Source: Octopus vulgaris
Taxonomy: Eukaryota
Length of the DNA stretch: 64,000 nucleotides
Assembly (NCBI GenBank): GCA_951406725.2
Contig: OX597815.1
Span: forward strand, 136,400,001-136,464,000
Reading direction: 5' to 3'
Part shown: piece by piece, positions 1-64,000 of the stretch
Position numbering within the stretch: position 1 is the stretch's first letter
How the letters are laid out: every line of letters begins with the position of its first letter
Program-made: the position numbers and the translations under genes
Notes under the pieces: model-generated
The model's database searches: none
What the model was told of the DNA's origin: nothing
What the model saw: the letters and a program-made list of their open reading frames with translations, nothing else

Positions 1-1253
1 GGATCGAAGCAATCAATGCATTAGCTATACCAGTCGTGACTTACAGTTTCAATATTGTTAACTGGTCAATTACTGAAATATGTCAGCTCGACAGAAAAAT
101 AAGGAAACTGTTGACAATGCATAGAATGCACCACCCTAAGGCAGATACAGAACGACTCTATCTGCCAAGAAAAGAGGAGGCCGTGGTCTTTTGCAACTGG
201 CAATAACAATGAAGATTGCTACAATTGGCCTAGACACCTACCTGAAAAACTCTGAGGACTGGATGCTAAAACTTGTCTCAAAACATGAAAACAAGAAAGC
301 ATCATACTCAGTCACAAAACAGGCAAAGGAATATCTAAGTGAATTCCGAATACAACCAATTTCGGAGATAGATATACAAGAAACAAGCACAGAAAAAGCT
401 AGGCGCATGAAAAGCCGTGCCAAAACTGCGGCCTTAGATATTCTGAATAATAAATGGCAAGAAAAACCTCTCTATGGCAAATACCCAAAGAGAGCGAATA
501 ATGCAGATATCGACAAAGCCCTAACCCATCAATGGCTAATGGCCTCTGGCTTAAAATCTGAAACAGAGGGGTTTATCATAGCAGCTCAAGATCAATGCCT
601 ACCAACAAGAAACTACCAGGCCAACATATTAAAGATCAGAAGCAGTCCAACGTGTCGTGTATGCAAGCAACAAAATGAAACCATTGACCATGTGGTCTCC
701 AAGTGCAGTCTTCTAGCGCCTACAGAGTATCTCAACAGGCACGATAGAGCTGCACAATATATTCACTGGGTAATCTGTAAAAACCTGGATTTGCCCCATG
801 AAAAAAACTGGTGGGAACACAAACCACCCCCAGTGCTTGAAAATGACCACATCTCACTCCTCTGGAACTTCACCATTCAAACTGACAGGAAGATAGATGC
901 AAATAGGCCAGACATCATATTGAAAAACTTCAAACAAAGAACATGCCTCCTCATTGATATGACTGTCCCAATCGATATAAACGTATCTGTCAAGACCTAC
1001 CAAAAACTGAGCAAATATAAAGATCTTGAAATAGAAATCAGCAAAATGTGGAAGCTGAAGACTAAAACAATACCTGTTGTCATAGGTGCCCTGGGAATGA
1101 TAGCAAAAGGGGCTGATAGCTACCTAACTCAGATACCAGGAAACCCAAAAATGGCAGAAGTTCAAAAGATAGTGCTCATGGGAACTGCTCATATCCTACG
1201 CAAAATACTCTCTATGTAATCTCAAGGTTTAAAACAAACATAATTTTCGGTTT

Positions 1254-1284
<31 letters not shown>

Positions 1285-1449
1285 TTTTTTTTTCTTTTTA
1301 GACATTCATTAGTACAACATCCCCACCCCCCAAATATATGGCACACTAGGCATAACAACAACATGAACTTCCAACCCTGTTGTCTCTTGAGGTCTCTGGG
1401 TGAGACTTGGAGCCAACTTGTACAAATATAAAGCAAAAGTCAAACATAG
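1..1449 (+). mobile_element. R4/Dong-like RLE non-LTR retrotransposon, 3' part (runs off window start)
   Basis: ORF 191-1219 has WQEKPLYG, CCHC knuckle CRVCKQQNETIDHVVSKC, RHD and RPDII..IDMTVP..KLSKY (PD-(D/E)xK endonuclease); upstream frame encodes HHPKAD.RLYLPR; 3' UTR ends in (TAA)n. Confidence 0.9.
191..1219 (+). CDS. C-terminal part of R4/Dong ORF (zinc knuckle + restriction-like endonuclease)
   Basis: Open 342-aa frame with CCHC, RHD and PD..D..K motifs; frameshift near 180 separates it from upstream sequence. Confidence 0.8.
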   Translation: MQLAITMKIATIGLDTYLKNSEDWMLKLVSKHENKKASYSVTKQAKEYLSEFRIQPISEIDIQETSTEKARRMKSRAKTAALDILNNKWQEKPLYGKYPKRANNADIDKALTHQWLMASGLKSETEGFIIAAQDQCLPTRNYQANILKIRSSPTCRVCKQQNETIDHVVSKCSLLAPTEYLNRHDRAAQYIHWVICKNLDLPHEKNWWEHKPPPVLENDHISLLWNFTIQTDRKIDANRPDIILKNFKQRTCLLIDMTVPIDINVSVKTYQKLSKYKDLEIEISKMWKLKTKTIPVVIGALGMIAKGADSYLTQIPGNPKMAEVQKIVLMGTAHILRKILSM

Positions 1450-1471
1450 AATAATAATAATAATAATAATG

Positions 1472-1535
<64 letters not shown>
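1450..1535 (+). repeat. (TAA)n microsatellite: tail of first element and target of second
   Basis: Direct reading. Confidence 0.97.
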
Positions 1536-4054
1536 GAGGATCAAACGCACCCAAGATGAGTGGATCAAACGCACCCAAGATGATTACAAAAATTTACAAG
1601 AACAGGTATGGGAAGACATCTCAATCGCCGATCTAAGGAGAGCACTAACGAAGTGGAAATCCCCTGGTATTGATAGAGTACCAAATTTCTAGCTCTCATC
1701 ACTCTCGTCCGCACACAAAATGTTAGTAATACTATTTAATAGTATTATGAAAGACCCGAAAAAAAACACCACATTGGATGGCAAATGGTATTACTTACCT
1801 CCTCCCCAAAAATAACAAAACGAAAGACCCAAAAAACTATCAGCCTATAACATGTTTATCTACTACCTATAAGATCTTGACATCTATTGTAGAGAAAACA
1901 TATACGTTTATGGAAGAGAATAACCTCTTTCCCACTGAACAAAAAGGATGCAGACGAGGCTCATACGGATGCAAAGATCAGCTCCTAATTAATCGCATGA
2001 TCCTTGAGAACTGCCATAACAAGCGCAGAAATCTCAGCTCTTCATGGATTGATTATAAAAAAGCCTTTGACAGCATACCACATTCGTGGATTCTGAAATC
2101 GCTGGACATTTTCAAAATTTCTCCTATGATTTCAGATTTTTTAAAGTATAATATGTCACTATAGAACATGAAGCACCAATTATATCATCCTAATGGAGTA
2201 TTGCACTCAAACAACATTAGCATAAACTGTGGAATTTTCCAAGGTGACTCACTTTCACCACTAATATTCTGCATAGCACTAATACCACTCACAAGTGAAC
2301 TGAATAGAACAGGATATGGCTACAAAATTGACAACAAGAAAATAAGCCATCTATTTTATATGGATGACCTAAAGCTATATGGCAAGGATGATGAAGAGCT
2401 TGAAGGATTATCACATACTGTGAAAGGATTCAGTGATGATATCGGGATGGAGTTTGGCCTTGAAAAGTGTGCCAAAGCCACTTTTAAGAAAGGGAAATTG
2501 GTAAAGTCTAGTTCAATCGAATTAGATGTCGAAATAGTAATAAAGGAACTTGAGCAGGAACAGACCTATAAATACCTAGGAATAAATGAAGGCTCTGGTA
2601 TCCAGCATGCAAGCATGAAAGAGAAGGTTAGGAAAAAATGTTATAGAAGAGTTCGAGCAGTCCTGAAGTCTGAGCTGAATGCATATAATAAGGTTTTAGC
2701 CATAAATTCCTTAGCAGTACCAGTTGTTCTTTATAGCTTCAGTAGCAACTGGAATACTAGTGAAATAATGAAAATTGACAGGAAAATCCGCAAGCTACTG
2801 ACTTGTAATAAGATGCACCATCCAAAGGTAGACGTGGATCGCCTTTACCTTCCCAGAGCTCAGGGAAGTCGAGGTTTGATCCAGCTTGAACTCACATACA
2901 AAACCACCACAATTGGACTGGCCAAATACCTTGAAGCAACCGACGATTGGATGCTAAAACTTGTTGAAAAACATGAAAGACCTAAAAAACTTCACTCTAT
3001 TCTCAAAGAGAGCAAAAAATTCGCAGGTGATCTCTTAGATACCCACCAGATTGAGCAGGCTGAAGGAAATGCGCCAACTGCAGCTGCAAAGAAAATAAAA
3101 TTAATTGCAAAGACAAAAGCACATGAAAATTTAGCTAGCAGATGGGAACAGAAACCTCTCCATGGCAAGTATGTGGCCCGTAGCAAACAAGCTGATGTCG
3201 ACCAGAAACACACGCACCAATGGTTACGAAGTTCAGGGCTAAAAGCAGAGAGTGAAGGTTTCATATTAGCTGCTCAAGACCAAAGCTTATTTACCCGGAA
3301 CTACCAAGCCAATGTGATAAAAAATGGAGCTGACCCAAAATGCTGATTCTGTAACGATGAGATTGAAACAATAGACCACATAATCTCAGGGTGTAGAGTC
3401 TTAGCACCTGCAGAATATAAAGCAAGACATGACAGAGTCGGCCAGTATTTACACTGGACAATATGTCGGCATATGGTATAAATATCATCCTGAAGCTGTG
3501 ACTGAGGGAGAAAATGTGTCGATTCTATGGGACTTCCCCGTGCAGACCGACATGACTATAAAAGCCAATAAACCGGATATCATTATAAAAGATCAGACAA
3601 AACGGATGTGTTTATTAATTGACATGAGTATTCTCTGTGATCACCATATAGCGGCGAAAGAATTTGACAAGATTAGTAAATATAAAGACCTGCTAATAGA
3701 AATTGAAAAAAATGTGTCATCTCAAGGCGACTACAGTACCAGTGATTGTATGATCTCTAGGAATGATAAAAAAAAAAAGGCAATGAAACCTATTTGAAAA
3801 TGATTCCAGGCTTACCATCCCTACAGGAAGTGCAAAAAATCGTATTAATTGGAACGGCTCATGTACTGAGAAGAGCGCTATCGCTGTGAAAATAACATTC
3901 ATCCATGAATTTATTTATTAATTTTTAAATACATATTTTATATGTGAATTTGCGCGTGTAATCTGGGAATGCATACAATGCCCTTCTCTGCCCTAGGTGT
4001 ATGGAAAACACTCGGCGAGAAACGGAAGAAAATTTGAAGAAAGAAGGAAAAAAC

Positions 4055-4055
<1 letters not shown>
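1536..4055 (+). mobile_element. 5'-truncated R4/Dong-like LINE of a second family, degraded
   Basis: RT motifs IDYKKAFDS, GIFQGDSLSP, YMDD, YKYLG (ORFs 1778-2164, 2168-3346); RLE KPDII..IDMS (3429-3797); stops and frameshifts; (TAA)n tail at 4056. Confidence 0.92.

Positions 4056-4106
<51 letters not shown>
4056..4106 (+). repeat. (TAA)n tail
   Basis: Direct reading. Confidence 0.97.
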
Positions 4107-4107
<1 letters not shown>

Positions 4108-4224
4108 GATGTAATAAGGATAATGACGATGTCTAACAAAGCTGAATATTTTGAAGGTGGTACAATCGATTGAGACTTATTTTGTTGACTTCACATGGAT
4201 GAAAAGATAATCCTTACTTTGGTT

Positions 4225-4338
4225 ACATCATCATTTAACGATCACTTTTCCATGCTTGCATGAGTCAGACAGAATTTGTAGAAGAAGATTCTCTATGGCT
4301 GGACGCCCTCCTCGTTGCCAACCCTTACCTGTTTCCCA
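4225..4338 (-). mobile_element. SINE/RTE-related 3' fragment with short (TGA)n tail
   Basis: Minus strand reads gggttggcaacgaggagggcgtccagcc...gcaagcatggaaaag..gttaaatgatgatg; family recognised from memory only. Confidence 0.5.
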
Positions 4339-4621
4339 GCACCCACACCATCATCCACACACCCACACATTATAGACGCACACATCCATACATCAAAGAC
4401 ACCAGCCCCTATCCACAGGCACGCACTCTCACATACTAACGCCCGCGCCCCTTCGTTTTCGGATCACCAATACTTTATAATCTCCCCTTCTTCCTAGCTC
4501 CCTTATCTAACTACCTTTGTCCAGCCAGCCGCCATTATTGACTGCTAGCTCCAAAAGTTTTTTTTCTTATTCTCTCGGTGTTTATTTCTCGTGTTCCTTT
4601 CTGTGGAATAGCGTATATATC

Positions 4622-6058
4622 TAATATATGTCTATAATTAAGAAGCAAAACCTCTATTATGTAATTCAATTAATAGTGAAAGATATTATCTATAATAAAT
4701 CATATAGAAAGAATTTAAATATATCATAATAAATATTATTCTAAAAATCACTAAATTAAATAAACATTAAATTGACTACGCGCGTTTCGTGACTATATAT
4801 TTAAATCGATAATATTAAAAGTTGATATTAATTCGATTTAAAATTATAATAACAAGTTTTCTAGTAATAATTTTGGAGTTGGTTATTCTACTACTAACAC
4901 TGTTGGTAACATTATTTCTTCTTTTAATAAATTGAAGCTGAATAAATTTTACATTAACAAATTAAATAATTATTCCAATAATAATAATGAGCAGAATATA
5001 ATTAATTCTACAAGCATAGATAAGACAAAATGTAAATTTAAACATAAATGTAATGTGGATGATGTAGTATATAAATGTTTTATATCTCTGAGAGATGATA
5101 GTATTAATAGGAATAGTTATAATTTAAATGCGATTTATCTGGGCTCGACTTCTAATAAAATTAAATTAATGGTGGCTCAACACATGCATTCATTTAAGAA
5201 TAAAACATTGATTAGTTCTACTGGCCTTAGCAAATATATATGGGAATTGAAATCTAAAGGAATTAAGTATAATTTAAATTTGGAGATAGTTTGTAAAGTT
5301 AAGTCTTATCGAATGGGTAATAATTTTTGTTTACAATGTACAAATGAATTTATACAGATATTACTATCTAATAATAAAAATATTCATTAATTACCTAGAT
5401 GAGAGAAAAATTAATTGTAGACATAGGTTAAATTACTTATGTAATAAGTTTATCTAATTTGCGTATATATATATAAACCCTGATTTATGTTACAAATTTA
5501 TAGTTATAATTTGTAATAGTATAATGAGTATAATTTAGCCGTAGATTATGAAGTGTAACCTAGAATAAGATTAAACCAAGGTGTTTATAAAATAAATAAA
5601 TAAATTGATGAATATATATTAATTTATCGAAATTTATTTTATTATATTACGTATAAAGTTTTAGTTTTAAATTATTGAGAATTTAGACTTTTTCTCAGTA
5701 AATGGTAAATCACGTCAAGTTTATTTATTTTCACCCCTAAAATACAGATTTCTATTTATTTATCCTATATTTATTATTTACGTTATGTTTTAACGTGACA
5801 GATTTCTTAGCAACGCTAATCTCTTAGTTTAACGTTTAAAATTAACTTTTAATATTATCGATTTTAAAATCATCGATTTAAATATATAGTCACGAAACAC
5901 GCGTAGTCAATTTAATGTTTATTTAATTTAGTGATTTTTAGGATAATATTTATTGTAATATATCTAAATTCTTTCTATATGATTTATTATAGATAATACC
6001 TTTCACTATTAATTGAATTACTTACTAAAAGTTTTGTCTCTTAATTATATACATATTA
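4622..6058 (+). mobile_element. Penelope-like element remnant: GIY-YIG coding fragment between ~200-bp inverted repeats
   Basis: ORF 4932-5390 has VVYKC..IYLGST..H..SF..STGLSKYIWELK..Y..C..C; arms 4622-4823 and 5844-6058 are reverse complements; ends in (TA)n. Confidence 0.8.
4932..5390 (+). pseudogene. Penelope GIY-YIG endonuclease domain fragment
   Basis: VVY...YLG bipartite motif and LSKYIWELK/CxxC signature. Confidence 0.75.
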
Positions 6059-6259
<201 letters not shown>

Positions 6260-6686
6260 CACTCTTCTATCACCTTTAGTATGCAAACGTTTTATAATAT
6301 ACTGAAACAAGCCCTTCCTTGCATGCAACAAAATATCTGGATGGTCAAACAGGCCATCAACCAAATCTATCTTATTAACCTTGGCAAAGTGCAAAGACCA
6401 TAAAAACTGCTATTCGTCTGCTTATAAAGATATAATGATCTTTTATAATAGAAGAATTATTTTTACACTTATGTTTAGTATCTGAATTTTAATTTCAAAT
6501 TCCAACTTTAAATCGACCATTATTATGTGAAAGTACTTATTTGCTAAAAATCGATTTTACATTAGTTTAATTGGTGTACAAAAATGTTTCTCACTTGCAT
6601 GTGATAAAATCATTGTGATTTTTAATATATATGTCCATATAATATGAGTCATACATATAAAGACACATACATACACACACACACAC

Positions 6687-6729
<43 letters not shown>

Positions 6730-7088
6730 TGTAGATTTAATGTTGATTGTCAGAAAATTTTACTTAATCGCATATTGGAAAATGATAATGTATTATACTT
6801 CAGTTGAATCAGTCTCTTGCTACTCTAAGTTTCGCCTGTGTGTGCACAGGGTCTTCAGTCAAGTTACATCGATATAGAATGTATAAAGGTGGAGGAGAGA
6901 AAATATGTGATGACCAGAAAAAAAGAAAAAAACACAAGTAAGAAAAATAGAAAGAGGAAAATAGAAGTGATGTAAAATATAAAAAAAGAAAAGTAGACAA
7001 GTGAAAAGTAAAACAAAAATTAACAAAGAACAGGAAGAAGGAACATAAGAAAGAGAAAAGAAAATGAGTAAAGAAAAGGGATGAGCAG

Positions 7089-7188
7089 AGAAGAAGAAGA
7101 GGATGAAGAAGAAGAAGAAGAAGAAGAAGAAGAAGAAGAAGAAGAAGAAGAAGAAGAAGAAGAAGAAGAAGAAGAAGAAGAAGAAGAA
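7089..7188 (+). repeat. (GAA)n microsatellite
   Basis: Direct reading. Confidence 0.97.
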
Positions 7189-7499
7189 TGTGTTTTGATA
7201 TAGGGGAGAGAAATATGGTGGGCAAAGACCTCAATGGAAAAACTCAATTGAGAAAGTAACAGATGAGTACATAAATGAACTTCAGAACTATAAAGAATAT
7301 GTATAAATAAAATGAAATAAATAAAGACGAAAAGAAGGAATTTCAACGACAGAAGCGATGGCTTGGGGATTGGGCAGTTGTACAAATGTAAGTTAGTGGC
7401 AGTAATATGAGACATAAAATCAAATGGAGTTAAAAATGTGGAAACTTCAAAATATATTGCGGATGCAAAAATATTGGTATAAAATTTTTGAACAAGACG

Positions 7500-7810
7500 A
7501 GTAATTTCGAGGGAGAGTGTAAGTTGATTATAGCTGGTACTGTTTTTTTTATCGACCCCAAAAGGATGAAAGGTGAACCGGCCCTGGCAGTATTTCAACA
7601 CAGTAAATTCGGAAGAGATGCCGCTAAGCACTTTTTGTCCGTCGGGAGTCAGTCATCAAGAATTTAAGTTCAACGAATAGATCACGGTACTTATTTTTAA
7701 ACCTGCTTCTTATTTTATCGCTCTCTTTGCCGAATATCTAGATGGTGGAGACGTAAGCTCACCTCACCGCTCGTGAAGCGGTAGTAGAGAATAAACAGTG
7801 ACAGAAAAAC
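7500..7810 (-). mobile_element. Two adjacent degraded SINE fragments
   Basis: ttatcgaccccaaaaggatgaaagg..gccgctaagc resembles 13300-13470; 7680-7810 resembles 53810-53945. Confidence 0.6.
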
Positions 7811-7840
7811 ACAAAAACACTGTATGTATATATATATATA

Positions 7841-8745
7841 TATCAAACTAAAGTTATTGAACAAACAAATGCAAGGTCATCCGCATATCATTTCATAATT
7901 CGAACATTTATTCATAGAATATACATATAAACATCCCGCAAGATGGAACATAATTCATCTGTACAAGCATACAAGCATGTAATAATAATATGGTGCCACA
8001 AAAAATTTTTTTCGTCACAGTTTAGAGTTAATACTTTAGCGATTCAGAAAAATACATTTAAAAAAAAAAACATTACGACACCTAGAAAGTAAAAATATAA
8101 TATAAAGTAATATATAAAAAATATATAGGTATATAAAAATATATAAAATATATATATACATATACATATATGGATGCACCCCAGTGCTTTAAACATAATA
8201 CACCCCTAAAATGGCCATAGGGATAAGTAAATATGGTTCCCTTTTTAACTATAAGGCTTCTATTTACTTGAATAATTATTTAATAAGATTTCTAAACGAT
8301 GAACTTTTATTTTATTTACATGATATATATTATATATTTTTTATATGCTCCTATATGTATATATATATATATATATATTTTATATATTTTTATATACCTA
8401 TATATTTTTATATATTGCTTTATATTATATTTTTACTTTCTAGGTGTGGTAATGGTTTAAAAAAAAATGTATTTTTCTGAATCGCTAAAACTGTGATGAA
8501 AAATTTTTTTTCCTCGCACCATATTATTATTATATGCTTGTATGCTTGTACAGATGAATTATGTTCCATCTTGCGGGATATTTATATGTATATTCTATGA
8601 TTAAATGTTCGAATTATGAAATGTTATGCGGATGACCTTGCATTTGTTTGTTCAATAACTTTAGCTTGATATTTTTGTCTCTTTCAATAGAGCACTTCTA
8701 TAGCAGTCCTATTAATTTTTTTGTTCCTGACACGAAACAATCACT
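7841..8745. mobile_element. Inverted-repeat insert in (TA)n: ~335-bp arms, ~170-bp spacer; probable Penelope pLTR remnant
   Basis: 7841-8177 is the reverse complement of 8346-8672 (e.g. gaacaaacaaatgcaaggtcatccgcat / atgcggatgaccttgcatttgtttgttc); TA repeats on both sides. Confidence 0.75.
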
Positions 8746-8755
8746 GTATTATATA

Positions 8756-8820
<65 letters not shown>

Positions 8821-8827
<7 letters not shown>

Positions 8828-10742
8828 ATCCCTCAAGGTCGAGGATGATGGTCTTCGCGCAAATTTACTGGTGAGTCCGTAGGTGACTGATAAGACCAAT
8901 TCTTGCTTGAAAAGATCGGTCGCAGTGCGGACATCCAGTGCCGGAAGGGAGAGTCGCACGTGGTTGTTGTTGGCGCTCCTTCCGTCGTCGTCTTTTCTCC
9001 TCCAGCTCTGCAGACCTTTTCGACCCGAAAGTCACCGTTCCCTCATGGATGGTGGTTTTCCAGAGTGGTCTGTTTTTTGCCGTTTCCTCCCAGTTAGTGA
9101 AGTCGATGTCACACTTTTTGAGGTTCGTTTTCAGGGAGTCCTTGTAGCGTTTCTTCTGGCCTCCTTTTGTACGCTTGCCGTCTTTGAGTTGGGAGTAGAA
9201 GATCTGTTTGGGAAGTCGTTCGTCAGTCATTCTAACCACGTGGCCGCTCCATCTTAGTTGGCCTTTGATGACATAGGCTTCGATGCTGGTCATTTTTGCT
9301 TCTTGTAGCACGCTGACGTTAGTTCTTCTGTCTTCCCAGCTGATGTTAAGGATCTTCAGAAGATAGCGTTGGTGAAATTTCTCGAGCGTTTTCAGGTGGT
9401 GACTATACGGGGTCCAGGTTTCGGGTGCGTAAAGGAGGGTTGGAATAATGACTGCCCTGTATACCATGAGTTTGGTTTCGGTTCGGATGTCCCGATCAGC
9501 AAAAACTCTTGTTCGAAGCTTGCCGAAAGCTGTTCCTGCACACTTTAGACGGTGTTGGATTTCATCGCTGAGGTCTACCTTTGCTGACAGATGGCTCCCA
9601 AGGTAGCAGAAATGGTTCACATTTTCCAGAGGAATTCCTTCGAGTTGAATCGATAGCGGGTTGTCAACACGGGCATTGGGAGGAGGTTGGTAGAGTAAGT
9701 GAGTCTTCTTGATGTTGATGCTCAGTCCAAGTTTAGTATATGCATGATGAAAGACATTTAGGATCTGTTGGAGGTGATCCCCTCTGTAAGCTGCTACACT
9801 GTTGTCGTCGGCATATTGGAACACTAGCAAGCTTCGCGTCATTGTCTTTGACGTACTTTTGAGGCGAGCGAGGTTGAAAAGCTTGCCGTCCATTCTGTAC
9901 GAGATCTCGATGCCAGGTGGAAGGTCATCTAGTATGATGTGCAACACTGTCGCAATAAAGATGGTAAAGAGAGTTGGCGTCGGTCTGGACTCTGGCGTGC
10001 ATATTGTCGTGGAGGAGTTTCAGGATCCGGATGAACTTATCTGGGCATCCATACTGGGCGAGAGTATCCCAGAGGAGCTCTCACGAGACACGATCAAAGG
10101 CTTTGGATAGGTCGGTAAAGGCCAAATAGAGCGGTTAGTGTTGCTCACGACATTTTTCTTGTAGCTGTCGCAGCGTGAGGATCATGTCGGTTGTGATCCG
10201 TGATGGCCTAAAGCCGGTCTGCGTCTCAGGAAGGATCCTCTCTGTCAGCGTTTTGAGGCGGTTGTTCAGGATCCGTGTAAGAATCTTCCCAGCAGTTGCT
10301 AATAAGGAAATACCCTGTAATTTCCACAGTCAGAATGATCGTCCTTTCGTTTGTAAATGGTAATGATGTTTGCATCCCTGAAGTCGGATGGTACAACTTC
10401 ATTTGTCCAGATTTTGACCAAGAGTTGGTGGAGCTGGTGTTGGACAAAATCACCTCCCAGTTTGTAGATCTCAGCTGGGATTCCGTCAGGACCCGCGGCT
10501 TTGTTGTTCTTCATCGCTGTGATAGCAATTTTGACCTCTTCGAGGGATGGAATTCGAGCGAGAGAGTAATCTTTGGCCTCTTTAGGAATCATGTCAAGTA
10601 TGCTTTTGTCGATGGTAGCCTTGTGATTGAGGAGGTCATCGAAGTGCTCTCTCCATCTGTCTCCTATTTCGGTGTTGCTTTTCAGGATGGTCGCTCCGTC
10701 TTTACTCTTCAGAGGAGCCTGTCCATGTGTGGAAGGTCCGCA
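8821..10742 (-). mobile_element. RTE-clade LINE, 5'-truncated with internal deletions
   Basis: ORF 8865-9947 has FQYADD, FCYLGS, QLRWSGHVVRM..RLPKQIFY and terminal CPHC..H zinc finger; 10299-10592 has KAAGPDGIPAEIYK; 3' end abuts (TA)n. Confidence 0.93.
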
Positions 10743-10764
10743 TATTTCTTTATATGTGTGTGTT

Positions 10765-10804
<40 letters not shown>

Positions 10805-13299
10805 TGTGTGTGTGTGTAGATATCAGTCATGCCTTAGAAATCTATGGGTCTATAATAAGTCCAAACACGTTGACGCTTCAAACATTACCAGCAGTTTGGA
10901 AGTATGCTGAAAAAGATGATAATTGTTGAGCAAGCAAAAGTGTAGAGATGTAGTGATGTGTCTCACTATGAAAAGATAAGAAATTTATGCAGTGGACGTA
11001 AAATAATTGTAGAAATCGTATAAGAGTATGAACTGATTCCAAGATGACGATGTTCTCTCTTCCCTACTGATTGTTGTCCGGGGTATGCCATTTGAGAAAA
11101 AGTGCCCTGGGTAAGCATGCTCATTGAAAGTAACGGAAATAAAAATGTTTCATCTGTTTGGGTGCGTTTATTAACGTTGGCACGAATCCACACTTTCATT
11201 TTACAAAAGAAAGCAGTGATTGAATATAACTGCTGACAGCTGCTAGAAATACGATTGTAGCTCACAGTCTGAACAGGAAATTTATACAATGCCAAAATAC
11301 GACAAGATTTCATACAATTTTCAGTTATTAGAATAATGAAAATTTGCCACTGGAAATATTTATGCTTAATAGTTTGACTTATGATAATTTTATGTAGGGT
11401 AACAATCCAGTGTTTGTTAGCATTGTTTCGAAATTCTAAGACATTTACGGTAAAGTATTTCGGTTTGTTCAACTTTCAGCCAATGTTATACATTTACATT
11501 ATTACTATAACCATTGGTTCACTTATTACGTTAATCAATGTTTATGAAATGGTCTTGAACAGCGGCCTGCTAAGAGGAAAACATCCAACTCTTCTAATAT
11601 CCAGAATAATGAAATTAACCAAAACTGAAACCAGGTATTATGCAAGATATTTCTGATATACAGGACGTGAAAATAATTTTGTTGTTATCGAAATTCAAAT
11701 GATAAATCTTTGTTTCTTAGAACGGGTCTCATATTTATTGGATTTGTCCATCAATACATATATCCATTATTCAACTTCTCTGAAATGGAAAATGTATATA
11801 AAAAAAACATTCTAGCTTTTCTACCTAGAATATAGATACACATTTCAAGCGAAAAATAATAGTATATTTATTAATGAAAGTATGTTTAATCGGCAATCGG
11901 GCATATTTTTCAGGAAAATTGTTCAGCTTGTACGCAAGTTACAAATACAATCTATAAGTCGAATTATAAAAATGTGTAAGACTTCCATAGGATAACGTTT
12001 AACGCTAATCGATTTTATCAAACAAATTCTAAGGATGGAGATTTATTTAGTTGTTAAAAATCACTTTTTCTTGAATAATTATAACAGCATATTTACACAC
12101 AGATGCGTAATTAGGAAAAAATTGTTTTGTTTCAGTCAATACCGTTCCTACGCCCATTAACTTTTCAAGTAATTCTCAGACTCTTCATAACTTTTATCTT
12201 CTACGTGTTTCATTTAGTGGTCAGCGGTTATGCTAGGTCACCGCATGGAAAAGTTTTAGTCGAACAAATCGGCCCCAAAACTTATGTTTTGTTTAAAAAC
12301 AGTTTCGTACATATTTTATGGGATAGAGGTTACTAGTACAAGGTTCTGCTCAGTGGATATTCAGTGAATATTTCAGTGCGATGGTTTAAATGCATCCCAA
12401 GATAATCTGATATAAACCTTTGCTGTGCAGCCGACTGATTCATTTCTATACTCTTTCTTTTGGCAGACGTTTAGTCAGGTCTCTAAAATTACATTCGGGT
12501 TAGGCAATTTGTTGTTTATAAAGACTTGGCATGGTTGGAGATTTGTTTATCTTATGATGAATACACAACTGTAGCCAGGCTTAAAAAAAAAACTTACCTT
12601 TCCAACATATATTGTATGAAGGTCTGTTATATATTTTTAAAGTTTTTGCTTCTCTGCGTTTGCTCAGATATTTTTTTTGTTTGTCGACTGAAACGATTAA
12701 ATTGAACAAATTAAACATAAATATTAAAACAAGCACAGAGAGTGAAAATTGAAGCGAATATAAGAAATATCAAGCGAGACATTTTGTAAAAGGAGAAATG
12801 TAATTATAATACAATATCCGTTATGATTATAGGCAGAGGTCATTTTTCATTTATCATTTTAATGTAAATTCATTGTGAAAGGTAATTTGCTGCAATATTC
12901 GTTCTGAGATTACACCTCTTATAAAAGTCCTCTATTTAAAAATATTTTTTGGAGGCAAACGAAAATTGTTCAGCAAATTGGCTTTTCACGATATATTTAT
13001 ATTAAGTATGCTACATATGACTATTTTAACCCTAATACTACTTCTGTTATAAATAATAGGTTTTTATTTTGCAGTGTCTATTCGTAATGCTATTGATAGT
13101 TTCTTCCCTGTTTCCCAATATCAGTTGCCACAAACTTCGTCTAAGCACACAGTTGCTTGTGAATACATGATATAGACAACACGACGAGGCTTAATAGCAT
13201 CTAGCATTCTTAATATAAAATAAACGAGTATAACTTCCACTAAATTTGCAAAGTCGTGCTTATATAAAAAATTATGACTAATATGGGTTTCAAATATTG

Positions 13300-13470
13300 G
13301 CACAAGGCCAAAAAATTGGGGGAGGAGACTAGTCGATTGTATCGACCCTAGCTCTCAACGGGCACTTATTTTATCGACTCCCGACCTCGGTGGAATTTAA
13401 ATTCACAAGAGGTAGAGACGGGTGAGATCCCAGAAAGCTTTTTGGCCGGTGCGGTAAAGATTTTATAAGC
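13300..13470 (-). mobile_element. Degraded tRNA-derived SINE
   Basis: ggcacaaggcc..agtcgattgtatcgaccc..acttattttatcgac..gacctcggtggaattt; shares motifs with 7500-7650 and 61190-61360. Confidence 0.6.
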
Positions 13471-14799
13471 TCTTTGACTTTGATGTGGCTAATATTAAAA
13501 TTTGATTTTAAAACAGCAGTGGATTGGCAGTTTTGTTAGGGCATCAGAGAAAATAGCTTGTGATATATAATATGACTATTTTCGTTCTTTATTCAAGTGA
13601 CGCCAAACTCATCTTTGTCTTACATCTTTCCGAGGTTGATAAAGAAATATGATTCCATCGATAAATTCTCCATGTAGATCACGAGTATTGCATCTATAGC
13701 AGAAACAATAGATATTATATCTTTGTTTTTTTTTCTTCATGGAGGTCTTTCATTCGTAGACAGCCAGGAAATGCAAATGTGTACATATGTGCACTTTGGG
13801 AGTGTGAATGTGTGCATTTGTTTATTTTCTTTACGTATGTTTCCTCCATTCAGAGGTCGACAAGTCCAAAACTGATAAGTAAGCATACATGTTGTTATAC
13901 ATATAATATAGATGCAAACACAGCCTGTACACTATATACACACAAACACACACACACACACACTTGTTAGTATTTATATATATATATAAATATATTTGTA
14001 TATAGGTGTATGCGTATGTATGCACGTATGTATATATGTATGCATATAAGTATGTATATACACATGCGGAGAAAGAGTTAGGCGGAATTTGGGTGTTAGG
14101 GGTTAGATAGGGAGAAAGATGGTTTTAGCGCCTATGCCAGTGCATGTGAAAGTTTATTAATCCTATGGAGATGATGAGATGTGCAGTTACAAGCAATATC
14201 AATAACGTGGTGTGGTGCAGTGCAAAGCATTCAAAGAAAATAAGAGATGTACATTAAAAAATGTAATTAGAAAAATGAAAAAAGAAAGGTTCGATAGAAA
14301 ACGAAACAAAAACTAAAGATAAATAATCAAACTTAAATATAGAAAATATGAATAAAAAATATAAGCTAATTGTTGAAAAAATAAAATGCTAGAAAATGTT
14401 TACGAAAGAAATAAAAGCAGTCGAAGTATTTACTTCTTTATGAATTATTATGTAAAGAAAAAAAAAATAAAAGATCCAAACAGCATAATTGAAAATAAAG
14501 AAGTGTAAGCAAAACAATGATGTGAAACCAATATATGAATGATGAAAGCGTTATTCTCTTAACCGTCTTTACATGTGTGTTGTCTGTTACGTAATATGTT
14601 TTCCCAGAAATCGTTTGCTGGAGTGCAATATCTGTGAATGTACTTAGGTCTGCCTCAGTGCATGCATATTTAATTGCATATAGGATCTCATTTCAATGCA
14701 TGAATACTTCATGTTTATGCGCATATTTATACGTATCTAAGTGCACAAATATATATACATGTATGCTATGTGTCCATGTGTATATGTATGTTTGTATAT

Positions 14800-14820
14800 G
14801 TATATGTATATATATGTATA

Positions 14821-14870
<50 letters not shown>

Positions 14871-14883
14871 TACATAGATAGAT

Positions 14884-14914
<31 letters not shown>

Positions 14915-14915
14915 T

Positions 14916-14966
<51 letters not shown>

Positions 14967-15012
14967 TATAGATGTAGATATAGATATAGATATGATATAG
15001 ATATAGATATAT
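14800..15012. repeat. (TA)n/(GATA)n compound microsatellite
   Basis: Direct reading. Confidence 0.95.
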
Positions 15013-15249
15013 TCTTAAACACATGTGCGGTTGTGCGTGTGCGCTTGTATGTGCAACATTTGGCGTAATGACATATCCCTATTCAGCATAAAATGTAAAC
15101 ATGTAACTTGCCGGTTTCCAGCTTTTATTGCATATACTTAAGAGAATAAACCACGAATATTTGAAACCATGTAACTGGTATTAAGCCACCACTTGTACAT
15201 GGATGTTTCTGTTGTTCATATGGGTGCATATATATATATATATATGTAT

Positions 15250-15487
15250 ATATTGAGAAAAGAAGGCAGTCAGAATTTTGGATAATTCTTTATAACGCCT
15301 CGTTTATTTGTGGAACTCGTCAACACAAAATCAAAATCTTAAAAAGAAACGTTTATTTATTCGTTTATATGAATCGGATGTTCTGTTTTTATCCCTTTCA
15401 TTTTGTCTTGGTCGAGTTCAATAAATGAAGAAAAGCGCTGATAAAGAATTATCCAAAATTGTGACTCCCTCTTTTTTCCTCAATATA
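15250..15487. repeat. Fold-back insert (~85-bp imperfect arms) in TA repeats
   Basis: agtcagaattttggataattctttat pairs with ataaagaattatccaaaattgtgact. Confidence 0.75.
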
Positions 15488-15625
15488 TAGTATCTGTACA
15501 CCACATCAAATATTGTATGTATGTTTATATACACAGAAATTGAGTTACATGAATGAATACATACATACATACATACATGTATATATGCGTGTGTGTGTGT
15601 GTATACATATATACACACACGCATA

Positions 15626-18337
15626 TGATTTTGATTTTGATTTTGATTTTTCCAGTTTCAGCTCATGAGCTGTGGCCATGCTGGGGCACCGCCATTTGGT
15701 TTGCTACATGATTTTGCCTCACAAATGCTTTTTAGCAACTGCCATTTGGTGCATGAGAGAGTTCGATGCAGCTGCCCTCATCTGCACCTCCTGCCGTGAA
15801 GTTGGTTCATCCGGGACACCTGACAGGAAGAGATCCAGTCCTACTTTAAAGACATCCGCATCTACACCATGCAGGTCCCTCAGGTTCTTCGGGAGGATAT
15901 TGAAGAGCTGTGGGCCTCTTGAAGCCCAGGCTATCACAGTATCTTGTCCTACATCTTGATGGCAAATTTGGAGTCCTTGGTACCACGCAGTGGCGCCCGG
16001 TTCTGGCATTTGTGTGACTCTCGATGCCAAAGTTTGGGACAAGTCCTTCCAGGATCTTCCAGATGTATATTATGGCATATCTTTCTCGCCTACGCTCCAA
16101 GGAATAGAGTTTTAATCTCTTGAGTCTTTCCCAGTAGCTTATGTGCTGCACAGAGGCTATCTTCTTCGTGTAGCTTCGTTGGATCGCCTCAAGTTCTGTG
16201 ATCAACTTGACACTGGATGGTGACCATAGATGAGAGCAATAGTCAAAGTGGCTTAGGACAAGTGTCTTCCAGAGGACCATCATGGTTTCTTGTTCTCTTG
16301 TTCTAAAGGTTCTAAGAATCCATCCGGCCAGCCGTCTACATTTCATTGCCAGTTTAGCAACATGTACATGAAAGGTCGCGTCATCACTCATGTGAATACC
16401 CAGGTCACGCACTGATTGTGCCTCTGGGATTGAAATCCCTCCGGGTCCAGTGTATTCATTGGGTATTGCATTCAGTTTTGCATGCTGATAGCATAAAGCT
16501 TAAAACTTTTCAGCATTGAACTACATGCTATTCTTTTCAGCCCACTTGTATATTTTGTCCAGCTCACATTGCAGGTGCTTAGTGTCTTCAGGGTTCTGTA
16601 TTGCCTGTGAAACTTTTGTATCATCTGCATAACTTGTGATCGTGGCTCTCTGCGTGGCTGAGGGCATGTCTGAGAGGGCCATTATGAACAGTAGTGGTCC
16701 CAAAACAGTGCCCTGCGGAACACCGCTCACTATTTGCGTGTTAATGGAAGTGGCCCCATTGGCTACTACCACCTGGCTTCTATTCTTCAGAAAGTCATGA
16801 AGCCATTCTCCCAATTTTCCAACTATGCCAAGATCACGCAGTTTGTGACATATCATTCCATGATCGACTTTATCAAAGGCTTTTGCAAAGTCGAGATATA
16901 TCACTTCCACATTTGAGTGGTTGAGCAGTCGTTTCAGCACCCAGTCATAGTGTTGTAGGAGCTGAGTTAAGCAGCTTCTTCCTGGTCGGAAACCATGTTG
17001 GGTGTCAGACAGCAAGTTATTTTCTTCAAGGAAGGCGATTTTTTTCCTTCTGACTATTCGTTCCATGACCTTGCTGATGTGTGAGGTCAGAGAGATAGGT
17101 CTGTAGTTCTTGGCCTCCGCTCTGCTACCTCCTTTATGAATAGGGCATATTTTACCTTCCTTCAGTTTTCTTGGAAGTTTGCCAGTTGCAAGGAAGCTCT
17201 GAAAGAGAGACTGCAGTGGTCTTGCTAGGACTCTCTTACATACTTTTAGAAGGATTGCCGGGAATCCATCGGGGCCAGTAGCTGAGTTTGTTTTCATCTC
17301 ATCTATAGCCTTTATTACATCGTCTTCCTTTATATTGATGTAATCAATCATCGCCGCCTCAGACCCCATATCTGCAGTGGTGAAGAAGTCAGTTGGATTG
17401 CTGATTTGGAAATGCCCAAGGGGTGGGGTGGAAACACTCTTGAATTGCTCATTTAGTATTTCACTTACCCTCATTGGATTTCCTGTGAGTGTGCCATCCC
17501 TTTCAAGGAGTGGCCCTATCCTACAGTGAACCGTAGCTGTTTCTTTGGCATACCTGTAGAAAGCTCTGGGATTAGATTTTATGTTGTCTATAGCCCAGGC
17601 TTCTTTGTCTGCTCTTTCCTTTTCATGGGAGAGTTGCAGACCTTTTTCAATTTCCAACAGTTTCATTTTCAGGCGGGACTTTTCACTGCTTTCAATTTGT
17701 TTGTTTAGGCGATTTGAAATTTTTGTACGCCGTCTCATTAGAATTTTCCTCTCTCTGGAGATTTTGTTCTTGTGTACAGTGGCCTTTCTCTCTGGGACAC
17801 ATTTGTAGCATATGGCTTGCATTACAGACATGAATTGTTGAAGTTTCACGTCGATGTCTGGCGAGGAGAGACACTCAGGCCAGTTTTGTTTAAGGATTAC
17901 TTTCTCAATTTGTTTCCAGTTTGCCTTATGGAAGTTCAAGCTGGAAAGATTCTGAGGATTTCTTGTAGGCTGCATGTCTATGCTTTCCTTTGGCCCGTAC
18001 ATGGTCAGCTCTACCATGTTGTGATCCGAGAGTAGTGTCGGTGTCACTTTCACATTATGGATGAGATCCATATTATTTGTGAAGCAGAGATCCAGTGTGT
18101 TACCTGCCCTGGTTGGTTGGAGTATTACTTGCTCCATGTACAGGGTGTTGATGAGGTTCAGGAGGGACCTCGCCTGTCCTCGTTCACATCTTGTCATTCC
18201 TAGGAGAGAAAGGCCCTCGGGCCATCTGACATTGGGTAGATTGAAGTCTCCCATAAGAAGTACACTTATGTGTTGTTCTAATGTGATTAGAACTTCTATT
18301 TTTATAAGGCAGTCTTCAAACTTGCCTACATGGCTTG
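15626..18337 (-). mobile_element. CR1/L2-group LINE, 5'-truncated within the APE endonuclease
   Basis: ORF 16521-18254 has MGDFNLP, GNTLDL, NYRPISLTS, QHGFR, YLDFAKAFDKV, GVPQGTVLGP, YADD; continues in 15846-16412 and 15719-15930; (AAAATC)n tail. Confidence 0.93.
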
Positions 18338-18341
18338 TATA

Positions 18342-18379
<38 letters not shown>

Positions 18380-18614
18380 TATATGTTCATATATATATAT
18401 ATAGCAATAATAATTCTCTAAAAGAGATATAGACAGTAACTGCTCGATAACATAAGGGACTAAAGCCATCTGAATATGGCTAGGGACAGGGCAGGGTGGT
18501 GGGGGTGTTACTGTTGCATTTAGCCCCAGGCGAACATCGACGTCACCAGAAAGGCCCAACACCGTCACGGTGTCCTTAACCTGCAAAGGGAGGTAATTCC
18601 CCGATGAAGCGGAA

Positions 18615-18666
18615 ACCACACACGGACCATGGTTTCAAGGTGTATTGCCTATCGTCGGCGTGTGGT
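18615..18666 (-). ncRNA. Type I hammerhead-like ribozyme motif, copy 1 (variant core CCGACGA)
   Basis: Minus strand: cacacg CCGACGA u agg caauaca ccu u GAAA ccaug GUC cgugug; 6-bp stem I, palindromic stem III ACCAUGGU. Confidence 0.7.
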
Positions 18667-18973
18667 AGGCTTCCGCTTCCTCGACGAATTCTCACTCTGC
18701 AGGATATTCATATATAGATTTTCAAGCAAAATACATTTGCTGATTTCGAAAATCTGTTCGAAAGCAATAATAATTCTCTAAAAGAGATATAGACAGTAAC
18801 TGCTCGATAACATAAGGGACTAAAGCCATCTGAATATGGCTAGGGACAGGGCAGGGTGGTGGGGGTGTTACTGTTGCATTTAACCCCAGGCGAACATCGA
18901 CGTCACCAGAAAGGCCCGACACCGTCACGGTGTCCTTAACCTGCAAGGGAGGTAATTCCCCGATGAAGCGGAA

Positions 18974-19025
18974 ACCACACACGGACCATGGTTTCAAGGT
19001 GTATTGCCTATCGTCGGCGTGTGGT
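18974..19025 (-). ncRNA. Hammerhead-like motif, copy 2
   Basis: Same sequence as copy 1, 359 bp downstream. Confidence 0.7.
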
Positions 19026-19500
19026 AGGCTTCCGCTTCCTCGACGAATTCTCACTCTGCAGGATATTCATATATAGATTTTCAAGCAAAATACATTTGCT
19101 GATTTCGAAAATATGTTCGAAAGCAATAATAATTCTCTAAAAGAGATATAGACAGTAACTGCTCGATAACATAAGGGAGGTCCGTGTGTGGTTTCCGCTT
19201 CATCGGGGAATTACCTCCCTTTGCAGGTTAAGGACACCGTGACGGTGTCGGGCCTTTCTGGTGACGTCGATGTTCGCCTGGGGCTAAATGCAACAGTAAC
19301 ACCCCCACCACCCTGCCCTGTCCCTAGCCATATTCAGATGGCTTTAGTCCCTTATGTTATCGAGCAGTTACTGTCTATATCTCTTTTAGAGAATTATTAT
19401 TGCTTTCGAACATATTTTCGAAATCAGCAAATGTATTTTGCTTGAAAATCTATATATGAATATCCCGCAGAGTGAGAATTCGTCGAGGAAGCGGAAGCCT

Positions 19501-19552
19501 ACCACACGCCGACGATAGTCAATACACCTTGAAACCATGGTCCGTGTGTGGT
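19501..19552 (+). ncRNA. Hammerhead-like motif, copy 3 (inverted arm); predicted cleavage after 19542
   Basis: accacacg ccgacga tagtcaatacacctt gaaa ccatg gtc cgtgtgtggt; one stem II substitution (agt vs agg). Confidence 0.65.
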
Positions 19553-19717
19553 TTCCGCTTCATCGGGGAATTACCTCCCTTTGCAGGTTAAGGACACCGT
19601 GACGGTGTCGGGCCTTTCTGGTGACGTCGATGTTCGCCTGGGGCTAAATGCAACAGTAACACCCCCACCACCCCTGCCCTGTCCCTAGCCATATTCAGAT
19701 GGCTTTAGTCCCTTATG

Positions 19718-19755
<38 letters not shown>

Positions 19756-19886
19756 GACAATAGTGGCACAACAAGGCACTACTGGTTTCTGGAAATAACA
19801 GTCGTTAACTGTATGACGCTATGTAAAGCTTCACTGAATTTATAGAGGCAACGTTATGTGCAGGCGGCAATAATATTTATAATCTT

Positions 19887-20040
<154 letters not shown>

Positions 20041-20042
<2 letters not shown>

Positions 20043-21125
20043 TGTGTGAGTTAGAGGTTGAGAAACCAACTGAGGGATAGTACCTATCCAATAAACTGCA
20101 GGTAGCGTACCTAATTTTTCATAGCCAAGTGTTAGTTTTTGCGTGGCAATCTTGCAATTGAGTGTTATATACGAGTGGGGGTAAAAGTTGATTTAAACGG
20201 CAAATAAGGAAGGGGATAGGATACAGAATGGACAGACTTCAGCAGGTAAACATTCCAGAATGTCTATTTAGTCCAATGTATTAGAATGTATTAGATGAAT
20301 ACAAGCACATATATTAGTAGTACAGCATACCAAATATAAAGAGTTGGTAATTGCATATAATCATATGGGAACAGATGATTGAATGAGTACACGAGCAAAT
20401 GAGCAGATTGTTAGTAGGTGCATTACGGACCAATACCTTCAAACCCATCACTGAATTTCTATGTAAACATGTGAACTACTGCTTAAAATTATCCTTCCTG
20501 AAGAAACCCATTTCTGAGAACGAACTTATTCACCTATTCACCATTGGATGAAATAATATGGATCTGATAATATATATATATATAGTATGTATATATATAT
20601 TTCCCCTTGCTATATAATCATTATGCTAAGATGTACATCACCCACATCCTCATGTTTGTTCTTGTTCTTACTCATATTCTTTTTCTACTTTTTTTTTAAA
20701 GACAAACACACTGTAGCTATTATTAACTGTTTTTATATGTGTTAGCACTGTCAACCACTTAAACTCGCTGAAGAAGTCTGGAGGCACATTCATTATCCAA
20801 GTCATACATGTTCATCCCTACATAACTCTCAACATATGGAGACAACCTGGAAGATTTCGTTGCCTCTTGGCAAAAACGGGCGTAAGGAACTAGCACCTAC
20901 TGACAATTTGCTCATTTGCTCATGTACTCATTCAATCACCTGTTCCTATATGATTATATGCTTCCACATTCTTGTTCTTGCAATTACCAACTCTTTATAT
21001 TTGATATGCTGTACTACTAATAAATGTGTTTGTATCCATCTAACAAATTCCAATAGACATACTGGAATGTTTACCGGCTGATGTCTGTCCATTTTGTATT
21101 CTATCCTCTCCACCTTTTAAATGCC
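20041..21125. mobile_element. Inverted-repeat insert (arms ~20212-20421 and ~20893-21108) with degenerate hammerhead-like pieces; probable Penelope pLTR remnant
   Basis: gagcaaatgagcagattgttagtaggtgc pairs with gcacctactgacaatttgctcatttgctc; CTGAAGA at ~20498 and ~20768. Confidence 0.65.
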
Positions 21126-22499
21126 TATATATATATTTAGGGTCCTTTCTCTGTGTTAACTTGTCCTCTTTTCTATGTTGTCTCGTTGTTTGTGTATATT
21201 ACTAGTTTTTCCTTCCTTTGTTTACGCATTTCATGCTATTTGCACCGTTGGTGACGTCCTGTTTCTATATATGTATATGTATATATTATATTATTTATTA
21301 TTTAGTATTTATTATTTAATTAAACGCGATGCATCGATTTCCAAGTTTATCTTCATCTTTTTGATGCCACTCTCTATCTACTCTATACTATTCTCTTCCT
21401 TCGTCCTTCTCTAACTCCCTTTTCTCCCCTTCCTCCTTCACCGATTTATATATATATATATATATATCTGCCTCCTCTTTCTCTTTTTCTATCTCTTTCT
21501 CTCTCTCTCTATCTCACTCTCTCGTTGCTCACACGTGACCATCGTCAATCTTTCTTTTCCTCACGCGGCCATCTTTATTTTCTTGCACGGACGTTTAAAC
21601 AATCGGACGCGATTTCCTCCTCTTCTATTTTTTCTCTTTTCAAAAAAGGTTTTTCCCAGTGTTCGCTATATTTCTCTCGTGCTGGTCTAAAGAGCCTCCA
21701 TGTTGGTTTTCGTTTGGATTATTTGTATGCCTCCACTGTGATTCTTTTGTTCAACTTTGACATTCCATAAATCCTAAATTTTATTTAAAAATTTATGGAA
21801 GCAACTGTCTTTGAAGACTTATATTATCATGGAATGCTCGAAATGAAGAGTAGATAGATGACAACTAAAAAAGGGTCTTTTATATATATATATATATATT
21901 GTATTATTTATTATTTATTATTTATATATATCCATATATACGTATGGATGTATATGTACACACACACACACACATACACACACACGCAAACACACATACA
22001 TACACAGATGTATATATATATATATGTATATGTATATATGTATATATGTGTATCACTTTGTTCAATACTTGTCATTTTGCTGGCAATAAAGGGTAACATT
22101 TTAAATTTCAATTGTTTGTTCCTTTAAAATGTCATCTGTAATCAGTTAAAACAGGAGTTTTTGTAAAAAAAATAAGCTATAAATTTATTAATATCACCAC
22201 TATTTTTCATTTTCAGAAAATAGGTGTTATATTTTGTGCTTGGATAATACTTACATTATTGAAATTTGGACTTGATAATCTTTTAATATTTTGTAACACG
22301 TTTTTACTGGAGAAATATCTCTTATTTTCTGCAAACTTAGTTATATATGTGTATAATGATTATATTTACTAGGTTCCTCCTAGTTTTGTTCCACCTTCCA
22401 CTCCATTAAGGGCAACTTGATATGGTCTGTGTGTGAACAATGGAGTCACAAAAGACCATTCGCACCACTTCAGACCTTGCCTTTGTCTCTTATTTATCG

Positions 22500-22790
22500 T
22501 TATAACCAAAGTGCGCCTAAAATGAAATTGCTATTTTTAAGTGTCAATTCTTGTCAGAGGGTTGAAGTGAATTCCAACAAATCCTCTGCACCTTCCAGCG
22601 TTATCATTGTTGAATCTTGAATTGTGTCATTCAAAACACCGCAAAGATTGGTCATCGTTTGCCGCGCAGACGACGACCATGTGTAGTATACGGGGATATA
22701 TGCTAGTTTGATGCGGATAGTACTGAAATGGGAAACTTGAAATGAAATTGGGCGAAGCACATGCGACTACGCAAACATCCGTATTTGTGT
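22500..22790 (-). mobile_element. Possible highly decayed mariner C-terminal remnant
   Basis: Weak resemblance to the PH..VLPH..SPD..DY region across frameshifts. Confidence 0.3.
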
Positions 22791-22832
22791 GCGTCTGGGT
22801 ATATGTGTATGTATATATCTATGAATATGTAC

Positions 22833-22887
<55 letters not shown>

Positions 22888-23021
22888 TATATATGGATAT
22901 CTATATCTATGTATATCTATATATATCTCTATCTCTCAATATATATATATATATATAAAGAGAGAGAGAGAGAGAGCGTGTGTATATAAGAATATTTTTG
23001 CGTAATCAGATAAAAAGCCAA

Positions 23022-23090
23022 GGGTTATACTAATACATTTGTTTGTTGTCTACACCATCTGTCTTCGTCTTTTTTTGTGAACTCTCCCTA
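23022..23090 (+). repeat. Short dispersed repeat terminus ending in (TA)n; related copy at 43976-44054
   Basis: gttatactaatacat.tgtttgtt..tacacca.ctgtcttcgtcttt..aact.tccctata present at both loci. Confidence 0.75.
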
Positions 23091-23503
23091 TATATATATA
23101 TACACGCACACACACACACACACTAAACACACATACACACACATATGTATATATATATAAAATTGAATTTTACATATGCATCGTTGCAATGGTTCTCACA
23201 CATTTGAGTAGGAGCTAATGTTTCTTAAGTTATTTGTATATCGTCATAAACTGGCGATTCACTTCACCCTTGGCTCGTGATGTTGATAAGCCACAAAATT
23301 AAAAAGAAATATCCTTGTCCATTGCTCCAGAATGGGAATGGAAGTAAGTTATTTCGTCTATGACTTGCAGGTGCTTTAACATCCGGTGTCAGGGAGAATC
23401 GTCTCCAAAGCATTATACTACAGCGAACCGGCGATCAAGCAAAATACATAAACTATGTGCGGTCGATGAAATATCTATACGTGTGTGTGTGTTGGTGCTT
23501 GTG

Positions 23504-23562
<59 letters not shown>

Positions 23563-23723
23563 TCATGCTCACACGCACAAACGCAAAACACACACATATA
23601 GACACATAAACATAAATGCAGATATACTCACAAGTATGTATCTTTATTTGTCTGTCTGCATTTGCGTGTATGTGTTTGTGCGTAAGTATGTGTACGTGTG
23701 AGTATGTACACGTATATTTCAGT

Positions 23724-23758
<35 letters not shown>

Positions 23759-24207
23759 CACACACATATATGTACGCATGTATGTATGTATGTATGTATG
23801 TATGTATGTATATATATATATATATATACACATATATGTATGTATGTATGTATGTATGTACGTATGTATGTACGTATGTATGTATGTACGTACGTATGTA
23901 TGTATGTATGTATGTATGTATATGTGTATATATCAGCTGTAAGCAGCAAAGCCGATGAATATAGATGTTACATGGACAATGTGAGGAAGCTCAAATTTCG
24001 AAGTCACATCGAATCGTTTCCTTGCAAAATGTTTATATGTACTCTAATAAAAGTTTTGTTCACCCTTTCAATTTAATGTTAAATTGTTTTGTACATCACC
24101 TTACTTAAAAACATAGATACACATACACACATACACACATACAAACGCCCGCACGCAAACATGCTCACAGACACACACACACACATATATTCTATATATA
24201 TATATAG

Positions 24208-24581
<374 letters not shown>

Positions 24582-24889
24582 CTTTCTTTTATTAGCCACA
24601 CAGGGCTGAATACAGAGGGGACAAATACAAATGCAGAGCTTTTCTTTTCGAGGGTGGAAAAAAATAAAAATGTAAGATTGCGATCAAAAGGGATCGAGAG
24701 GAGGAAAAAAAAAAAAAAAAGGAAAAAAAGAAAATCGTGTATCACAGAAATAATGGTGTAAACATTGATATAACAAGATTGGGTTCATCCGTGGGAAGAA
24801 AAGCCTACAGAAAAGACCACGGGAACCCCAGTCAGGGAGGAAATAAACACATGAGGTCAAAAATGCTCTCTTTCTTTCTTTTTTACGAT

Positions 24890-27800
24890 CTACAGGATCA
24901 TGCTCAAAATGGTTTCGTTACTAGCACGCACCATCTTTGCAACATTCACCCATCTTTTATTGAATCTTTCGCGAGACAAAACTTCCCTCTCCATTCTCAC
25001 CTTCCTTTTCAAGTGGTACTTGAAAAAGTTGATGAGCGAATGGCCAGAGAGGTAAGTGTTTGTCTCTAATCCTTTCGCTCGAGTCCACCACACACATTCT
25101 TTCACCATGGCCACCAGTACGATGAAAACTGCCTTGCCTTCCCGGTTGAGGGAAGGGGGCGGAGCAATTCTCACGATAGACTCGGCCGATAGGCGGATTC
25201 GTCCCACACGTGACAGCAGCCGTTCGGCATAAGCCCACAGGTCGGAAATGGTTGGACATTGCACGAGTGCGTGCAGAACGGTTTCGTCGCTCTGACCGCA
25301 TCTCGGGCAAGTCGGTCCAGTGTGTCTGGAACCGTGTCTGTAGAGCTTATCCCGAACAGGTAATGCTTCTCGATAGCACTGCCAGGCCAGGGATCTTTGG
25401 TGATTGTTCATAGGTCCCGGCCCGAAAGTTGTCCTGAACAGGCGGGTCAGGTGTTCCTCGTCGACGCCCAGACTCTGCCCGAGTTCGTCGTCGCACCTCC
25501 CCTCCACTAATCCTCTATAGAATGCCTTTGTTGTGATGGAGTCGCACAAGTTCGATCCCGGACGGCAGAGTTGCTTGAGAGCAACGCGACACTCACGGTG
25601 CCATTCGCCTAGCCTCGGTCTCTGCTTGATCCATGACTGTAGTTCGTCCAAGGAGACGAGCTGCGGGAAAGCGCGCCGCACAAAAGGCGACCACCCCTGT
25701 TCACCGTTGTCTATGAAGCGCCGGAGATGTCGCAGTCTCAGCGCATGTCTGCGCATCATCAACCACGGCATGCCCAGCCCTCCATTTAGCGGGTGTTGGC
25801 AGCAAATGGATCGCCTGACCATCGGAACGTTTCCCTTCCACAAGAAGCGGAAGAGTATGCGTTCCAGTTTGGTGATGGTAGGGTCGGGACAAGGCACGAC
25901 GGTCAGACGGTACTCGATGACGGATGCGATGTACGCGTTCGCCACCTCCGCCCGACCTTTTAGGGATAGCTTTCTCTCAGTCCATTTCTGGGTGAGAGTA
26001 GCCACCCTAGTCGTTATCTCGCCCCAGTTCTTCTCCATTTGGAGGTCCGGACCGAACCAGACCCCGAGCAATTTAACCGGTCCGTCCGTCCAGCGTCCCA
26101 CGATGGAGACGCTGTTGGACGGCATGGGCTTGCTTCTCCAGGTGCCGAGCCGCAAGCCCACTGACTTTTCCCGGTTAATTTTTGCTCCCGTTACCGCTTC
26201 GTATTCTTTCAGTGTCTCGCCGACCAGCTCGATGTGCTCGTAGCTCGACACTATGACGGTGACGTCATCCGCGTATGCAGACACGCTCCTCCCGCATCCC
26301 AGCTCTCGTGGGATGCCCCTCAGCGTCGCCAGTTTCCGCAGTAGTGGCTCAAGAGTCAGTACATACAGCAGCGATGAGAGGGGGCATCCTTGACGAACCG
26401 AACGCATGATGTTAAAAGGTCTGGATAGATGACCATTTACGCGAACTACTGAGCGGATGCCGCTGTATAAGGCAGCGATCCAACTGCGGAAAACTGGACC
26501 GAAACCAGCCGCTTTGAGGACAGCCTCCAAGTAGTGATGGTCTACCCTATCGAAGGCTTTTGATTGATCCAAATTGATCAGCGCCCCACCCATGCCAGGA
26601 TTTTTAACTACCCTGTCTATGATGTAGCGCATCAGATGGAGGTTGTCATGAATACTTCTACCCGGCACGGCGCATGTTTGCGCCTTGTCGATTAGTTTCT
26701 TGATGACAAGCGCCAATCTCTCGGCTAACACCTTGGCCAAAATTTTCAAATCTGCGTTGAGCAGAGTGATGGGCCTGAAATTATCTATGACGTCCCCCTT
26801 GTTTGGGTCTTTCTTGATCAGTGCCACTGCTCCTCGCTTTACAAAAGCAGGAATACTCCCGTTCTGCTGCCAGTTGCAGTAGACAGCTGCCAAGACGCCT
26901 CCAAACAAGTCTGGCATATGAAAATAAAATTCGTAGGGCAGACCATCCAAGCCTGGTGACTTGTCTCTCGCGCAGCCTACCATCGCATCCTGTACGTCCG
27001 CAGCTGTGATAGGCTTTTCACAAGACTCCACCTCCCTTGCTGAGAGTCGTGGCAAGGCATGCAGGTAGGCACTAAAGTCCACTCTGCTTTCTGACTCACC
27101 ACTTGTCCCAAACAGTTGGGTGAAGTGTTGTTGAAAAACCCCACACATCCTTTTAGGCTCGAGTAATTCGCGCCCCTGTTCATCTATAAGAGACTTGATG
27201 GTGGCTCTGTTGCCTCGTTGCGTCTCCACCACTCGGGCCTCTTGGGCGGCTCCAACTCCTTCGTTCCTCAGAGCACGCATCCTAGCTCTGACAACGCATC
27301 CCTCGTGTTTGGCGTTGAGGTGTTGGTCGAGGGCCAATCTCGCCGCCAGTACGTTGGACGCGATGCCAGTTCTAAGTGCCTCTTCTAAAACCTTAACTAA
27401 TTCTCCCTCTACTCTATTTCGGTCTAATGCTAGGGCTCTACTGTATCTGACTGATTCTGCTTTAATCGCTTTTTTTAGGGAATACCACCATCTGTTGTTG
27501 ATGATGGTACCCGTCAAAGCTCTCTTAACTAATGTGCTGATCCGGTCCCTGTAAACCTGTCGTGCTGTAAAAGACGCGTTCAGTTTCCAGTAACCAGGAC
27601 CCTGCCTATGTGTCTTATCTAAGTCAAGTGTACAAGTCACAAACTTGTGATCTGTGTAACTGACTATATGAAATTGTGGACAACCTACACTATTTTTATC
27701 TATTGTCCTACAGAATACTCTATCTAAGTATGATCTGGACGACCCGATGCGGTTACTCCATGTCCACATTGGCACATTCGGGTGGTCCAGTCGGTACCTG

Positions 27801-28326
27801 TCAGACAGTTGGAAACGTCTGAGCAGGTCTTTGAGGCATTTGCATCCCCTTCTATTGCTATCTCTGCCCACGTAGTCTAGATGCGTGTCCAGGGTGGCAT
27901 TCCAATCCCCCACTAAAAGTAAAGGACGAGACGTTCCCATGAAAGACTCTAGACGTCGAAAGAAATCTGGTCGGCCTGTTAAGGACGGAGCATAAACTGC
28001 TATCAGTCGAAAAGCACACTCATTGCTGCCATCGACATCCAAAACGACCAGCCTACCCTCCGGGTCTAGGAAATTTGCTCTTACTTTGAGATCCAGACTC
28101 TTCCGATAAGCACCGCGGTGCCACCTCCGCCCATTCTCGGTAGACACGGAGAAAAATAAATGTTGAAATGTGTACCGAAAATGTGCTGGAGTGCCCGCAA
28201 GCTGTGGAGTCTGGTCTCACTGATGGCTATGATATTCAGATTTAGTGACTTGATGTCATTTAACAGGTAGCCTTGTTTCCAAGGCGACCCCAAGCCACGT
28301 ACATTTATACTACCTATTCTGAGCAT
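24890..28326 (-). CDS. Tx1 ORF2 (APE endonuclease + reverse transcriptase + zinc knuckle), one frameshift near 28108
   Basis: IGSINVRGL, ISETR, GTAVL | VYAPS, VGDWNA, YLDRVF, TDH; KSPGLDGL, FRPITLLNAD, DQSKAFDRV, VRQGCPLS, YADD; CPRC..ETVLHALVQC. Confidence 0.92.
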
Positions 28327-28368
28327 GTTCCGATAAAAGTGCAAAAAAGGAAAAGGAGAGAGAAAAGG

Positions 28369-30504
28369 TTACTTGTTTTCCGAAAGTTCTTTGTCTTTCA
28401 CCTCACGGTCTTCTTCTATGAGGCTTTTATACAGTTTTTTTGATGAGTACTTTTGAAATCTCCCTACTGCATCAGGGTAAAGAGATTTCAGGGTGCTGTA
28501 TGTGTTCTGTGTCACGTGTATTATTTTAATGTGTTGTGGTGGTGTTGTGTGTGGGTGGTTACTTGTTTTTATGTCGTTTTCAGTAATGTTAGTGTTTGAC
28601 CTAATGTGTTCCATTAGGTCGTGGTTGTTTGTGTTTATGGCTGTCAACATTTTTGGGGGGTTTGATGATGGTGTGTTTGTGTTGATGTGTGTGTTTTCTG
28701 TGGATGTTTTTGTTTCGGGAGTGGTGTATCTTCCCGCTTTGTTTGTTATTTTTTCTTTTCTTTTTTTCCCCTTTTTCTTCTCCCCCTGTGGCTATTTGCC
28801 AATCTTCCGTGTCTTCTTCGTCTAATGACAGATCAGACGAATCGGAGTCTGGAAGAGGGAAAGTATTGGGGTCTATTGTCGACTGTGTTGGTTTTGTTGT
28901 TGGTGTTGGTTGGTGAGCGTTTGGTTGTGGTGTGTGCGGTTTTGGATGTGGGGTTTGGGTATTTTGTGTTTGAGTGATTGTGGGTATTGTTGTGTTGTTT
29001 AGGGTCTCAATTTTGTGGGGATTTGGAGTTGTAATTGTTTCTTCATTTATGCTGGGTGTCTTTTTGGCAGATGTCCTTGGTTTGGGAGTTGGTATATTCT
29101 TGGTTGTTGTTGTTGGTGATGCTGCTTCTGTTCTTGGTGCTGCAGTTGGTGTGGTTGTTTGTTTGGTGAGGTTTGTTCCTGCAAAAAGTGGTGTGGGTAG
29201 TAGACCTTGTTTATTTGTTTTTGTTTCCGGCTGCTGTTGTTTTCTTGCGGCAGATTTGCAGTCTTTTTTGAGATGTTGCTCACTGCCGCATATGTAGCAA
29301 CGTGGTCTTCTGCCATCGACGACCACATATAACTTGTGGTCGTCTGATACACATATCTGGGTGGGTATTTTTTTTATATCTTCATGATGTATATGTAGAA
29401 GAAATTCTATTTTCTTTCCCACCCAGTTTTTATGCTCTGTGACTGTGGTTTCCAAAATAGTATAATTCGCCATTTTTATGCATAAAGCCTTTACAAGCCA
29501 TAGACTATTGGCTATTTTGGGGACATTGTTTAGAGTGATCTTAGTCACTTTCTGTCCCCGATAGCTTGGTGTAAGTTGGAGTTCATCTGAGTGAAGAGTT
29601 AGCGTTGAGAAATGTCTAGCTAACTCTTCGGTGTAGAAAACGACTTGTATGTGGGCAAATTTGTTCCACCAGGTTACATATTCTTTGTGATCCCAGATGG
29701 GTTTCAGGCACTTCTCTATTTTGCCTGTGTTGGCCTTCTCTGGGATTTTTGTTTTTTTGTTAACTATTTTATAAATGATTGTTCGTCTTTTTTCTATTTT
29801 CCAAAATATCTTCTGGTATGTTAATTTTTACGATACCTTCTGATTCTGTTATTTTGATGTTCGTGTCCTGTAATTGTTGAGCCGTAAAGTATATTGTTGT
29901 TTTTTTTCTTTAATCGCCTCAGCGAAATTTGTTGTTGTTTTGTTATTGTTGTTGCTTGTGGTGATGTTGTTGGCTGCAGTTTGTAAAATTGGTGTGTTAG
30001 GTTCGATCGTGCAAGTAGGAAGGGTGGAAAATTGCCTGCGTACTTTAGTCCTGCACTAGGGCAAAATTCGACATTTCGTTTGCTTGTCGTCGTTATTTTT
30101 TCACTTGTTGGTGATGGAGTGAGCAGTGGTTGAAGGGAGTTGTTGTTGTCGTCGTTGTTGTTGTTGTTATTGTCGTTCTTGGTGACGGCTGTGGTGTTGG
30201 TAGTATTTGTAGCATTGACGGCACGGTCTTTGGTGGCGGTGATGGTGATGTTGGTGTTGTTATTGGTGGCAATATCTTTAGTAGGGATAGCAGTTTTAGT
30301 AGCAGATTCTGCCATGGTGTTGGTGGTGGTGGTGGACTCACTGATGGTGTTGACGGTGCTTGGCCTTGCGACCTTTGTTTTGTATTTGTTGCTGTTGGTG
30401 GTGGTGGAGTTGTCAGGTTCGGCGTATGCTAACAGAGCATCCTGTTTTTCTGTTTCTCCGTCACGCTTGACTTGCAACTCAGCCTCGTGGTGGTCAGTGG
30501 CCAT
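28369..30504 (-). pseudogene. Tx1 ORF1 (gag-like, CCHC zinc knuckle, Thr/Asn/Pro-rich linkers), frameshifted
   Basis: ATG in caaaATGG at 30504; segments 30504-29880, ~29750-28601 (RCYICGSEQHLKKDC) and 28650-28369. Confidence 0.8.
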
Positions 30505-30728
30505 TTTGGAAATAAAATGGCTAAATGAAACCACGAAGGCTATGAGAATTTTTTTTTAAATTTTGCCCACAAGGGGCAAAATTTTGTGTCGATATTTATC
30601 AAAGGTTTACAGTGGATGTTGTTGTACAACTTTTAAGCAAAAAATGTTTGTCAATATACACTTTTAAATAGTCAAAATAAATGATTACCTTCGGAGCCGA
30701 AACGACATCACATCCGTCAGTCAGAGAT

Positions 30729-30795
<67 letters not shown>

Positions 30796-30820
30796 GGAGA
30801 GAGGGGGAGAGAGAGAGAGA
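30729..30820 (+). repeat. (GATA)n then (GA)n, 5' flank of Tx1 element
   Basis: Direct reading. Confidence 0.95.
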
Positions 30821-32359
30821 TTCTGACAGTAAACTAACTACACATTTTTAATTCTTCATGTTTCAGACTTTCATTGTATATGTTGACATTTATATTTGTT
30901 TTTGTATCTTCAGATTTTTTTAACAAATTGTTACATATTCTTTTATTTATTTTACCATTTTTTTAAATTCAATTTTATTTTTCATTTATTGACATTTCTT
31001 AAATATTACAACACTATTTTCATTACCTTTCAGCTAAAGACACCTGATCGCTAGCTGTAGTGATTATCATTTCTCATTTCTCATTTCTCATTACAATAGA
31101 AGTCATTGTAACAGGTTACATATAAATTACTATCTTTGAAAGCCTGCTGGAGATAAACATGTTTACACTTTATTAGTTTATGTAATGGAATATTTCAGAT
31201 TGCAAAAACGCCAAAATACTATTAGAGCAGCTGTGATACAATATTTATTTATTGTCATTGTCGTGTAATTAATGTTTTTATTGTTGTTGTTCTTGTGGTT
31301 GTTGTTTAACTCTAAAACTACTGCTGTCAAGCAGTTCTATATTTAAAGATTCTATATATAAAGACGTTTTATCCATGACATTTGCACTTTCGCCTTTCCA
31401 TCAGGATGTACACTGTTTCATATATCATTTTAAGACGGTGAAATATTTCAGGCTGATTATGCTGTTATTTCTAACATTTCGGGCGACTACTCAGATGTTT
31501 ATCCACTGGAAAATGTATTATTGTTGAAGTATTTAGTTACACGTCTTTAGTATAAAACACGGGCATTTGTTCAAAAGGACTGATTAGAAATTGTAAAGTA
31601 CGAATTGTTCTTTTTCATTCCTGTACTTGCTACTATTGAAAATCTTACAAATAGCATCTATCTTCTATTTAGTACCTGCAAAGCAGGTAAAATATCAGCT
31701 TTATTACTGCAATACGTAAACATATATTACGCGCAGAAGAATAAAATATGTTCCTAACACATTGCCAACTGATGCAGATAGACGTCGTATTGAAAGTAAA
31801 TAACAAAATGAAACACTAAGTGGCCGGGATTATTCAGTAGCAGCCAATTTAGCCAAACATTTAGTATCTAAGTCATTAAATTTCTGACCACGTAAGAGAC
31901 ACATGATAAATTATTCCAGCTCTGCCTTCGTCTATAATCGTTCGACAATAGACATTGAATGAAACAACTCTATGCAAGTCCCATATTCTCTCCAGTGGTA
32001 TAGTAACCTTATCAAGCGATTCTCTGAACAGGAAGAAAAAATGCTTCAAACAAAAGACCATGTGGATATGCGAGGAGTAGCTCATTTTCACGGAGTGTCC
32101 CAACGTTCACATACTTGTCACTATAAGTACAAGCATATAAAAGAAGTCAAAATGGAATCCTCCTCGCGTTGCTACGCCATTTTGATACAGTAACAAAACT
32201 TGCCTAGAGCGTCATCCAAGTGTCAGAAAAAGCAGTGTGTATGTCAGATAGTCGATTCTCGTATGTATTAGGCCAGACAAAAACAGGATAGACACAACTA
32301 GATCCATAGTCAAATAACAAATAAGTGTCACAGAAAGATCATAACTGATAATACTCGCA

Positions 32360-32560
32360 CAATAGCAGGCTGGTTAGAATGCCTGATTAAATGCTTTGCA
32401 ATATTCATTCTACCTTTCTGCACATTGAATTCAAATAGCGTTATATTCAAATTTTCGATTCATTCCTTTTGTAGTTGATAACGGTAGTACCATATATGGG
32501 GGTAAATTCAAAGTTACAGTCCTTTCTCATTGAACTTTAAGTTCACTTGAGAATTTGAAG
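32360..32560 (+). mobile_element. Very degraded SINE
   Basis: ggttagaatgcc..aaatgctttgc..gaattcaaat..ttcattccttttgtagttgataa; weak reverse-strand match to 13300-13470. Confidence 0.45.
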
Positions 32561-35253
32561 CCGTGAAGTCGCACAGAGCATAGACACAACTTGAAAGCGA
32601 CGGCTCTACACTAAACATATATAATCCGATATTAAACTCAGGCACATAAAATTCTAAACGAAATATCAAAGACTTTCACAAATAAACTAGAAATGAAAAC
32701 AATACTTAACAAAGAATCTTGAAAGTGTAGTAAATATCACTCAACTTACATCCATAGTGTTGAGTGTATTGAAACAGCAAATATGTATATGCACTACATG
32801 AAACAAACAAGCCAACATACATCTACATGCTCTAAACACATGACAAACTCTTCCTCAATCTTCACCAAACAACGTGACCATCATTTTTACAAACCCTCAT
32901 TAGATTAAAGAACAAATGAAAACGTCTTCAGAAAGTTCAAAATATCCTAGTGGGACTAATTCAGCAAGAGAATCGAATTAAAGTTTTGATTATTGATGTT
33001 AGTGAGTTGTTAAGGTTGTTCTCATGCCCTCCTCCATGGGGTACCTCCAGAATTTACTGATATGCAGAAACAAACCTATCAATGAAGAGAGTATAAGATG
33101 CATATATTTTCACGTTTAATTACAAGCAAACACGCACTTCTCTCAAAATATGTGGTATGATTCCAATACAAAGAAAGTCGAAGGAAATCGACACAAAGTT
33201 TATTCTTCCGATAGTTAACCAGCACTTCGTAGAATCTACAGAAGATCAAAAAATTTACAAATCATATTCAAAACATTAGCACCAACCACTAGAAACAAGG
33301 AATGGCATACTAAATATATTGCTCCATATTATTTTTAAAAGCCGAATGTTTATGGCAGGAGTGTTATTGGTTATGTGTTTGCTCGGTTTGAGCTGATTTG
33401 AACCTAAACAACATGAATACAATTCGTCAACGAAGGGGATTCGCTCGGCATCACTTTGAAGTTGTATGCCACGTATGAAGGAACTACATCTGAAAATTCA
33501 TTCCCAGTTAGATTTTGTCAGTAGGAAAACTATATTATCATAGCTATGTCTTCACTCTTTGTGACGCTTGATTACGGTTGGCCTGGATTTGAATAACAAA
33601 ATCTGCCTCTTTACATACGAAAAGGGATGTCGACAAGCAATGATCTGGACCTAAACACCAATGTCTTCGCTTTGGTGGAGTTAAAAGAACTGAATTAAAA
33701 GTACAACTCATCAAATTTACAATCAGTTTAATAACTCCTCACATAACTCATCATTTTATAGTTCTAGTTTTCGTTCGACTTTACGGGTAGATGTTATATA
33801 AAAATATTTAAAATTTGGCAAAGCAACATACATTTCATGTGCACTCAAACTGTTTATAAGTTTAAAATATTTTATACATTGACAGCAAGTGGCTGAATTG
33901 CATAGTGGTGTGTTTTGCACGTGTAGAGTTAAGAACAGCACTAAATTTTGGTTTGTCGTCCCAAGAGCATATTTGCTGTGTCCTTAACGTTTTCATGGCA
34001 GCTCATAAATTAGTACATCTGAGAACCAGCTTTGTTCATCCTTTCGATACACTATTGTAAATATATCATGTCAGTCAATGTATTAATACTGTTGAAACAA
34101 ACATGAATTTCACAATATTATTATTTGTCAGTAAAGTTATAGAATAAATTAATAACTACTGAATTTCTGCTGCACAAAATTCAGTTGGTATAGTCAACTG
34201 TCTTATTCCTAATAAGATTTCTAGAGCATTTTTCAATCACGTAGAAGAGTAACAAATTTGTTTAAAAACAGACAATGAATTTATTGTTTCGTTCTCAAAT
34301 CAACGTGTAACCTCATTTATAACACCATGGTAATACATTTATGATGCTTAAATCTGATATTGCTTGCCGAATTCGTGTTGATGTTAGTAACTATTACAAT
34401 TTCACCTATTTGTGTGCAATTTTAATGTATCACACGCAATATGTTTTAGATGCTTTCCTCAATGAATAACTCTCCGCAAAACATGATCACGTACCGATAC
34501 GGCGTCATCCAATCATAAAACATTAGGAAAGTTTAGCTTAGTTGATACTAACAATGTTGGAATCAACTTTTGAGTATGTTGGAAATATCTTTCAACTCTA
34601 ATAAAACCGAAAACCCCGCAGCAGCTATGGTACTTGCTGAATCGGTGGTTCATGTCAATAGAGTTTTATTCCACGTTCTTCAGATCTACAATATTGGATA
34701 GCCATTCTAATTGCGATGAACCCTAGCTAATGACATTAATTCATTTACTATAAAGGAAATAACATAATCAGAGTTTCTGTATCTGTGTTGAATATCATTG
34801 TTGTTGAAATTGAAACCACTACAATACTTCTTAAAAGCGATTTTTTTTTTGCTTTCAAACGAATACTTACCTGAAGGTTAAGAACAGTAACTGAAGTGAC
34901 TTCATGCACTAACGAAGATATTTAATACAAGTATTAAATGATTCTGACATTCGAGTATCTCCTGGCCAAAAATTGTATTAGGTGATCTCTAGCAGTATAA
35001 ATGAAGTTAAAGCATTCATTTAATTTATGTTTGTGGCTTCCAAAAGTCTATGATACGACCATACTGGACAAACACTGACATTGATCAAAATATATTTCTC
35101 AAGTTGAATTTTAGGCTTATTTCTAAACTAATTGATCAGCCGAATGCCATGGGTTAATGGGACACATAATCATTCTCTATCAACAACATGCCAATAATTA
35201 AAGACAATAGAGTTAACATGTTTAATGAATAAACCATGATAAATTTAACTCGG

Positions 35254-35302
<49 letters not shown>

Positions 35303-35559
35303 TGTAACTATGCTAGATATCCAGATAATTCTAGCATAGCTTAAACTTATTTTCACCTCAGCAAAGTACAAGAAGCGCAGTATCCGCCAAATTCGTGATG
35401 AATTAACTACGAAGAATATGTACCTGACGGTACAATTATTGAGGTAGTAATTAATATCATGTCAACAATGGGTAATATATTCGGGGAATGTATTCTATTT
35501 GGAAAATATATTTAGGGTAATTTAATGAGGGAATATAAAAATATATATATATAGCTTGA

Positions 35560-36968
35560 AAGTCGTGTACATACTATTTGCATTTTCTCAAATGATGTAG
35601 GTATGGAATAGGGGATAGAAAAGTGCGCTATATTGAAATTGAAGAGAGGAAGAATTGAAAAGAGAGCCATGGAAGTGATATGCCATATGGGCAAACAATG
35701 AAGAAGATTGAGAAAGGTCAGTAGTATAAGTACTCGGGAATAGTGGAAGCAGACGAGATAAAAATGAAGAAATGAAACAAATTACCAGCTGAGAATACAT
35801 AAGGGGAGTAAGAAAATTAATGCAGTCAAACCCGAATTCAATAAAGTCAAGATCAGTACCCTTAATCAGATATGGAGTTGGGATTATAGAATAGACTAGC
35901 CAAAAATTAAAGAAACTTGGCAGAAAACTAGGAAATCGTTGACGATGTATGGAGCCCACTATCTGAAAGCTGATGTCAACTGGCTGTAGTTGAGGAGAGA
36001 CCAGGTTGGAAGATGCTTAGTAGCAGTAGAAGAATGTGTACAAATTGAAAGAAAAGGACTAGTAGAGTATTTACAGAGCAGCACAGAAAAGCTACTAAAG
36101 ATAGTTAATAAAGGACAGATGATGAAGCGCGTAATAGGAGAAAAGACAAGAATGAAATATAGAGAGAGCAGACAGATCAAAATACTGGGCTTGGTTAAAA
36201 AAGGGGCCATTAAAAACAGAAACATAGAGCCTAGTTGTAGCAGCCTAAGATCAAGCGATAAATACAAACAATTTGATAAAAAAATATCCATATGGTGAGA
36301 ATGTGTCAGAAGAATATAGAGATTGTGGAACTTGGAACGAGACAGTGGTACACGTTCTGGCAGAATGCCCCAAATTGGCAGAGGAGGAATGTAATAAATG
36401 GAGGCACGACCAGGTTGTAAAAGTTTTACACTGGAAATTGTGCCAGAAATGGAAATTTGAAGCTGAAAACACATGGTAGAATTATCGAGTCGAAAGAGTG
36501 CTGGAGTCAGAGAAATGCAAAATTTTGTTGAATTTTCCTATTCAAACATACAAAAAAATATAATATAATAGACCAGACATAATGATAATAGACAAGGAAA
36601 AGCGAAGTTGCTTACTTATCGACCCATCATGCTCGATCATAAAGAAAGAGGAAAAGAATCAAAAATTACGATCCCTTAACATTTGAAATAGGCAAAATTT
36701 GGAGCAACGAACAGTAAAGGTCGTATCTATAATAATTAGTGCATTGGGAACACTAAGATAGTATATGGACAAAGTGTTGAAGGAGATTGAAATGAGTGTC
36801 CGGTAGAGCTCCTAGAGAACGTTTATCACTTAGGGACAGCAAGGATTATCAGGAGGGTTCTAAGCACTTGAAAGATTGCTGAAAACTTGTGAATACCTAA
36901 GGTTACAGGTAGTAACCCGTTATACACATAAATACTACCCAGAATAAGACCGAACCTGAGTAAAAAAA
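35560..36968 (+). mobile_element. Degraded R4/Dong-like LINE fragment
   Basis: DVGME.GIEKCA.L, ETVVHVLAECPKLAEEE..RHDQV, NNRPDIMIID, LGTARIIRRVL; (TGA/TAA)n tail. Confidence 0.8.
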
Positions 36969-37025
36969 ATGATGATGATGATGATGATGATGATGACGAT
37001 GATAATAATAATGATGATGATGATG

Positions 37026-37086
<61 letters not shown>

Positions 37087-37219
37087 TGGTTGTGATGCAT
37101 GTGCCTGGTGTATCCTTATCAGACGGGTAGTCATGATGGGTATATTAGGCTTCGTATATTTTACCCCAGTGTCACTTTGATGGCATGCACTGCTCTCTCA
37201 CTCAATAATAATAATAATG

Positions 37220-37295
<76 letters not shown>

Positions 37296-37312
37296 TAATA
37301 ACAATAATAATA
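36969..37312 (+). repeat. (TGA)n/(TAA)n tracts enclosing a ~115-bp insert (37089-37203), likely an R4-type 3' UTR
   Basis: Direct reading; insert carries the shared 3' hairpin. Confidence 0.75.
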
Positions 37313-38285
37313 GTCAAGACAAGAGCGCGATTCGATTGTAAGATATTTTATTAGTTGAACGTTATTTCAACAGTATGTTTGTCTTTGTCAAGTTCGAAAT
37401 ATGAAGTGATAAAAATTCAAAATTTCAGAAATTTAAACGTAAAGTATGAACGAGAGCAACCAGCATCCACACGTTGATGGAATGACATCATCAATGTTTA
37501 AGTCACAATTTTATAACAGGCGAAAAGAAAAAGATAGAAAAGAAAAAAACAGAAAAAAGAAGATGACAGAAAAAAGGAAAGAAAAAGAGAGAAAAAAGAC
37601 AATTTAGTCAAACAGTTTTTTATAAATTTGATAATATTCTCCTGTCATCTTATTCATTCCGCCAGGGCGTGATGTTAATAAACCGCAAACATATTTCTCC
37701 TCATACATTCTGAAAAAGTGAAAGTGAAGCAGATTCAGAATATTTTCTGAGAATATGCACTTTCAAGTCTTCTTCGAAATTGCAGCTGCTTGAAACGAAA
37801 TGTTCAGCAAGTTCTGTCGAACTACTGTTATTGTGCCTGACGTCGAATCTGCGCCCATGAAACCTTTCCTTTAATTGTTCTGTTGTGCAACCAACATAAA
37901 TTAATTTGTGTTTCGAGCATTCTGCAGCGTACACCAAGTGGGAATCTTTACATGTTTCACCTTCTGTATAAATCATAACATTTCTGTTATGATTTCTGAT
38001 GGAATTCAATTCACTCACGTTGTTACACAATGTTCAGGGATTACCTCTCTTGCGGCTTTTCTTTAAGGTACAGCGTGTAGATACGCCAATGTTCGTTTTC
38101 TTGGAGTCAGATATAGAGGCCAATAATTCTCTTATATTCTTATTCCGTCTAAAGGCTACAATACGCGGCTGAGGAAATATCTGTTTGAAATGAGGATATT
38201 GTTTCGCTACATGCTGGTAACCTTCATGCAACACTTTTGAAATGTTAGCGAAATGCTCAGAACTGTTATAAGTTGCGGTGATATG
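37313..38285 (-). mobile_element. Penelope-like element 3' fragment (GIY-YIG + putative pLTR)
   Basis: PRIVAFRRNKNIRELL linker; TCKDSHLVYAAECSKHKLIYVGCT..LKERF..ELAEHF. Confidence 0.85.
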
Positions 38286-38289
38286 ATCA

Positions 38290-38845
38290 GTGAGCGAAAG
38301 TGCTACATTGGAAATGTGCGAAAAATGGAGCTAGAGAGAGATAATACGTGGTATGAGCACAAATCGCAGAGAGTGGTGGAATAGGAGACTAGCAAAATCC
38401 TCTGGGATTTACCAATCGAAACAGATTAGTTGCTAGAACATAAAAGATCGAACCTAGTTATGGTGGAAGGCGCATCGCACATGCTATATTGTTAATGTTG
38501 TATGTCCCTTTGACCCACGAAAATCTGGAAGGAAGGCGAAAAGATAGACAAATACAACCCTGATAAGTGCGAAATAGCCCGGCTATGGAAAATGAAGACG
38601 GTGAAGATAGGGAAAATTATTGTAGGATCCTTGGGAACAGTATCAGAAGACCTCAAAGGGAATTTAAATTAAAATGCAATAGAGTACCTAGTAGAACTGT
38701 TACAAAAGGTTTGCTTCCTAGGCTAGAATAATCAGGAAGGTATTAAATAAATGAAAAGAACGGATAACATGGTATTGAAGGCTGCAGGCAGCAAATCCGC
38801 TACGCTTGCAACACTCCAGGAGCGTCAACTAAATGTGATAAAGAG
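38290..38845 (+). mobile_element. R4/Dong-like RLE fragment with (TAA)n tail (38846-38992)
   Basis: WYEHK..CKILWDLPIETD..CYIVNVVCPFD..IVGSLG. Confidence 0.75.
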
Positions 38846-38893
38846 AAATAATAATAACAACAACTACAACAACAAAACAGCAGCAACAACAAC

Positions 38894-38967
<74 letters not shown>

Positions 38968-39004
38968 TAATAATAATAAAAATAATAATAATAGTGGCAT
39001 CTCA

Positions 39005-39345
39005 AGACGAAGCACTTGGAATGATAAAAGTAGGACCTAAAAATTATTTGAGAATGATCACTGACTTACCACCCATGCAGGAAATCCAAAAGATTGTCTT
39101 CACTGGTGCGTCACACGTAGTGAGAAGAGCATTGTCACTGAATTTTCTTTTCTTTTTTCCACTTTGTTTTCGCTGTTTATTTGTTTTTGTTTTTTCTTTT
39201 TTTCTCTCTGTCTTTTCCCCCTTTTCTCTTTCTAAATGAGCAATCGTGCCCTTTTATTTTAATGGCCTATCATTGTATACAGTCAGTATCTCTGCCCTAA
39301 GTGTCAGAGAGACACTCCACAAGAAATGGAAACAGAGTTGAAAGA
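39005..39345 (+). mobile_element. R4/Dong-like 3' end fragment
   Basis: ALGMIK..LPPMQEIQKIVFTGASHVVRRALS; 3' UTR similar to 3980-4040; (TGA/TAA)n tail. Confidence 0.75.
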
Positions 39346-39399
39346 CAATGATGATGATGATGATGATAATGATGATGATGATAATAATAATAATAATGT

Positions 39400-40190
39400 T
39401 AACCACTAAGATACAGAAGACCGGTGGCCATGCAGGAAGCGGAGTGACCTGAAGATAGAGAGAGAAACACTTATATGCGCAGCTCATTAACAAACGTTAA
39501 GGACCAATTATGTGAAGAGCAGAATAGACAACAATACCGTCAGCGACAAATGTAGAATGTGAGGTGAGAGGGGTGAAATGGTATGGCATTTCGTTAGCAA
39601 ATGCCCGAAATTGGCACAACGCGAATACAAAAGACGACATGATAATTTGGCAAGAATGATCCATTGGGAGCTCCGTGGAAATCACGGCCTACAAAGTGCA
39701 AAGGCGTGGTATGAGAAACCTCACAAAGAATCGCCGAGAATGAGAATTGCCAAATCTTGTGAAATGCAATTATTCAGTGCAATCACCCGACCAGATATCC
39801 GAAATCGTACATTGTTGTGGTAAAAAAAGCACATGCATGATAATTGACATAGCATGTCCCGGTGACAAGAGGATCAAAGAGAAAGAAGAACAAAGACTAA
39901 ATAACTATGACTATTTCAAGTGGAAAATACGAAGGTCGTGATCATTGAGGAGAGTAGATGTGATACCAATAGTAATTGGCGTTCTTGGAGGTATCAGCAT
40001 GGTGCAAAAAGCTTGGTACAAATGTAAAGATAGAAAACCTACAAAAATCAACATCACTTGGAACTGCAAAAATTCTTCGCGGGCTTCTTAAAGCGTGATC
40101 AGTAAATAAGTGTCATTTCAGTCTGCTGGCTGTGGACAACTGACACTTTCCATGATACCCAGTAAAATAAGCTCAGAGTTTTCATCAAAT
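39400..40190 (+). mobile_element. R4/Dong-like zinc knuckle/RLE fragment
   Basis: KCRM..EMVWHFVSKCPKLAQREYKRRHDN; CMIIDIACPGD; VIPIVIGVLG. Confidence 0.8.
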
Positions 40191-40209
40191 AGTAACAATG
40201 ATAATAATG

Positions 40210-40900
40210 AAAATCAGAGAGGAATCTTCCAGAGATAAGTTGCTGATATTCGTGCTGGGAATGATTCCCCTGAATGAAATACTACGGAAAACAAAGTTGA
40301 GATATGATCTGGGATATGCTCTGGGAAGTGGCATGGGAAAACTGGACCACTTGCTGTTCATGGCCGACCTGAACAAAAAATTGAGGCGGAGCTAGACAGC
40401 CTAATCCAATCTGTGTAGATTTTCTGCAATGATATTAAGATGGAGTTTGGAATCTCAAAATGTACTCTGATGCATGCCAGGACAGAAAGCATTTGGTTGC
40501 CAAGTAGATAAATGATGAAGGCAATTCAAACTTATTCCAGCTATAAATATCTTGGAATACTTGAGGTAAAGTGAGTCAAACACCACGACAAGAAGGAAAA
40601 GACAAAAAGAGTGCACCTGCGGCGAGTGAGAAAAATATCAGCGTCAAAACTGAATGCCAGAAACATAATTTCAGCATTAAAGTCGCGCGCAGTCGCAATA
40701 GTGTTGTATGGCGCTGGAATCCTGAAGTGGACAGGGAGTCAACGAAACTCCTTACGATGCATGGAGCCCATTATCTACATGTGGACAGTAATTGCCAATA
40801 CATAAACAGAGCAAATGGAGGAAGGGGACTGATAAGTGTAGAAAACTGCGTGCGTATAGAACTCGAGAGTTTAATGAGATACCTAGCCCAGAGTAAATGG
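40210..40900 (+). mobile_element. R4/Dong-like RT fragment
   Basis: DHLLFMADL, MEFGISKC, YKYLGILE, LTMHGAH..RANGGRGLISVE. Confidence 0.78.
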
Positions 40901-40944
40901 TAAATGATCATTCACTCTGGAAAATGATTTTTTCTTTAATAATG

Positions 40945-41365
<421 letters not shown>

Positions 41366-42598
41366 ATATATTTTCCTTAATCTCCTAGGTCTAGGGTGTC
41401 ACAAAAACCGTTTCTTCACAAACTTAGTTTCTTGATAAAAAAAACTGAAAATGAACTTGATTTATCTTTGTACATGTGCTTTATAGGCAAAAGGAAGTCG
41501 ATACAGATAAAAGTCTTTTTTGGACACTTCTTTTTATATAATCTGTTTTACAAGAAATGTTCCCGATATGTGGTTGCTGGATAATTCTTTTTGTTGATTT
41601 CCCTGTCCGCTAGCCTTTTATGTTATTTTATTCAATTTAGATAAGAGTTGTAAACATGAGCAAACTTTCTTCAGTATCTGTCAATAGTTTAGAATGTTTT
41701 GATTAAAGTTGACTTTCATGTTTACAGTCACGCATGATATTTCACTATAGAATACTGCTCGTCAGTACTTTTATTACATTTTCGTGATATACTTTAATTA
41801 CATATATTGATTGTATAGTTCTTCTAACTGTTGGCATTATCCAAGCTACTTTTCTGTGTGTGGTTCTTGACTTATTTTGGTTCATTTAGGTGTCACGGCC
41901 AAACCTGAACTGGAGCACTGTCTTGAAGTGTATAAAGACGAAATATTTGGGTATATTAGAGAAGAGAGAGAGAGAGGGAGAGAGAGAGAGAGAGATGGGA
42001 AGTGAAATAGATAAAGTGAACTATGAAATTAGAGACACAGAAGTCAATATAAATATGATTATCGGGAAAATAGTATAAAATCGGAATAACGAACGGCTAT
42101 AGTTATTCTTCATAGATAAATCCTGATTTGGATAAGTTCATGCTCAAATATCGCAGGTAAAAATGAGGCGAGTACAGGGAGTTTATAATGGCAGGTTTTT
42201 ATAAACAGGCCGATTCCAGCAGAGTTCATGTAACATCACCCACAAGAGAAAGGAGAATCCATGCAACACTTTACAGCTGTTTCTGGTGTTTTGTGATGAG
42301 GAAGTGAAGTAGTGTTCATTTTGTGCGCATATAAAATAGTGTTGATGAATGTATATGCATTATGCATTTGATCAGTCATGATAAATTTTTATCTTATTAA
42401 GATATACTGGAAAGGTTTTGCATAATGAAAGTACGCCTGATATATCGACAGATATAGGCTCGGGTCCCATAGGCGAAATTTGACTTTTTCAGTTCGAAAA
42501 GATTTGCAACCCAATATTTACATGCTGTTATATATAACTTATATATATATATATATGTCGAGATGTAATTCTCTAAATGAATTGTTCCTTTGTCCATG

Positions 42599-43330
42599 TA
42601 AGAGGTGCGTTCCATAAGTATACGACCATCGGGCCTGAAACAAAAAATTGCACATTTCACAAATTATATTTAATCGCCTTCAGCACATTTCCTTGGGGAT
42701 TCTCTCAGTGGTTCTACCACTGTTGACAACGCCTCCGGAACGCCTTTTCTGGAATGCTAGGGAGCTCCACCGTGACTTTTGTTATAATTTCTTCTCGTGA
42801 TTCAAATCGCTTCCCTTTCAGCCTGTTCTTCAGTTTGGACAAGAGCCAAAGGCCACACAGTGCCAAGTCGGGAGAGTCGGGTGCCTGTTAAACAAGTTGT
42901 ATATTGTTCTTGTCCAGGAAAGCTTGGATTACGAGGTGCGTTAAAAAAGTATCCAACTTTACTTTTATACCGACTCTCTTTGCATGCACAAAACCAATGT
43001 TAAAATTGAATATGCTCATTCCCATTTCGAAAGTAATTTCTACGACAGGCTTCCAGGACTAGTCGTCGAACTTTCTCAATCGACTCATTATTTCGGCTTA
43101 TTGATGTCCTGTCTGAGCATGCCTCGCTCTCCACTGAGATGCGACCATGTTCGAAGCGCTTGTACCCTTCTGAGTTTTGCCCATGGCATCATCATAAAAC
43201 ATTTACTGAATAGTCTGGATGGTTTGAGCGTGAGTATTACCAAGCTTTATGCAAAACTTGATGCGGCCTAGAGTAGCGAAATATGTCACTCATGAGTTGG
43301 GAGAGTGTGCATCACCTCCAATCCAAAGGT
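42599..43330 (-). mobile_element. Mariner transposon remnant(s), internally deleted
   Basis: Minus-strand QAPDSPDLALCGLWLLSKLKNRLKGKRFES (YSPDLAP motif) and IKFCIKLG..RFEHGRISVE..IEKVRRLV (HTH); TIR-like gaggtgcgtt at ~42602 and ~42933. Confidence 0.8.
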
Positions 43331-43770
43331 CTTCTGTATACACAACATCACAAATACCTATAACTCTTGTACATGTACACTCCCACAAACACAAATACAC
43401 ACAGAGACAGAAACACATATAAATAATCTTCATAACATCATAGTTATTTTTTTCTTCTTAATCGTCATTCACGCCACTGGCACAGAAGAGATATATCTGT
43501 TAGTATATAAAGATATGTATACGTATATATAAATCATACCACCTGTATAACTTACATATGCCTACAGTTAGTTAAACAAAGACTAACAGACTAACTACGA
43601 ATTCATATTATAGCACTGAGCAAGCAAAATCAATAAGAACTAGCACATAGAAGGTGTGTGAGTGTGTGCGTGGTGCGTGTGTCTCTACGCTAGTATATGT
43701 ACATGTATATATATATACATCCACACATTTGTATGTAAGTATACATATATGAACAAACAGGCAGACAGAC

Positions 43771-43844
<74 letters not shown>

Positions 43845-44053
43845 GTCGAATCTACAGCGTATTTTCAGATAGAGGCAGCAGACGTGAAATCACAGCAATA
43901 ATCATTTTTATATATTACAGTATATTATAACCATTCGTCCAAAACAGCCAACTATTCTCATCCAACTATTCTATACCTGAGCGTTATACTAATACATCTG
44001 TTTGTTTTGTACACCACCTGTCTTCGTCTTTTGTTTTTTTCGTAAACTTTCCC

Positions 44054-44173
<120 letters not shown>

Positions 44174-44471
44174 GATACATTTATTTCAAATTAAGATATA
44201 TGTAATTTTAAAAAGAGCAATAATTTACTTCAATTTTTTAAATGCCAATCTGATACTACTCGTACTTACGTGTGTATAGCAGGACATTTAATACATACAG
44301 ACACGACCGTCCTTACGTGTGTGGGGGTGTACGCGCGTTGCGTGTGTGCGTACGTGCGTGGGTGTGTGCAAGCGAACGCGTGCGTGTGCTAGAAGAAACA
44401 GGGAAGGTAATATTGATATGTTGAAACAGTTTTCACCACTTCTATAGTTCTTTCAGTAAGTCATGTAATTT

Positions 44472-45150
44472 TAATAATAATAATAATAATGAAATAATTG
44501 TATACAGTCCTCAGGTGCACCACAACTTGTCAAAAGTGCGTATAAAGTATATGCGGTAATGTAGAAATGTCTGGAAAGTGAAAAGTGTATGAGTCAGATC
44601 CATGCTTGCGTGTGTATGGAAGGGGAGAAAATCAGGTGTAGTGTTGGCGAATCTCAGGAAGCATGGAAGTTTTGAAGGATGCAGTGTTCCGACGACTAAC
44701 AACTGATGCCGGCAGTTTGTTCCATACTTCAGCAACTCTCAGCGTGAAAAAATGTTTCCGAAAGTCATGGGAGCTGTGCTGTTTTCTGACTTTGTAAACA
44801 TGTCCACGGGTGTCAGACAGATGGAGTTTGAAAAGGTGCTCAGAGTTATTGTTTGTAAGATGGTTAATAATTTTATGGGTGTCTGCCAGACGTCGGAGTT
44901 TCAATGTATCCGTACCTAGGAATGTATCCGTGCCTAGGGAAGTAAGGCGTTCAGAATATGGCAAATGCCTGATGGAGGGCATTCTCTTGGTTGCATGTCG
45001 CTGAACGGCTTCCAGACGATTAATATCCTGGGCAAGATAGGGGTTCCAGACCGGTGATGCAAATTCCAGGTGAGGTTGTACCATAGCTATATAAAGCCGC
45101 AGATAGATAGCCGGAGAGCGGCTCACAAAGGACTTGGTGAGGACTGTTAT
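44472..45150 (-). mobile_element. CR1/L2-group LINE 3' fragment with (ATT)n tail
   Basis: LYIAMVQPHLEFASPVWNPY..LEAVQRHATK..YSERL..FFTLRVAEVWNKLP. Confidence 0.9.
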
Positions 45151-45369
45151 TACTAAAACCAAATTCTACAACATAATTAGTTAAAACAAAAGGTAACTAG
45201 CTTTTAAAATTTGGAAATCTTTATCATAATCACACGAGATGATTAATAAGCATAATATTGGTATTATATGAGTGACATTTGAAAAGAGATGCTTAAAAAT
45301 ATAAGTTCATATTCTTGTTGAGTTTCTTCCTTCTAGATATCTTTTCTAAGATACAGTTACGTTCTAGAA

Positions 45370-45800
45370 AATAAAACAGAATGATACACTTTTCATCTGC
45401 AAAGAACTTTCATCACGACCTTCTGTGACGATTGCTGGATCTTGGACTTCTTTGGTTTTGATGAAGAAGTGTAATGGCATATCTTGGATTGAACCTTCAA
45501 TTCCGAATCATAATGATTCACTTATGGTTTATCTCTTATCAGTAAGTCGAAAGAAAATTTGTTTTCGTTGATTTCAAAAGTTGCAAGCGGAGCATACCTG
45601 ACTTCCACTATTATTTTCTCCAAAGGTACTCCCTCACACACACTTTCCGACATCCAAGCTCCTCTACCATTTTCTGTTCAGTCACCGTGATTATAGTTGA
45701 GTGTCCGCCACGCTTAGTTTATTTCAGTGTTGAATTCTTTGTATAACAGTTCTTCATCCATCTGTGCATATTGCCCCTGTTCAATGGTGCTATGTGAGAA
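45370..45800 (-). mobile_element. Decayed mariner transposase remnant
   Basis: LGCRKVCV; HYDSELKVQS..SSKPKKSK..SQKVV (YDPE.K.QS..P.PKK motif). Confidence 0.65.
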
Positions 45801-46869
45801 AAGTACCCGCAGCCCTTTGTAGATGCTCGACATTCAGAGGATTCAATGGTGGTACATTGCTTCTTCTAACCTATTACTCGTATGCAAAAAGAAAAGTTGC
45901 TACAGAAGAATAGTCACTCGACAAACATGTAAAAAAGTTCCACGTACTTCACGTTACTGTCTATTCAATTCCAGTGCTAAAAAAATATATCTAATATCTG
46001 CCAGTCAGATGTAATTCCACTGTATAACAATATTTGGTCCAATAGTGAAAATAAGTAACTTATGGTTAAGATAATGAATAGTAAGCGTAAAAAATATGAT
46101 GTTTCCAGGTTTTTGTTAAATTAAACTATTGAAAATACTTTAGAGGAGGTTGGCAATAGCTAGAATCAGTTATTGATATACTTGTATGGGAAAGTTAGGT
46201 AATGCATCAAAGAATATAATCACGGTACTTGAGAACTCAACGAATAAAAGGCGTTTACCTTCAAAAGATTATTAAATGTCAGCAAATCTTAGTTGAACTG
46301 ACTGACATAATCGACTGAATAGATCTATAAGAGTAACATATTTAGCATAAAACATATGAAGCACAAACTTCACATGAATTTCATAAAATGCCATTAAGAT
46401 AAACATCTTTATAAATTTAAATAATTTTAATTGTTGATCAAATTACATTTTTTTTTGTACAAAACCTATCATGATATTACTAACAACTTGTGTAAACCCT
46501 GTTTTTAAGTATGTATGACTTACTTATATATCACTATTATGAAATTTCACATTTCATGGTATTTATCTTAAAGAAACGGATGTTGAGAACAACGAATATA
46601 AGAAGTATATGTGAAATTCCGCTTTTATGCTAGATATTTATCGACCGATGTACCACTATATATATGCGTACATACATAATATATATATCACAGCTGCATC
46701 CTTTTTTTAGACCTGCAACTGAGAGGCACATTCTTCTACATTTTACACACGTTCTGTTATGAATTTTAAAAGCCATATCATTGTTTATCATGGGTCGATA
46801 ACTATGAAAATGCTGATGGCTCACGCGGCCTGCACGACTCAAACACCTCCGTACACAAGCCACACACAT

Positions 46870-48445
46870 AAAAAGCAGTACTCTCTCACTTTCCACAGGT
46901 TCCCCACTTCAAAGCTCCCTCTTAATTCTCTCATACTTCACTCGCTCCCTCTCAAACCTTGAACAAGTATCATACACTATCTTTCTCCACCCATCACGGT
47001 CTTGTGCTTTCCTCTCCCAATTACCAACTACAATTCCTGTCTGTATTAGAGCATTTGTAAAGCAATACTTAAACCTTAGTTTAGGCTTAAGCGCTGGTCT
47101 CTTGCTATCTTCCAACTCACCATACAATAGCTGCTTTGGGAGTCGCTCTTCACTCATCCTTACCAAATGTCCCTCACCCTCATTTCAAATGTCTTTGCAA
47201 AATCATTGGCTTTATACTCCTACTACCACTCCTCCCATGCACCTCCACCTTACTAATGACTATTTTCCAATTTATCCACAAAATTTTTCTCAGATGAAAT
47301 CGTTTGAATTGCCTTACATGCCTACGGTAAACAACCCATGCCTCACATCCATATAGCAAAGATGTAGGACGCATGTGTTATATACCTTAACTTTGATATT
47401 TGAAGATATATTATGTTGTTTCCGCACACGCCTATCAAGCCTACCAAAGCACTACTAGCCCTACTGATTTTGTATGAAATTTCATCATCAAAACCAGCAA
47501 TGCTCAAGGTACTTCCTAAATAAACAAATCTAGGTACAGTGTCCAACCTTTAACCATTCACAGTTATAAAAGATTCCATATACATCTTGGAGGGAACAGT
47601 CTCGTACATTATAACAGTTTTTTAGATTGATTGCTGCGCATGCTGCAGAAATCGCTTTTACCATGTGCTGCATATTCTGAAAATGTGCCAACATGTCACA
47701 ATCATCTGCATACAGAAACTCAACAAGGTGAGTCTTTTGAGATTGAAAAGATTTCCCGTTGTCCTCTATCTTATATAGACCTCTTCAGAGCAATCTTTTA
47801 AAGCTATTAGAAAGACTATTGAGAAATATATAGCGCACAGTGTAGGAGCAGGAATATCAACTTGCTTTACACCATTTTCTACAGAAATTAGACCTGATAA
47901 GGTCCCTCCAACATTAACTCACTTCCATCTTTTCATGAAATTTTCTAAGCATTCTCACAATTGTTACAGGGCATTCTAGCTTTTTTAGGATCTTCCAGAG
48001 TGCAATTCTATTGATAGAATCAAACGCTTTCGTTAGGTCAATGAAAATCTGGTACAAAATCATGTCCTTTTCGATGCGCTTCTCTTGCAACTGTCTAGCC
48101 GAAAATATCATATCCATAGTACTTCTAATATCCCTAAACCCACATTGCGATTCTGGTAGAACCTCTTCAGCAATGTGCAGAAGCATTCTAGCAACAGCTA
48201 ACAGAGAGATGCCACGTTAATTATCACAGACGGCCTTTCCACATTTAGATTTATATAGTATCTCCATAGTTGCATCAGACCAATCCGTAGGAACCCCTTC
48301 ACTTTGCCAAACCCTCTGAATCACATCCGTCAACATTGCACAAAGATGATCACCACCATATTTATATACCTCTGCACCTAGTCTATCCATACCAGGAGCC
48401 TTTCCATTGTTCAACTTCCTGATTGCTGCTTTTATTTCAGCCATG
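46870..48445 (-). mobile_element. Degraded RTE LINE
   Basis: NGKAPGMD, LPESQCGFR..RSTMDMIFSARQLQEK, IDLTKAFDS, FLYADDC, VRMSEERLPKQLLYGEL. Confidence 0.9.
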
Positions 48446-48449
48446 TAAG

Positions 48450-50028
48450 TAGCTGCATTTTGTATAGTTGGACCTGACGAATGCATATGGTTGTGTGCCC
48501 TGTAACATGATAGAGGTAGCTCTGGAGTTCTTCTATATGCCTGCAATGGATTGTGCCATTCCCCCAATTCGTTTTGTGTTGGTCATAGAGATCACACTGA
48601 GGAGCTTAAAGCCTGAGCACAGGTTCAACTAATGAGAATTAAAACAGAGGGCGTTCATGGATGATCTCACCATTGTGCAGGAGAGTATCAATGTTGCCAG
48701 AAACGTGTTGAATAGATTGTCTGAACTGATCAGCTGGCGTCGGGTGGCCTTTAAGCCGAAGAAGAGCAGAGCTCTTTCACTGAAGGGTTGATCGCTCGTA
48801 AATTTGCTTTTCAGTATTGGTGGAGAGCAAATACCAACTGTTCGTGACCAGCGCGTCAAATGTCTGAGAAGATGGTACACGTTTCCCCTCACAGATAGAC
48901 ATCGTGGCGTTGAACTGCAGAAGGAGGCAGAGTTGGGGCTAAAGAGCATTGATCTAGTAAGTTTGCCAGGGAAGTTCACGGTGTGGTGCATGCATTCTGG
49001 GTTGCTCCCGAGACTGCTGTGGACCATAACAGTGTATGAAGTTTCTCTAACGAGGATTGAGAAAATTGAACGGAAGATCAATAAGATGGTAAGTAAGTGT
49101 CTTGGCCTCTAGAAGTGCCTTTAATCTGTCGCCCTTTATGGCAACCAAGGTATGCTCCAGTTACCCCTGAAGTGGTCTGATGGGTGGCAGTTGAGTGCAG
49201 GATATATGAAAGCCCTGACCCAGACTGCGTAAATGTGCATCCGTCTCCATCAAATCTCAAAAATGGGGTATCCAAAAGAGTCCAAAGTGCCACTTGTGCT
49301 GGAAGTATGGCACCTTCAAACATATGCTGTCAGCTTGCCCCAAAGCACTCCAGTCTGGATGGTATACATTTAGACAATTTAGTGCTAAATGTTGTTGCTT
49401 CAGCTACAAGAGTAGGTCAAGTGCCTGAACTGAGCTTGCGCAAGACAGCATTTGGAAATCAATATGTTATGCCAAAGAGGCAGAAACCTCGGCAGGCCGA
49501 AGACAGAAAATGGGAGATGTTCGTGGACAAGCCATTGCCTGAAAGCATCGTGGTGTCAGCACTCCGGCCCGACCTGGTTTTGGTAGATGAGGGTCAGAGA
49601 CGTGTGGTCCTTGGGGAGATGACTGTGCCATGTGAGGAGAGCACTGCTGAGGCCTGTGAGTGGAAGCTGTTGAGCTATGAAGAGCTGGTAGCTTAGATTC
49701 GGGAGAAGGGTTACATCTGTGAACTGGTTGCGTTAGATGTTGGTTACAGGGTTTCCCAGCGACTTCTCTCAGGTTTCTGAAGGTGGCTGGTGTATCTGCT
49801 GAGAGGAGGATCATCAAAGAATGTGGGGAGAAAGCAGTTGAGGTTTGTAAAAGCGTATAAGACTACAGAACAAGCATGAGTCTAGTTGCAACGCAATACG
49901 TCCAGCTGTTGCGGGCCCACCGTGTGGAGAGATACTGAGCATAATGGGCCGAAATCGCGGCGTAGCACGGCACTCAGCTGATGATTGCAGCCGGACGAGA
50001 AATGGAGCACGCGGTGTTTTCTTCTACT
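48450..50028 (+). mobile_element. Hero-like RLE non-LTR retrotransposon fragment, internally deleted
   Basis: LDLTNAYG, RAFMDDLT, FKPKKSR, LPGKFTVWC..GLLPRLLW..VYEV, LRPDLVL..LGEMTVPCEE. Confidence 0.82.
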
Positions 50029-50889
50029 GTATATATATATATATATATACATAATGAGACAAAGGGGCTCAATTGAAGAGTCGAGGAGTATAAAATGAAA
50101 TTTTGAGTAAACAGCGAGTGATTCTCACTTGTATAGTTCGTAAGACAGTTGAGTTATAAGTTGCGCAACACTTAATCTTATGAATGATGTACACACTCAA
50201 TACCTGACATTGCCATGTTTACGACATAGAAAAAGTTTCTTAAATATAACTACTGGTGCTGTACCAGATAACACATTTGTACTCAGATTTTCTTGTTTCT
50301 GATCATCAGCTTGTAAACCGAACCTGGTTTTCTATAGAAATATCCACCGTCTAAATATTTTATGAAATATGAAACGAAACTTTAAATACAATGCTTATAT
50401 TTATGTTCTTCTTTTGAGAACTTTTGTCAATGACACGTGGGCAAACGGCTGCAGAAAGCTCGCAATTTTGATTTTCTTTGCCTGTTATCGTGATAATAAA
50501 GTCCAGTACAAGCGAATTCATAAAACTGCATTGTGGTTTAAGCAATGTGATAAAATAACACTTTCAAATAACCATTTTAGTTATTGTTTCGAACAATAAA
50601 AGTGGATGTGAATGCGGTGGGGTTCATTCTGCATGACGCCCTCGCAGACTCACACAAACACACATATGTAACCCCTACACACACTACAACATACAAAGAA
50701 TCATACATACACAAACAGGCAATCAAACAGAGTAAATCAAATGTCAATAAAAACATTTGAAAAGGAACATTACATGTACGTACATAGTACGTACGTACGT
50801 ATGTATGTACTATATGTATGTATGTATGTATGTATATATGTATGTATGTATGTCAGGTCACTTTCGAGTGCTACTGGTAACATGTAACT

Positions 50890-51407
50890 CAGTTCAACCT
50901 GTTGCATGGTCGGATCGTTGGCGACTAAACCAGCAACCCCACCAAGCTTGCTTGCTGAAGAGGGTGCTTATTGGATACCCTGCGGGAAGAAAAACAAAAC
51001 CCGTCAAAGGGCGGAGGAACTCTTGAGAGTCAACGGCCATCCAATAAATGTCTTAAGGCTATATCATGCGCGGAGACATAGAAAAAAATCGGACTGAATA
51101 CCCGATCGCGCGGTTAAACCATTGGGAGTGAAGGACTCCTAGCCTTTGTTAGGGCATCCTTCTAGGAGAAGGTAATTTAGGTAACTGAGATAACCCCGAC
51201 ATCAAGCCTGCAGGTCAGTGGTTACCGATGATGTTGACTTGTTCTTCTTTTCGGATTATGGCTGCTGTTGCTTAGTGAGTGGTTTTGACTCAGTGCACAG
51301 CCTTTCTTCACTTTAAAAAAAAATCTTCTTGCACCGGCATTGCACGATAACAACATTGATTAAGCTTCGTGCAATGGCCATACTCGATATCGAGGTGGCA
51401 GCCACCA
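50890..51407 (+). mobile_element. Non-coding RTE-related non-autonomous element in (TATG)n
   Basis: ctcctag..ggcatcc..ctaggagaagg motif; terminal ccatactcgatatcgaggtggcagccacc resembles the RTE 3' end at 8821-8853. Confidence 0.6.
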
Positions 51408-51409
51408 TG

Positions 51410-51443
<34 letters not shown>

Positions 51444-51453
51444 TGTATGTATG

Positions 51454-51484
<31 letters not shown>

Positions 51485-51601
51485 CAGGCCGTGAATTCTG
51501 CGAAGTCATGGCAATAGTCATCCTGGACGCAACTTTTCAAAAAGCTAATTAAGTTAAAGAAAAAATTACATTCATTACCTGTAATACCTGACACACACAC
51601 A

Positions 51602-51647
<46 letters not shown>

Positions 51648-52292
51648 GCGGTTATAGTAACCGACTAAGGAATAAAATATCCGTATATTCTATTGGTAGC
51701 CGTTACCTGTATAATCCCCTGTCATTGGTGTGCAGCCACATAATACACATAGAGTGCAGATAACAACAGGATAAACAAGAGTTTATCAGGAATGACTGCA
51801 AATGATTAGAAAATAGAGAAAACCACAGATTAACCAACTCATCGACTGGACCAGATTTCATGTTTATTTTTCAATACATAGCATAACAACAAAATAGCTG
51901 ACGCAACATACAAAAGCGTACAACTTGTATGCTCTTGTTTTTCACTCTTATGCAGATCCGTTGCCTTAATTCGAATTCCCTATGGAAATGAAGAACATTA
52001 TTCTCGCATTTATTTATAGACAGCATTTTTGCAATCTGATCAATAACGGTCGTAGAAAATGTTATGTCATCTATTTTCTTAGGTCATGCTTTGTATTAAA
52101 AAATAAGCATGAGAACTCATTTCGATGGACAGCCGACAACTTATGAGGGTCGCTCTTTGTGCTATCTGTACTGTTTTCCACTTGCTTGAGTTGTTGTTTG
52201 CGTATTGAATTCATTTGTTTTCGTATTTCACATTGTCTATTGTTGATGACGCTCTGTACCCATATATGCATGCGTATATATATATATATATA

Positions 52293-52343
<51 letters not shown>

Positions 52344-52734
52344 CATATTATATATATATATATATACATAAGTTTATCAATTTGTGTTGCAGGATTCCTG
52401 ATGTGATATCGTGTATTGAAACGGATATTGTATTTCGACTTGGTCATTTTTTAAGAAATAAACACACGCAATGTACATGTAGGTATTTACATCGTATATA
52501 TATATGTGTGTGTGTGTGTGTGTTTGTGTGTGCATGTATCTTTGTGTATGCATAAATATATCTAGATACATACATTCTGCATATACAGGCACATATGTGC
52601 ATGTCTGTTCGTCTGTGTGTCTACATGCATGTATTTATGTATGTATCGTCGGCCTAAATTCCCCATTTTCGCACAAACTGTAGTGCGAGTGTTCATTTAA
52701 CAAGAGGAAAACTTGATCAACCCGAAATACAACA

Positions 52735-53015
<281 letters not shown>

Positions 53016-53181
53016 ATACTACAAAATTAGAAAATGGAGAAACATACTTAAATCAATCAAACATCAACCATCAGATGATACCCAATCAATACTTTATTAC
53101 ACCATTACATAACAGCAAAGGCATTATACAAAATATATTGTAAATATAATTAGACAAGGAAATAGAAATATAAAATATAAA

Positions 53182-53235
<54 letters not shown>

Positions 53236-53351
53236 AATGTATGTATGTATGTATATATATATATATATGCATATATATATTCCTTATGAATTTTATTGTA
53301 TATATGTGTCTGCATATGTATATATATATATATGTACATGTAGGTATTTAT

Positions 53352-53407
<56 letters not shown>

Positions 53408-53739
53408 ATAAATATATAGAGATATATTGTGTATAGAAGAATACAGTGTACGTTCAAACACGAAAGAGATACCCGAAGAATAGAATATCTGACTCGCTAG
53501 AAAGAGCAGTTAAAACTCCAAGCCACCAATTGTTGTAATTCAGAAAGTGATTGGAAAATAAAAAAAACTTTTACCTTAATCCTAGACGCTGCAAGTTTTC
53601 TGCAGACTTAAATACAGACTGAATTAAAATAACTTCAGTCTATATCTCGTGCTACTTCTTCAGTAGGTTGCCAGGACTGAACACATAGACACGGACCGAT
53701 AAATAACCCGCCACGTGTCTATAGGTTCTAATTTTTCGA

Positions 53740-53960
53740 ATCTTTTCTCTTTTATTTGTTTCAGTTTATTGACTGCGGCCATGCTAGGACACCGCTTCGA
53801 AGCGTATTTTTAATCAAACAAATCGCCCCAGAACTTCTTCATTTATAGGCGATGCATCTATTCTATCGGTCGCACTTGCCGAACCGCTAATGTAACGGGA
53901 ACGTAAACATTCCAACATCGGTTGTGGTGGTGAGAACACGAATACACATAGACACACGCA
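53740..53960 (-). mobile_element. SINE 3' half with a LINE-like tail
   Basis: gactgcggccatgctaggacaccgc..tgccgaaccgcta..acgtaaaca..catcggttgt; related pieces at 12210-12300, 57340-57550 and 63940-64000. Confidence 0.75.
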
Positions 53961-54009
53961 CCCACATGCACACACACATACACACACACACACACATACG
54001 CAACAAAGA

Positions 54010-54270
54010 AATAGAAGGTAATCTACAATCTACATGGATTTCATAGCAGTGTATTGAAGAAGCACCTGGATACTCTACAATAAGATTAAATGAAAAATCT
54101 GTCAGAAGCTTAAAGGAGAGCATCATCATCAACGATTTCTCGTTACAAAAAAATTGTGCTAGATTACCTGCATGGATTGCATAACGGTTGTTCCAGCTAG
54201 GCCATATTCTCTTGCCTATAACTGCTGACAGTTTTAGACCGTAGTGTCGCATCGAACGTTAAACAAGGAC
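54010..54270 (+). mobile_element. Possible decayed mariner DD34D-region remnant
   Basis: Fragments resembling KV...WDF, L..NAR and LG..L.P across frameshifts. Confidence 0.35.
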
Positions 54271-54456
54271 GAACCTAGTTAGTACTTACATAGCTTAGTA
54301 CTTATACAGGTTTGTGAAATCAAGATACTGTAAGCTTCTCACATTTTACGTACCCGCTTAGCTGTGCGTGGATTTGTAGATAGTAATCGGAAGATCAGCG
54401 TATATGAGCGCATGTTGTATACACGTGTACGTGCATGTGTGCATGTATTTGCATGC

Positions 54457-54557
<101 letters not shown>

Positions 54558-55660
54558 GGACTGCAAAAATACCTACTTCAGAAGGAAGGAAAACTGATCC
54601 AGATAGCAGCAAAACACGAGCAAAACAAAAAACTGTTCTCAGTATTTAAGGAAGCTGACAAATACAAACAAGAAACCATACCACCTAATAAACACAAAGA
54701 AGAAGAAGAAGATGATGAAGAAACAACAAAAGCTATAAAACAAATGAAATCCAAACAAAAAATAGAACAGCAACGAGCCATGATAAAACGATGGCAAGAA
54801 AAGCCCCTTCATGGTAAATACTGCACTAAACTAAACGCAAAAGAAATAGACAAAGAAAAATCCCAGCAATGGTTGAGAAACTCAGGACTCAAAGCAGAAA
54901 CAGAGGGATTTTTAATTGCAGCACAAGACCAAAGCCTCCCCACCAGAAATTACCAAAAACATGTAATGAAAAGAAATATTACAAGTAACTGAAGAATATG
55001 TGGAGATGGACAAGAAACAATAAATCATATTATCTCTAGCTGCCCAGTCCTGGCTAAGAAGGAATATATTCACAGACATGACAGAGTTGGAACCTACATA
55101 CATTGGAAGCTATGCCAACATTATGGAATAACAACAGGAAAAAGATGGTATAGGCACACACCAGAAAAGGTCACAGAAAACGAGAAAGCAACCATACTCT
55201 GGGATATGCCGATACACACAGATAGAGAAATTAAGGCCAACAGACCAGATATAGTTGTCAGAGATCATGAAGAAAAAAATGCTTTCTAATTGATGTATCA
55301 ATACCGGCAGATGACAACGTGTCTCTAAAAGAAATGGAGAAACTCTCAAAATACAAAGACCTGGAAATAGAGATAACTAGAATGTGGAACCTGAAAACAG
55401 AAACAATTCCTATCATAGTAGGTGCATTAGGCATGATAAAAAAAAATATTCAGACAAATACATAACAAAAACACCAGGACTTACAAACACATATAACATA
55501 CAGAAAATTGCACTACTAGGCACTGCACACATCCTACGCAGAACACTTTCCATTAAATAACAATCAGAGCATCACAACAAATCACAGCACATACCCAAGG
55601 CACACAGAGCTGCGCTCGGTAGTGAAGTGAAAGCACGCTATAAAAATAAAACTACTGAAC
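54558..55660 (+). mobile_element. 5'-truncated R4/Dong-like LINE with (TAA)n on both sides (54497-54557, 55661-55718)
   Basis: RWQEKPLHGKY, GLKAETEGFLIAAQDQ, ETINHIISSC..RHDRVG, NRPDIVV, IDVSIP, KLSKY. Confidence 0.92.
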
Positions 55661-55718
<58 letters not shown>

Positions 55719-56098
55719 GGGAATATAAATCCAAACTTACTGGGAAAAAATCAATTTAGTATTAAAAACAATTTCACAATATAAATATATAATACATAAA
55801 TTAGAGAAAAACCACTATTATGCAATTCAAACAATGATAGACATAAAGCAAATTATAAACGAAAAATAAAATATATTTCTTAAAACATATAACTAGATCA
55901 CAAAAAGTACAAAAATGAATAAACAATATATGTTTTTTTTGCTTATTACTTATTATATACTTATTATATATTGTTTATTCATTTTTGTAATTTTTAGTAA
56001 TCTAGTTATATGTTTCAAAAGATATTTTTTATTTTTTATTTATGATTTGCTTTATGTCTATCATTGTTTGCATTGCATAATAATGTTTTTCTCTAATT

Positions 56099-56103
<5 letters not shown>
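55719..56103. repeat. Fold-back insert (arms ~55793-55930 and ~55967-56103) ending in (TA)n
   Basis: caaacaatgatagacataaagcaaat pairs with atttgctttatgtctatcattgtttg. Confidence 0.8.
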
Positions 56104-56152
<49 letters not shown>

Positions 56153-56242
56153 TTCATCAAAATTTAGATTAGAATGAATATGGTACTGAAGTTAGATGCA
56201 CCAGAATTTTGTATGGTGTTATCCATATAAATCTATGGGGTG

Positions 56243-56318
56243 GTTATAATCAAAATAAGCAACAAGAATAACTTCCAAATTACCGAAGTTTTTCTTGTTG
56301 CTTATTTTGATTACAACT
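56243..56318. repeat. Near-perfect ~33-bp hairpin abutting (TA)n
   Basis: taatcaaaataagcaacaagaa.aacttc / gaagtt.ttcttgttgcttattttgatta. Confidence 0.85.
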
Positions 56319-56337
56319 ATATATATATATATATATT

Positions 56338-56560
56338 AGGAGCAGACCCCCTTCGGTCATGAATGACCATGGGATTGCACCTAGAAAGTTACCCTCCGAG
56401 GCACAAGTCAGGGCAAGATTGTTTGTCGCCCATGCATAACCAGCCTCCCCTCTCCACACCACTGATGTTATCCAAGGGAAAGGCAAAGGCCGATGCAGCT
56501 TGACACCAGTGATGTCACAACTCATTTCAACAGATGAGTTAACTGGAGCAACGTGAAATG
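56338..56560 (-). mobile_element. SINE fragment (central core + 3' part)
   Basis: Minus strand catttcacgttgctccag..aatgagttg matches core at 41165-41185; ends cccatggtcattcatgaccgaagggg. Confidence 0.65.
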
Positions 56561-56765
56561 ACCGTTAAACAAAGGGAAATTACTGTGTGATTGACCGTTA
56601 AGACAAAAGCTATTTGAATGACCGCTAAGTCAGGGTAGGGAGTAAAAGTAAGGGGGTAAAAGCGGAGCCTAAGCTGATTTTCCAGATGAGCCATCTCTCC
56701 ATATCACAAAGACCGCATTTGCACTTCGTTGGTGTGGGGCTTACACTTGGCTAAGGTCTAAGATC

Positions 56766-56830
<65 letters not shown>

Positions 56831-57239
56831 AACATATATATATATTGGCGAATGGAGTGGGTGAGAATGTGTACGTTTCAAGTAAGGGTGCTTGAGTGTA
56901 TACTTATAGGCGCATGTAGGTGGATGTGCGGGCGTTGCATATGTAGGTACGGACATGCGCGCTTACGCGATTATTATGAATATTTTTACCCCCTTACTTT
57001 TACTCCCTCCCCTCCGTAGCGGTCATTCAAATAGCTCTTTTGTCTTAATAACGGTCAACCACACAGTAACTTCCCGTTGTTTAACGATCATTTTCATAGC
57101 ATTTTTTTCGATGGCCGGATAACTGAAGAGATGGCGGTGTGGATTTCCACCCCGACATCCGAAACTCCGAGTTTTATCATGGCTACCGAATAAATATTTC
57201 TATTTACATAATATCGAGGTCTCTTTCATTCTTTTCTAT

Positions 57240-57245
<6 letters not shown>
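56556..57245 (+). mobile_element. Penelope pLTR-type insert with inverted arms (56556-56661 / 56983-57094) and hammerhead
   Basis: gctatttgaatgaccgcta..gggagtaaaagtaagggggtaaaa is mirrored at 56983-57035; hammerhead downstream; (TA)n terminus. Confidence 0.75.
57113..57184 (+). ncRNA. Minimal type I hammerhead ribozyme
   Basis: gataa CUGAAGA gaug..cauc c GAAA cuc c gag UU uuauc: 5-bp stem I, extended stem II, palindromic stem III, GUU triplet (cut after 57173). Confidence 0.75.
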
Positions 57246-57306
<61 letters not shown>

Positions 57307-57728
57307 TGTCTCTACGTTTGAATTTGTCCCACCACCCTTGATAATTGTCGTTGGATTGTTTATATCCCCGCCCAACGTCGCAGTTCGGCAGCAAGTGAGA
57401 AATACAAAATAGGAACCGGGCTTGAAAGTAATACAAAATAGGTGCCAAGCTCATAATGAAAATAAATACTGGGAGCCGATTTATTCGACTAATGACTTCA
57501 AACTAATGCACTAAAATGCCCAAAATCCAGGGACTGATACAAGTAAAAACAACATACACACACAGAGACACATACGCACAAAAACACACTCATACGCATA
57601 CACACACGCACACACACTGACTGACAGATACAGAGAGACAGACAGACAGATACATAGACAGATGGACAGGAAGACATACCGACAGACAGGTAGACAGACA
57701 GAGCGATAGATAGATTGATCTATCGATC

Positions 57729-57802
<74 letters not shown>

Positions 57803-58579
57803 AGGATGTATTGGACTGTTAGATAGATACTTTATACGCTTTTTGATGTATAAATGCGTGCAAACATTCATACATGCATACATATAAATGTTTGTGAGTG
57901 TGTATGTGTGCATGTATGTGTTTATGTATACACCGATGTATCATGATTTCTTACTTTTTACTCCATGTGATTTTCGCATTTAAGCCGATATACAGAGTCC
58001 AGTTTATCTTAGAAGAATGTAGTTAATCTAGAATCAGAGATAGTATGGCAAGGAAAGTAGCCAAATATAAACGAATGGAGAGAAAGATAGATAGAGAGGG
58101 AGAGGGAGAGAATATTATCGAGGCAGAGAGAGAGAGAAGGGAGGATGAGAAGGTAGAGAGAACAAGTTTCTACAGAGAAAAAAGATTTAAATATGGAGAG
58201 TAAGTAGTAGGTGGAGTCAAGTATTCTCTATTTTGAAACAGTTTGTACGTGTGTCTGTTTCATGGGACCCCATACTTTTGAACAGTATTGTAGTTGCATG
58301 CCTCACTAAATAGATGCTTGCTTTTGCGCCCATCTATATGTCTGTTCATCTGCATGCCTGCCTGTCTTCATGCAAATATCGACCGCTTTCTTTTCTGCTC
58401 TCTCCGCCCATATTTCATTCATCATTCCTTTTTCTTTCCTTCCTCCCCTCTTTCATTTAAACATTCAATCATTCTTTCCTTCGTTATTTGTTCATAAAAT
58501 TCTCTTCAAAAGTTGACTCTTATCGGATTTCTTTTCTTTTTTCTTTTTAGCTCTTAACGCTTCATCGTTGATAGATCCA

Positions 58580-58594
58580 ATAATAATAATAATA

Positions 58595-58660
<66 letters not shown>

Positions 58661-58674
58661 TTAATAATAATAAT
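58580..58674 (+). repeat. (TAA)n microsatellite
   Basis: Direct reading. Confidence 0.95.
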
Positions 58675-59825
58675 CAGTTATCGTCATTGTTATTGTTATT
58701 ATTTTGTTGGCTACAATTTCCTTAAATACCGGTCATAGTAAAATTTTAAAATGTAGATCTTTTGTGGCGGTGCAATGAATGAAAATGGCGAAGCGTAGTA
58801 AACGTACTATAAAAATAATAAACAATAATATTTAGCGTATGTGTGTATGTGTGCAAATGGAGAAAAATGATTAGGGCTGGGATATTTAGATGCAGAAAAT
58901 TGCGAATTTATTATTTTCTGGCAAATATGATGACATACACAGATTCTTTCGGGTGAATAAAAATAAGTTCTTAACTTGCAATCAAAGGCTGAACATTATG
59001 TCAGAGGATGAAAATAGCCGGGATGTCCTACGATATAACAATCACGCCTTACTGCAATGTGAAGTTATATTTCTTCTTTCCGTAAAAGAAGTGAAACTGA
59101 GAGCATTTTATAAGATTACAAGGCGTACGTTCTCAACGCTGCTATCACAGTGACACGAAGAAATATTTCATAGTTCGGCACAAGAACTTGCATTTGTGAG
59201 AGGAGAATGTGCAGACGTTTGAATCGATTCTACTCTTTTAGTTTATTGACCAACATATTTGAAATGCGACGGAATAGATTACATATACTTATACATTCGC
59301 TCGGTCCTCTTCATAAATCCAAGAGGACAGCCTCAAAAATAACGAACTATGTTAATAATACGGATGAAGATGCTTCTCAAGACGGAAATAATGATTAAGA
59401 TAAGAATGTTGATGACAATGATGATTTTCGAGTAACAAACGTGGATTGTGCATATCGTAGAGAATCGACCCAGAGAAGTATGAGGCTTTATTTAAAAGAT
59501 ATTGGTTCAAACATCAAATCTGACACACACCCTCGTATTATCAGAATTTTGAAGCCAGAAAACCAAAGTTTTGAAGCTTTTATAACATTAATTAACATAC
59601 AACAAAGCACAATATGTGACAAATATCAATATTTTCAATATTATTAATCATATAAACAACTAGGAAAACAAACACTAATAACTCCAACACCAACTGCAAC
59701 GTGTAACAAGTAAACACGAAATTATAAAACCAGTCCACGTACTTTGAACACGTGTGTGTTGTTTATGAATGTGTTGTTTGTGCGTGTGCGAGTATGTATG
59801 TGTGGGTGGGAGGGGTACTAGAAAG

Positions 59826-59856
<31 letters not shown>

Positions 59857-60038
59857 CGAACAGGAGGGATTGTAGAGACAGAGAGAGCGTTTGTATGCGT
59901 GTGATCGGATTGGGCGATAGTCTGTTTGAGAAATAAACGTTAACTTGGAAGTCAAGAGAATTTGTCAAGAGCTGCTACGAATCTAATTACGCTGAATTAA
60001 TATTGGAATATTGAAGAGAGCAAATAAAAGGAGAGAAA

Positions 60039-60040
<2 letters not shown>

Positions 60041-60069
<29 letters not shown>

Positions 60070-60111
60070 TGTATGTATGTATGTATGTATGTATGTATGT
60101 ATGTATGTATG

Positions 60112-60154
<43 letters not shown>

Positions 60155-60160
60155 GTATGT
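60041..60160. repeat. (TATG)n(TATC)n compound microsatellite
   Basis: Direct reading. Confidence 0.95.
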
Positions 60161-60395
60161 GTGAGATTTAAGTAAAGCAAAACGTTGCTAAGCTTGCGAC
60201 TTAAACATTAAGCACACAGAAAACTTAAATGAAATTTAAAATAATACAGCGGCACTCAAATAAATTTTGTGAACCATTTCATGATATATCAATATCTTCA
60301 TCTATCTATCTATGTGTATGTATATATATATATATATATATATACATATATATATGTATATATATAGATCTATCTATCTATAGTGTATATATGTA

Positions 60396-60447
<52 letters not shown>

Positions 60448-60547
60448 TATGTATATAAATAAATAAATAAATATATATATATATATATATAAAACGTCTA
60501 TATATCTATAGCTACCTAAATATCTGTCAACCTACCTATCTATCTGC

Positions 60548-60648
<101 letters not shown>

Positions 60649-62862
60649 TATACATATATGTTATGTATATGTATCCATAATACATGTATATATGTGCGAG
60701 TATACCTGTGAGTCTGCATGCATTTATTTACATACTTATTCATGTATATTTCGTTGCATAACAAGCATCATAGATATTCCTTTTTGGTATCAACGAATTA
60801 ATTGCAATTGTTTGTTGTTTATCATACAAAAACTTAACGTTCTGACTGTACAATGACAAGGCCTAAATATATGCTAAGTCAAATAAGGCTGCACATTACT
60901 TTTTATACGCACATATTGAAAAAGAAATAAACACACAAACATACAAAACACATACCACCCTAAAGCACATATCTTATCTTCATACGTCCTTTTTTTATTG
61001 TAGATCAGCAGAGCAACGATATATTTGCAAGTTATTTGACAGAATATTCTTGCTATATCAATACAGCAAGAAATACAGAAATTTATAGTCATCAGATATG
61101 CAATGACAGTTACAGTTTTGTATTTGTAATACTGTATTTTTCTTCTTTGCACATGGTAGTCAAAATTAGGTTGATATCCAAGTTAGAAGTTGAAACGTGT
61201 AGTTCAGAGTGCCGTATCCACCCTAGTGCTTGGTAAGTTTAGGTTTTTATTCGTCACATAATAATGGAAAATAAAGTGAAATCTGACAAGATTCGACCCC
61301 ACATAAAGTGTCACGTAACAAATTACTGCAAGGAATTCTGTACTATTTTACCCAATCCGAAAGGTGCAAAGGTATAATAATAACAACAATAATAATGCCT
61401 GTAGAAAAACTCAGAAAGGTGGATTTCTAAGCATACCTTTCGTGATACCCTTAAAGCCAGGAACTTTTCAGCACCCATCCTCATATATATATATATACAA
61501 ATGGATGTAGATAGGTGTGTGTATGTATATACAGAGAGATAGATATATAGTTATATACATATCCATTTATGCATGTAATGTGTGTGAATATAAGTGTATA
61601 TGTGCATGTATAGATTTTATATGTTATGTATATTTAAATACATACTAATTCATATATATGAGGTTCCTACCTATAAATTCATTAATGCATACACACACAC
61701 ACATATATATATATACACATACACACGCGCATATATATATATGTATATGTACAAAAACACTCTCTTACACACACACACATAAATTCCATTTATGGACGCA
61801 TTGCATATTTATCTTTTCTGATTATTTTCTTTATATAACCCTAACTAGTTTCTAATTATCTATGTAGCACACCCGATAAATAAATATTTCGCTTAAAAGA
61901 TTGAAACTGGGCCTCATGAGACATATATATACCTATCCAACACAATTTTCTGTGCACGCAGGCGTAAGCATTTATGTATGCCTGCATAACCAACTACGAG
62001 CAAACATTTACAAGGCCTTGCTACACAAACATGCATGTATACTCCAAAGCTAATGAAAACCGCTGTATTGCACACTTTTATGGGGAACCGTCGTCTTTCA
62101 ATATTCATGCATACTTTCTAACATTACCATAAATATATTCGTCAAAAATATAATGCAAAGATTTCCCATAGGATCTCCCAATAAACACGGTGTACTTTAA
62201 GTAATATATTCATATGCATGCAAGACTTAGCTTGTGCATACAAAAACTTCTTTGGACGCCTACTAGCACATGTATGATATTGGTTGAACACAAGCATGTA
62301 CTTTTGTCATTGCTCGATATATAAATAACTGCAAATAGGCATGACAATAAAACAGGCACGTTAAAACACATACAGGCACACACAGAGATACATACACACA
62401 CATACACACAGACAAATGTACGTATATATAAAAATATATATAAATGTATAAATATATATATATACATATATATAGATATAGATAGATAAATATTTATATA
62501 ACTGCATATATACTTATATACAAACGTATCAATCACACACAAGTGCATATACACATATATATGTATATATATGAGTGTATGTGTCTACTTGGAGATTGAA
62601 CCTTAGCTATTTGTCAATTGAAATCTACAGATTCTAGACGTTGCCTTCTTATTCTTCTGGATGCTATTGTATTGACATGCACTAAAAATAATTTAAACTT
62701 TGGAATATCATACGCTGTTTCGGATATTATATCATAGGATTACCAGAAACCGTGAGTAAAGTTAGATTATACATACACACATATATATGTATAAATGTAT
62801 ACATCCATTACTTTATAATTATCCGTATCTCAATCACTCTATCTCGTCCCATCTGTCAGTGT

Positions 62863-62864
<2 letters not shown>

Positions 62865-62954
<90 letters not shown>

Positions 62955-63029
62955 ATATCTATCTATCTATCGATCGATCGATCGATCTATGTATCTATCT
63001 ATCTATCTATTGATCTGTCTGTATGGATG

Positions 63030-63062
<33 letters not shown>

Positions 63063-63120
63063 CTCTGTCTGTCTGTCTGTCTGTGTGTATGTATGTATGT
63101 ATGTATGTATGTACGTATGT
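62865..63120. repeat. (TATC)n/(TATG)n/(TGTC)n compound microsatellite
   Basis: Direct reading. Confidence 0.95.
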
Positions 63121-63393
63121 TTTCTATCTATCAAACTGTCTGTCTATATCGTCATCTCTGCCCTCTGAATATATATGTGAATATGTGTATGAGCGTGTAT
63201 CTATGTATATATACAATGCATATGCCCTGTGTACATATACATTGCATATACACTGTAGAATTTTTGAAAACAGCAATACAATGTGTCAACAGTTTTGGAG
63301 TACCCTCTTGACATTTTACATTATTTATATATGTATATAGAAAGGAATATATAGATATTCTAATACTTATATGTATGTGTATATGTATATATT

Positions 63394-63430
<37 letters not shown>

Positions 63431-63676
63431 ATGTGTGTGTGTGTTTTATACACACATCTGTCTATCTACCCATCAATTGCTTTCTCGCTCTCTCAGTCTA
63501 ACTATAATTCTCTTTCTTTCTGCATATATATATACACAAACATTCACATACACACATATACATACATAGATATTTATATACAAATGTATATGTACATACA
63601 TACACAAAAAGCACAGATACATACATACATGCATACATACATACATACATACATACATACATACATGCATACATAC

Positions 63677-63729
<53 letters not shown>

Positions 63730-63731
<2 letters not shown>

Positions 63732-63880
63732 GTGCGGTAACAAGCTTGCTTCCCAACACATGGTTCTAGGTTCATTGGGTATCTTCTACTATACATTGGT
63801 ACATTGGGTATCTTCTACTATAGGTTTGGGCGGACTAAAGCCTTGTGAGTGAATTTGGCAGACGGAAACATGAAGATCGT

Positions 63881-63932
<52 letters not shown>

Positions 63933-64000
63933 ACGTGATTACCCCCAACTCCTGCCATCTCTTGACAACCGATGCCGGTGTGTTTATATCACCGTGACTT
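63730..64000 (+). mobile_element. tRNA-derived SINE with internal (TA)n; runs off window end
   Basis: ggtaacaagcttgcttcccaacacatggttctaggttca..tcttctactatag..aaagccttgtgagtg..gacggaaac..(TA)n..cttgacaaccgatgccggtgtgttta. Confidence 0.75.

Follow-up and report, generated by a model that had tools for sequence, protein, structure and literature searches.

The closest described systems are the animal non-LTR retrozymes, such as those of mussel (350-390 bp) and the axolotl HHR_Amex2 (350 bp) (Cervera & de la Pena 2020, PMC7229834). Their dependence on Penelope-like elements (PLEs) was proposed in the main text of that paper, and the hypothesis is repeated in PMC7761336. The available text of a preprint argues, from co-occurrence and homology to PLE pseudo-LTRs (pLTRs), that retrozymes are non-autonomous PLE derivatives (Li, Clavereau, Pollet, bioRxiv 10.64898/2026.07.22.740005). 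For Penelope-like insertions themselves, the text of PMC8557442 (Craig et al. 2021) lists partial tandems, a 5'-truncated copy that sits inverted at the 5' end, a 30-40-bp tail on one side and a bias towards microsatellites. The available text of PMC12602865, on killifish Neptune, contains nothing bearing on the retrozyme question.

The window, i.e. the whole stretch of 64,000 nucleotides of Octopus vulgaris DNA that was analysed, carries at 18403-19721 an insertion of 1,319 bp with 3.7 copies of a unit of 359-360 nt (98.7-99.6% identity), divided into arms of 776 and 543 nt (Table 1). The original prediction had described some 3.7 near-identical copies of a non-coding, GC-richer unit of about 360 nt inserted in (TA)n, and this stands: (TA)n tracts lie on both sides, the GC content of the unit is 46%, the longest ATG-started frame at the locus has 50 aa and the longest stop-free stretch, in the left arm, 114 aa. 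The hairpins it had listed are all present in the sequence. Its description of the element as multimeric holds for 18403-19178, the only place in the window where Tandem Repeats Finder reported unit copies (2.2 in tandem); the remainder is inverted, and this head-to-head inversion had gone unstated. Self-comparison of the window sequence identified 19179-19721 as the reverse complement of the left-arm unit, so that the locus is not a single tandem array: the two arms meet at their 5' ends, and the 3' end of each lies against (TA)n. Unit positions are counted from the first base past the GUC triplet (position 1). In this numbering the 3' end of the left arm (18403) is a long end, at unit position 222, and that of the right arm (19721) a short end, at position 178. 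No internal region between units was found in the retrozyme insertions.

Table 1 The insertion at 18403-19721 and its flanks, in window coordinates
Feature	Position	Strand	Remarks
(TA)n tract, left flank, target site	18345..18402	.	TRF 18345-18403, period 2
Left arm, 776 nt, unit positions 166-360, 1-360, 1-222	18403..19178	-	Self-comparison
44-nt tail, unit positions 179-222, predicted hairpin with its base at the two fixed ends	18403..18446	-	Long end only
Type I hammerhead motif 1, core to GUC, stem I ~18599-18684	18625..18658	-	Predicted cut after 18625
Type I hammerhead motif 2, 359 nt from motif 1	18984..19017	-	Predicted cut after 18984
5'-to-5' inversion junction	19178..19179	.	Right arm begins 4 nt upstream of predicted cleavage site
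Right arm, 543 nt, unit positions 357-360, 1-360, 1-178	19179..19721	+	Self-comparison
Complete monomer, cleavage site to cleavage site, 360 nt, reference unit	19183..19542	+	
Type I hammerhead motif 3, private G>T at 19519 breaking a stem II pair	19509..19542	+	Predicted cut after 19542
(TA)n tract, right flank	19722..19752	.	TRF 19719-19752

By its sequence, the insertion is to be placed in a new, young family of animal non-LTR retrozymes, a class that is itself known. As in the animal non-LTR retrozymes of PMC7229834, the non-coding tandem unit falls within 150-450 bp, has a GC content below 50%, runs head-to-tail in each arm and bears one type I hammerhead with a short palindromic stem III; a U.U at the base of stem II and a stem III of 2 bp are shared with axolotl HHR_Amex2. 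Unlike those elements as described in that paper, the young subfamilies here have a U4C core. The family also differs from the retrozymes in the main text of PMC7229834 in that its arms are inverted head-to-head, its 3' ends are fixed at two positions and its target is (TA)n.

Other repeats lie elsewhere in the window. On the minus strand, a fragment of a LINE of the APE-RT type (16521-18386; Pfam Exo_endo_phos_2, RVT_1) ends with its 5' part at the left TA tract, and a near-complete LINE (24890-30555) has a frame of 1,108 codons with endonuclease, RT and zf-RVT, preceded by another frame that weakly matches a zinc knuckle. Broken LINE-type RT fragments are found at 140-3797 (plus), 8865-10019 (minus) and 47914-48216 (minus). 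Between TA tracts at 52800-53018, a 90-bp unit is repeated 2.4 times with 94% matches.

The motif CCGACGA-stem II-GAAA-CCAUG-GUC, which the original prediction had read as hammerhead-like, occurs three times in the insertion, twice in succession on the minus strand and once on the plus strand. Its layout is that of a type I hammerhead: stem I is long, stem II has 3 bp and a closing U.U, and stem III, of 2 bp, lies within the palindrome ACCAUGGU. The monomer folds with z = -4.97 (0 of 100 shuffles equally stable), and each ribozyme region with z of about -5 (0 of 200 shuffles). Since an Rfam scan of 17000-21000 returned no hammerhead family at E<=1, only miRNA matches driven by (TA)n, the ribozyme call is based on manual structure and covariation. 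Among subfamilies and sister families loop 3 reads CAUG, CUAG, UAUA, UCGA, UGCA, CGCG or UGCG, every one of them self-pairing, and double changes retain this palindrome and the stems among families that are about 62-80% identical. Dimeric cleavage needs a palindromic helix III, as a self-pairing loop 3 would supply (PMC4209133, available text). The double changes thus point to selection on dimer cleavage, at least formerly, and imply that a predicted hammerhead ribozyme has been kept under selection. The covariation score was 0.173 against 0.110, a value reached by none of 500 shuffles (14 distinct motifs; 93.5% of cells pair), with the caveat that related sequences can exceed shuffles even without structure; in the same test, the pair-count and pair-type measures did not exceed shuffles (360/500 and 500/500).

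The core differs between subfamilies of the 360-nt family, being U4C (CCGA) in the young ones and UUGA in an older one; a compensating U3-A8 core is present in relatives. According to the available text of PMC3088659, U4C considerably reduces in vitro cleavage in a viroid while infectivity is still allowed, and eight of nine Xenopus retrozyme dimers in the preprint text lacked in vitro cleavage (bioRxiv 2026.07.22.740005). By analogy, U4C together with the U.U at stem II would count against activity of the predicted ribozyme in the young subfamilies. The plus-arm motif of the window insertion bears a further stem II change, at 19519, which would also speak against its activity.

A genome search with the monomer returned 877 first-look candidates, and in the best 40, which were scored, full units were mostly 98-100% identical. 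The exact short end followed by TA was found at 535 sites and the exact long end followed by TA at 441, with reversed-pattern controls at 0. The genome therefore holds at least 535 insertions of the 360-nt family; the extrapolated figure is about 675, derived from contig C1, where 46 short-end and 37 long-end matches represent 58 insertions in a census that overlooks insertions having neither exact end. The young, dispersed retrozyme-type family that had been predicted is thus present, and the unit is far from confined to a single locus. In total 80 loci were read, namely the window and 39 top matches, not selected by their ends, and then 40 picked by end patterns. Arms longer than one unit numbered 85 of 146, and 41 of 146 exceeded two units; the largest insertion has 23 units (L174) and another 16 (L186). 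The youngest subfamily, at L174 (G000:C1:161876430-161884765), L158, L179 and L189, has the longest and most uniform arrays, with 0-0.08% between arms, and is a candidate for the present source of insertions.

At least three sister retrozyme families exist in the same genome (L117-L132, L133-L144 and L130:23-77), with homologous units, identities of about 62-80% in aligned stretches, inverted pairs and homologous ends. Sister family B gave 147 exact motif matches at a spacing of about 355 nt, sister family C has 3,124 first-look candidates and a U3-A8 core, and sister family D is represented by one copy. An additional hammerhead-like motif was seen in L140 near 2046.

The genome-wide search that the original prediction had proposed as a check showed dispersed copies with variable 5' ends, as expected there, and with 3' ends fixed at unit positions 178 and 222. 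Among the 40 loci picked by unit similarity and not by ends, 32 are inverted; of their 72 3' ends, 56 coincide exactly with position 178 or 222, and 64 fall within (TA)n. On contig C1, 49 of 58 insertions are inverted (25 paired by end orientation, 10 of these read, plus 24 of the remaining 33, read), and no close end pairs in any other orientation were found there. Across 84 insertions, 5' ends are scattered and arm junctions mostly show an overlap of 0-5 nt; of the 60 inverted insertions that are complete, 53 pair a short end with a long one, leaving a 44-nt tail, and either arm can have either kind of end. As in known retrozymes, the family is dispersed over many loci and has a target duplication above 4 bp where visible: L065, outside a TA tract, has one of 12-13 bp, the sole clear case among 78 examined, the others being mostly masked by (TA)n. 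Neither poly(A) nor a tail repeat is present on the retrozyme insertions.

All the features of Penelope-like insertions listed in the text of PMC8557442 were found in the 360-nt family, the tail of 44 nt being slightly over 30-40. This anatomy is, on the level of sequence, independent structural support for Penelope-type mobilisation of the retrozyme copies, which appears better founded than when it was first suggested for this locus, and the PLE-style ends of individual insertions indicate repeated retrotransposition. Partial tandems, an inverted 5'-truncated copy, a one-end tail and a (TA)n bias are shared with EN+ PLEs of the Neptune and Naiad clades (PMC8557442); unlike these, the family has no ORF, the 360-nt unit being the whole element, and a tail of 44 rather than 30-40 nt. 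Non-autonomous Chlamys elements such as MRC1, in the same text, are also non-coding, PLE-dependent (here proposed) and inserted as multicopy head-to-tail arrays, but they resemble their partner at the 3' end and mostly lack canonical hammerheads, whereas the 360-nt unit has a hammerhead and no detectable 3' similarity to two live Neptunes. In the literature covered, consisting of main texts and few subscription papers, we found no retrozyme described as having inverted arms, a fixed pair of ends or a preference for (TA)n targets; this insertion signature is apparently new.

Two young families of autonomous elements in the genome encode an RT with a C-terminal GIY-YIG domain and a CX4CxxC linker; since this linker matches the one described in PMC8557442, we label them Neptune-type, as Neptune-A and Neptune-B. 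Neptune-A is extremely young and has a unit of 4,271 nt with a 775-aa RT+GIY-YIG ORF (L105:3149-7419, G000 C5, and many other loci). All 150 scored matches were 100% identical over 213 aa of the GIY-YIG region, corresponding to at least 150 copies, and most of 15 loci read have inverted arms and, bordering on (TA)n, two fixed ends that differ by 26-46 nt; the unit was also found as partial tandems. Neptune-B (L215:481-5272, G000 C5; L219, L221, L222) has an intact ORF of 781 aa, 47% identical to that of Neptune-A, a 35-nt tail and (TA)n flanks. Co-occurrence with autonomous PLEs, here with intact ORFs, is shared with the animal non-LTR retrozymes of PMC7229834. At two loci (L060, L155) Neptune-A and a retrozyme copy lie in a common TA tract.

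Several further observations concern these elements. Upstream in Neptune-A is an open frame of 454 codons without Pfam match (ESM Atlas best score 0.84, unnamed clusters), and the corresponding frame of Neptune-B has 479 codons. The 3' UTR of Neptune-A contains a minimal hammerhead-like motif, also with U4C and U.U at stem II, whose folding (z 0.43) is in itself unsupportive. Four of 10 Neptune-B loci read start at one identical base, inside stem III of a hammerhead-like motif, suggesting that the 5' end of the Neptune-B RNA is set by ribozyme cleavage.

The 360-nt unit has no sequence homology to Neptune-A (best E 0.03) and no match inside Neptune-B, nor is there significant similarity to the 3' end of either; because of this, the Neptune partner is assigned by anatomy and age alone. 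The GIY-YIG remnants of the window had originally been put forward as candidate partners, and this did not hold up. The degenerate Neptune-like remnant at approximately 37701-38330 (minus; Pfam E 0.0026, below cut-off) belongs to an old and abundant family with 6,196 first-look candidates and a best non-self match of 86% aa; among 150 scored members there was no full-length ORF, the longest open frame having 400 aa. As its family is old and lacks a longer frame in this set, the remnant is ruled out as the current partner, live candidates being present elsewhere in the genome. Relatives of the remnant bear a minimal hammerhead of their own, with U3-A8.

The PLE dependence proposed here, and the dispersal from monomers to multimers, are in line with the retrozymes of Li, Clavereau and Pollet, and the 360-nt unit compares with means of about 310-360 bp per class in several animal groups in that text. 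The model favoured there is one of local tandem expansion from a leftover pLTR; unlike it, the present family has no homology to live PLEs and has PLE-style ends at each insertion.

On balance, we consider it somewhat probable that RNA of this non-LTR retrozyme is copied into (TA)n in trans by the RT-endonuclease of an active Neptune-type PLE, likely from a ligated circular monomer. The observations behind this are the unit, its motif, its dispersal, the (TA)n flanks, the two fixed 3' ends, the inverted arms, multimers of up to 23 units and the intact Neptune-type ORFs in elements of like anatomy. Arrays would be transcribed from a putative promoter; two hammerheads would pair via their palindromic stem III/loop 3, and cleavage after GUC would release the 360-nt monomer, which a host ligase may then circularise. 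RtcB is reported to circularise axolotl and mussel retrozymes in vitro (PMC7229834, main text). The GIY-YIG nuclease would nick both (TA)n strands, and the two DNA 3' ends would prime at positions 178 and 222, on the flanks of one predicted hairpin. Each cDNA would proceed a variable distance round the template and past the ribozyme site; its truncated 5' end would then be joined to that of the other cDNA with little or no microhomology. A bolder version, less likely than not in our judgement and offered tentatively, sees the insertions as fossils of rolling-circle reverse transcription: the Neptune RT would prime both nicked (TA)n strands at the two hairpin-flanking sites of a 360-nt ribozyme circle and run up to 15 rounds per arm, recognising the RNA by structure without homology.

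Several data sets bear on the nature of the template. Both fixed ends lie at the base of one predicted hairpin (unit positions 179-222), with pair probabilities of 0.58-0.88 in the minus-arm monomer and only about 0.4 in the plus-arm monomer; it also folds in the three sister-family copies examined. In a post hoc count, 32 of 146 5' ends fall at positions 31-60, against 9-12 in adjacent bins, and these positions form the foot of a predicted rod (pairs 2-45 with 282-327), which an RT would run into there. Taken with the predicted fold, the ends at the hairpin base and the pile-up of 5' ends would fit an RNA template. Of the 146 5' ends, 14 are no more than 10 nt away from the cleavage site (uncorrected p = 0.03), and some templates could accordingly have been linear. 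Arms of the same insertion are 0.50% apart as against 2.6% to other loci, and are closer in 50 of 51 loci. This similarity is mostly that of the subfamily, because only 1 of 27 multi-unit inverted insertions has a private variant that all units of the two arms share, and 4 of 27 are mosaics, the comparison being a weak test specific to circles. In three of four sequencing runs (three studies) one contig of 390-391 nt corresponds to exactly one unit plus 30 nt, the length expected from a closed loop in the 31-mer graph whether the source is a circle or a tandem array, and the contigs carry neither strand nor level. No contig in the four runs spans the inversion junction, which carries no weight either way, and none of the listed runs containing the unit is an RNA run.

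The copying of a circle competes with a rather unlikely but substantial alternative, in which a non-autonomous, Penelope-dependent element is reverse-transcribed either from read-through transcripts of existing arrays that stay linear and uncut, or from one monomer after another by template jumping, with the ribozyme slow or idle in the young subfamilies and the circle unnecessary. It gains from the U4C plus U.U core of those subfamilies, the balance of mosaics and private variants just given, the long arrays at L174 and L186 as possible sources, and the partial tandems of the far longer Neptune-A unit. Against it stand the double changes in loop 3 and the stems, with the past selection on dimer cleavage that they imply, the arms of 15 nearly identical units at L174, which differ from each other by 0.06% and come most simply from a single monomer, and the accumulation of known animal retrozymes, including the 350-390-nt mussel ones, as circles (PMC7229834, main text). 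That the unit is just the pLTR of a coding Penelope element was a counter-explanation named in the original prediction; in the form weighed here, the unit would be the pseudo-LTR or 3' end of such an element, with the arrays as truncated copies of it. The anatomy is the same as in Penelope insertions, and Xenopus retrozymes resemble pLTRs in the preprint text (bioRxiv 2026.07.22.740005). In the 80 loci read of about 675, however, no arm continues into an RT/GIY-YIG ORF or other coding sequence, so the unit is not a pseudo-LTR; 85 of 146 arms pass through a whole unit back into the unit, and the Neptune fragments in 5 of 79 loci scanned (L035, L040, L060, L155, L181) are all separate from it or across a TA tract. 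The 3' UTRs of Neptune-A, Neptune-B and 30 further GIY-YIG loci likewise showed nothing homologous to the unit, except for one separate retrozyme fragment in L150. We regard this explanation as very improbable; an ancestral origin of the unit from a pLTR is still conceivable.

L1 twin priming also yields arms joined 5'-to-5', and LINE RT and APE remnants are common in the window, one of them adjoining the left TA tract. A SINE-like RNA moved by a LINE of the APE type, with inversion by L1-style twin priming, is nevertheless highly unlikely: poly(A) and tail repeats are absent, the second arm begins at a fixed 178 or 222 and not near the inversion point, the ends are interchangeable between arms, and the two-end pattern is also found in Neptune elements. 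Least credible of all is a satellite spread at the DNA level, or an assembly artefact at (TA)n tracts. Unequal exchange after insertion can make long arrays and mosaics, but what argues otherwise is the presence of copies at hundreds of dispersed sites, where 3' ends are fixed while 5' ends and junctions vary, together with the strand-specific conservation of the ribozyme and the one target duplication at L065. The unit is also present in independent sequencing runs, one of them under another organism label and with 4 differences in 390 nt.

The enzyme that moves animal retrozymes has been the subject of a standing hypothesis based on co-occurrence, a ribozyme type in common and pLTR homology (PMC7229834, main text; bioRxiv 2026.07.22.740005, available text). 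Hundreds of young retrozyme sites here bear the insertion marks of two live Neptune-type elements of the same genome, which is independent structural evidence. The class of element being known, the family is of value as a good test system, not as an element of a new kind. Its minimal substrate of 360 nt and the intact ORFs suit the in vitro system that the text of PMC8557442 names as the next task for PLE inversions, tails and microsatellite bias. If the rolling-circle reading is true, this genome would supply a live enzyme-substrate pair for retrozyme mobilisation and for the origin of the Penelope tail and inversion.
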